Below are positions 1 to 64,000 of a stretch of 64,000 nt of DNA, piece after piece. The stretch lies in NCBI RefSeq assembly GCF_009914755.1, contig NC_060947.1; one strand, 5' to 3'. Position 1 is the stretch's first letter, and every line of letters starts with the position of its first letter. The stretch comes from the human T2T-CHM13v2.0 reference genome, Homo sapiens. A program made the translations under genes and the position numbers. A model generated the notes under the pieces. The model was not told the origin of the DNA. It did no database searches and worked only from the letters and a program-made list of their open reading frames with translations.

Positions 1-1004
1 GGAGAAAGGAACTTTATAGTTTTAGAGTATTCAATTACTCCACTGCAAAAACTACAATGGTGGCAAGTAGTTAGGTGTACAGTTGATAACCTTTTAGATT
101 CTGTCTTACTTTTGGACCAGGAAGCCATCTGTTACTAGAATCTTTTTGTAATTTAGGTCAAAGAGAACTCTTTAGTCAGCTTTTGTTTCTTTCCCTCTCT
201 TTTGCACAGTTAAAATTCCAAAACATGTCATTCAACACTAGAAATAAGCTTCTGACCTGACTGGATATATCTGTCTGGGTTTTCAGGAACAGAATATCCA
301 AGAGAATTCATAATTTGTTTTGCCACTTTGCTGGTTTCTAGTTCTGAGGTAGATTTAGTGTCAGAGTTTAAACTTTCAGGTGCCATTCTTTCTGCATTAC
401 TTGACAGAACAATTCCTAATTAATGCTGTAACCATCACCACTTCTCCATTAATTATTTTTCCTGTCAGATGATTTTCTCTTTTGCATGTGCACACACACA
501 CAATCACACCCTAAACAAAACAAGTGTATCCAAAAATAGAGGCAGAGGAGAAAGGAGAGCAGTTGCCAGTCACATAGTCTACCATGTTAGTGGCACTCCC
601 CAGAGTCGTTTGGTCTCCAGTCTGCACCATATGAAGCAGCCTTGGAGAGAAGGAGATGACAGGGAGGAAAAGAAAGTTCAGGAGTTTGAGTTCAGGATTT
701 CTGAGTTGCTGAAAACCTGACACCCTCAGACTAACCAGACAACACAAATGTTAATTCTATCTTATCACAAGCTTAAAATTCAAGGAGTCACAAAAACTTA
801 TGATTAATTTAAAAAGACATCTTTACTATGAAACTTTATACTTCAAGTAAGTGTGTATATATCTATCTCATACTCAGTAAGTACATTTACACCGTATTAG
901 ACAATTATCTAGCCAATTTAACCAATGAAGAAAACCAAATGTGACGATTTAAATGAAAAAATGTATGTTAGGACCATCATTAATTAATTCATGAACAAAT
1001 AAGG

Positions 1005-1200
1005 TAGTGAAAAACTAACTTTGGAGCCCAAAAAACCAGGACTGAAATCTTAGATCATCTATTTAACACCTGTATAGCTTTGGACAAGTCACTTAACCTG
1101 AGCATCAGTTTATTATCTGTAAAATGGCAGCAATGATACCAGCTTTGCACAGTTAGGGGGATAGTTTATAGTCCTGTGTATAGGCACTTAATAAACAGTA
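1005..1200 (+). mobile_element. MIR SINE fragment
   Basis: MIR core-like text 'ttggacaagtcacttaacctgagcatcagtttattatctgtaaaatgg'. Boundaries approximate. Confidence 0.7.
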
Positions 1201-2557
1201 TTTATCCGACATGATTGCATGCTACAGCAAGAGCCACAAGGTATCAGAATGCTAAAGAGGAAAAGGTGTTAGGAGTTAAGTCGCTATGGGGTCTGGTCTA
1301 TGCTAAGGAGAGCACTAGGCTGCTAAAGCCCCATCACACTGACTTCCTGAGACACAGATCACATCACAAGACCCCTGATTTTACATTAAGTCCTTCCTAT
1401 GTAGTTTATCCAGGGACCAAGATTATGGCTTTTGGAAACGACTGTGTTTTGAGCTAGGACCAGATGGAGACAGCCAGATTTGGGAGAAGGAGGGTCTCCA
1501 CAGTGTAGCCCTTCTTACCACCTTCCCTTGGCCATGCGTGCACTTTATTTTTCTGCCACATTGGCCGCATGCTGTTCTCATCACTAGACACCTGGCAACT
1601 AGCAAACAACAGGCTTTTCTGGAAAGCCAGTCAGTTTGCATTGGTAACACTATCTAGTGGAATTGACAAAGCAGGCTCCCAAAACAATAAATCTTCAGTT
1701 GCCTCTAGAGAACAGCCACAGTTTTATGCTCCACTGGAATACATATATGTATATCTTCCTGACATTGACTATTTGTTAACAAAAAAAAAATCCCTAATCA
1801 GTCTGGAGCTTCTGAGTATTAGTGGAGAGATGGAATCCCAATTTTCAGTAAAAAGCAAATGGAGTTTAATAGTGGTGTCTCTCTCTGTCTCTCCATCTCT
1901 CTCTCTCCCCCCATTTTTAGAAAAAATCTATTTATATTACTTGTCAAAATATAAACTTCCTTGCATAAAACATGGTTGCCAAAGTCTAAAATTTGTTTTC
2001 CAATATCAAAAGTTTTGATTCAAACAGCCTAAAATATGAGATGACAACATTGGGAACACAATTGATTAATTGATTTTAAAATTTGGCAACAAAGCAGCAA
2101 AATCTTAGAAGCTCTAAAGATCTTTACAATGGACCTTTAGAAGTTATCTGATTCAACTCATATGGTGACTGGATTCCAACTACTTTATCCCAAACTTGGG
2201 GTCAGCTTGCTTCCTCATGAGCAACACTCCAGTAATGGGGAAAGCAGTACACTCTGGGACAACCCAGTTGATTAGTGGCAAATGCAGATTGTCATAAAGT
2301 TCTTAATTAAACTCAATTACAAAATCAGAACAGTATTATAAGTAGAAAATGTTGCACAAGGGAAACAATAAAGATGTTTATTACAATTCGAAATACATAA
2401 ATTCCCAAACTTTCTCTAAATGATAATGTTTTTTTTTTACTATTACCAAAAGAAATCTGTGGTGATAATATTATTCAAAGTTTTGAGCTACATGGAAAGT
2501 GAATATGATAACAGAAAATGTCAAGCGGTTCTAGTTAAATACACTAAGATTAAACGG

Positions 2558-2920
2558 TGATATGGTCTGGCTCTGCGGCCCCACCAAAATCTCATCTTGA
2601 ATTGTAACCCTAATTGTAATCCTCACATGTTGGGGGAGGGACCTGGTGGGAGGTGACTGGATCATGGGGGTGGTTCTCATGATAGTGTATGAGTTCTCAT
2701 GAGATCTGATGGCTTTGTAAGGGACTCTTCCCCCTTTGCTCTGCACTTCTCTCCCCTGCTGCCTTGTGAAGAAAAACATGTTGCTTCCCCTTCCACCATG
2801 ATTGTAAGTTTCCTGAGGCTTCCTCAGCCAGGCAGAACTGTGAGTCAATGAAACCTCTTTCCTTTTAAATTACCCAGTCTCGGGCAGTTATTTATAGTAA
2901 GGTGAGAATGGACTAATACA
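2558..2920 (+). mobile_element. THE1/MST-type MaLR solo LTR
   Basis: Starts 'tgatatggtctggctctg...caaaatctcatcttgaattgta' and ends 'gaatggactaataca'. 5-bp TSD aacgg (2553-2557) / aatgg (2921-2925). Confidence 0.9.
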
Positions 2921-3049
2921 AATGGGATGGTGTCTCTGAATTCACTACAGAAGAAGACACAAAACTCCTCTGGTTAACAACAGCCTTACTATTTAGTCCC
3001 TTGACTTTAACCCCTTCTACATCTTCTAGAAATTTCCCTGCCAATTATC

Positions 3050-3965
3050 CCATCATTCATTTGTTCAACCCATATTTGTTGAATACCTAAATATGTGCTA
3101 GGCATGCTTGTAGTCACCAATGATGTATCAGTGAACAAAACAGACTTTCTAGTGGTATTTTAATCTCATTCTTTTTCACCTGTTGACTCCACATCTGTAT
3201 CTAGCTTCCACCTGACCTGCTTTTCTTTGAAATCTCAAGAGTTCTTCACACTCACTGCCTCCAAGTCTTCACTTTTCATTTATTCCCCAACCCACTCCTG
3301 TCTGCATATATACTCACTCTTCCTCTTAAACTGCTCTTCCTCCCTCTGTTCACCAATGATTTCATAATTTCCAAACCTAACAGACTTGATCTCTCAACTG
3401 CATTTGATGCTGTTCATGGCTTCCCACTTTTTAAAACCCTTAACTCCCTTGCTTTCATGACACGCATCTCTGCTGGTTCTCTTTTTTAAAATCTCCTTTT
3501 CCTCTGCCTACTCCTTAAATGTTGATAAATCTCAAGGTTTAACTCTTAGCCAAATGCTCTTCTCACTTTCCACATATTTTCAGGATGATCTCATCCCCTC
3601 TTTTGCATTTAACTACTAGGTCAGACCTTTCCTATCTTCAAACCCATTTGCCCAACTGTCTGCTGGACCTCTCTACCTGGATGTCTCACAGGCACTCTCA
3701 TTACAAATATTCATAATATTCCCCCTAAAAGGTCCCCTCTTTGTTTTCCCAATTTTCATGAATACCGTCACTATTCACCTACATACTCACAGTACAGACT
3801 AAGTCTTTGCCTAGGACCGTCCCATTCTTTCAACTTCCAACTCTAACTAGTCAAGTACTAGTGATTTTGCCTTTGAAATTATTCCACAATCTGCACACTC
3901 TTCTCAATCCCTGGTACCACTGTTTATTTCATGCCCTCGCCATTGCTTACATGTACTGCTACTGT
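3050..3965. mobile_element. L2 LINE fragments
   Basis: L2 3'-end-like 'cattcatttgttcaacccatatttgttgaatacct' followed by pyrimidine-rich L2 body-like text ('ctctacctggatgtctcacaggcactctca'). Boundaries approximate. Confidence 0.6.
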
Positions 3966-3969
3966 CCCC

Positions 3970-4537
3970 TTGTTAGCGTCAATAACCTCTAGCCAAGGAC
4001 TCCAGAAACGCATCTATAGTTAAACAAGTTGGGTTTATTACTCATTGCAGTGAGGGAGAGCACACACCGTGGAGAAGCATAGGTTATCTTAGTAAGAAGA
4101 AGTTAAAAGAACCAGTTATAAGATTTGGGCTTTAGTTGGTCTAAGGAGCAAGACCTCACCTTGGATTGGATACTATCAAGAAATGGGAGCAATTTTATCA
4201 TTGGGTATCTCAATAAATCTTATCTATATGGAGGACATACTAGAGCAGTGATAAATCTGTAATTGGTAAAGAAGTAACAATCACTCATTTCAGCAGAGAG
4301 AGGAAGATATTTGATATATTGTGGGGGGCAGAGTGACCTTGGTTTTGTCTGTGCTGAGACAAAATATGAAGTGGTCTTGTTTTGTTTCACTATATCATGG
4401 CCTCAGAGTAACTGTGTGGGGTGTTGGGGTTCTGTGGGGTTTTAAAATGTCCAACAGGAGAATAACATGGCCTAGCTGTGAGTGCTAAGCCAGTTTCTAG
4501 ATATCAGGGGTTGCGTTTTAATTTTTTTTCTATCTCA
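3970..4537 (-). mobile_element. ERV1-class solo LTR (MER31/MER67-like, family uncertain)
   Basis: TG...CA termini ('tgttagcg'...'tatctca'), minus-strand AATAAA ('gggtttattac'), and a 'cctagctgtgagtgctaagccag' motif I recall from MER4-group LTRs. Interrupts L2-like sequence. Confidence 0.55.
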
Positions 4538-5237
4538 TTGGTATCTCTGTTTTAATTCTTGTCCTTTTCTGATTCACCTTCCACACTTCAGCCAAGAGAA
4601 CCCCAGCTAAACCACAAATGATTTTATCATGTCAAAATTTTTTCATGAAGTCTCTGCTTAACCCCTCGTCCAGGTGCAACCCCTGCTTCCTTTGAAAGAG
4701 CATGTTGTCACTGCCATCCTGAAGGCACATATATTTTGCTTTGTTACATTGTGATTATGTTTGACTCAGTGCACTCCTTCTAAGTTCTCAATATGATGAA
4801 AGACATCTGTCAGTTACTGCCTGAAAGTCACACCAGTTTGGTTGAGATCATGAGAATGCAGGCTATAGTTGTACCACTTATAAATCACCATAAATTTTAA
4901 AGACTGATGTATTCAGATCAAAGACCAGTAGATGGTGTTAAATCATCATCAAAGGCATTTTTGCTTATTAAGTGCACATTTCACATGATGCTAAGAGAAA
5001 AATTAATCAGATTGAGCCAGAAAACTCATCTCTATCTTCTGGAAATCCACAGCATATTCAAGGATAAGAAATCTAGACCAAGACACACATATTACGAGTA
5101 GGAATTCAGCAAATAAAATATTAAAATTATGCATTATGTTATGTTCACACTGAGGAAATAATGAGTAAAGAGTAGTGGCAGGGAAATTAAAAAATACAAG
5201 CCTTTTGTATCGGAGGACAAGTAACCATCAACCTACC

Positions 5238-5682
5238 TTTTTTCTTTTAAGGAGTGATGAGACCTTTGTTAACATCCAGCAGACAGGCCAGTGTTTGGGA
5301 CCAACAGGCCAATGGTCCAGTGTTCAGGCAGGCAACAAGGGAAATGTGGGCAGGTGAGCATGGGCCAGGCAGGTAGGCAGCCAGCAAGCAAGAGAGGTGC
5401 AGCTGGAGGCTTCCCTGTGAGAGCTGAGGAATCCCTTCAGAACTCCATGTCCACCATGTGGGAAAATGGCCTGCCTGAGTCAGGCTGGCCTTTTTTTGTA
5501 ACTGGATATCATATAATGCAAATATAGAAGAGGATCACGAGTTTGTGGATCCACTCCTTCCAGACTAAGGAAGAATTGTTGTTTGATGGCATCCTCTGCA
5601 GTTGATCCTCAAACTGCAGCAGCTTGGTGAGGAGGTTGGCCTTGTCACTGTCAAATTGGAGTGAACAGCTCAAAAAGGCCCT
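5238..5682 (-). pseudogene. CDK16: Processed pseudogene fragment of CDK16 (PCTAIRE-1): kinase C-terminus plus proximal 3' UTR. The symbol given is that of the parent gene.
   Basis: Across frameshifts the minus strand reads [63 protein letters not shown] (stop at 5437-5439). This matches the CDK16 C-terminus as I recall it: [50 protein letters not shown]...IQLQKEASL...DSGRPAFRVVDTEF*. It is followed by 3'UTR-like 'gcctacctgcctggcccatgctcacctgccca...ggcctgtctgctgg..ctcatcactcctt' and an A-rich tail (T-tract 5238-5248). No introns. Confidence 0.88.
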
Positions 5683-5729
5683 GGATCACAGAAATTTCAG
5701 AAGACAGTATCAAAGAAAATGATCAAATG

Positions 5730-6720
5730 GTAGAAAATAGATTCAATTGGATTCAATAAATATAGATCCTCTATCGTGTCCATGGCACTGTATTATGTTC
5801 TAAAAAAAATGTAATAAGAAAGGCAAAGTTCTGGTCCTCCAGGAGTTTACAATCTACTAGAAGGAGTATGACAAGCACACCAACAGCCGCCAGACAAAGT
5901 TTGATACAATGCATGTCAGCTAAGAGGTAAGGGCGAAATCTTGTAGGAATTTGAAAGGAAGAGAAAGTACATCCAGTTGGGGAAGTTAGAAGAAAGATTT
6001 TTAGGAAAGCATTCTTTTTAAACTAAGCTTTAGAACAATTCCAGTATCCAATACAGTTCTGAAACTCAGGAAGAAAGTTTTATTTAGTTTTTAAGTCACA
6101 GTCATAGGATGGAAAAAACCTCATCTCAGGGGAAAACAGATTAGTATAGAGGATTAAACCCTGAAGAACATCTACACGTAAGTGGTGGGCAGGGGAAAAA
6201 AGAGCCATTGAATGAGACTAACGAGAAATGTTAAGCAAAGTAGAAGGATATCTGCCATCATGGATGTCAAAGAAGGAGAAAATTTCAAGCTGCATGAAGG
6301 TTTAGAGAAATGGAGACTGAAAAGAGGCCACTAGATTTGGTAACCAGGAGGTCCATGATAACCTTGGTGAGTGCTTCACTGAAGTGAATTGACAAGTGAA
6401 TAGAACATGGATACAGTGAATAGATTTCTCTTTGAAAAGAAAGAGCAGCTTGAAAGAGAGAGAAGGTTGAGTAAAGAGTTCATTTTTATGCTCATAGTTG
6501 TAAGATTAGGAGAGAAAGAAGATCATTGCCAGGGAAATATGCCAACGAGGCAGGAAGAGATGGAATTCAAATGATACTTGGATAAGATAACCTCAGAGAG
6601 AAGGAAGAACAGACATTATAAGAATGTAGGGATATAAGTAAGTGTAGAAAAAGCAAGAGAGTGAAATAGGGGAAGCTCATCCCTAATCGTCTCTATTGTC
6701 TCTAATCTCTATGATACAAA
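5730..6720 (-). mobile_element. L2 LINE fragment
   Basis: Purine-rich antisense L2-like text ('ggagtttacaatctactagaagg', 'gagactgaaaagaggccactagatttggtaaccaggaggtc'). Boundaries approximate. Confidence 0.6.
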
Positions 6721-6822
6721 GGGATCAGGAATCAGCATAACTCTGGGGTCCATAAATCTTGGATTCTAGCCCAAGTTTAACCAGTTGTTACCTCCATGAC
6801 CTTGAGTATATTATTTACTCTC

Positions 6823-7395
6823 TGAGTATATTAGTTAGGGTTCTCCAAAGAGACAAAATCAATAAGAGATCTATCTATTTATCTCTAGAGAGAGAGAGAG
6901 AGAGAGAAGAGGAGGTTTATCAGGGGAATTGGCTCATGTGATTATGGAGGCTGAGAAGTCTCGGAACAGGCCATCTGCAAGCTGAAGACCCTGGGGTGCT
7001 GGTAGTCGTCTCAGTGCAAGTGCAAAGTCCTCAGAATCAGGGAAGCCAATGGTATACCTCTCAGTCCAAAGTCAAACCTGGGGGACCACTCGTGTAAGTC
7101 CTGGAGTTCAAAGGCTAGGCAGACTGGAGTTGTTGTCCAAGGACAGGAGAGGAAGAGTGTATCCCCATTCCCACAGGAAGATCAACACATTCACCTTTTC
7201 TGTTTTTGTTGTCTCCATGCCCCCAGCAGAGAGGACAGTACCCACTCACATTGAGAGCAGAGCTTCCCTATCTAGTTCACTCAGACTCACAGGCTAATCT
7301 CCTCTGAAAACGTGCTGGTAGAGACCCCCAAAAATAATGATTTACCAGGTTCCTAGGTATTCCTTAATCCAGTTAAGTTGACACCTAAAACAATT
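6823..7395 (-). mobile_element. MLT2 (ERVL) solo LTR, between MIR fragments
   Basis: 'attagttagggttctccaaagagac', internal (GA)n, 'aattggctcatgtgattatggaggctgagaagtc', ending 'ccagttaagttgacacctaaaa'. MIR-like pieces lie on both sides. Confidence 0.8.
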
Positions 7396-8279
7396 GAGAA
7401 AACAATTATTTCCTTGCAGCAATGTTTCCATAATAATGATGTAAAGGAAATTGCAGAGGGCCTGGCATATAGTACATATATAATAAATGATAGCTATTAT
7501 TACTATCATTATTTGCAGCATAAGAACAAAAAAAATTTAATTTTAATTTTCTAGTACATAAAATGGGGAGAATAATAGCTATCACACAGGTTTCCTGGGA
7601 AAATAATGATTTGTGTGAAACTCAAGTCAGTCTTCTCCCTTGCAAGGATCACCTTCTTCTAGTATATACTGAAAGAGGGATTCTCTCACATCTGCTTCTG
7701 AATTTCCCACCTTGCAGCAGCTCTTTCCTGCCAAACCATGGGCCATTTCTTTTTTAGATGTTCACTACCTCTAGAAATGCTTGGATACTGTCACCCACTA
7801 TATACCATGTTGCTCCCTACAAATGGGTATCATCGGGGGGTCAATGTGTGGTAATTCACATTTCTTTTTACCACTCTATTCCTTTACTCCTCATATCTCC
7901 ACCACCCAAGGTAGTGGAGGTGAGTCTTTACTGAGGAGTTGAGAGTAACTAAAGAGAATTCCAACATGGAAGGGTAAAGATCTAAAACTATGCTCTTCAT
8001 ATGACTGTTTCCATAGCCCAAGAGACAAGCACTACAAATAATTAGCTTCTTCAAAGAGTTCCCATTTTAAATATTTCCAGCTCCTAGCCTTCCTACTTGC
8101 TCCATGGACCCATCCTCCTGGACCTTCAGCACCACGGTCTGGGTGGCCTTTTGTTCTCCAAACTTGGTCCCTCCAATCCCCACCAAGATCTTCCTGCCCA
8201 TGAAAAAATTAGAATGAGGAATCATTCTGGACATCCAGAAGATAAAAGAAAACCAAATACACACTACTCACCTCTCCAA

Positions 8280-8692
8280 TCCCCAAAAACCCACATGCTA
8301 CACTCATCATATTCAATTATTTGAAGTTGCTCTATATGTACGTGTATGTATGCATGCATACCTATCCTGCCTAATTTCTTGCCTTTAACCTCATCTTTAC
8401 ACCTGTGTTTACATTTGCCTTTCTGGCTCCTCTCCATATGATACTTCAACCACACTGAATTATTTAAAGGACTTCAATATAATATATTTCCTATTGCTTC
8501 CAAGACTTTTTAAAATGTGGTCCTTTCACACAGAATCCTGATTAGAAAGAGTTCAAGGGGGAAGAGAGGGAAAAGCCGTAGGGAAGCCAACACTGCCATA
8601 TATTGCTAGTAGGATACATAATAGGACAACTTCTATAAAGGGCTATCTCTGCCATATTTCAGTATTTCAGTACTCAGTACTGTATCAGTTAT
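8280..8692 (+). repeat. Copy A of a dispersed inverted duplication (partner at ~35140-35845)
   Basis: Its reverse complement aligns colinearly with 35140-35320 and 35618-35845. The ORF track shows near-identical translations ([27 protein letters not shown]) at both sites. Confidence 0.9.
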
Positions 8693-8755
8693 AACCCTAT
8701 GTGTGTGTGTGCGTGTGTGTGTGTGTGTGTATGCATACCCAAGACTTATCTTATA

Positions 8756-9101
8756 CAGGTATGCCTTGTTTTATTGCACTTTGCAAATACTGCATTTTTT
8801 TCAAATTGAAGGTTTGTGGAAACCTTTTTTTTGAGCAATTCTGTAGTGCCATTTTTTTCAACGGCATGTACTCACTTCATGTCTCTGTGTCAGCATTTTT
8901 TAGCAATAAAGTATTTTTAAACTAAGGTGTGTACATTTTTTAGACATAATGCTATTGTACCCCTAATTAACTATAGTATAGTGTAAACACAACATTTATA
9001 TGCACTAGAAAACCAAAAATGTGTGTGACTCACTTTATTGCAATATTTGCTTTATTTTGTTGGCCTGGAAGTGAGCCCACAATATCTTCAAGGTATGCCT
9101 G
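8756..9101 (+). mobile_element. Tigger1 internally deleted DNA transposon (TcMar)
   Basis: Termini 'caggtatgccttgttttattgcacttt' and 'atatcttcaaggtatgcctg', with a TA duplication on both sides. Confidence 0.85.
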
Positions 9102-12100
9102 TACATATATATACATATTCATATATATGTGTGAGTGTGTGTATATATATGAACATACTATACACAGACAATCTAGATCCAATCTGAGTAAGAAAAAAAT
9201 TTTCCTAAATGAAACATATTCTGCATGGATCTCTGCCCACAACAGAAGAAGGCCATGTGAGACCTAAGACGGGGAGAAGGGGAGCAATTAGACTTATTAT
9301 CCACCTAGCAATGGTTCCACAAACATCCTGCATAAGCTTTGCAATTACCAGTTTCCTGTACATTTATAGATGCTATCAAGCCATTTACTCTAAATTGAAG
9401 AGGAATAAAACAAGGATTTATCTTCCTGACGAAATATACTCCTCCAATTATATATATTTTAGCACCAGGCACACAGTAGACATGTAATAAATAGTAGCTA
9501 TTATTGAATTGCCTTGATTGTGTCACTCATAATTCAGAAATATGAGATTTAACCTTTCTAATAGTCCTGCATTTCCTGAACCTAATTCTCTTAACAAAGA
9601 CATTAGCCTCATAGACATCACCATAATTTTTTTCCTTTCTAAAACTTGTTTTATTCATAGAGTTTTTGGAGCTTGTGAATACAAGGCTACACTCATCACA
9701 GACTGTCAAGTAGTCCCCTCTATAACAGTTCTCTTTATGGTAAGATTTTTTAAAAGTGAGTTGTTAAATGTCACACACACTCAGCTACGTTAAGAGCAGA
9801 TGTGATTAGGTCACGGCAAAACAAGCAGAAACCCTGACATTTAACCCTGTGGGTGAAACTTTTACAAATAGAGTGGAAGCTAGTTGGTGGTTTTCTTTAC
9901 ATTATTTAAATTTAAAAACAGATTATGCATTTTTTAGTTAAAATGTAATCAATTTCTTCCAAATTGATTAAACAGGGTCAGATGTAGAATGAAAAATATC
10001 AGAAAAATCAGAAAAATAGCAGTAGGCTAAATGATGGGTTCAGAGCTCAAAATACATGACCTTGGTTTCCAATTTCCTGTTTGTAGTATAAATCCTTTGT
10101 TCCTAGCACTTATATCATTATTGTTATCTGAGGTTTAGTTTGGGCTTTCAGAGAAACCAGTGCATTTCCATCATTTCATATTCAGGAAAAGAAACTAAAG
10201 TATATTGACTGATTGCTTCATGCTGGGTACTTTCATAAGCATTGTCTCACTTAATCTGCACAACAATCATGTAATATATGGATCATTATATCAACTTCAG
10301 TGCTGAGAAAAATAAGCTGAGACACTTTAAGTAATCTATTCATGGTCACACTATTTTTAACTGATGGTCTTTACAACCAAGCCCACGTTACAGCAGGTAT
10401 TGAAAAATTGTCTAAAATTCTGATGCTTCATTAATTCAAACAGTTCTGTTCCCAATTAATTCAAGTGACTGATGCTGGACTATAGTTCAAAAGCAACTGA
10501 ATTTGCATAAGGTTATTTCCATGTCTACAGAAAGTATTATTCCACCTTTTCCTAAAAGATTTGTACACACTTGTCTCTTGCTTTTTCCTTCTAAGAAAAA
10601 TGTGCTCAACTCTCTCCCACATGCACAAATAGACTGTTAATATTACTTAATAACTGATCTTATTTGTGATTATATACCAGGTATGAATTTCAGTCCACAA
10701 TGTCAAATGCACAAGAAAAATTACTTTCTTTGTTTTTCTATAATGCAAATTTACTTCTATTTTGAGCTCCATTTCACTGAGATGGCAAAAACATAATCTC
10801 GGTCAATGTTAGGTCCTCCTATTTTCCCAGGGTTATATCTACATTCCAGGAACCTTCTACAATACCAAGATAAAAGAGGGTGTGGAATCTTGTTCTTGAG
10901 CTAAGCACACATCCCTCAAGATGTCTTTTGCTACCTTAAGATCCTGAGTCCTTCTGAAGCCTCTGCATCACACAGGAGTCTTTTTGTTGCTTCAGTGCTG
11001 GAAGGAGAAGAAATGGTGAGCTTGGTAGGGACCCATCTGTGCAGACACCACTCACAGTTATTGCCTTGCCACTTCTCTGGTGCTCTGCCTGGGAAAAGAA
11101 AACAGTTTACAGGACCCCCCTTTCCAAGGCCCGCTAACATTTGTGCTCTAATCAAATTCTCTCCCTCCAACATAGAGAAAACTTTCTCTGGTCCAGTAGG
11201 GGAGAGCCACCATTTCTTTCCTTCTCCTACCTTTCACCCCCGCAAAAATCTTCTAAGTAACTCTAAGGGCTTAGGCTTCTGAAGCACACACTAGAGAGAG
11301 GACTTGCATACTTTTTCTGCTTTCTGCCCTGTCATCTCTCTCCCCTGATATAATGAGCATAGAGACAGCTGTGTGCCTGAACACAGAAATGAGAAAGAGG
11401 TAAATACATAGAGGAAACACAGCTCAATATCTCAAAAATATTACCCCACCAAATTTATATGACCTTTTTGAAATGCACATCCCCCCATCTGCCCCATCAT
11501 TCATTTAAAAGGTATTCAATGAATGATGCCAAAAAGGCATAAAATAGGATCATAACCTCATCTAAAAGATAGGACATGCACACTAAAAGACACCTAATGC
11601 GCAAAGAATCAACCATATGCTAGCAACCCAAATAAAACCTAATTTGAAGACTAAAGGAATTCTGGGAAAGGAGTAATTGCCAGAGGCTAAGGCTTTCAGG
11701 GATATTGCCGAGAATACCAAGTATATGAAAAATCTTGAAGGTCTTGTGCGTTTAGAAAATTGAGAAGTGGTTCTGGGCTGGCAAGATGGCCGAATAGGAA
11801 CAGCTCCAGTCTGCAGCTCCCAGTGAGATTGACACAGAAGGTAGGTGATTTCTGCATTTCCAACTGAGGTACCCGGCTCATCTCATTGGGACTGGTTAGA
11901 TAGTATGCAGCTCACAGAGGGCGAGCTGAAGCAGGGTGGGGCATTGCCTCACCCAGGAAGCACAAGGGGTTGGGGAACTCCCTCCCCTAGTCAAGGGAAG
12001 CTGTGAGAGACTGTGCCATGAGGAACAGTGCATTCCAGCTCACGTATTACACTTTTCCCATAGTCTTCACAACTCACAGAACAGGATATTCCCTTGGGTC

Positions 12101-13124
12101 TCTACACCACCAGGGCCCTGAGTTTCAAGCACAAAACTAGGTGACCCTTTGGGCAGACACTGACCAAGCTAGCTGCAGGAGTTTTTTTTTTTTTTTTTTT
12201 CATACCAGTGATGCCTGGAACACCAGCCAGACAGAACCTTTCACTTCCCTGGAAAGGGGGCTGAAGCCACGGAGCCAAGTGGTCTAGCTCAGTGGATCCC
12301 ACCCCCATGGAGCCCAGCAAGCTAAGATTCACTGGCTTGAAATACTCACTGCCAACAAAGCAGTCTGAAGTCTACCTGAGATGCTCGAGCTTGGTGGGGG
12401 GGAAGGGTTTCCACCATTACTGAGGCTTAAGTAGGCAGTTTTCCCCTCACAGTGTAAACAAAGCCCCCTGGAAGTTCAAACTGGGGGAGCCCACCACAGC
12501 TCAGCAAACCCTCTGTAGCCACACTGCCTCTCTAGATTCCTCCTCTCTGGGCAGGGCATCTCTGAAAGAAAGCAGCAGCCCCAGTCAGAGGCTTGTAGAT
12601 AAAATTCCCATCTCCCTGGGACAGAGCACCTGGGGGAAGGGGCAGCTATAGGCGCAGCTTCAGAAGACTTAAGCGCTCCTGCCTGCCGGCTCTGAAGAGA
12701 GCAGCAGATCACCCAACACAGTGCTCGAGGTCTGCTAAGGGACAGACTGCCTCCTCAAGTGGGTACCTGACCCCCGTGCCTCCTGACTGGGAGACACTTC
12801 CCAGCAGGGGTCAACAGACACCTCATACAGGAGAGCTCTGGCTGGCATCTGGCGGGTGCCCCTTCTGGGACGAAACTTCCAGAGGAAGGAACAGGCAGCA
12901 ATCTTTGCTGTTCTGCAGCCTCCGCAGGTGACACCCAGGAAAACAGGGCCTGGAGTAGACCTCCAGCAAACTCCAGCAGACCTGCAGCAGAGAGGCCTGA
13001 CTGTTAGATGGAAAACCAGCAAACAGAAAGGAATAGCATCAGCATCAACAAAAGGGATGTCCACACAAAAACCCCACCCGAAGGTCACCAACAACAAAGA
13101 TGAAAGGTAGATAAATCCATGAAA

Positions 13125-14161
13125 ATGAGGAAAAAGCAGTGCAAAAAGGCTGAAAATTCCAAAAACCAGAATGCCTCTTCTCCTCCAAACGGTCCTCCAA
13201 AGGATCACAACTCCTCGCCAGTGAGGGAACAAAACTAAATGAAGAATGAGTTTGACGAATTGACAGAAGTAGGCTTCAGAAGGTGGGTAATAACAAACTC
13301 CTCTGAGCTAAAGGAGCATGTTCTAACCCAATGCAAGGAAGCTAAGAACATTGAAAAAAGGTTAGAGGAATTGCTAACTAGAACAATCAGTTTAGAGAAG
13401 AACATAATGACCTGATGGACCTGATGGATCAGAAGAACTTCGTGATGCATACACAAGTATCAATAACCAACTCAATCGAGTGGAAGAAAGGATATCAGAG
13501 ATTGAAGATCAACATAATGAAATAAAGCATGAAGACAAGATGAGAGAAAAAAGAATGAAAAGGAAAGAACAAAGCCTCCAAGAAATATGGCACTTTGTGA
13601 AAAGACCAAATCTACACTTGATTGGTGTACGTGAAAGTGACAGGGAGAATGGAAGCAGGTTGGAAAACACTCTTCAGGATATTATCCAGAAGAACTTCCC
13701 TAACCTAGCAAGACAGGCCAACATTCAAATTCAGGAAATACAGAGAACACCACAGAGATACTCTTCGAGAAGAGCAAACAACTCCAAGACACATAATTGT
13801 CAGATTCACCAAGGTTGAAATGAAGGACAAAATGTTAAGGGCAGCCAGAGAGAAGGGTCGGGTTTCTGACAAAGAGAAGCCCATGAGACTAACAGCAGAT
13901 CCCTCTGCAGAAACCCTACAAGCCATAAGAGAGTGGGAGGGTAATATTCAAAATTCTTAAAGAAAAGAATTTTCACCTAGAATTTCATATCCAGCCAAAT
14001 TAAGCGTCATAAGCAAAGGAGAAATAGAATCCTTTACAGACAAGCAAATGCTGAGAGATTTTGTCACCACCAGGCCTGCTGTACAAGAGGTCCTGAAGGA
14101 AGCACTAAATATGGAAAGGAAAAACCCGTACCAGCCACTGCAAAAACATACCAAATTGTAA
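13125..14161 (+). pseudogene. L1 ORF1p remnant (disrupted)
   Basis: ORF 13480-13818 contains RPNLHLIGV..ENTLQDIIQKNFPNLARQANIQIQEIQRTPQRY. Stops and frameshifts are present. Confidence 0.9.
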
Positions 14162-14224
14162 AGACCATTAACACTATGAAGAAACTGCATCAACTAACAT
14201 GCAAAATAACCAGCTAGCATCATA

Positions 14225-18059
<3,835 letters not shown>

Positions 18060-18459
18060 AAAATGAGAACACATGGACACAGGGAGGGGAACATCACACA
18101 CCGGGGCCTGTCGGGGGGTGGGGGGCTAGGGGAGGGATAGCATTAGGAGAAATACCTAATGTAGATGACGGGTTGATGGGTGCAGCAAACCACCATGGCA
18201 CGTGCATACAAATTTAACAAACCTGCACGTTCTGCATATGTATCCCAGAACTTAAAGTATAATTTTAAAAAAAACTGAGAAGTAAGGGGAAGGATCCTAC
18301 AGGCAAGGCAAATGGACAAATAACCTGCTTCTGTTTTCTCCCCCTTCTCATCCATCCTGTACATTGTTGCTGTGATAATTTTCCCAACACAACAATTTCA
18401 TTCAGACTTTCAAGGGCATTCAGCTCACTCTTCAGCCTCACTTGCAAGACAATGGTACA

Positions 18460-18695
18460 TACTGGCTAAGAGTGTAGGACTTAAAAAACTTGGTGGTTGA
18501 AGATATATGCTTCCACTACCTCATGAAACATCAGGAAAATTATAAAGTAATAGATGGAAACATACATACACACACACACACACATACAGAGAGAGAGGGA
18601 GAGTCAGGATAGGAGGAGACAGTAGAATCAAAATTTTAGAAGTTGGAAAGCAAAAGGACAGGTGATAACTGACTTAGCAAACACAAGAAACCTGA
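18460..18695 (+). mobile_element. Ancient L1M/HAL1-like 5' region, left part (continues at 24992-25790)
   Basis: Joined to 25003 onward, it is colinear with the related uninterrupted copy at ~55600-55900 ('aattttagaagttggaaagca..tgacttag..tgaaccttaagcagatagtag' vs 'aattttggaaattagaaagca..tgacttag..tgaatctcaaaccaacagtgg'). Confidence 0.6.
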
Positions 18696-18741
18696 TGGAG
18701 CCATAAAAAGGAAGGAGATCATGTCCTTTGTAGGGACATGG
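18696..18741 (+). mobile_element. 46-bp L1 3'-region fragment
   Basis: 'tggagccataaaaaggaaggagatcatgtcctttgtagggacatgg' matches L1 sequence at 24640-24686 and the equivalent at ~17927-17972. Confidence 0.85.
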
Positions 18742-19254
18742 TCTCAATCCAGATCTGCAGAGAGGGTTCTTGAATCTCACAGAAGAAAGAATTCAAGGTG
18801 AGTTGCAGAGTGCAGTGATAAGATATTGAAAGCTACACTGTTACAGAGTAGGGCATCCTCAGAAATTAAGAGAGGAATGCACTGTCTTCAAGCTTTTCTT
18901 ATATAAGTGTCCTGTCTATGCAAAGACTAAACTAAGCTGTGACTATGTGCAGGAGAGCAGACAGCATGAGAAAATTTATTATTCTGTTGATTTAAAGAAA
19001 ACTATCCTTGATATTTTAGTGGGTAAGTACATCAAAGAATAACTATAATTATTTTAAACCATGTATTGTCACGGGTATTGGGACATCTAGACTTTCTGCT
19101 ATTGTAGGTGTGTGTCCTTGTAGGTTTTCCTCAACTATAAACACTTTATAACCATGAATCATGGCTGGAACCGAAAGTGCCTTTTTAGTCTCAAGATGGA
19201 GCTGAACTTAAAACGGTGTCACTCTGGTTCTGCTAGGCTCCTGTTTCCCTAACA
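18740..19254 (-). mobile_element. ERV1 MER4-group solo LTR, left (3') terminus apparently clipped
   Basis: Minus strand begins 'tgttagggaaacaggagcctagcagaaccagagtgacacc'. The other end reads 'ggtctcaatccagatc..gagagggttcttgaatctc..aagaaagaattc' and lacks the expected terminal bases. Confidence 0.7.
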
Positions 19255-19306
19255 GATATTTTACTGAGGATGTCTAAGTAGCATATTAATCAATTCCATA
19301 TCATAT

Positions 19307-19830
19307 CATGGCAGATGCTGTTGGTTGCCTTTCCAAGAATTATTTTCTCTATGTATTTTTTTCTTCACTGATAGGAGCATGGTCTTGTCTAGGGAGGAAT
19401 GCACCCAATCCAAACAAATCATGACATGCCATTCCCATTGACCATTGACTGGTATAGAGATGGGTATATGTGAAACTGTTTTTGGCCATCTAGATGTAAG
19501 AGAAAGTTTATTTGGGGCCATACAGTTCTACCTTACAGAGAACTATATAAAACAGGGTTTGTTTGCCCTCTTCCTTCCCATTATACTTTGTATCTTGTTG
19601 TGTGAACATCTGGAGCTTCAGTAGACATCTTGTAACCAAGAGGCAATATGCCCAGGAATGGAAGAATAGAATTATGAAAAGAGCTTGGCTTGTGGACTAT
19701 GACTTTGAACACTCAAACTATGACTATCTTCTACCAGATTTCTTGTTCACTAAACAACTAATATATTCCTGGTTTAAACCACTGCTGGTTTGAGTTCTGT
19801 TACTTGCACTCAAAAACAGTACACACTGAA
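19307..19830 (+). mobile_element. Old MLT1-type MaLR LTR (MLT1J/K/L-like)
   Basis: Start 'tggcagatgctgttggttgcc' and end 'gtttaaaccactgctggtttgagttctgttacttgcactcaaaa'. Confidence 0.6.
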
Positions 19831-19989
19831 CAATTCCATTTTTATGTTTAACAGAAAACCCCACATCTATGGATATACATATGTTCCTTGTGGATCTTTT
19901 TGCTAATGTAAAAAGGTGAAAGAAAAATGGACAACTACCAGTTGAAGAATGACTGAAGACTATTACGCAACCATTAAGAAAATATTTTG

Positions 19990-20095
19990 GCGGTCACTTC
20001 AGCAGCATATATACTAAAATGGAATGGTAGAGAGAACATTAGCATGTCCCTTGCACAAAGATGACATGCAAATTCAGGAAGCATTCCTTATTTTT
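19990..20095 (+). pseudogene. RNU6: U6 snRNA retropseudogene, full length, fused to L1
   Basis: 'gcggtcacttcagcagcatatatactaaaatggaatggtagagagaacattagcatgtcccttgcacaaagatgacatgcaaattcaggaagcattccttattttt' is colinear with U6 and ends in T5. It joins directly to L1 ORF1 sequence at 20096. Confidence 0.95.
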
Positions 20096-20415
20096 CTTCA
20101 TAAGCGAATAAGAAAGTAAGATCCTTTTCAGACAAGCAAATGCTTAGTGAATTTTTCAACACCAGGCCTGCCTTGCAAGAGCTCCTGAAGGAAGCACTGA
20201 ATATGGAAAGGAAAAACCACTACCAGCCATTATAAAAACACACTGAATTACACAGACCAGTGACACCATGAAGCAACCACATAAACAAGCCTGCAAAATA
20301 ACCAGCTAGCATCATGATGACAGGATCAAATTCACACACAAAAATACTAACCTTAAATGTAAATGGACTAAATGTCCCAATTAAAAGGCACAGACGGCAA
20401 GCTTGATAGAGTCAT

Positions 20416-21745
20416 TGTGTCTGGAATTGGTGGGTTCTTGGTCTCACTGACTTAAAGAATGAAGCCGTGGACCCTCGTGGTGAGTGTTACAGTTCTTAAA
20501 GATGGTGTGTCTGGAGTTTGTTCCTTCTGATGTTCAGATGTGTCCGGAATTTCTCCCTTTTGGTGGGTTCGTTGTCTCACTGACTTCAGGAGTGAAGCCA
20601 CAGACCTTCGCAGTGAGTGTTACAGCTCTTAAAGGCAGCGCGTCCAGAGTTGTTCATTTCTCCCGGTGGGTTTGTGGTCTCGCTGGCTTCAGGAGTAAAG
20701 CTGCAGACCTTCAGAGGTGAGTGTTACAGCACATAAAGGTAGTGTGGACCCAAAGAGTGAACAGCAGCAAGATTTATTGTGAAGAGCAAAAGAACAAAGC
20801 TTCCACAGCATGGAATGGGACCACAGCGGGTTGCCGCTGCTGGCTCGGGTGGCCTACTTTTATTCCCTTATCCGGCCCCACTCACATCCTGCTGATTGGT
20901 CCACTTTACAGAGAGCTGATTGGTCCACTTTACAGAGAGCTGATTGGTCCATTTTACAGAGAGCTGATTGGTCCGTTTTACAGAGAGCTGATTGGTCCAT
21001 TTTGACAGAGTGCTGATTGGTGCATTTACAAACCTTTAGCTAGACACAGAGTGCTGATTGGTGCGTTTACAATCTTTAGCTAAACAGAAAAGTTCTCCAA
21101 GTCCCCAGCCAATTAGCTAGACACAGAGCACTGATTGGTGTGTTTACAAACCTTTAGCTAGACATAGAGTGCTGATTGGTGCGTTTACAATCCTTTAGCT
21201 AGACAGAAAAGTTCTCCAAGTCCCCACCCATCCCAGAAGCTCAGCCAGCCTCACCTCTCACTGGCATTCACCACGGGACTTTGAGGCACCTAGCCTGAGG
21301 GAGCTCATCCAGACAGCAGCCCAGCAGCCGAGAGGGCTCCAGAGGGCTCCAGCAGCCCAGAGGGAGCTCATCCCAGACAATCAAGAGGAAAAGAGGGGAA
21401 GTGAGAAAGAGACGGAGACCTGCTATCGTGGCCAACGGTCCCACGAGGAGGGAACAGTGGTCCACACACAGGATTCAGCCTCTGATCAAGCCCAGCAGGC
21501 CCATGCTCACCTGGAACCTGCGCTGGCCTGTGAGCGCTGCGTGCAGCCCCGGCTCCCACCCACACCTCTCTCTTCACACTTCCCCGTGAGCAGAGAGAGC
21601 CAGCTCCGGCCTCGGCCAGCCCCAGAGAGGGGCCCTCGTAGGGCAGCGGTGGGCTGAAGGGCTCCTCAAGCACGGCCAGAGCAGACGCCAAGGTCGAGGA
21701 GGCACTGAGAGCGAGCGAGGGCTGCTAGCATGTTGTCACCTCTCA
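20416..21745 (-). mobile_element. LTR12 (ERV9) solo LTR
   Basis: Minus strand starts 'tgagaggtgacaacatgctagcagcc' and ends 'ccaattccagacaca'. Tandem 'gctgattggt' (CCAAT on minus) repeats. 4-bp TSD tcat at 20412-20415 / 21746-21749. Confidence 0.95.
20888..21182 (-). promoter_or_regulatory. LTR12 tandem CCAAT (NF-Y) promoter/enhancer array
   Basis: Repeated 'ctgattgg' units next to the TATA-like 'aataaaag' (plus strand 'cttttatt', ~20857-20864). This is the known LTR12 promoter architecture, directing transcription leftward. Confidence 0.7.
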
Positions 21746-23896
21746 TCATGACCCATTGGTATGCTGTCTTCAAGAGACCCATCTCACATGCAAAGACACA
21801 CATAGGCTCAAAATAAAGGGATGGAGGAAATTTTATCAAGCAGATGGAAAACAGAGAAAAGCAGGTGTTGCAATCCTAATTTCTGACAAAACAGATTTTA
21901 AACCAACAAAGTTCAAAAAAGACAAAGAAGGGCATTACATAATGGTAAAAGGTTCAATTCAACAAGAAGAGCTAATTATCTTATATATGCACCCAATATG
22001 GGAGCACCCAGGTTAATAAAGCAACTTCTTAGAGACCTACAAAGAGCCTTAGACTCCCACACAATAATATTGGGAGACTTTAACACCTCAATGTCAATAT
22101 TAGATCATTGAGACACAAAATTAACAAAGATATTTAAAACCTGAGCTCAGCTCTGAATCAAATGGAGCTGATAGGTGTCTACAGAACTCTCCACCCAAAT
22201 TCAACAGAATATACATCTTCTCATTGCCACATGGCACTTACTCTAAAATTGATCACATAATCAGAAGTAAAACACTCCTCATCAAATGCAAAATAACTGA
22301 AATCCTAACAGTCTCTCAGACCACAGTGCAATCAAATTAGAACTCAAGATTAAGAAATTGACTCAAAATAACACAATTACATGGAAATTGAAAAACCTTC
22401 TCCTGAATGACACTTGGGTAAATAATAAAATTAAGCAGAAATCAAGAAATTCTTTGAGACTAATGAGAAAAAAGAGACAATGTACCAGAATCCCTGGGAT
22501 GCAGCTAAAGCAGTGTTAAGAGGGAAATTTATAGTACTAAATGCCCACATCAAAAAGCTAGAAATATCTCAAGTTAACAACCTAACATCTCAACTAAAAG
22601 AACTAGAGAAGCAAGAGCAAACAAACCCCAAAGCTAGCAGAAGACAAGAATTAACTAGGATCAGAGCTGAACTGAAGGAGATAGAGACACAAAAAACCCT
22701 TCAAAATAACAACAAAACCAGGAGCTGGTTTTTTGAAAAGGTTAATAAAATAGACAGACCACTAGCTAAACGAATAAAGAAGAAAAGAGAGAAGATGCAA
22801 ATAAACACAATCAGAAATGATAAGGGGGATATCACCACTGACCCCACAGAAATACGAACAGCCATCAGAGAATACTATAAACACCTCTATGCACATAAAC
22901 TAGAAAATCTAGAATAAATGGATAAACTCCTGGACACATACACCCTCCCAAGACTGAAACAGGAAGAAATTGAATCCCTGAATAGACCAATAATGAGTTC
23001 TGAAATTGAGGCAGTAATAAATAGCCTATCAACCAGAAAAAGCCCAGGACCAGATGGATTCACAGCTGAATTTTACCAGAGGTACAAAGAAGAGCTGGCA
23101 TCATTTATACTAAAACAAATTTTAAAAATTGTAGGGACTCCTCCCTAACTCGTTTTATGAGGCCAGCATCATCCTGATATCAAAACCTGGCAGAGGCACA
23201 GTGAAAAAAGAACACTTCAGGCCAATATCCTAGATGAACATAGATGCAAAAATCCTCAATAAAATACTGGCAAACAAAATCCAGCAGCACATCAAATAGT
23301 TTATCCACCATGATCAAGTTGGCTTCATCCCCAGGATGCAAGGTTGGTTCAACATACACAAATCAATAAATGTGATTCATCAAATAAACAGATCTAAAGA
23401 CAAAAACCACATGATTATATCAATAGATGCAGAAAATGCCTTTGATAAACTTCAACATCCTTTCATGTTAAAAGCTCTCAATAAACTAGGTATTGAAGGA
23501 ACATACCTCAAAATAAAGAGGGCCATATATGACAACCCACAGCCAACAGCACACTGAATGGGCAAAAGCTGGAAGCATTCCCTTCGAAAACCAGCACAAG
23601 ACAAGAATGCCCTCTCTCACCATTCCTATTCAACCTAGTATTGGGAGTTCTGGCCAGGGCAATCAGGCAATAGAAAGAAATAAAGCATATTCAAATAGGA
23701 AGAGAGGAAGTCAAACTATCTTTTTTGCAGATGACATGATGCTATATCTAGAAAACTCCATTGTCTCAGCCCAAAAGCTTCTTAAGCTGATAAGCAACTT
23801 CAGCAAGTTACAGGATATAAAATCAATGTACAAAAACAGCTAGCATTCTTATACACCAACAACAGGCAAGCAGCGAGCCAAATCATGAATGAACTT

Positions 23897-24240
23897 CATA
23901 TATGAAACATATATGAAAACATACGTGTATGAAACATATATGAAAAACATACGTGCATGAAACATATATGAAAACATATGTGTATGAAGCATATATGAAA
24001 ACATACATGTATGAAACATATATGAAAACATACGTGTGTGGAACATATATGAAAAACACGTGTATGAAACATATGAAACACATACATGTATGAAACATAT
24101 ATTAAAAACATATGTGTATGAAACATATATGAAAAACATACGTGTATGAAACATGAAAAACATACGTGTATGAAACATATGAAAAACATACATGTATGAA
24201 ACATATATGAAAAACATATATAAAAAACAATATATGAAAA
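23897..24240 (+). repeat. AT-rich minisatellite (~27-28-bp unit, tatgaaacatatatgaaaaacatacgtg) at an L1 ORF2 deletion junction
   Basis: About 12 degenerate copies between L1 'aatcatgaatgaact' and L1 'aaaaaagctc.acatcactgatc'. Confidence 0.9.
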
Positions 24241-24991
24241 AAGCTCGACATCACTGATCATTAGAGAAATGCAAATCAAAACCACACTGAGATACCATCT
24301 CACACCAGTCATAATGGCTATTTTTTAAAAAGTCAAAAAACAACAAACACAGATGCTGGCAAGGTTGTGGAGAAAAAGGAACACTTTTACATTGTTGGTG
24401 GGAGTGTGAATTAGTTCAACTATTGTGAAAGACAGTGTGATGATTCCTCAAAGACCTAGAGGCAGAAATACCATTTGACCCAGCAATCCCATTACTGGAT
24501 ATACACCCTAAGGAATATAAATCATTCTATTATAAAGATACATGCAAACGTGTTCATTGCAGCACTGTTCACAATAGCAAAGACATGGAATCAACCTAAA
24601 TGTCCATAAATGGTAGACTGGATAAAGAAAATGTGGTTATGCAGCCATAAAAAAGGAATGAGATGATGTCCTTTGCAGGGACATGGGTCAAGTTGGAAGC
24701 CATTATCCTCAGCAAACTAACGCAGGAACAGAAAACCAAACACCACGTGTTCTCACTTATAAGTGGGAGCTGAACAACGTGAACACATGGACACAGGGAG
24801 GGGAACAACACACAATGGGACCTGTTGGTGGGTGGGTAGGGGAGGGAGACCATTAGGAAAAATACCTAATGCGTGCAGGGCTTAATACCTAGGTGATGGA
24901 TTGATAGGTGGAGCAAACCACCATGGCACACGTTTACCTTTGTAACAAACCTGCACATCCTGCACCAGTACCCCAGAACTTAAAATTTAAA

Positions 24992-25790
24992 AAGTAACCT
25001 GAACCTTAAGCAGATAGTAGGGGAAACCAAGAAACAACATGACTTGTACTGAAGAGTCTCCTTAAATCCCAGGAACTGACTGTACCAAGTACCTCTGGAA
25101 AGAGGGGGGAAGAAGAGGTTGAAAACAGCAGTGCTTGAAAGTCTGAACATCTGGAGTCTCAGATGTATACTCCTTTGATCCCTGGCTGTGTGGTTGACTA
25201 CTGTTCCCCAAACTCATCAGAGGACCAAAGGTATAGCCTGTGTAGAAGATAAAACATATGTCTGGACTAGAGAATATGAAGCATAGATGAAGGTGGAGAT
25301 ACCATATCGAAAACTGGGATTAAGTAAAATTCTCTGAGCACTGACTATTGACACCTTAAACCTTCTTCATCAACTGGGATCCCAAAACACTAGATTGTAC
25401 ATTCCAGGCAGGAGATGGGAGGATGTCTCTCTGCAGGATATTACTAGCACAAGAAGAAAAATCTAAAAACACTGAGTCTAAAGGTACTGACAATCAGGGG
25501 TTCCCCAAAGAAACAGTGCAACTATACCATTGGCAGTGAACCCTACAGCCCAAAAACCCTACCCACATGCTCAACGTTGCTAGTAATCTTTTTAGTATCT
25601 CCCTCATAACTATGAATGGACACCTAAAGATCACAGACATCTGGAGAAACTCTGACATGAGAGAAATCAAAACAAGCAAACAGAGGTGAATAACCTGAAA
25701 AAGAGAGTGATGATTCAGGAAGATGACAACTTCAAAAACAAAAACAAAAAAATCATACACATTAATGTGCCCAGCATCACAATAATGGAA
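24992..25790 (+). mobile_element. Ancient L1M/HAL1-like 5' region, right part
   Basis: Colinear with the related element at 55600-57360 (e.g. 'tacctctggaa', 'cagacatctggagaaactctgacatga' vs 'cagacatttgtggaacacttccaacatga'). Confidence 0.55.
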
Positions 25791-25879
25791 ACACTGAATA
25801 TTGTTCTAACCAATGCGTAGTGAGGAGAGAGAAAAGAAGAAACAGGAAGTGTGATTGTTTGGGGAGTACAGGCAGTGGT

Positions 25880-28800
25880 TGCATAGAGTGAATTAGAAAG
25901 CTTTTCATTTTTGTTATATGACTAGCACAATTTGCATAGCATTACAATGATATGTCTATTGTAGATTTGATGGAACTCTACTGTAAAATCATCTGAGTCA
26001 GATACATGGTAAGGGTAAAATTTTTGAATATCTTTTCCTATTCTTATATTGTTATTTTCCTATTCAAACTTTCTACTATTTCTTCAGGTATTTTCTGTAA
26101 TCATGAGTTTAAATGTAGGGTATAAAATTGTACATATAGAATTCTTCTTACAAATTTTAAAATATGCTCCATATATTTAATTCTGCTTTCTCATTCTTAA
26201 CTTTACTTGGGTGTTTGCTCTTTTTTTCATAATCACACTTGTCAAGTTTTTTTTTCTTGTTCTTTCCAAAACCAAATTTCAGTTTTGTTGATTTATTTAA
26301 TGTATTGTTGGCTTGTCTTACTGTTTTCTATAGCATTATCTGTATCAGCTCTTTCTGATTTCTTTGGGCATATTTTTTCTATTAATTTTCTAGTTTGTTG
26401 AATTAAGCACTTAATTTTTTCCCAATATTTACTGTTTTGTAATACATATGTTTAAAGCTGTACCTTGTCCTCTGAGTACATCTTTGAAGCATTTCATGGG
26501 TTTGAATATATACTACAATAACTGTTTTTCATTTTTAAATAAGTTATAATTTGAGTTTTTATTTCTTTTTTTTTAAATCCAAGAGTTATTTAGAAGGGTG
26601 TCATTTCACTCCCTGATTGTGATGGATAGGACAACCTCCTCCCCCAATCTCCCTGCAAAGATGTCCATGTCTTAATCCCTAGAAACTGTTACATTACATG
26701 GCAAAAGGGTCTTTGCAGATGTGATTGTCAACTATCTTAAGATAGGGAGGGCCCAATATAATCTCAAGAGTCCTTAAAAGATGAAAGAGAAAGGCAGCAG
26801 AGTCAGAGAAAGAGATAAGGCAATACAGAGTGATGAGGGTAACCTCTAGAAACTGGAAAAGACAAAAAAAGAATTTTCCCCTAGAGCCTCCAGAAAAAAC
26901 AGAGATCTGTTGACACTTGATTTTAGCCTCATAAGATCTACTTCTGATTTCTGATCTCCAAATAATACATTTACGTTGTTTTAAATCACTAAGTGTGGGG
27001 CAATTTCTTACAGCTATAATAAGAAACTAATATATAGATTAATTTTATTACTGTCTTTTTATTAAATTTTTGATTTTGCTTCTGTGTTAAGAGAAAATGA
27101 CTTGCTTAACTTCTGCTTTGGAGAATGTGTTCTTTTCCTTTGTGGCCATATTCATTATCAATCTTTGTAAATCTTTTCCTGAAAAAGATGTGAAGTCCTT
27201 CTTTGATGGATGTATGTGTGGATATGTATTATAGATATAGATATACATATAAATATAGATATGTATATAATATATATCTTAGTTGACAAGATACATATAT
27301 ATTCTCTTGAAAGATAATAGATTGTACTAATATACTAATATAAGATAGATCTCTATGTCTCATTTAATTGTTATATATATATATATACCACATTTAGCAT
27401 TTGGCCTTAAGTTATATCTAGTATTGATATGTGCTTTTTTAAAACATGCATTTGCCTGGTGTTTATTTCCCTATCTCTTTATTTTCAAATTCTCTGTGTC
27501 ATTTAATTCATTTGGCTTATTTCTAGTATATTTCTTTATGGTATATAAAGAAATTATACCATACCATATTGTTAGAAGGGGAGTTGTGTTTAACTCTATT
27601 TAAATGTCTGTCTTTTTCTTTGAATCAGGGAATTTAACCCATACATATTTATATGATTAATGATGCTCTATTTTATGTCTTATATTTACCTTTCTTTCCT
27701 TATTTTTTTCTTTTCCACTTCTATTCCCATTCTTTTCCTTACCTTCCCCTCCCTTTTACTTTCTTGCACTTTGTTGGCTTTTTCTTTTTTGCCCCTATGC
27801 AGCTTTGTTACATTCCTATTTCTATTATTTTAGTGGCTACCCTTAAACTGTTAATAAATATTAAAAATTAACATTTTCCTTCTTCATGTACAATTAACAG
27901 GTATCTATACACTTCCCCTGAAAAAGATGAGATCTTTAGCACTCCATTACCCTTTCAGCCTGCCCTGTCCATCTTCCATATTATAGTGATCTGGAAAATT
28001 AGTTCTAGGGATTTTTTTTAAGTTATGCATCAACTGTTATTTAAGCATATATATAAGTATTTCTAGCCTCTTCGTGTACTTTTGTTTCTTGCATTTCCAA
28101 TTTTCTGCCTTGGATTTATTTTTCATTTTGCTACAGTAGCTTCTTGAGTAATTTTTTTCAGTGAAGTCTGCAGGGAATAACTTTCTGACTCTCTCCATGT
28201 CTGAAGGAATCCTTATTTTGCCTCACTATAGTGTTAGCTTGACTAGATACAGAATTGTAAGTTAAAAAATGGTTTTCCCTCAGGACTTTGAAGGTATTGC
28301 TTCTTTTTCTCCTTATACAAATCTGATTTTTACTCCTTTGGACAAAATTTTCTTTCTGGCTCTGTCTCCGTAGAAGCTTCTGGAATTTTCTTTTACCCTT
28401 GGAGTTATGAAATACATAAGAATATGCCCAGATGTGGGTCATTTATTATTCTTCTTGGTCAGCATTGGATAAATCTCTTTATTCAGAAAATTCCTTTTTT
28501 AAGCTTGGGAACCATTTTTCTGTTTTATTATTTATTTGATTATTTCTCCCCTCTTACTATGTTGTCTCTTATTAGATTAAACTTCTAGGATTGATTGACA
28601 ACATCTCTTAACTTTTATCTCAAATTTTCATCTCTTTAGCTTGTAGGAGATCTTCGTTTGTTGGTTTCTAGATTTCATTTTTTTAAATCCTTGACTTTAT
28701 TCTCCAGAGCCCCAATTTGCTCTTCAATCATGCACATTCTATTATTTAATACTTCTCTTGCATTTTTCTTATTTTGCTAAAAAGATAATTTCCAAGAACT

Positions 28801-29720
28801 GTTTCTTGTTCTCTAATCTTTGTATTGCTGTGAAGCTTATTTTATGAATGAAAATTATTTTTTTCAAATTCCTCAAAAATTTTATTGTTATTGTTGTATT
28901 CCTCATCTGTTGCATGCATTATATCTATTTCCTCTGAGATCAGTTGTTCTCGTGGTTTATGGTGGCCTTTCTGTTTTATGCAGCTCTCTAGAGGTACTTG
29001 GCTATCTATTCATGTCTATGAATGAAGGGCTAGGTTCCGAATACAGGTAGTTTTCATGGATTTCTCTGCAGTTGTATGTGTTTCCCTAACAGGATGTTCC
29101 ATTGAATGGGCAGTATTGTCTGTGAACTCAGCTATATGTAAATGGATAGGGCTTAAAGCATGTTTAGACATCGTTGCTTAAATGTATGTCAACCTAAAGT
29201 AGACCATCGCCACTGCAATTGCTGATATATTGAAGGGTTTATTTCTCTCCTGAGTAGCAGTATCTTTCTCAGCTACCTAACTCAACTGCCTAGCTGAAAT
29301 TCTTTTCTACTTCTCTCTCATACTTCGGTACCCACACTGAAAGCAGTTCCTTTCAGTCCAAGGGCTAGTTCACTTGTTAAAAGTGCAGTTTCTTTATTGT
29401 CCACCTCTCCATGGTTAAGTGTGTAACAGCCTTCAGCTCAGTAAGAGGCGGGTATTGTGAGAAGGTATTGGAAAAGATGGAGAAACAGCCCCGTGATTTT
29501 AATTTAAGTATTTAATTAATTTCACTGATGGTTTCCACAGGGCCCCTTTTGCCCCACAGCATTTATTGCTTCTGAGTTTGAAGACTTTTTTTTGGAGGGG
29601 CGGGGGGGTGTTGCTCTTACCTCTGCAGTTTTCTACCACGTGTTTTGGAATGCGGTTTTATCTATCTGATCCTGTCTGCTCTCTAACCTCTGGGAATTTC
29701 TTATAATTTCTGGTTCACTG
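25880..29720 (-). mobile_element. Ancient L1M (L1ME-like) remnant, interrupted by an MLT1 LTR
   Basis: T-rich antisense L1 text. ORF 28158-28442 (-) resembles the L1 ORF1 C-terminal region (SNTFKVLRENHF). Boundaries approximate. Confidence 0.55.
26618..27035 (+). mobile_element. MLT1C/D-like MaLR solo LTR
   Basis: 'aaagatgtccatgtcttaatccctagaa..ttacatggcaaaagggtctttgcagatgtgatt' ... 'tttaaatcactaagtgtggggcaatttcttacagc..gaaactaata'. Confidence 0.8.
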
Positions 29721-29729
29721 GTGATATAC

Positions 29730-30180
29730 TGTCTTATCAGCATTGTTATGCATTCAACAAATACTATGGAGCTCCTGCACTGTGCCAGTCACTGTTTTAG
29801 GTACCAGAGATATAGCCATGAACAACAACAACAACAACAAATTCTCAGCTGTCATGAAGCTTACCTTCTAGTGGAGGGAGACAGACAACAAATACATCAT
29901 TAAAATGCGTAGCTTATCAGATAGTGATATCTGCTGGGGTTTGAAGGGGAGGAATTTAGCAAGAAATAGGAAAAAAGAGTATCCGTATCCGTGTACCTGC
30001 TTGGGTCACGGGATGGGGGCGTTGTGTAGCAACGTAGATTGAAGCAAGTAAAGGAAGAGATGAAGGGAGCCATGCAGATAGCTAAAGATAGAAATCCAGA
30101 CAGAGAGAACAGCAAGTACAAAGACACTAATAAAGAAATTGCCTGGAGTTCTGTAAGAACAGTAAGAAGGCCAAGGTGGA
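29730..30180 (-). mobile_element. L2 LINE 3' fragment
   Basis: 'cattcaacaaatactatggagctcctgcactgtgccagtcactgttttagg' is an antisense L2 3' end. Confidence 0.7.
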
Positions 30181-30388
30181 TTTGCTTCTACATCACTATT
30201 TTACTAATTTTATAAAATTTGGAATAGAAGGGAAGTAAATATTTGTGCTCAATTGGCATACTTAATCCAACTTTCCATTGGGATTTCATTCTCTGAATGT
30301 ATATGTATTAGCCTCATTCTCCATACAACTTATTTATAATTATAGATCCTCTCATGACATTTTATTTTGCTATACCATGTTATACAAG

Positions 30389-30581
30389 CAATGGTGTGCT
30401 ACAGCCAGCTCACACCAGCTTACAAGACTTGGTTGTTAAATACTCAGGAGTTTTGCAAGCTGGTTGTTGAACCATTGGTAGCTTGTAGTTAATTGGCCAT
30501 GGTGGGAGTATTTACCCCATGGAATCACCAAAAGCTATAAATCAGGTTTTTTATAGAGACCCACTTCACCAGTGCAACAGT
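30389..30581 (+). mobile_element. MER63-like hAT DNA transposon
   Basis: 'caatggtgtgctacagccagctc..ggttgttaaa..caggagttttgcaagctggttgtt..ccatggtgggagtatttac'. Confidence 0.6.
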
Positions 30582-30929
30582 ATAATTAATTTTCATATTA
30601 CATAACTTTTTATTTATGTCTATTTTGCCTCCCACAATAAATTAATACCAGAAGTTTCTTAAAGACCAAAATTATCCTTTGGCATAATCAGAAATAATAA
30701 ATAAATGTCATTATGTACATAACAGTGCCCTGCAGTTATTTATTAGATAAAGGAAACAATTAGGGCAACTAGAATTTTCTAGTTCAACAGGTGGCTAAGA
30801 CTAACAGATATGGACAGAAGAGCAAAACTGATGTCATTAAACCTTGAGGCTATCTATCCATTGAATCCTTTTGTAATTCATATCAATTAACCATGGCATG
30901 TCTTAGTCTTTTTTATCAATGTTATAGTT

Positions 30930-31142
30930 AACAATTTTTAGTACTAACTATGCATAGGTGATAAGCACTTTATGTGTGTTCTTTCACTTACTCCTCAACA
31001 AATCCTAGGATGGGGTACTATAAATGGCTCTATTTTTTGGATTAAGAGACTGGCCTGGAGTCATACAGTTAGTGTGGGACAGAACCAAGACTCTTGTCTG
31101 GCCTGTATGGTTTCCTATTCCATGCTCTTAACCACTGCATAC
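30930..31142 (-). mobile_element. MIR SINE
   Basis: 'taagcactttatgtgtgtt..ctcaacaaatccta..catgctcttaaccactgcat'. Confidence 0.6.
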
Positions 31143-31639
31143 CATCTCCTAATTCTTCCCAAAGTGTCACTTCATGTAGCCTCATATTACCACTAATAGC
31201 CCCCATACTATGTGTTAATTTAAAATTAGGTTGAAATGGATTACTTTTTTCAATTTTAACTGAGGCAGATGTGAAGATTCTAATATTGACAGTGAGATGT
31301 TTTGCTAATTAACACTTCAGTTTAATAGCTTGAGCATGGCTGAAATTTAAGCTCAACTTGTCTTTGCAGGTCCTCTTGTGGTACAACTCAATTACTGCAG
31401 TTTGGATCTATTAGATAACACAATTTTGGAGATTTTCCAAAAGTAAATAGTAAAAGATACAATAAGTCAACATTTAAAAGCCTGGGAACTTTAGTCTGAG
31501 AAATATATTTTTTTAGGAGAGTATTCTGTTTATTCACTTTGTAAGTAATTATGTTAATGTCATAAAAGTATATAACAATAGAACTACCTTCTAGGTGACA
31601 TTTGTACCTGACTTGCAGTTAGCTATCATATTTCTAGAG

Positions 31640-32086
31640 CTGCATTGTGCAATATGGTAGCCATGAGCCACATGAGAGCTTGGAATGTGTATAGTGCGAC
31701 TGAGAAACTGGTTTTTAAAATTTTATTCCACTGTATTTGATTTTAATTAATTTAAATTTAAAAATTGAAGCAGTGTAAAATAATTTCTCAGTTAAATTTT
31801 TATTTTGGTAGAACTACTTTTCACTGTAACCACTAAAAATTTAGCATCTGAACTGAAATGTGCTGTAAGTATAAACTATATACAGATTTCAAGTACTGAA
31901 TTTTAAAAAGTCAAATATCTCATTAATAATTTTATATTGACTACATGTTAATACATTTCAAATATATTTTTAAGTGAAGAATAATATTAAAATTAATTTT
32001 ACTCCTTTTTACTTTGTTGGAGTGACTAGTAGATTATTTAAAAATATATATGTGGTTCACATTATATTTCTGTTGGACAGTGCTGC
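31640..32086 (+). mobile_element. MER33/Charlie1-type hAT element
   Basis: 'ctgcattgtgcaatatggtagccatgagccacatg' ... 'cacattatatttctgttggacagtgctg', flanked by a duplicated 'tctagag'. Confidence 0.75.
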
Positions 32087-32697
32087 TCTAGAGCATTGAA
32101 ATATTAATGAGTTCTAGTAGAGACCCAGTTTTGCTGAGATCATTTGTAAATGGGATATTATACCTGCAGCAATGGTTACAGTCATGCCTAATCTTCCTCA
32201 TAACCCAAGGAGCATTTCTTATAGCCCAGAGTCTCAACTGGTATGCAGGAATAGGATATGGTATGCAGTGACAGGGATTGCCATTCCCTTCCTGCACTCA
32301 GGGTGGTGGGGGCTGGGAGTGGAGTAGCATCCAGGCAGAGGCTTCTGGCTGGCACATCTCCAAACATTGGCCCCAATATCTGTCCTTACATGCATTGGAT
32401 ATTTCTGTCCATTTGTGGCTGACATGACCTTTTGGTGGTGTCCAAGCTAGATGCAAGTTAATTGCTCTAAGAATATATAGAAGTTCTGCATTACTTTGAA
32501 AAACTAGATATAAAAATATTCAATTTGATACAAAAATATACTTATTACAAAAATGTCAGTGTCACATTTGTTAATGAAATAAAAGAGCTGTTGAAATATT
32601 TATATCATTTTAGCCATTGTACATTTGTAAATGCAAACATTGATTTTACATTTTGAACTGTCTCACTTATGATAACTATCAAGAATTTAAAGAGATG

Positions 32698-33018
<321 letters not shown>

Positions 33019-34072
33019 CTATTAAAAAGTCTTGATCAGGAACAGCAAGGAGCCTTTTAAGCATCAAATCTTTCTTTACTGCTTTTTTCCTTTAACAAAT
33101 TTTTACTGTGTACCTACTTTGTGCTCAGAGTTGTTCTAATGCTTGGAATCTATTAATGAACAAAACAAACAAACAAAACACCCTGAGCTCAAAATGCCAG
33201 AGGTTGGATAAGAAACATGGATTATTGGCCACTTCTACTTTTAAATGCACTTCTCAACAGAAAATTCACTTTGTTATAACATGTTGCACCATCTATTCAT
33301 CCTAAGAGGACTGAGATCTATATATCATTTGGTTATGCTAATTTCTTTCATTTCCCAGAATTTCATGATTTATGATTTAATATTTCCCAAAATTAGTATG
33401 TGTGCTTCATTGCTCCTAGATCCCCATTAAGAAGTTTGCTTTTCCCACCCTTCTCCAACCCTTCAATGGAGAATAATAAATTCTTGTTCACAAAGAATAG
33501 GACTAAATCTCATTAGACTGGAACTTACCTACCCTAGATTAAAGAAAACTGCTAATTTGGCTGCAATGATATATTCTTATGGAAAAATGCCAAACTGTAC
33601 CTATCTGTATAAAAAACCTTTTATAAAATCCCAAGAACTTTGAGTCTGCCTACAAGCCTCAAGTCGTAATGTTGAGTTCTCTGTCTTCCTGGGGCACCCT
33701 TTTCTAAAGATTTTGCTGCCGTCATCTCCCCTATTTGCTTTGAGTGAGAATATCCCTGAGATCTAACTGCAGCTTTCAGGGTCCTCTCTACAGTTCTTTC
33801 TAAGAGGTCCAAGGATTTTTATGCAAATGACTCCAGTGCTTTCCCAGACCTTCCAAAGTCTCTTGCAGTGAGTTATGTTACCCATACATGACTAGCCCCA
33901 CTTGAACCCTATTCTTTAAGGCACTGCTCCCCACCTTTTGCATACTAGAGCAATTGTAGGAAGTAATATTTGCAATGGGCACTAGAGTAAAGTGGAGGGC
34001 TTCAGGGGCAATAAGAGGGAGTTGTTTAAAAACGCACATTACATTTATGTTATATAATGATAGAAAATGTTA

Positions 34073-34411
<339 letters not shown>

Positions 34412-35019
34412 CTAAGCATTATAGAATAAATTATATATTAAATTTGATGAAAATAATAATTTTAGCCTTCCTTTCATAAATACAGCTTTATATCTGCTTT
34501 GCAGCAAAGGTATAGTATAAATAGACCAAATCCATATCCCTCTTTTGAATTAGTAAATAAAATACAAGATTTTTTCCATTAAAAAAAGAGTCACCAATAG
34601 TCTGTCAAGCTCCTCTCTTTTCCATTCTAATTCCTCTTCCTTCTTGCATAAGTTTGTTTTAGTAACCATCCCTGCCCCATTCACCCTTTCCCCACCACCT
34701 CCCCCATTCCCCAGATGAAGCTCTGCATGTTATTTTCTTTCTTAATCTTCCAGCATTTATAAAAACAAAGCATTTATGAATATATAGTCTTATCTTTCTC
34801 CACCCTTTTTTATCCCAGAACAATGCACTGTTCTACACATTGCTTTATGCAACTAGCAAAATATGCTAGAAATCTGAGATGTTTTATTATCACTGCATAG
34901 AGATGACTCTCATTATGTTTTCAGCTACATCCTAGCCTATCTTCTAGATGTTTCACAATTTATTTAAATAGCCTACAACAGCAGACCTCTTGATCTCTTT
35001 TACTATTACAAACAATGCC

Positions 35020-35100
35020 ATATATATATATATAATATATATATATAATATATATATATTATATATATATTACATATATATATATTATATATATATATAT
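35020..35100. repeat. (TA)n-rich microsatellite
   Basis: Seen directly. Confidence 0.9.
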
Positions 35101-35139
35101 GAGGGGAAGTATAACTGTACAGGTAAGGGGAAGTGAGTG

Positions 35140-35845
<706 letters not shown>

Positions 35846-36113
35846 GCAGGAAAACAGATGTAAGCACATATGTAAAGATGAGTGTAAACCCTGAATAAAA
35901 ATAATGTACTTTTTGATGGAAGAATGAACCAAAAATTAAAACTAAAATGGTTACATATAGGGAAAGAGAGGGAACAAGTAGAAGGAGACAAGGGTTGAAG
36001 CTACATGTCTCTGAATATGCCTTATTTTGTAAATTTCATTTTGGAACTATAGTAATGTTTTTACATAATTATAATGCAAAATTAAATTTTAAAAAAGCAA
36101 TTCACAAAACTCT

Positions 36114-36402
36114 GTTTCTTTGAGACAGGGTCTCCCTCTTTCTCCAGGCTTCAGTGCAGTGGCTGGATCATGGCTCACTGCAGCCTGAAACCCCCAGGCT
36201 CAAGCGGTCCTCCCATCTCAGCCTTCTGAGTAGCTGAGATTACAGGCATGTGCCACCACATCTGGCTAATTTCTTTTTTTTTTTTTTTTTTTTTGTAAAG
36301 GCAAGGTCTCACTCTGTTGCCCAGGCTGATCTTGAATTCCTAGCCTCAAGTGATCCTTCTGCCTCGGCCTTCCAAAGGGCTTGGATTATAGGCATGAGCC
36401 AT
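36114..36402 (-). mobile_element. AluJ SINE
   Basis: Antisense Alu with J-type text 'tgagacagggtctc..atcatggctcactgcagcct..ggctcaagcggtcctccc'. Confidence 0.85.
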
Positions 36403-36755
36403 ATCCATAAAATTCTAAAGCAAAACAAAGAAAATTAGCATAACCATTTACAGAGTGGTGGCATAACCTCAAAAAAATAAGGATACAAGTCTATTCTTGC
36501 ATACATGTAAAATTTTCTATGAGTGGGAGAGGGAGAGGGAAAGGGATGAGGAATGGGGGATGAGGGATGAGGGATGAGAGATATCATCCAGAAAGATAGG
36601 AGGAAAACATAATGTGAAGTCAAAGAAACTATTCTTTAAGCAAGAGAGAATAATCAAAACAATGAAATGCTGCCCAGAGGTCAAATAAAATGAGGAGTAT
36701 GAAACATCCATTGCACTTAGCAACACTCAGTGAGTTGATTTAAAAACATTACATG

Positions 36756-38300
36756 AGCTAATTTTTGTATAAGTTATAAGGAAAGGGTCCAGTTTCTGTA
36801 TTCTACATATGGCTAGCCAGTTTTCCCAGCACCATTTATTAAATAGGGAATCCTTTCCCCATTGCTTGTTTTTGTCAGGTTTGTCGAAGATCAGATGGTT
36901 GTAGATATGTGGTGTTATTTCTGAGGCCTCTGTTCTGTTCCATTGGTCTATATATCTGTTTTGGTAACAGTACCATGCTGTTTTGGTTACTGTAGCCTTG
37001 TAGTATAGTTTGAAGTCAGGTAGTGTGATGCCTCCAGCTTTGTTCTTTTTGCTTAGGATTGTCTTGGCTATATGGGCTCTTTTTTGGTGCCATATGAAAT
37101 CTAAAGTAGTTTTTTCTAGTTCTGTGAAGAAAGTCAATGGTAGCTTGATGGGAATAGCATTGAATCTATACATTGCTTTGGGCAGTATGGCCATTTTCAC
37201 AATATTGATTCTTCCTATCCATGAGCATGGAATGTTTTCCCATTTGTTTGTGTCCTCTCTTATTTCCTTGAGCAGTGGTTTGTGGTTCTCCTTGAAGAGG
37301 TCCTTCACATCCCTTGTAAGTTGGATTCCTAGGTATTTTATTCTCTTTGTAGCAATTGTGAATGGGAGGTCACTCATGATTTGGCTGTCTGTTTGTGTAT
37401 TATTGGTGTAGAGGAATGCTTGTGATTTTTGCACATTGATTTTGTATCCTGAGACTTTGCTGAAGTTGCTTATCAGCTTAATGAGTTTTTGGGCTCGTGA
37501 TCACTGGTCATTAGAGAAATGCAAATCAAAACCACAATGAGATACCATCTCACACCAGTTAGAATGGCGATCATTAAAAAGTCAGGAAACAACAGATGCT
37601 GGAGAGGATTTGGACAAATAGGAATGCTTTTAGACTCTTGATGGGAGTGTAATTTAGTTCAACCATTGTGGAAGACAGTTTGGCGATTCCTCCAGGATCT
37701 AGAACCAGAAATACCATTTGACCCAGCAATATCACTACTGGGTATATACCCAAAGGATTATAAATCATTCTACTATAAAGATACATGCACACGTATCTTT
37801 ACTGCGGCACTATTCACAATAGCAAAGACTTGGAACCAACCCAAATGCCCATCAATGATAGACTGGATAAAGAAAATGTGGCACATATACACCATGAAAT
37901 ACTATGCAGCCCTAAAAAAGGATGAGTTCATGTCCTTTGCTGGGACATGGATGAAGCTGGAAACCATCATTCTCAGCAAACTAACACAGGAACAGAAAAC
38001 CAAACACTGCATGTTCTCACTCATAAGCAGGAGTTGAACAATTAGAACATGTGGACACAGGGAGGGGAACATCACACACCAGGGCCTGTCAGGGGGTGGG
38101 GGGCACGAGGAAGGAGAGCATTAGGACAAATACCTAATGCATGCTGGGCTTAAAACCTAGATGACGGGTTGACGGGTACAGCAAACCACCATGGTACATG
38201 TATACCTATGTAACAAACCTGCACGTTCTGCCCATGTATCTCAGAACTTAAAGTATAAATACATACATACATACATACATACATACATACATACATACAT
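36756..38300 (+). mobile_element. 5'-inverted (twin-primed) truncated LINE-1, L1PA8-like
   Basis: Inverted ORF2 segment ~36756-37497 (ORF 36727-37434, minus) joined to a sense 3' segment ~37498-38260. The tail is (ACAT)n. TSD acattacatg at 36746-36755 / 38301-38310. Confidence 0.93.
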
Positions 38301-38644
38301 ACATTACATGTGGTTTGAAAAGGGCAAATGTTCTTACAGGGATACCATGATAGAAGGTGAAATCAAGAATGATCTGCACTACCCAGGATGTGTGAACATA
38401 ATTCTCTTACTTCTGGCTTTCTACGCTTCCAAATTCTGACCCAAACACCATTTATCATATCCCGTTGCATAAGACAGGTTCAACTCCACCAAAATGAGGA
38501 GCTTACTTCATTTTGGTGGAGGCTCCAAGTTTTTGAAGGCCTCTGTAAGTGGCTCCGAAGGCATGAGAAGGAGTTAAGGAGGTAAGATTTGATCTGCTTG
38601 AGATGCAGCATGTTACACTGTATATTATTATTGTTGTTATTACT

Positions 38645-38765
38645 ATTTATTTTTAGAGATGGGGTCTCACTATGTTGCCAAAGCTGGTCTCAAACTCCTG
38701 GGCTCAAGCAATCCTCCCACATCAGCTTCCTGAGGAGCTGGGACTATAGGTGTGTGCCACCACAC
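38645..38765 (-). mobile_element. FLAM/Alu monomer
   Basis: 'ttttagagatggggtctcactatgttgcc..ggtctcaaactcctgggctcaagcaatcctccc'. Confidence 0.8.
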
Positions 38766-40361
38766 CTACTTTATTATTATTATTATTATTACTAAATGGA
38801 TACTAATATTGTGTTTACTAAGTACCAAATGCTATTCTATGCACTGTATAAATATGGACTCATTGAATCCTCTCAAGCCCCCTATAAGGTGGATGATACT
38901 GTTATAAATTTTTGCTCTGGCTCTATTGCTTTCTCACCATGTGAGCTTGATCAAGTCATTTCTCCACTCTGTGCTTCAGTTTGCTCTTCTGTAAAATGCA
39001 GACTTTCATCTTGGGATTGCAAAAGTTCTTTTCAACCTTAACACTCTATAAGCTGTGATAATGAGAAATGAGCATTGCCCACTGACTTAACATGGTAGGG
39101 ATGAGGATAATACTGACCTGGCCCTTTCTTTTTCCCATCTTCTCCCAACTTAGAGTTCTATTATCTATATTCTGTTGTTCCCCATACAGAAGGTGGAAAA
39201 TGTTGAATAACTACAGTCCCTGGCTCTACACAGATGTTCAACAAATATTTTTAAATGTATTAATGAGTGAAAAATTCAACTATTCTAGCCTCCATTTCTT
39301 AGAGACCCTGTAATGATGTTTCTTTACCCAGAGAAGTGGTGACATTTTGGCCAAGGGTGTGTATATGTGCATACGTGTGTGTGTGCATGTGCTTGTGTGA
39401 GCATTTTTACAACCATGCTGCATTCCTGTCCAGATTCTTTTTACTCAAGAAAAGGACTGCTGTGGTCATTCAAAAGCTTTCAGTAAAGAATGTTCTGCAA
39501 CACAAATTCATGCCGGTTGCTAAAGGAACAGATTTTTGAGAGCAGTCAAAAGTGGCTTGAGGCTCTTAAGAAAGTTGACTAAGTACTCTAAACACTAAAG
39601 AGAAAGCTGCATGTCAAGCTCTGCTGTTGATGGATTTAATTAAATGGCTGTTCCTTCAGGCTGTACGCAGGTTTGTTAAAGCATTCTTATGTATGCTTGC
39701 TTCTAAATTAATCAACAAATAATTAAAACTCAACTCTTCATTCTTTAAAGGTTTTCCCATAAAATTATTAAGGTAAAAGAAAAATGGTGGAGCCTCATGC
39801 CTTCAGAAAACCACAACTCAGAAATTATACATATTACATGAGGATTATTCGTGTTCCAAAAAAGTTCACTGAATGCAGTTCCTTTAAATAGCCTGCTCCC
39901 TCAGTGCGCTTAAGATGTGACTGGATTTTCCAAAGTTGTATCAACACAAAGCTTTTCAGGAAAACACATGTTTTGTAAAGTGAGGCTCCTCTATATTTGA
40001 ACTGAGCAACCTTAAGTTGCCACTGTGTATCCAATAATTTTTATAGTTACTTGAACTGAAAACTCACTTTGAAGATGCAAAAAACAAAATTGTCCCATTG
40101 GAAGCTTTTCAGTAAACACAATACAGAAAGTTCGCATAACAGGGAGGAATTTCAAGTTAATTGTATCAAATACTTGGGTATCTTGTGATGGAACTACTGC
40201 ATTTTATTAACAGCTGCAAATTAATTTCTGGATGATAGTTTCTCAGAAACTAATGTGCATATTTCCCAAATACAAAGTGAGTACATTCAGTATAACTCCT
40301 TGGTTGGGGTTATCAGAAACTCTTGGAAAACCTTCTTTGTTGTTCATTAGTTAATTTATGA

Positions 40362-40542
40362 TTTAAAATGTTACCCAATGCAGTAGTCATGATTAATATA
40401 TCTTATGAATTTTTCCCCTTGTGGTATATATGTACTAGGCAATACATATATACTATATACTATATATATAACACATATACCAAAAGGGGAACATTTCTTA
40501 AGAGATATTAATCATGACTACTGCATTGGGTAACATTTTAAA
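40362..40542. repeat. Long inverted repeat (hairpin/cruciform-capable)
   Basis: 40362-40399 is the exact reverse complement of 40505-40542 (38 bp). The stem extends inward ~30 bp with ~5 mismatches around a ~45-nt AT-rich loop. Confidence 0.95.
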
Positions 40543-41023
40543 ACATATGTAAATCTTTCTTCCCCACTACCACATGCAGATTACATTCGGATCTCCTTTT
40601 CTGTAATCTGCATGCGGTAGTGGGGAAGAAAAATAAGATTTAAAGCAGGAACATTTGAAAATGAGAAGCAGAAAAAGTGGTGCTCCTGAGGGAGTAGTCT
40701 TTCTCGTGGCATGCTGCCCAGATACTGCTATTCCTTCCTGGCTAAAGCCACACGGAAGATGAAAGGCAGAGGCCAAGAAACAGAGTGGAATTGTGGTGGG
40801 AAACAGAGCTTCATGGACGTCAGCAATTTGCAAAGCCGGAATGTCCAGTTTGAGAGTAACGCAGGCCAGGAAGCTGTAATGGTCAGTCAGTGGCACCTGG
40901 GCAGGGCAGCGTGGGCATCAGGGCTGTCACTCAGAAAGTCAGTGTTCCCAGTAAGAGTGGGACCCTGTGGTCATGCAACCAAGGGTGGAGTTTCTCAGAA
41001 GGATCATGTGACCTACAGCCCAC

Positions 41024-41315
41024 CTTTTGTGAGAATTGTGCAGTATTGAGAGATGATGCAGACAAAAAATGGAGACACAAGGAAATATGATCCCACAAGA
41101 CAACACAAAGAACAAATATGCAGAGGCCAAGAGAAAACAGTGTAAATGGCAGTAGCCACAGGAACAGCAGCAGGAACAGCAGCAGAAAACTGGAACACAA
41201 AGCATATGATTTTGCATCAGGATCAAAGACACTAGGAAAATGCAGCAGGAATCTGAGAGCCCCAAATGTACACTAGCAAGTACCGGTGAGATATCCAAAG
41301 TAGGGATAGCATGTG
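41024..41315 (-). other. Candidate exon (coding status unknown)
   Basis: Strong acceptor 'tttttttttcttttcccccttgacag|' and donor 'AAG|gtgggc'. Lies in non-repeat sequence within an open frame (ORF 40939-41322). Confidence 0.3.
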
Positions 41316-43129
41316 CTGTCAAGGGGGAAAAGAAAAAAAAAACAGAATTGAAACTTAGCCTACCACCTTAATATTTCATGATGTGTCAGGGCATGAAAAA
41401 AATATGTCCAGTGTGATGAGGTAGGACAGACAAAACCAGGACCTAGAGCAAGGTGTGCCTGCTATGGTGGGGCATGGACTTCTTGACAAAAGAGATTCCT
41501 AAATACCCTTACCAGGAGAACACTCTTCCAACAGGTTTAAGAGAACACTCTTAAACCATCCCCACCCAGCTGACTCTGGGTGATTTCAGCAGTGGGGGCC
41601 CCTTCAGCCATCTCCTGCCTGCAGCTGAACTCACTCCAGGCAAGCTGGTGCCAGCAATTAACCCTACAGGTCACAGTTTCCCCCAAGGGATGTGACACCT
41701 GGTTCTGCAGTTTTAGCAGGATCCCAGGCTGAATTCCCTTACATTCTATTGGCTTGTTTATTAAGCCCACATCTACTAAAACTGTCAGAAAAGTTTCAAG
41801 CTGGTTTCTCATGACCAAAAACATAATCCTATAATCCTTGAAAAATATTTTTGAACAGATAAACTGTACAGCGTAGTATCTGACACAGCCAGGAACCTGC
41901 AGGCCAACCCATCCCCCAAAGTACAAGCCTCCTCACAGCAGTCTGGTCTGGTTAGTGGGCCCCATCCAATACAGTTAACCCTTTCATGCCAATCAGGGTT
42001 CCAATCCTTCCTTGGAACTATAATCTTCTTAAATATTTTCTGCTAGGGTGCAGGTTACATGCAAAAAAAGAATCAATAAATAACGCTGCATGGAATAAGT
42101 GTTAATTTTCAACGAAGAATGCTGTTGGTTGGCCAAAACACCTAAACAAGATACACTGAAGGTAATATTTGCCTTCAGTAAGTCTAAATATTTTACCTTT
42201 GGATGATTAAAAGTTTAATACAAGGGTCTGATTTTTTTAAAAAAAGAAAGGTCTCTCATGTAATGTTTAAAAGAAAGCTCTCTCATGTAATGGAGGTCTG
42301 TTTAGGTTGATTTTTTTAAAATAAAATCTTACTTAAAGTTTGATCTTAGGTGGTTTTGAATTTTGAAAGTTTCATTTCCCTGAAAGAATATTGACAAGGA
42401 AGCAAAAGCTCTTATTCAATATGAAGCGAGTATAGTATTCCAATTGCCTAGGAGTCTAACTTCCAGTAACTTTAACCAACAAGCTCAAACTGGACAATGA
42501 AAGTAAGTGAAAATGTCCCTGAGCCCTTGATGAAACTATAACAAAGGCCATACACTTTAGTAAGTAGTAGGTGAGGAAGCTGCTCTCCAGCCTTTCAACT
42601 AAAATTGTTGTTTTTGAATTATGTGTAATAATGAGGGGGTGAGAAATAAAACTGTGAGAAGAAGGTTCATTAATGAACTACAAAGAGAGAGAAAAGTCAC
42701 TAGATGAGCCACAGAAGCCTGAGGAAATGCTCTAAGTGAACCCTGAGTACCCTGACAGGGCTACAAATAAAATACAATCTATGATGTTCCAAGGAATCAT
42801 CAAGAAAGGGTTAAGTCAGGTTAAGTACTTTATGTTGAATAAAGCACAGAAAGTGCTTGAGGCATTTTAGAAATTTTCCAACTTTTGGGAAAACAAAGGG
42901 ATAGACATTAGTTACGATGGGAAAATGCATTTACAGAGACTACCCCATTCCTTCATAGATAATACTCCATTCCCTCACAGAGAATACTGTATCCCTTATA
43001 GCTCAATAATAAATAGTAAGAATGGTTCTCAATGATTGAGTACCTTCACTCAGATAATCAGTGCTGGAGTTCAGGTTCAAATCCAGGATGGTCAGGCTTC
43101 AAACCCTTCCCATTACACAACAGCTCGAC

Positions 43130-44230
<1,101 letters not shown>

Positions 44231-44531
44231 CTGATACATATGAAGATAGCACTTTTCTTCAACCTGCATATCTGAAGGACTCAACATTCAGCTTATTTGC
44301 TACTGAATTTTGTAAATTGCTCATGAAACGCTGTTGGTTGTGGAGTTATAGTCAGCAATGAACTTTTGCTGCTTTGTTTTAAGTGCACGTTCTTCTAAAG
44401 GTGCTGAGTGAAGTGAAAATGTTATGTTGTTATTTATTCCCAAGAACAGGAAAAAATATTTAGTAATTATATTTCATAATATATTAATATTAAATCAAGA
44501 GGTAAATCTATCTTGGCATGTGGAAGTTTTT

Positions 44532-47500
44532 ATTTAATTATTTATTTGTACTATATATACTTAAGGTGTACAACATGATGTTTTGAGAAAAATCTACACA
44601 GTAAAATGATTACTACAGTCAAGCAATTAACATATCTATCACCTCACATAGGTTACCTTTCTGTGCATTCAATTTCTACACTTATTCGTCTTACACAACT
44701 GCAAGTTTGTATCCTTTGACCAAGATCTCTCCATTTTTCCCTTTCTGTACCCCTGGTAACCACGATTCTATTCTCTGTACCTATGTATTAGCTTTTTGGT
44801 GGGGAGGTTATCCATCCCCTCAAGCATTTATCCTTTGAGTTAAAAACAATTCAATTATACTCTATTAGTTACTTTTAAACATACAGTTAAGTTATTATTG
44901 ACTATAGTCACCCTGTTGTGGGATCAAATAGTAGGACTTAATCATTCTTTCTATTTTTGTACCCATTAACCATCCCCACATCCCCCCCAGCCTTCCACTG
45001 TACTTGCTGCTCTCTGGTAACCACCCTTCTACTCTCTATGTTTCTGAGTTCAATCGTTTTGATTTTTACCTCCCACAAATAAGTGAGAACGTATGATATT
45101 TTTCTGTGCCTGGCTTACTTCACTTAGCATAATGATCTCCAGTTCCATCCATGTTGTTGCAGATGACAGGATCTCATTCATGTTTCTGGATGAACAGTAC
45201 TCTATACTCCATTGTGTATAAGTACCACATTTTCTTTATGCATTCATCTGTTGATGGACACTTAGGTTGTTTCCAAATCTTAGCTACTGTGACCGGTGCT
45301 GAAACAAACATGAGAGTGAAGATTATCTCTTCAATATATTGATTTATTTCTTTGGGATATATGCCTAGCAGTGGGATTACTGAATCATATGGTAGCTCAA
45401 TTTTTAGTTTGTTGAAGAACCTCCAAACTGTTCTCCACAGTGGTTTTAGTAATCTCCATTCCCACCAACAGTGTACAAGTGTTTTCTCCACATCCTCTCC
45501 AGCATTTGTTATTGCCTGTCTTTTGGATATAAGCCATTTTAACTGGCATGAGATGATATCTTGTTGTGGTTTTGATTTTCACTTCTCTGATGACCAGTGA
45601 TGTTGAGCACCTTTTTGTGTTCCTGTTTGTCATTTGTATGTCTTCTTTTGGGAAATGTCTGTTGAAATCTTTTGCTCATCTTTTGATCAGATTATTAGAT
45701 TTCTTCCTATAGAGCTGTTTGTGTTCCTTATACATTCTGGTTTTGAATCCCTTGTCAGATGAGTAGTTTGCAAATATTTTCTCCCATTCTGTGAGTCATC
45801 TCTTCACTTTGTTGTGCAGAAGCTTTATAATTTGATGAGATCCCATTAGTTCATTTTGCTTTGGTTGCCTGTGCTTATGGGTTACTGCTCAGGAAATTTT
45901 TGCCTAGAGCAGTGTCCTAAAGATTTTCCCCAAAGTTTTCTTGCTATAGTTTCATTGTTTGAGGCCTTAGATGTAAATCTTTAATCAATTTTGATTTGAT
46001 TTTTTAATATGGCAAGAGATAGAGGTCTAGTTTCATTCTTCTGCAGATGGATATCCAGTTTTCCCAGCACCATTTATTGAAGAAACTCCCTCTTCCCCAG
46101 TATGTGTTCTTGGCACCTTTGTTGCAAATGAGTTCACTGTAAGTGTGTGGATTTGTTTCTAGTTTCTCTATTCCATTCCATTGGTCTATGTGCCTGATTT
46201 TATGCTGGTACCATGTTATTTTGGTTACTATACCTCTGTAGTATAACTTGAAGTCAGGTAAAATGATACCTGCAGTTTTGTTCTTTCTGCTTAAGCTAGT
46301 TTTGGCTATTTTGGGTCTTTTGTGGTTCCATATAAATTTTAGGATTATTTTTTCTATTTCTTTGAAGAACGCCACCTGTCTACCTTGTGTTCTATTTTAT
46401 TGTGGCTAAGCTGGCACTTAAACTGCAAGACACAGTCTTTCCCACTCTTTCCTCCCCTTTCCACAAGCAGAGGAGTCTCACCCTGTAGCCACTGCCACCC
46501 CAGGCCATGAGGAGTACTGCCAGACTACCAACCAACATTCTCTTAAGACCCAGGGGCTCTTAAGTCAGCTTGTGGTGAATGTTGCCTGGCCTGGGACTCA
46601 CCCTTCAGAGCAGTGGGCTCCCCTCAGGCCCAGGGTAAGTCCATAAATGCAGTCCAGGTGTCAAGTTTCGGAATTGGGGAACCCAAGAACCCATTTGGTG
46701 CTCTGTCCCTCTGTGGCTGTGTTGATACCTAAGGTGCAAGACAAAGTCCCTTTTACTTTGCCTTCTGCTTTTTTCAAGTAGAAGGAGTTTTGCCTCATAG
46801 CCACCAAAGCTGAGAACGTGCTGAATTTCACCTGCAGCCAGCAAGTCTCAGATGCTCACCAAAGACCCTTAATGTAGTACCTGGGTTTTGCAGCTGGTTA
46901 TTTAGGGCCCAGGGCCTCCTCGGTTAGCAGGTGATGAATGCTGCCAGCACTAGGTCCTTCCCTTCAAGGCATCAGGTTCTCTTCTGGCTCGGGGTGTGTA
47001 TTGAAATATCATCTGGGACCTAGGGCCTCGTATGGGTACTTCATGCTGGCTGGTGCCTTAGATGCAAGACAATGTCCTCCCCACTCTTCCCTCTCCTCTC
47101 CTCAAGCAGGAGGAATGGGTTTGTATTGGAGACTGGAACTGTGTGGCCCGGGGTGTTATAGGACGGGTGACACCAGCACTCCCTTGGCTGCCCAGCTGAC
47201 GTCTCAGTATGTCACGTACCACCCCCAGTCCACTGACTCTGGGCCTAGTTCAGCACTGGGCCTTGCCTATGAGTTGCAGTCCTTATGGCCTAGACTGCCT
47301 TTCAAGTTCATTTAGAGACACAGAGCACTGTAGCCCTTGGTGGTGAGGTTTACAGGAACTCAAGGTTTGACCACTGGGATCAGCAATTCTCCTCTGGCTA
47401 GCACTAGTTTAAATGCTCCCTTAGTAAGCAGGTGTCAGCTGAGTTTGGTCCACTTTTCTTTTCTGCTCTAGCAGGACAACACTAAGTTCGGTTCCGCATA

Positions 47501-47792
47501 ATTGCTGTGCTCTCCCTCCCCTGCAGCATCTGGAGATGCTCTCGGCACCAAGCTGCTGCTGTTGGGGGTGAGGGAGAGGTGACATTGGCTATTCAAGACT
47601 TTTTAAAAATCTCTTCAGTGCCTTTATCAGTGATATGAAGTTAAAGCCAGGTGCCACGAGTGCTCACCTGATTTTTGGTTCTTACAAAGGTATTTTTTTT
47701 TTCTGTGTAGATAGTTGTTTACTTGGTGTCCTTGAAGAGGGGGAGGATTGGTGGAGCCTTCTATTCTGCCATCTTGCTTCACCTATCTATCA
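44532..47792 (-). mobile_element. L1MA/L1M1-like element retaining both ends, with a large internal deletion (ORF1 and most of ORF2)
   Basis: 5'UTR (~46380-47790, homologous to 58852-60330) joined to the ORF2 3' part (ORF 46004-46375, minus) and 3'UTR. TSD catgtggaagttttt (44517-44531) / cacgtggaagttttt (47793-47807). Confidence 0.8.
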
Positions 47793-48872
47793 CACGTGGA
47801 AGTTTTTTCTTTACATTTTTAATTCATAAAATTATTTTTCCTGCTAAAAAATAATGCATAGCAAAAGCCTTTTGCCAGGATGGATTTCAGTCAACATGAT
47901 CAGCCTCCTTTTTGAAGTACATTATTATCGTGACCAAGAGATTGTGTGAAACACTTCCAGTGCCCTGTGAGGGACTATAAAGGTAACCAATTATGGAAGA
48001 GAAGAAATAGAAGGAGCTAATCTTCTCTGTCCTGGCTTGCCTTTGCCCCGAACTCTTAAAAGAATTAATTCACTTCTCTGGGAGATACTGGGAAACTGAG
48101 GTCGTTATTGGCAGCCTTCAAACACTGTTCTTAATTTATGGATAGTTACTAAACCACATAATCACCGAGTTATCCCATTACAGGGCTCAGCAGAACCTAG
48201 GTCTGCAGCCCTGGGTGTGAAGTTCAATTGTGAGAGGTTTTGAGAGTGTTTATTAAAGAGGGCGTGAGTGTGCCCAGCCATCATGCAGACCATTTAGGCT
48301 CCCAACACACAGCCGAACGAAAGGATCCCATGCATAGGATTTGGCATTTATCCATTGAAATAATTTCCTTTCATTGATTTAAAATGATAATTCAATTAAA
48401 ATAATTATTCCAATCAAACTTCATATCTTTTTGGCAGGCTCCGGGGGGGGGGGCCTCTGCCCTCAATGTTATTTTAGTATTTGCTTCATTTGTTTTCTCA
48501 CTGGGCTGACTTTGGCTCTCTGACTCTTTGGAAAATTTTATGTCATTGAGCAATTACTGCACCCTTCTGGAGCTTTCCACTCAAGATGCAGAGAACAAGG
48601 GAAACAAAATATCCTAGAGAAATGTTGCACTTTGAATTCTGACCAGTGGAGGCCAAGAAATAACTGAGAATGGAATATGGTTGGGGTCACCCACCCATTC
48701 ACCTAAATGTATACGTCCAAGAGGCTAGCCAGCCTGTGTTAAAGCTGTAAGGTGAGGATGAATGATAGTCTCACCATCTGATTCCTATCTTTTTAAAATT
48801 TCTTCATTTTTCTTTCAACGGCTGTTGTACTCTTGAAATGTATAACAGTTGTATCAGATCTCAGAAAATCTC

Positions 48873-49185
48873 TGATATGGTTTGGTTCTGCATCCCCACC
48901 CAAATCTCATGTCGAATTGTAATCCCTATGTGTCAGTGGAGGGGCCTGGTGGGAAATGATTCGATCATGGGGGTGGCCTTCCTTCTTGCTGTTCTCATTA
49001 TAGAGTTCACATGAGAGCTGATGGTTTAAAAGTGTGGCACTTCCCCCCTCACTAGCTCTCTCTCCTGCCACCATGTAAGACATGCCTTGCTTCCCTTTCG
49101 CCTTCTGCCATGATTGTAAGTTTCCTGAGGCCTCCCCAACCACACAGAACTGTGAGTCAATTAAACCTTTCTTGTTTATTAAAAT
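48873..49185 (+). mobile_element. MST-type MaLR LTR, 3' end missing
   Basis: 'tgatatggtttggttctgcatccccacccaaatctcatgtcgaattgtaatccc'...'cagaactgtgagtcaattaaacct'. Confidence 0.85.
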
Positions 49186-49914
49186 AAATAAATAATGCAA
49201 AATCAACATGGAAAATTCAAAAACTGCAGAAAATACAAGCCAGTCAATTCTATTCTCGCGCACAATATAACAACTGTTAACATATTGATGTATTTTGTCC
49301 TTTGTTTTGCAATACATATTTTTTCACATATTTGTGATCACATGGTGCACTTCAACATTTATCCCCTATCTACTTTCATTATTGCTTTGAGAAATGAGCC
49401 TAGTGAAATGTGTACCAGAGCACTGATCTATCTCTTAAGGTACATCTTCCCTCCCCTCTTAACCTTCTTTTCCCTGGAGCTCAGCCCCATCATCAATTGA
49501 GCCTGAAGACAATGAAATCATTAAGAAGAAAAGCTATGAAAAAAAGGCTTGAAGTGTCCATCATCTTGAAGTGTCCATCCATCACCATAAAGCTTACTGT
49601 TGTCTCTCTCAGGGTTACATGGAATGAATCAATACCGCAGCAACAGTTGAATTTCATCTTTGTAAATAAGGTCATGAATAAAAACAGAGAAGTTAAAGAG
49701 ACTAAGCACTCTTCTAATCAAGTATCTGACCCCTTCACCACATCACAGGAGATCTGTTATGCTGTCACAATCTTCTCAATATATAACCTCTTTCATGTTG
49801 TTAATAGAACAACACACCAGTTCTCCAGAAAGTAGAAGGCTGTGTTGCCACTGTTAGGGCATGATCATTAATACTGTAAAATCATTCCAGGCTGAACGTT
49901 GTATTTTAAAAGCT

Positions 49915-50042
49915 GTTGGGCATGGTGGCACACACCTGTAACCCCAACTACTCAGGAAGCTGAGGTGGGAGGATCACCTGAGCCCAGGAGTTCAAGGCCA
50001 ACCTGGGCAATACAATGAGACCTCTGTCTCTAAAAAATAAAA
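49915..50042 (+). mobile_element. FLAM/Alu monomer
   Basis: 'gggcatggtggcacacacctgta..gaggtgggaggatcacctgagcccaggagttcaaggcca' followed by an A-rich tail. Confidence 0.85.
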
Positions 50043-50119
50043 ATTTGTAAAAAGACAATGATACAAATTGCATCTATAAGCAGTGTGAAGCCTGTTTAAA
50101 GCATCAGGAAACAGAAGCT

Positions 50120-50503
50120 CTGCATTAGTCCAGTCTCACACTGCTATAAAGAAACACCTGAAACTGTGTAACTTATTTTTTAAAAAAAGAGATTTAATTG
50201 GCTCACGGTTCCACAGGCTATACAGGAAGCATGGTCGGGGGAGGCCACAGGAAACTTACAATTATGGCAGAAGGTGAAGGGGAAGCTGGCATGTCCTACA
50301 TGGCTGGAGCAGGAGAAGACAGAGCAAAGGGGAAAGTGCCACATGCTTTTAACCATCAGATCTCATGAGAACTTACTATCATGAGAACAGCAAGGGGAAA
50401 ATGTACCCCCATGTTCCAATCACCACCCGCCGGGTCTCCCTCAACATTGGGAATTACAAGTCAACATGAGATTTGGGTAGAGACGCAGAGCCAAGCCATA
50501 TTA
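50120..50503 (-). mobile_element. MST-type MaLR solo LTR
   Basis: 'tgcattagtccagtctcacactgctataaagaaacacctga'...'aacatgagatttgggtagagacgcagagccaagccatatta'. Confidence 0.85.
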
Positions 50504-50596
50504 AGCTCCATCTATTCCAAAGTCCCCAGCCAGCAAAAGCTGATAGATCCAAAACTTGCAAATATAATAAATATAAAGGAGTTATTGTCCTATACA

Positions 50597-50942
50597 GCAG
50601 TTGTCCCCAACCCCCAGGCTATGGACAGGTACTGTTCCATGACCTGTTACAATAGTGAAACCAGGCCACACAGCAGGAGGTGAGTGGTGGGCTAGTGAGT
50701 GTTACCTCCTGAGCTTCACCTCCTGTCAGATCATCAGGCATTAAATTTTCATAGGCGTGTAAACCCTATCGTGAACTGTGCATGGAGGAATCTAGGTTGC
50801 ATGCTCATTATAATAATCTGGTGCCTGATAATTTGACATGGAACAATTTTATCCCAAAATCATCTTCTCCCATCTCGCAGTCTGTGGAAAATTTGTCTTC
50901 CATGAAACGGGTCCCTGATGCCAAAAAGGTTGGGGACCGCTG
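50597..50942 (+). mobile_element. MER1 (Charlie3-derived) DNA transposon
   Basis: Termini 'cagttgtccccaaccccc' and 'aaaggttggggaccgctg', with a duplicated 'ctataca' flank. Confidence 0.85.
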
Positions 50943-53249
50943 CTATACAACTTTATAAAGTCCCTGTGCCTGGGAAATGTACCGGTGCGCATATGTGTTC
51001 TGTTGCGGGAAGTGCTATTTGATCCAACAAAGCCCAAAGCCCCACATTTAAAAAATGTTTGCTGAAGGTAAGATCCACAGATACACACTGCAAGATCTAC
51101 CAAGGCAACAGCCTTGATGACCATGGTAGCAAGCCTGAAGTTGCTGAAATGTTGAGTAGGTATCAGATAAGAGACCTGCTGCTAATACCCTTGTGAATCA
51201 TTAGGTCGCAGTTTTCTCCTTTACATGCTCATTATTAAAGTGCCTTAGACCCCCTTGTGTACAGATGAAAAATAATACATTAAAAGAAAAAGAAATCACC
51301 TTAAGCCAGTTGTTCTTTGGATCTAACTGTGATTGAAAGTGCTATTAGGACAAAAGCAGAAAGAAACAGATTATTCAAAGCCTGTAACATTAGTCACTAA
51401 TAGATTCTGTGGGAGAACTAAATGTAATCAGATAGGTACATTGTATGATGTCAAATTAACCCATCTTTTCAAGGACTATGGTACTGAGAAAAACGAAGCA
51501 AAAATGTGTGTAGTTGTGAATCCAAAGGTTTACAGTTATGAACAATACTCAATTCGTGCAATTTACTAGAATGACCTGAAGTAAAAGTAGCCAGTCCCTT
51601 AGGCAGGAAAATATTTGGCTAAAACACGGCAAGAAGCACAAACCAACTCTTGAGGAAGTGTGAGTGTTATGAGAAGCCAGTTGGGGTGGAATAATTTGTT
51701 AAATGAATGTTTTCTTCTACCTTCACCTTGATAAACAAGCACCTCTGAAGTGAGCAGAAGCCTTAAGGAACAGCTATCTTGTGCAAGGATGATGACCAGA
51801 CTTCAGTAAACAAGTGGTTGAACTCAAAGGACCCTCCTAAGGCTAATATTCACCAAAGGTTTCTTCTAAGGCTAATCCACTAATTTATATCAAAGCATCA
51901 ATGAGTCCAAATGCCCAATATAATAGATCCAACATAGAAAAGATAATTTAAATATGGAAAAATATTGAACTATCTTATAAGTTTTCCCCAAATTTAGTCT
52001 TGCTGTTTCAGAATAACTGGAAAAAGACTGATACTGTTTTTCATGCTGGGGGCAGGGATTTACAGAGTATTCTTTAGGCCATTCTGTAGTTTCTGTTTGG
52101 ATTAGAGAAAAATAATTTGGAAAATTCATTCTCAATTTCCATTTGTCATCTTTCTATATCAAAGACAGATGGAATTAGATGCAAACATATGGGAAGATTT
52201 TTTTTCGAAGCCTAAAATGTCTTGTATATTTGTGTATACTCTCATTAGTATACAGGACGGGACTGTCACTTGGCTGTCACCTTAAAGTAATTTCATCTGG
52301 GACATAGAGAGTATCTAGGCCTAGGTTAATTCCACCATAGGAAAAATGAAGAATATATAGAACAACTTCACTAAGCAGCCTGTTTTTTCTCTACCATTCA
52401 TAAAAACTACTTCTGACCAATGTGCTCAGGGCAGTTTCAGCTGCACTCCTCTGGTGCTTCTCTCTCAGCAAACTTTGGACCCTATATCAGGTGTACAGGA
52501 TTTTCCATGGCACAATTGCTTGCAAAATCAATTTCTGCGTTATCTTTCCATTTGTATGGTTATACTCATCTCTCATTTTTGAAATTGAACCAGTCATATG
52601 CTTTCTCATCAACATTTGAGGTCTGTTTGCCACAAAACACTTATTGTCTTTAAATAAGCTCCCCAGGATTTACCTTATCTAGTTGCCATCACTACCCACC
52701 AATAAACATTTTAATATAAAATATTTCTTTACATAGTTGGCAGGACGGGTTTCCCACGTTCAGTGGTAGTAGATTAAGTTTGATTCCTCTATTTGTTTGT
52801 ACCCACCTCCCTGAATCACTCCTTCCCCAGTGTCAGATAAGAAGTGAAAGAGGGTACCATTCCAGCTATTTTAAGTTAAAATGAAACCATGAAAGATTAA
52901 GAAGAAAATATGGAAGGATATTAATCTTTTCTCAGAGTGGAATAGGCTTTTGTAAACACAAGAGCAAAAAGGAAAAGTCATGAAATAAAAGATGTGTGGA
53001 CCTAACAACTAAAAAATACAAATCTTCTGTATGTTGAAACAAAATTAAATTGTAAACAAGAAGCTGGGAAAATATATTTACCAAACATATGTAATACGTG
53101 AAAAGATAATAGATAAAAACATAACTTAGTAAGTTAGCCAACAACAGCACATGGTCTTTTGCCCATTTATCTATTTGAATATAAAACTTTTTTGTATTGG
53201 TTTGTAAAAGCTATTTGTATATTAACAATATTAACCCTTTTTGTGCGTC

Positions 53250-53720
53250 ACTGGCAAAATGACACAAGGGTAGGGGTAGTAATGTGACACAGTCTTGCAA
53301 GCAAGTATCTGCTGGAGGAGAGAGGCATTTCTAGGAAACCTGGTTATGTTAATTAAAAATACAGACATCACATATATTTATTCATCTCATTCTTCCTGCC
53401 TTGGACAAGGATGGGATGGCTGAAGCTGGGGCAGTCATCTTGCAAACATGATATCATTGAGCTGCTCAGACCAGGACTTACACCATTGGCTCCTCTGCTT
53501 CCCAGGCTTTCAGACTTGAACTGAAATTGCAACACTGTTCAATTCCTCAGCTTGCAAATAAAACAATTTGATTCCTCAGCTTGCAAATAAAACAATATCA
53601 GCAGCTGCTTACTTCAAGACATCTGTTTGTGTGAGGAAAAAATAAACCCTTATTAGTTTAAGCCACTGTTAATAAGGTTTCAGATACTTTGAGCCAAAAA
53701 CATTTCTCACGGATGTTCCT
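53250..53720 (+). mobile_element. Old MLT1-type LTR fragment containing an MLT2-derived insert
   Basis: 'gatggctgaagctggggcagtcatcttgcaa'...'aataaacccttattagtttaagccactgtt'. Boundaries approximate. Confidence 0.55.
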
Positions 53721-53792
53721 CACATGATTAAGCAATTCACACACAAAAAGTGAGATACAGATGGACAATAATTATGAATATTATTTCACTTC

Positions 53793-54260
53793 TGTGATAG
53801 TTAATTTTATATGTCAACTTGACTGGGATAAAGCATGCCCAGATAGCTGATGAAACATTATTTCTGGGTGTTTCTGTGCGAGTATTTCCAGAAGAGATTA
53901 GCCTTTAAATTGGTAAACTCAGTAAGGAAGATTATTGTCACCAATGCAGGTGGGCATCATCCAATCCTGTTAAGGGCCTAAATAGAACAAAAATGCAGAG
54001 AAAAGATCTATTTGCTTCTATTTGAGCTGAGACATCCATCTTCTCCTTCCCTAGGACATTGGTGCTCCTAGTTTTTGGGCCTTCGGGCTCAGACTGGGAC
54101 TTACACCATTGGCTCCTCTGCTTCTCAGGCCTTCAGACTTGAACTGAATTGGACTGAATTGCAACACTGGCTTTCCTGACTCCTCAGCTTGCAAATGACA
54201 GACCATGGGATTTCTAGGTCTCCATAATCACATAAGTGAATTCCTATAGTAAATCTCCTC

Positions 54261-54291
<31 letters not shown>

Positions 54292-54486
54292 TACATATGC
54301 ATTGATGTATAATTCCATTTATTGATATTGAATTTATATATATGTGTGTTTGTGTGTGTGTGTGTATATATATATACACACACACACACATATATATATA
54401 TACACACATACATACATACATATATATATATACACACATACATATATATAACTGGTTCTGTTTCTCTGGAGAACCTAACTAATACA
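53793..54486 (+). mobile_element. MLT2 (ERVL) solo LTR with an internal TA/CA microsatellite
   Basis: 'tgtgatagttaattttatatgtcaacttgactgg'...'tggttctgtttctctggagaacctaactaataca'. TSD acttc/atttc. Confidence 0.9.
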
Positions 54487-54524
54487 ATTTCACAAATAAT
54501 AAAATACATTAAAAATAAGATAGC

Positions 54525-54870
54525 CACCTTGAAGACACTATGCCAAATGAAAGAAGCCAGTCAAAAAGGACAAATATTGTATGAGTCCGCTTGTATGAGG
54601 TCCCTAGTGTAGTCCAACTCATAGGGACAGAAAGTAGAAGAGTGGTTGCCAGGGGCTGAGGGAAGGAGGAATGGTGAGTTAGTGTTTCATGGGTACAGAG
54701 TTTCAGTTGGGAAAGATGAAAAAGTTCTGGTGACGGATGGTGGTGATGGTTGCACAACAATATGAATGTACTTAATGCCACCGAACTGTACACTTAAAAA
54801 TGCTTAATGGTAAATGGTAAAAGTGGTAAATGTTGTATTATATATATTTTACCACAATAAAAAAAGTTAA
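54525..54870 (+). mobile_element. L1MB-type 3' end
   Basis: 'gggtacagagtttcagttggg..aatatgaatgtacttaatgccaccgaactgtacacttaaaaa..ttttaccacaataaaaaa'. Confidence 0.85.
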
Positions 54871-55299
54871 AAATCAGAACAAAAGAGTATTTTAAATAAT
54901 AATTAATACTATTTTTCAATTTTAAAACTGACTACCTTTAAACATTTCTTATTAATTTTGTTAATGATGGTCTGCTGGTTCTGAGTGTGGGGAAACAGGG
55001 ATTCTCACATACTATTGGGGGCAGTCTAAACTGGCCAAACCACTTTAGAGGGAAATATGGTCAACTGTACTCAAAAGTTTATACACTTTAACAAAGTGAT
55101 CCTACTTCTAGGAATACAGCCAATAAAATAATCAAAATTGTAGATAATGTTTTGTGTCCGAAGATGTCCATAACAGCATTGTCTATAATATTAAACCATT
55201 TGAAACAGCCTATGTGTCCAGAAAGTGGTTGATTAAAATGCATTTCTATGTATTCCTTCCATGGAACACTGTATCAGCATGATGAAAAATGGAGTAGAT

Positions 55300-55485
55300 T
55301 AGCTCTGCATATTTGCTGCTCATTTGAATCACCTAGAGCGATTTTACAATTCCTAGTGCCAGCCTTATCTCATATCCAGTAAAGCAGTATTTCTGGAGGT
55401 GGGGCCCAGGGATCAGTACTTTTTACATCTACCCTCTCCCCCACCACCCACTGATTCTAATGTGCAGCCAAGTTTAAGAACTACT
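55300..55485. mobile_element. MER5A-like hAT element
   Basis: 'gaatcacct..ggtggggcccaggg..tgattctaatgtgcagccaagtttaagaactact'. Confidence 0.6.
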
Positions 55486-56202
55486 TATGTAGATTTCTAT
55501 TTATTGACATGGAAAAAATATAAATATTCACTAGAATTTGATGATAAAAGCAGATTATAGAACAGTCTGTATAGCATGAGCTCATTTAAAAATATAAATG
55601 TGTGGGCCTTCTGAGTAAAGATGATGGATTGAACACCTACATTTGCTTTTACTTCCCCCTGAAACTCCACTAAAACAACAATAAAAAGATATTTTAAAAA
55701 GTGCAAACTGATGAGGAAAAAATAACTGGGGGGGGAGGAACAGCAACAGAATTTTGGAAATTAGAAAGCATTTGAATGGTGACTTAGTAGAATGAAGTTG
55801 AATCTCAAACCAACAGTGGTTGGTAAGCAAATTTACAATGCAGAACTCCCATCCTTTATGATAAACTAATTAGCAGACATGGATACCTCTGGAAGGGATG
55901 AAAGAAAATATCACTAGAAAGTTTATTTAGGAAGCAGTTAAAGCTCCATATTCTTTCCCCAACCCCAGCAGGAGTTAGTTTATTTTCTGAAGAGAATAAA
56001 ATAAAGTGTCTCCAGACATAGTCACCAGACACAGTTGTGGACTGATGGTGCTGTGCTAATAGTGGATGGATTCGGTTAATGCCAAGATCTCCAGCTCCTT
56101 TTCCCTACTTAGTTTCCAGAGTTGTATTTGCCTGGTTTATAATCTTCCAGGAAGGAATTTGGGAGCAATCTGAGTAGCCCAAGAAGAGAGACATAACGGT
56201 AC

Positions 56203-56580
56203 TTGTTATAGGCTTATCGGGCTCTCCAAAAATTCATATGTTGAAGTCTTACCACAGAATGTGACTGTAGTTGGATATAAGATCTTTGAAGAAGTAATTT
56301 AGGTAAAAATGAAGTCATTAGGGTAGGCCCTTTTCCTATATGACTGGCATCCTTATAAGAGAAAATTTGGACACAGACACATACAGAGGGAGGGCTATGG
56401 TGAAGATACAGGGAGAAAACATCCATAAACAAGCCAAGGAGAGAGACTTTAGAAGAAACAAACCCTGACAACACCTTGCCTTGGACTTCTGACCTCTAAT
56501 ATTGTGAGAAAATAAATTTTTGTTATTTAAGCCACTCAGTATGTGCTACTTTGTTATGGTAGCCCTAGGAAACTAATACA
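56203..56580 (+). mobile_element. MLT1B-like MaLR solo LTR
   Basis: 'ccaaaaattcatatgttgaagtc..gactggcatccttataagagaa..tttaagccactcagt..gcccta ggaaactaataca'. Confidence 0.85.
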
Positions 56581-56719
56581 GTACTATACTAGAAATCTCC
56601 CTGAAATGGCCTCACCATACATGCACGCTGCAGTGAAACTGTAAGTTGACAAGACCTACACACTCTTAGATATTCCAGTTAACTTCTGGTCCCCCTCTTT
56701 TAAAAATTAGCAGATATCC

Positions 56720-57247
56720 CCTTCCTGTGTCCATGTGTTCTCGTTGTTCAATTCCAACCTATGAGTGAGAACATGCAGTGTTTGGTTTTGCGGTGTTTGG
56801 TTTTTTGTCCTTGCGATAGTTTGCTGAGAATGATGATTTCCAGTTTCATCCATGTCCCTACAAAGGACATGAACTCATCATTTTTTATGGCTGCATAGTA
56901 TTCCATGGTGTATATGTGCCACATTTTCTTAATCCAGTCTATCGTTGTTGGACATTTGGGTTGTTCCCAAGTCTTTGCTATGGTGAATAGTGCCGCAATA
57001 AACATACGTGTGCATGTGTCTTTATAGCAGCATGATTTATAGTCCTTTGGGTATATACCCAGTAATTGGATGACTGTTGTGGGGTGGGGGGAGGGGGGAG
57101 GGATAGCATTAGGAGATATACCTAACGCTAAATGACGAGTTAATGGGTGCAGTACACCAACATGGCACATGTATACCTATGTAACAAACCTGCACATTGT
57201 GCACATGTACCCTAAAACTTAAAGTATAATAATAATAAAATTAAAAA
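56720..57247 (+). mobile_element. Short 5'-inverted (twin-primed) LINE-1, L1PA3/4-like
   Basis: Inverted segment ~56720-57072, then the sense 3'UTR from ~57073 to the A-tail. Perfect 18-bp TSD aaaaattagcagatatcc (56702-56719 / 57248-57265). Confidence 0.95.
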
Positions 57248-58098
57248 AAAAATTAGCAGATATCCAAGGCTTATCAGACATTTGTGGAACACTTCCAACA
57301 TGAAAGATAGAATCCAAAGCAAACAAACACAAAGACTCAGGGAAAGCAGGAACTATTCATGAAGGACAAAACACATGCTACAACATGGATGAACTTTGAA
57401 AACATTATGCTAAGTTAAAAGAAGCAGACACAAAAGGCCACATATGTTATGCTTCTATTGACATTAAATGTCCACAATAGGCAAATCCATAATGATAGAA
57501 AGTAGATTAGTGGTAGATACAGAATTGACTGCCCTACATCTTTTCTTTTTGAAACCTTCCATTGCCTTACGGGGGAGAAAAATCCATCATCACACAACTC
57601 TGCTTCCCCTACCTCAAGAGTGTTCACTTGCCCCAGGTTGATCAATATATACCATCCTCCTGATCATGCTGGTTGTTTCCTAACATTGTACAAATAAAGC
57701 CAAGCCTGGATCTTTTTCAGGATTGATATAGACATTGGTTATAAAAGTGCCTCTTCTAAGACTGAAAGCACCAGGGACGATGTAAGCCTGGAGTTGTCAG
57801 AAGCTGCCTTTGCAGCCTAGTGTGAGAGGACTGCTTAAGAATGAAGCCAACACTAAGGTAAATAGAGCAAAGAGATGGAAAGAGAAAAACAGAATTGAAA
57901 TGATATTATTTGAATGCCTGGAACTAGCTTCACCTTTGGCCATGAAAGATTATGTGAGCCATCAGATTCATCAGATTCTCTCTTTTTTTTTTTTTTGCTT
58001 AAGTTCATTTGAGATAAGTTTTTGTCAAAATCAAGAGTCCTGACTAATCCAATAATTCATTGCATTGGTATTTCACAGCAGAATAACTATATGAGAAG

Positions 58099-58279
58099 TG
58101 ATATGGTCTTGCTTCGTGTCCCCACCCAAATTTCATGTTGAATTGTAATTCCCACTGTTGGGGGAGGGACCTCGTGGGAGGTGATTGAATCATGGGGGCA
58201 GATTTCCCCCTTGTTGTTCTCATGCATGATAGTGAGTGAGTTCTCATGAGATCTTAATCTGGTTGTTTAGCACTTCCCC

Positions 58280-58318
<39 letters not shown>

Positions 58319-58505
58319 GCTCTGCCATGGCAAGACATGTTTGCTTCCCCTTCACCTTCTGCCATGATTGTTAAGTTTCCTGAGGTTTCCCCAGCCATGC
58401 TTTCTGTACAGCCTGTGGAACTGTGAGCCAGTTAAACCTCTTCTCTTTATCAGTTACCCATTATCAGGTAGTTCTTTATAACAATGTGAGAACAGACTAA
58501 CAAAA
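58099..58505 (+). mobile_element. MST-type MaLR solo LTR with internal (CT)n
   Basis: 'tgatatggtcttgcttcgtgtccccacccaaatttcatgttgaattgtaa'...'gtgagaacagactaa'. Confidence 0.85.
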
Positions 58506-60033
58506 GCAGTCATCACCAGAATATGCTACTTTTGTCAGTTTCACAAAGGTGGATTCCAATAGTAGCAAGGATTCTTTAGACAGTCAAAAAATTTCAGTTA
58601 TAAAAGTTTCTGCCCCCTGGATTTACGCATACTTCAATGAGATTTTTTAATGGAATAGGGATCCTATTCGGCAATCAAATAATATTGTATCCGTAATTCA
58701 GCATTAGCAATATGTGTCCAAAATGTTAATTTTTAAAAAGCAGGGCTATTTTCAAAAATGGCATATGTCTTAAATTTGAGCTATAAGATACATGATACAG
58801 TTGAAGACATGATAAAAGGAGTTTATAATTCTAACCTAAATTTCACAAATAGGGAGCAAGATGGCGCCATAGAAGGCTCCACCAATCAAACTCTCTTCAA
58901 GAACACCAAGTAAACAACTATTCACACAGAAATAATACCTTCATAAGAATCAAATATCAGGTGCACACTCATGAGTACTTGGCTTTAACTTCATATAACT
59001 GATAAAGGCACTGAAGAGATAGAAAAGCAGCCTGGAATTGCCAACACTGCCCCCAACCCTGCAGCAGCAGCATGGGGTGGGGAGTATCTCTGGGTGCTAG
59101 GAGAGGGAGAGCACAGCAATTATGAGGCACTGAACTCAGCATTGTCCTGTTAGAGCAGAAAAGAAAACCAGACCAAATTCAGCTGATGACTGCCCAAAGA
59201 GGGAGCATTTAAACCATCCCTAGCCAAAGGAGAATTGCTGATCCCAGTGGTCTGAACTTGAGTTCCTGCAAACTTCGCACAGAGGGCAACTGCGCTCTAG
59301 GTCTCCATGAAAACTTGAAAGGCCACCAAGGCCATAAATATTGCAACACTTAGGCGAGTCCTAGGGATGAAATGTGTCCAGAGACAGTAGACTGGGGAAG
59401 GTGCACACGACCTACCAAGACACCAGCCAGGGCAGCTAAAAGAGTGCTGGCATCACCCCTCCCCTAACCACAGGCTGCACAGCTCTCAGACACAAAAGAG
59501 ACCTCTTCCTTCTGCTTGAGGAGAGGAGAGAGAAGAGTGGGGAGAACTATGCCTTGCATCTTGGATACCAACACAGTCACAGCAGGATAGGGCACTGGAC
59601 AAAGTCATGAAGCCCCTTTTCTAGGCCCTAGCTCCCAGATGATATTTCTAGATATGTCCTGGGCCAGAAGAAACCAGATGCCTTGAAGGGAAAAACCCAG
59701 CCCTGGCAGCAGTCATCACTTGGTAACTGAAGGGCCCTTGGGCCCTGAACAACCAGCAGCAACACCAGGTATTACACCAAGGGCCTTGGGTGAGATTCTG
59801 AAATTTGCTGGCTTCAGGTGAGACTCAGCACATTACCAGATGTGGTGGCTATGGCATGAAACTCCTTCTGCTTGAGAAAAGCAGAGGGAAGAGTAAAGGG
59901 GACTTTGTCTTGCACCTTCGTTACCAGCACGGCCACAGGGGAATAGAGCACCAAGTGGGCTCTTAGGGTCCTTGTATTCAGGACTTCACTCTTGGATGGC
60001 ATCTCTGGACCTGTCCTGGGCCAGAGGTAAAAC

Positions 60034-60150
60034 CACTGCCTTGAACAGTGAGTCCCAGGTCATGCAACATTCACTGCCCTGAAGAGTGAGTCCCAGGTCA
60101 TGCAACATTCACCGCCCTGAATAGTGAGTCCCAGGTCATGCAACATTCAC
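60034..60150 (+). repeat. 38-bp tandem triplication inside an L1 5'UTR
   Basis: Unit cactgccttgaacagtgagtcccaggtcatgcaacatt at 60034, 60072 and 60110. Confidence 0.9.
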
Positions 60151-61544
60151 CACAAGCTTGGGCCTTAAGGGAATATCAGCAGTAGTCTGGCAAAACTCCC
60201 CATGACCTATGGTGGTGCCTATGGGGTGAGGCTTCTCTGCCTCTGGAAAGAGGAGGGAATAGTGGGAAGGACTACATCTTGTCGTTTGAGTGCCAGCTCA
60301 GACACAGTACAATGGAGCACCAGGTAGAATTCTAAGGTTTTTGACTCTAGTCTTTGTCTCCTAGACAGCACCTCTGGAACCACTCAGGGCCTGGGGGAAC
60401 TTGCTGCCCTGAATGGAAGTTCACAGATGTAGCCGACTTTTTCATCAGCTGATTGTAGAACTGCAGGGCCTTGAGCAAAAATAGGCAGTAGCCAGGGAGT
60501 GCTTACAGCAGGCCTTTGGTGAGACCCAGTGCTGTGCTGGCTTCAGGCCTGATCCAGCATAGTCATAGTGGTGGTACCCACAGGGGTGCTTGTAGCACTC
60601 CACCCCCAGCTTCAAGTGGCTCAGAACAGAGAGAGAGACTCTGTTTGGGAGAAAGTAAGGGAAGAGAACAGGAGGCTCTGCTGGGTAATTCAGAGAATTC
60701 TCTTGGATCTTGTCTAAGACCATTAAGGTGGTATCTCTACAAGTCTGAAACAACCACAGCATTACTGGGTTTGGGGTGCCCCCTAAAGTAGATACTGCTT
60801 AGATCACAACACCCAAGTTCTTTCAAATATCTGGAAAGACTTCTCAAGAAGGACAGGTACAAATAAGCCCAGACAGCAAAGACTACAATAAATACCTAAT
60901 TCTTTAATGCCCAGACACCGAAGAACATCTACTAGCATCAGCACCAAAAAGGGAAACATAACCTCAACAAATGAACTAAACAAGGCACGAGGGACTAATC
61001 ATGGAGAAACAGAGATATGTGACCTTTCAGATGAAGAATTCAGAATAGGTCTCTTGAGGAAACTAAAATAAATTCAAGATAACACGGAGAAGAAATTCAG
61101 AATTCCATTAGATAAATTTAACAAAGAGATTGACATAATTTAAAAGAATAAAGCAGAAATTCTGGAGATGAATAATGCAATGGATACAGTCTTTGAAAAG
61201 CAGAGTTGATGAAACAGAATAAAGAATTAATGACCATGAGGACAGGCTATTTGAAAATACACAATAAGACCAGACAAAAGAAAAAGGAATGAAAAACAAT
61301 GAAGCAAATAGCCTTAAAAGGGCAAATCTAACAGTTATTTGCCTTTAAAAGGAGGTATAGAAAGAGATAGGTGTAGAAACGTTATTCAAAGAGTAATAAC
61401 CGAGAACTTTCCAAACATAAAGAAATACATCAATCTCCAAATACAAGAAAGTTATAGAACACCAAGTAGATTTAACCCAAAGAAAACTATCTCGAAGCAT
61501 TTAATAATCAAACTCCCAAAGATCAGAGATAAAGAAAAGATCCA

Positions 61545-61975
<431 letters not shown>

Positions 61976-64000
61976 TTACCTTAGAATAGTACATTCAGCA
62001 AAAAAATATTCTTCAAACCTGAAAGAGAAATAAAGATTTTCCCAGACAAACAAACCCTGAGGGACTTAGAGGGACTTAATCAACACCAGACCTATTTTAC
62101 AATAAATGCTAGAGGGAGTACTTCAATCAGAAATAAAAGGATATTAATACACAATAAGAAATTATCTGAAGTATAAAACTTCCTGGTAATAGTAAGTACA
62201 CAGAAAAACATAAAATATTACAGCACTGTAACTATGGGGTGTAAACTACTCTTATCCTAAGTAGAAAGATTATGTGATGTCCCAATTAAAAATAATAACT
62301 ACAAGTTTTCAAAACATAGTACAAGAAGATGTAAATGGAAACAAAAGAAAAGTGTAAAGAAAAGGGGGACAAAGTTAAGACACAGAGTTTTTATTAGTTG
62401 TTTTTTTGCTTGTTTGTTTATGCAAATAGTGTTATGTTGTTATCAGGTTAAAATAGTGGCTTATAAGATAGTATTTGCAAGCCTCATGCTAACCTCAAGC
62501 CAAAAATCATACAATGGAAGTAAGGAAAATAAAAAGCAAGAAACTAAGTCATATCACCAGAGAAAATCACCTTCACTAGAGGAAGACATGAAGGAAAGAA
62601 AGAAGAAAGAGAAGACTACAAAGCAACCAGAAAACAAATGATGAAATAGCAGGATTATGTCCTTATTTACTAATTGTAACATCTAATGTAAATGGACTAA
62701 ACTCTCCAATCAAAAGACAGACTGGCTGAATGGATGAAAAAAACAAGACCCATTGATCTGTTGCCTACAAGTAACATATTTCACCTATAAAGACACATAT
62801 AGACTGAAAATAAAGGATGGAAAAAGATATTCCATGCCAATGGAAACCAAAAAGGAGCAGGAGTACCTATATTATATCAGACAAAATAGATTTCAAGATT
62901 TTAATACAAAAAGTGTAAGAAGAGACAAAGAAGGTCACTATATAATGATAAAGGGGTCAATTCAACAAGAGGATATAACAATAATAAGTATACATGCACC
63001 CAACACTGGAGCACCCTGATATATAAAGGAAATATTATTAGAGCTAAAGAGAGAGAGATGGACCCCTATGCAATAATAGATTGCAACTTCAACACTCCAC
63101 TTTCAACATTGGACTAATCTTCCAGACAGAAAATCAACAAAGAAACATTGGACTTAATCTGACCTATAGAATAAATGGATCTAATAGATATTTACAGAAC
63201 ATTTCACCCAAGAGCTGCAGAATGCACACTCTTCTCCTCAGCACATAGATCATTCTCAAGGATAGAATATATGTTAGGTCACAAAACAAGTCTTAAAACA
63301 TTCAAAATAATTGAAATAATATCAGGCATCTTTAGGCATCTTTTCTGACCACAATGGAATAAAACTAGAAATTAATAGGAATTTAGGAAACTATACAAAT
63401 ACGTGGAAATTAAACAATATGCTCCTGAATGACCAGTGGGTCAATGAAGAAATTAAGAAGGAAATTGAAAAATTTCTTGAAAGAAACGGTACTGGAAACA
63501 TGACATACAAAAACCTACGGGATATACCAAAAGCAGTACTAAAAGGGAAGTTTTCACTATAACTGCCCACATCAAAAAAAGAGGAAGACGTTCAAATAAA
63601 CAATCTAATGATACATCTTAAAGAACTAGAAAAGCAAGATCAAACCAAACCCAAAATTAGTAGAAGAAAAGAAATAATCAAGATCAGAGCAAAAATACAT
63701 GAATTTGAAATGAAGAAAACAATAAAAGAGATCAATGAAACAAAAAGATGGTTTTTGAAAAGTTAAAAAAAAATTGACAGACCTTTAACAAGACTAACTG
63801 AAAAAAAAAGAGAGAGGCTCAAATAAATAGAAACAGAGATGAAAAAGGAGACATGAAAACTGATACTGCTGAAATTCAAAGGATCATTAGTGGCTACTAT
63901 GAGCAAATATATGCCAATAAACTGGAAAATATAGGAGAAATAGACAAATATCTAGACACATACAACCTACCAAGATTGACTCCTGAAGAAATCCAAGACC

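What the first reader, a model, noticed from the sequence alone, without database searches (positions are those of the whole stretch)
18685..25002. A 6.3-kb composite insertion: a U6/L1 chimera apparently copied here together with ~1.3 kb of its original flank
Seen: an ancient L1M/HAL1-like element is split between 18695 and 24992, and the split is bounded by a direct repeat aagaaacctga/aagtaacctga (10/11 match). A related copy at ~55740-55830 reads straight across the same point. Between the repeats lie, in order: a 46-bp L1 3' fragment, a clipped ERV1 LTR joined by 'gg' microhomology, an old MLT1 LTR, unique DNA, U6, and L1 with its A-tail. U6 is preceded by its own L1-endonuclease-like site (tt|aagaaaatattttg), but that sequence is not repeated after the A-tail. 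Inference: the chimera formed elsewhere and was moved a second time. Model (a): a break in a resident short L1 was repaired by one-sided invasion of the donor's L1 3' end, copying past U6 into its flank, then microhomology joining. Model (b): a read-through transcript was retrotransposed (5' transduction) with a template switch back to the L1 3' end. A U6/L1 chimera lacks the L1 promoter, so a second-generation copy would be unusual.
Basis: partly seen in the sequence, partly recalled or inferred. Interest (0 to 1): 0.82.

Follow-up and report, generated by a model that had tools for sequence, protein, structure and literature searches.

The report
Four-part U6/L1 composite insertion, source missing
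A 6.3-kb block on human chrX, holding a scrap of L1, 1.25 kb of ordinary DNA, a U6 pseudogene and a long L1, entered an old repeat as one insertion with a target-site duplication, but the DNA it should have been copied from is nowhere else in the genome.

Summary
Window 18696-24991 (6296 bp) is one insertion bounded by an 11-bp duplication (10 of 11 match). It splits an old interspersed repeat that other genomic copies read straight across (5 of 5 collinear; 15 of 21 span the point).

Inside, all directly joined, are:
- 46 bp of L1
- an LTR lacking about 15 bp of one end
- about 730 bp of single-copy DNA
- a full-length U6 (Rfam 71.6 bits)
- a 5'-truncated L1 with a short A-tail

The L1 was later hit by a solo LTR with its own 4-bp duplication. 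A 27-bp minisatellite now stands where about 1 kb of L1 is missing.

T2T-CHM13 has no paralogue of the 1.25-kb passenger, no second U6/L1 with this junction, and no L1 that stands out as parent.

My odds:
- retrocopy of a read-through RNA carrying an older U6/L1: about 0.35
- one event with three template jumps: about 0.25
- break repair copying from a donor: about 0.2
- physical capture of a DNA fragment: about 0.1

All copy models need a source that is now lost. Primate orthologues would decide; none are available here. This is a real, unusual variant of known L1 chimeras, of moderate interest.

The parts
18504..18695 (+). Left part of an old interspersed repeat ('M'; family not determined)
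   Evidence: Aligns to 5 other genomic copies. The match to the uninterrupted copy L031 ends exactly at 18695. No protein-level likeness to L1 ORFs, so the 'L1M/HAL1' label is untested.
18685..18695 (+). 5' copy of the target-site duplication, AAGAAACCTGA
   Evidence: Present once in uninterrupted copies L031 and L020. The preceding bases give AC|AAGAAA, a tolerable L1 endonuclease site.
18696..18741 (+). 46-bp L1 fragment, from about 310-357 bp before an L1 3' end, same orientation as the main L1
   Evidence: 89% over 47 columns to 24640-24686; also matches L1s at 56850-56895, 37905-37950 and 17934-17972. Differs at 3 of 46 positions from the majority of 29 related L1 ends.
18742..19256 (.). 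LTR of an old ERV family, lacking about 15 bp of one terminus; the other terminus is complete at 19256
   Evidence: 421 genomic candidates, 40 scored, best other copy 79%. All 11 aligned copies run about 14-17 bp beyond the window copy's start, and GG is shared with the L1 piece at the joint. Class (ERV1) and orientation were not tested.
19257..19989 (.). Single-copy DNA; the last 14 bp (19976-19989, AAGAAAATATTTTG, preceded by TT) look like an L1 endonuclease site and an old 5' duplication for the U6/L1
   Evidence: Only a self-match in the whole genome. Nothing significant in 289 kb of sampled DNA. No Pfam match on its two longest frames. The 14-mer is unique in the window at 0 mismatches and absent near the tail.
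19990..20095 (+). Full-length U6 snRNA pseudogene (RNU6-382P)
   Evidence: Rfam RF00026, 71.6 bits against a gathering score of 44, model positions 1-105 of 105.
20096..20405 (+). L1 'Y', first piece (end of ORF1 and start of ORF2), fused directly to U6
   Evidence: All 39 non-self matches begin at query 197-199, i.e. 20096-20098, at 88-90%. Maps to the upstream L1 at 14007-14306.
20406..21741 (.). Later solo LTR inside L1 Y (LTR12/HERV9-like by recall), flanked by a TCAT duplication
   Evidence: 5509 candidates; matches cover about 20414-21746; paired copies about 7 kb apart elsewhere. TG...CA ends and TCAT on both sides. 24-bp tandem repeats.
21746..23895 (+). L1 Y, ORF2 body (endonuclease and reverse transcriptase remnants)
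   Evidence: 83% to the upstream L1 at 14327-16500. Pfam Exo_endo_phos E=3.3e-4 and RVT_1 E=1.2e-7 on open fragments.
23901..24241 (+). 27-bp x 12.7 minisatellite standing where about 1 kb of L1 is missing
   Evidence: TRF score 463. L1 collinearity jumps from 16500 to 17511 of the reference L1.
24238..24991 (+). L1 Y 3' end with a short A-tail
   Evidence: 79% to the upstream L1 at 17511-18262. Best other genomic copies 82-85%. Has a 20-bp internal deletion after 24637, of a kind seen in 13 of 29 relatives.
24992..25002 (+). 3' copy of the target-site duplication, AAGTAACCTGA
25003..25473 (+). Right part of the old repeat M
   Evidence: Collinear alignments to L031, L020, L023 and L032.

Best explanation
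One L1 (ORF2p) target-primed reverse transcription event at AC|AAGAAACCTGA, inside an old repeat, inserted a composite cDNA of about 5 kb.

The template was most likely a polyadenylated read-through RNA from another locus. That locus already held a U6/L1 chimera, which had itself inserted at TT|AAGAAAATATTTTG, together with at least 1.25 kb of its upstream flank. The RNA ended at the L1's own poly(A) site, so the donor's 3' duplication was not copied.

Reverse transcription ran through the L1, U6 and the flank into an LTR. It then jumped, on a GG microhomology, to an L1 RNA for 46 nt before the cDNA was joined to the target. Alternatively, the donor already carried that L1/LTR joint.

Later a solo LTR and a minisatellite altered the L1.

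Shown: the single duplication around all the parts, their direct fusion, the matching orientation of the parts whose orientation could be read (the 46-bp L1 piece, U6 and the main L1), and the later date of the inner LTR. Inferred: the RNA route, the donor, and the final jump.
For: - An 11-bp duplication sits exactly where an otherwise continuous repeat is interrupted.
- The right end is an L1 3' end plus A-tail abutting the duplication. The 11 bp fall in the usual L1 range, and the site is A-rich after the nick.
- U6 is full-length and fused directly to the L1 at 20095/20096.
- A perfect endonuclease-type site with a 14-bp would-be duplication abuts the U6 5' end. Chance is about 7% (626 of 9115 positions).
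- The 14-mer is absent after the tail, as expected if polyadenylation cut the RNA before the donor's 3' duplication.
- The LTR is older than the L1 (74-79% against 82-90% pairwise), so it travelled as a passenger.
- There are no AATAAA or ATTAAA signals on the + strand of 18742-20095. This is weak: P about 0.17-0.21.
- 5' transductions enclosed by one duplication are in print (PMC13174262, passages read).
Against: - No source locus exists in T2T-CHM13. 19250-19989 gives a self-match only. The LTR's best other copy is 79% with unrelated flanks. No second U6/L1 has this junction (40 of 5498 candidates scored). No L1 3' end stands out as parent (best 85%, no outlier, 40 of 14003 scored). A donor should be at least about 82% identical and so detectable, which means it must have been deleted.
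- Nothing explains why the passenger L1 should happen to be a rare U6/L1 chimera.
- The extra 46-nt L1 piece needs a further jump, or a special donor structure.
- Trans-mobilisation of a 5-kb unspliced RNA is inefficient by established knowledge.
- U6/L1 chimeras 'usually do not further self-propagate' (PMC13174262, section 10, passage read).
Confidence: 0.35

Rival explanations
1. A single TPRT event with three successive template jumps: L1 RNA, then U6 snRNA, then a 1.25-kb fragment of some Pol II transcript, then 46 nt of L1 RNA. This would be a four-part chimera made on the spot, so the U6/L1 is first-generation.
For: - All four parts are fused directly, with one duplication around the whole. 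The three parts whose orientation could be read share it.
- U6 itself marks a jump-prone or ligation-prone event, so its presence needs no coincidence.
- Only the 1.25-kb source needs to be missing, not a 5-kb donor.
- No parental U6/L1 exists.
- Printed precedent: two mouse B2-U6-L1 chimeras with 15-16-bp direct repeats, and two human tripartite candidates (PMC2104539, passages read).
Against: - The endonuclease-type site TT|AAGAAAATATTTTG abutting U6 would be a coincidence of about 7%.
- In the catalogues I read (PMC2104539, PMC13174262), the 5' partners are mostly small abundant RNAs, SINEs or spliced exons, not 1.25 kb of unspliced single-copy RNA.
- Three jumps in one event have no precedent in the papers read.
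- The source of the 1.25 kb is still missing.
Confidence: 0.25
2. A short 5'-truncated L1 (about 350 bp) first inserted here with the 11-bp duplication. A later break 46 bp into it was repaired by invading the L1 3' region of a U6/L1 elsewhere and copying leftwards for about 5 kb through U6 into the flank. The end was then joined on GG microhomology. A two-ended conversion is also possible if the donor already carried an L1/LTR joint.
For: - The 46-bp piece and the L1 3' end fit the two ends of one short L1 of the same subfamily. They show 3 of 46 and 2 of 47 differences from the majority of 29 relatives.
- The GG overlap and the clipped LTR look like end joining.
- This model explains both the missing 3' duplication of the U6/L1 and the endonuclease-type site before U6.
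- Coupled homologous and non-homologous repair of one break is established in mammalian cells (recalled; not read here).
Against: - No donor in the genome.
- No switch in divergence along 24240-24991 that would mark a crossover. The test has little power, because both L1s are of the same subfamily.
- A conversion tract of about 5 kb ending in non-homology is rare.
- That the donor L1 is a U6/L1 chimera is an unexplained coincidence.
Confidence: 0.2
3. The passenger DNA was moved, not copied. During a break-prone L1 integration (or other break repair), a free genomic fragment carrying LTR, single-copy DNA and possibly the U6/L1 was captured between the two target ends, and its place of origin was sealed with a deletion.
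For: - It is the only class of model that predicts the absence of any source copy.
- Both joints of the 1.25-kb piece touch L1-derived sequence.
- L1-associated rearrangements are known (recalled).
Against: - No direct evidence.
- Intact 11-bp duplication and otherwise unperturbed flanks.
- Needs two extra breaks elsewhere.
- Capture of kilobase-sized chromosomal fragments without a retained copy is, to my knowledge, not documented for germline L1 events.
Confidence: 0.1

Closest known systems
U6/L1 chimeric pseudogenes (Doucet et al. 2015, PMC4476161; Law & Burns 2026, PMC13174262)
   Same: Full-length U6 in sense orientation fused directly to a 5'-truncated L1 with an A-tail. An L1 endonuclease-type site lies just upstream of U6.
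   Different: The target-site duplication does not abut U6. It lies 1.29 kb upstream, beyond a 46-bp L1 piece, a clipped LTR and single-copy DNA. The sequence next to U6 is not repeated after the tail.
Tripartite template-switch chimeras, e.g. mouse B2-U6-L1 with 15-16-bp direct repeats (Gogvadze et al. 2007, PMC2104539)
   Same: Something is fused to the 5' end of U6, which is fused to L1. All readable parts are in sense orientation and one duplication surrounds the whole.
   Different: There are four parts, not three. The part next to U6 is 1.25 kb of non-repeat DNA with no source locus, not a SINE or small RNA.
L1 5' transduction / co-opted upstream transcripts (Law & Burns 2026, PMC13174262, sections 13-14)
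   Same: Upstream non-L1 sequence and L1 are enclosed by one duplication at an endonuclease-type site.
   Different: The published cases are mostly near full-length L1s with spliced exons whose source genes are identified. Here the L1 is 5'-truncated behind a U6, the flank is unspliced, and no source is found.
Chimeric L1s and break-repair outcomes of L1 integration, and coupled homologous/non-homologous break repair (recalled: Gilbert 2002/2005, Symer 2002, Richardson & Jasin 2000; not read here)
   Same: One homologous joint in L1 and one microhomology joint, as in model (a).
   Different: Those cases usually delete target DNA or involve a nearby resident L1. Here the target is intact with a clean duplication, and the copied flank has no donor.

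Membership tests
L1 ORF2p target-primed insertion | Short (about 7-20 bp) target-site duplication flanking the whole insert | tested here: met
   11 bp, 10 of 11 identical, present once in uninterrupted copies.
L1 ORF2p target-primed insertion | Insertion at a TT|AAAA-like site | tested here: inconclusive
   The site is AC|AAGAAA: A-rich after the nick but not TT before it.
L1 ORF2p target-primed insertion | 3' end is a poly(A) tail next to the 3' duplication | tested here: met
   L1 3' end followed by about 5 A, then the duplication. The tail is short.
U6/L1 chimeric pseudogene (first generation) | Full-length sense U6 fused directly to a 5'-truncated L1 | tested here: met
   Rfam positions 1-105 of 105 end at 20095; L1 homology starts at 20096.
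U6/L1 chimeric pseudogene (first generation) | Duplication abuts the U6 5' end and the L1 tail | tested here: not met
   The 14-mer before U6 has no counterpart after the tail. The real duplication lies 1294 bp upstream of U6.
Multipartite template-switch chimera | Parts in one orientation, fused without filler, with one duplication | tested here: met
   The orientation of the 1.25-kb part cannot be defined.
Multipartite template-switch chimera | Each part is a copy of a cellular RNA whose gene exists elsewhere | tested here: not met
   No source for 18742-19989 in the genome.
L1 5' transduction / retrocopy of a read-through RNA | A source locus with the same flank upstream of the same L1 | tested here: not met
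   Only one human assembly was searched.
Break repair by ectopic copying (model a) | A resident short L1 at the site in lineages that predate the event | not testable with these tools
   No other primate genome is held (header: no relatives).
Break repair by ectopic copying (model a) | A donor paralogue | tested here: not met

The most novel reading that the evidence does not exclude
The 1.25-kb passenger, perhaps with the U6/L1, was physically moved rather than copied. A genomic fragment was captured at an L1-made break and its original site sealed. That would explain why a complete human genome holds no source copy.
Probability: 0.1. Interest if true: 0.65.

Novelty: new variant of a known kind. 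Interest (0 to 1): 0.4.

Why it matters
U6/L1 chimeras are used as clean markers of single L1 events and are said not to propagate further. This locus is one of three things:
- a rare second-generation copy of such a chimera with its flank;
- a four-part product of repeated template jumping that includes over a kilobase of ordinary RNA;
- a DNA-level capture.

Each would widen what L1 integration or L1-homology repair can carry. The missing source in a gap-free genome is a concrete puzzle that primate T2T assemblies could solve quickly. It has no evident bearing on the FMR1 gene, which lies about 80 kb away.

Tried and rejected
- **Donor search in the window's own genome** with four queries: no paralogue.
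- **Parent L1 surviving as a recombined hybrid at the donor:** no outlier among L1 3' ends (best 85%, pack 82-85%).
- **Mosaic test for a crossover in the L1 3' end**: divergence from the majority of 29 relatives is 12.3% (24240-24640, indels counted), 4.3% (24641-24686) and 9.0% (24687-24991). There is no clear switch, and power is low.
- **Coincidence of the 46-bp piece's start with a 20-bp deletion in the main L1:** rejected as meaningful, because 13 of 29 relatives have gaps there.
- **Poly(A)-signal depletion in the passenger:** not significant (0 observed, 1.8-2.4 expected).
- **Canonical splicing at the L1/LTR joint:** rejected by eye, since no GT/AG lies at the joint.
- **Twin priming:** rejected, because the 46-bp piece is in the same orientation as the L1.
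- **Simple deletions, inversions or unequal exchange between two L1s:** rejected on paper, because none leaves both halves of repeat M with a duplication around the block.
- **L1M/HAL1 identity of the flanking repeat:** tblastx against L1s gave nothing within 25003-25800. The only hits were at 25883-26100 on the other strand and beyond 26300.
- **MLT1 identity of 19300-19800:** no support.
- **Published tables:** this locus was not found at hg38 chrX 147.81-147.84 Mb in the four spreadsheet supplements of PMC13174262. The coordinate conversion rests on a recalled FMR1 position, and the PDF supplements could not be read.

Full report
**What is there.** The window is human chrX (T2T-CHM13), about 80 kb upstream of FMR1. 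Between 18696 and 24991 lies a 6296-bp block bounded by AAGAAACCTGA (18685-18695) and AAGTAACCTGA (24992-25002). The 11-mer alone is not rare: 4 matches at up to 1 mismatch in the window against 3.1 expected. What gives it weight is its position.

**The flanks are one repeat.** The DNA on either side consists of adjacent parts of a single old interspersed repeat.
- A genome search with the left flank found other copies.
- In all 5 that I examined, the left and right flanks align collinearly.
- In L031 and L020 the two alignments overlap on one copy of the 11-mer.
- In L023 and L032 the spacing is within 1-3 bp of that expected.
- In L030 the order is right but the spacing is 143 bp off.
- Using the uninterrupted L031 copy as query, 15 of 21 other genomic matches span the insertion point by at least 13 bp on each side, and 6 stop 1-15 bp short of it. 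The window's own match stops exactly at 18695.

I could not confirm that this repeat is an L1M or HAL1.

**Anatomy of the block, 5' to 3'.**
1. 18696-18741: 46 bp of L1 from about 310-357 bp before an L1 3' end, in the same orientation as the main L1. It is 89% identical to 24640-24686.
2. 18742-19256: an LTR of an old family. There are 421 candidates, and the best other copy is 79%. All 11 aligned copies continue about 14-17 bp beyond where the window copy begins, the far end is complete, and GG is shared at the joint.
3. 19257-19989: DNA that matches nothing else in the genome or in 289 kb of sampled sequence. The 'MLT1' label is therefore unverified.
4. 19990-20095: a full-length U6 (Rfam 71.6 bits), preceded by TT|AAGAAAATATTTTG.
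5. 20096-24991: a 5'-truncated L1 fused directly to U6, with endonuclease and RT remnants and a tail of about 5 A.

**Later changes inside the L1.**
- A solo LTR at 20406-21741 has TG...CA ends and a TCAT duplication. It belongs to a younger, abundant family (83-89% pairwise) whose members occur as pairs about 7 kb apart.
- A 27-bp x 12.7 minisatellite at 23901-24241 stands where about 1 kb of L1 is missing.

Without the inner LTR the block was about 5 kb.

**Donor test.** The complete genome that holds the window does not contain one.
- 19250-19989 finds only itself (one candidate).
- The LTR's best partner is 79%, no better than ordinary family members, and the flanks of the 11 best copies are unrelated.
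- None of the 39 best non-self matches to 19900-20404 crosses the U6-L1 junction. All begin at 20096-20098 (40 of 5498 candidates scored).
- The L1 3' end has no stand-out relative: best 85%, the pack at 82-85% (40 of 14003 scored).

The L1 differs by about 9-12% from the majority of its closest relatives. A donor should therefore be at least about 82% identical, within the range this search recovers, since it found LTR copies at 74%. Caveats: only the best candidates are scored, very common words are skipped, withheld stretches read N, and only one human assembly was searched.

**Mechanism.** The right boundary (L1 3' end, A-tail, duplication beginning AAG) and the 11-bp length are the marks of target-primed reverse transcription. 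Four readings remain.

(i) *Retrocopy of a read-through RNA.* A polyadenylated RNA from a locus that already held the U6/L1 and its flank was retrocopied, and the cDNA finished with a 46-nt jump to L1 RNA.
- For: the endonuclease-type site with a 14-bp would-be duplication abutting U6. Chance is about 7% (626 of 9115 positions; the hexamer set is recalled). The 14-mer is also absent after the tail.
- Against: it is an unexplained coincidence that the passenger L1 is a rare chimera.

(ii) *Three template jumps in one event:* L1, then U6, then 1.25 kb of some transcript, then L1.
- For: U6 needs no coincidence, a smaller source has to be missing, and there is a printed precedent. That precedent is two mouse B2-U6-L1 chimeras with 15-16-bp direct repeats plus two human tripartite candidates (PMC2104539, passages read).
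- Against: the site before U6 would be chance.

- For: the two L1 ends are of one subfamily. They show 3 of 46 and 2 of 47 differences from the majority.
- Against: the crossover test has no power.

(iv) *Physical capture of a DNA fragment.* This is the only reading that predicts the missing source, but it has no direct support.

I put these at about 0.35, 0.25, 0.2 and 0.1. Readings (i) to (iii) all require that the source was deleted later. I looked for a hybrid L1 left behind by recombination at a donor and found no candidate.

**Minor tests that did not help.**
- The absence of poly(A) signals in 18742-20095 is not significant.
- The 46-bp piece starts within 2 bp of a 20-bp deletion in the main L1, but 13 of 29 relatives have gaps there.

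**Literature.**
[quoted passage not shown] They describe 17 5' transductions, mostly of near full-length L1s with spliced exons.
- I did not find this locus in their tables at hg38 chrX 147.81-147.84 Mb. That coordinate rests on a recalled FMR1 position, and their PDF supplements could not be read.
- In Doucet et al. 2015 (PMC4476161; passages found by term search only), the searched terms gave no mention of remobilised chimeras ('remobiliz' 0 occurrences; the single 'transduction' hit was in the reference list).
- Searches returned no paper on a re-mobilised U6/L1. This is not proof that none exists.

**Verdict.** The idea of a second-generation copy is plausible but failed its own proposed test in this genome, and a one-step multi-jump origin is about as likely. 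This is an unusual variant of known L1 chimeras, and primate comparisons could resolve it.

Noticed in passing
window 20406-21741: Solo LTR (LTR12/HERV9-like by recall) inside the L1, with a TCAT duplication and 24-bp tandem repeats carrying CCAAT-type motifs at 20891-21027. The family has thousands of candidates and proviral pairs about 7 kb apart.
   Followed up: partly
window 23901-24241: A 27-bp minisatellite (12.7 copies, 85% matches) occupies the place of about 1 kb of L1 ORF2. It seems to have grown from an A-rich L1 motif next to the deletion.
   Followed up: partly
window about 14007-18282: A separate, longer primate L1 in the same orientation ends about 400 bp upstream of the insertion. 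It is not the source of the 46-bp piece (81-85% identity).
   Followed up: partly
window 18556-18605: A (CA)n/(GA)n microsatellite inside the left part of the old repeat. It accounts for most low-value genome hits to the left flank.
   Followed up: no
L031 (G000:C2:69673831-69674231) and G000:C2:69751319-69751702: The uninterrupted reference copy of the old repeat has a 93% identical inverted twin about 77 kb away on the same chromosome. This implies a segmental duplication there.
   Followed up: no
window 25883-26100, minus strand: Weak protein-level likeness to L1 ORF2 (tblastx E about 6e-7), probably an old reverse-oriented L1 fragment just beyond the right flank.
   Followed up: no
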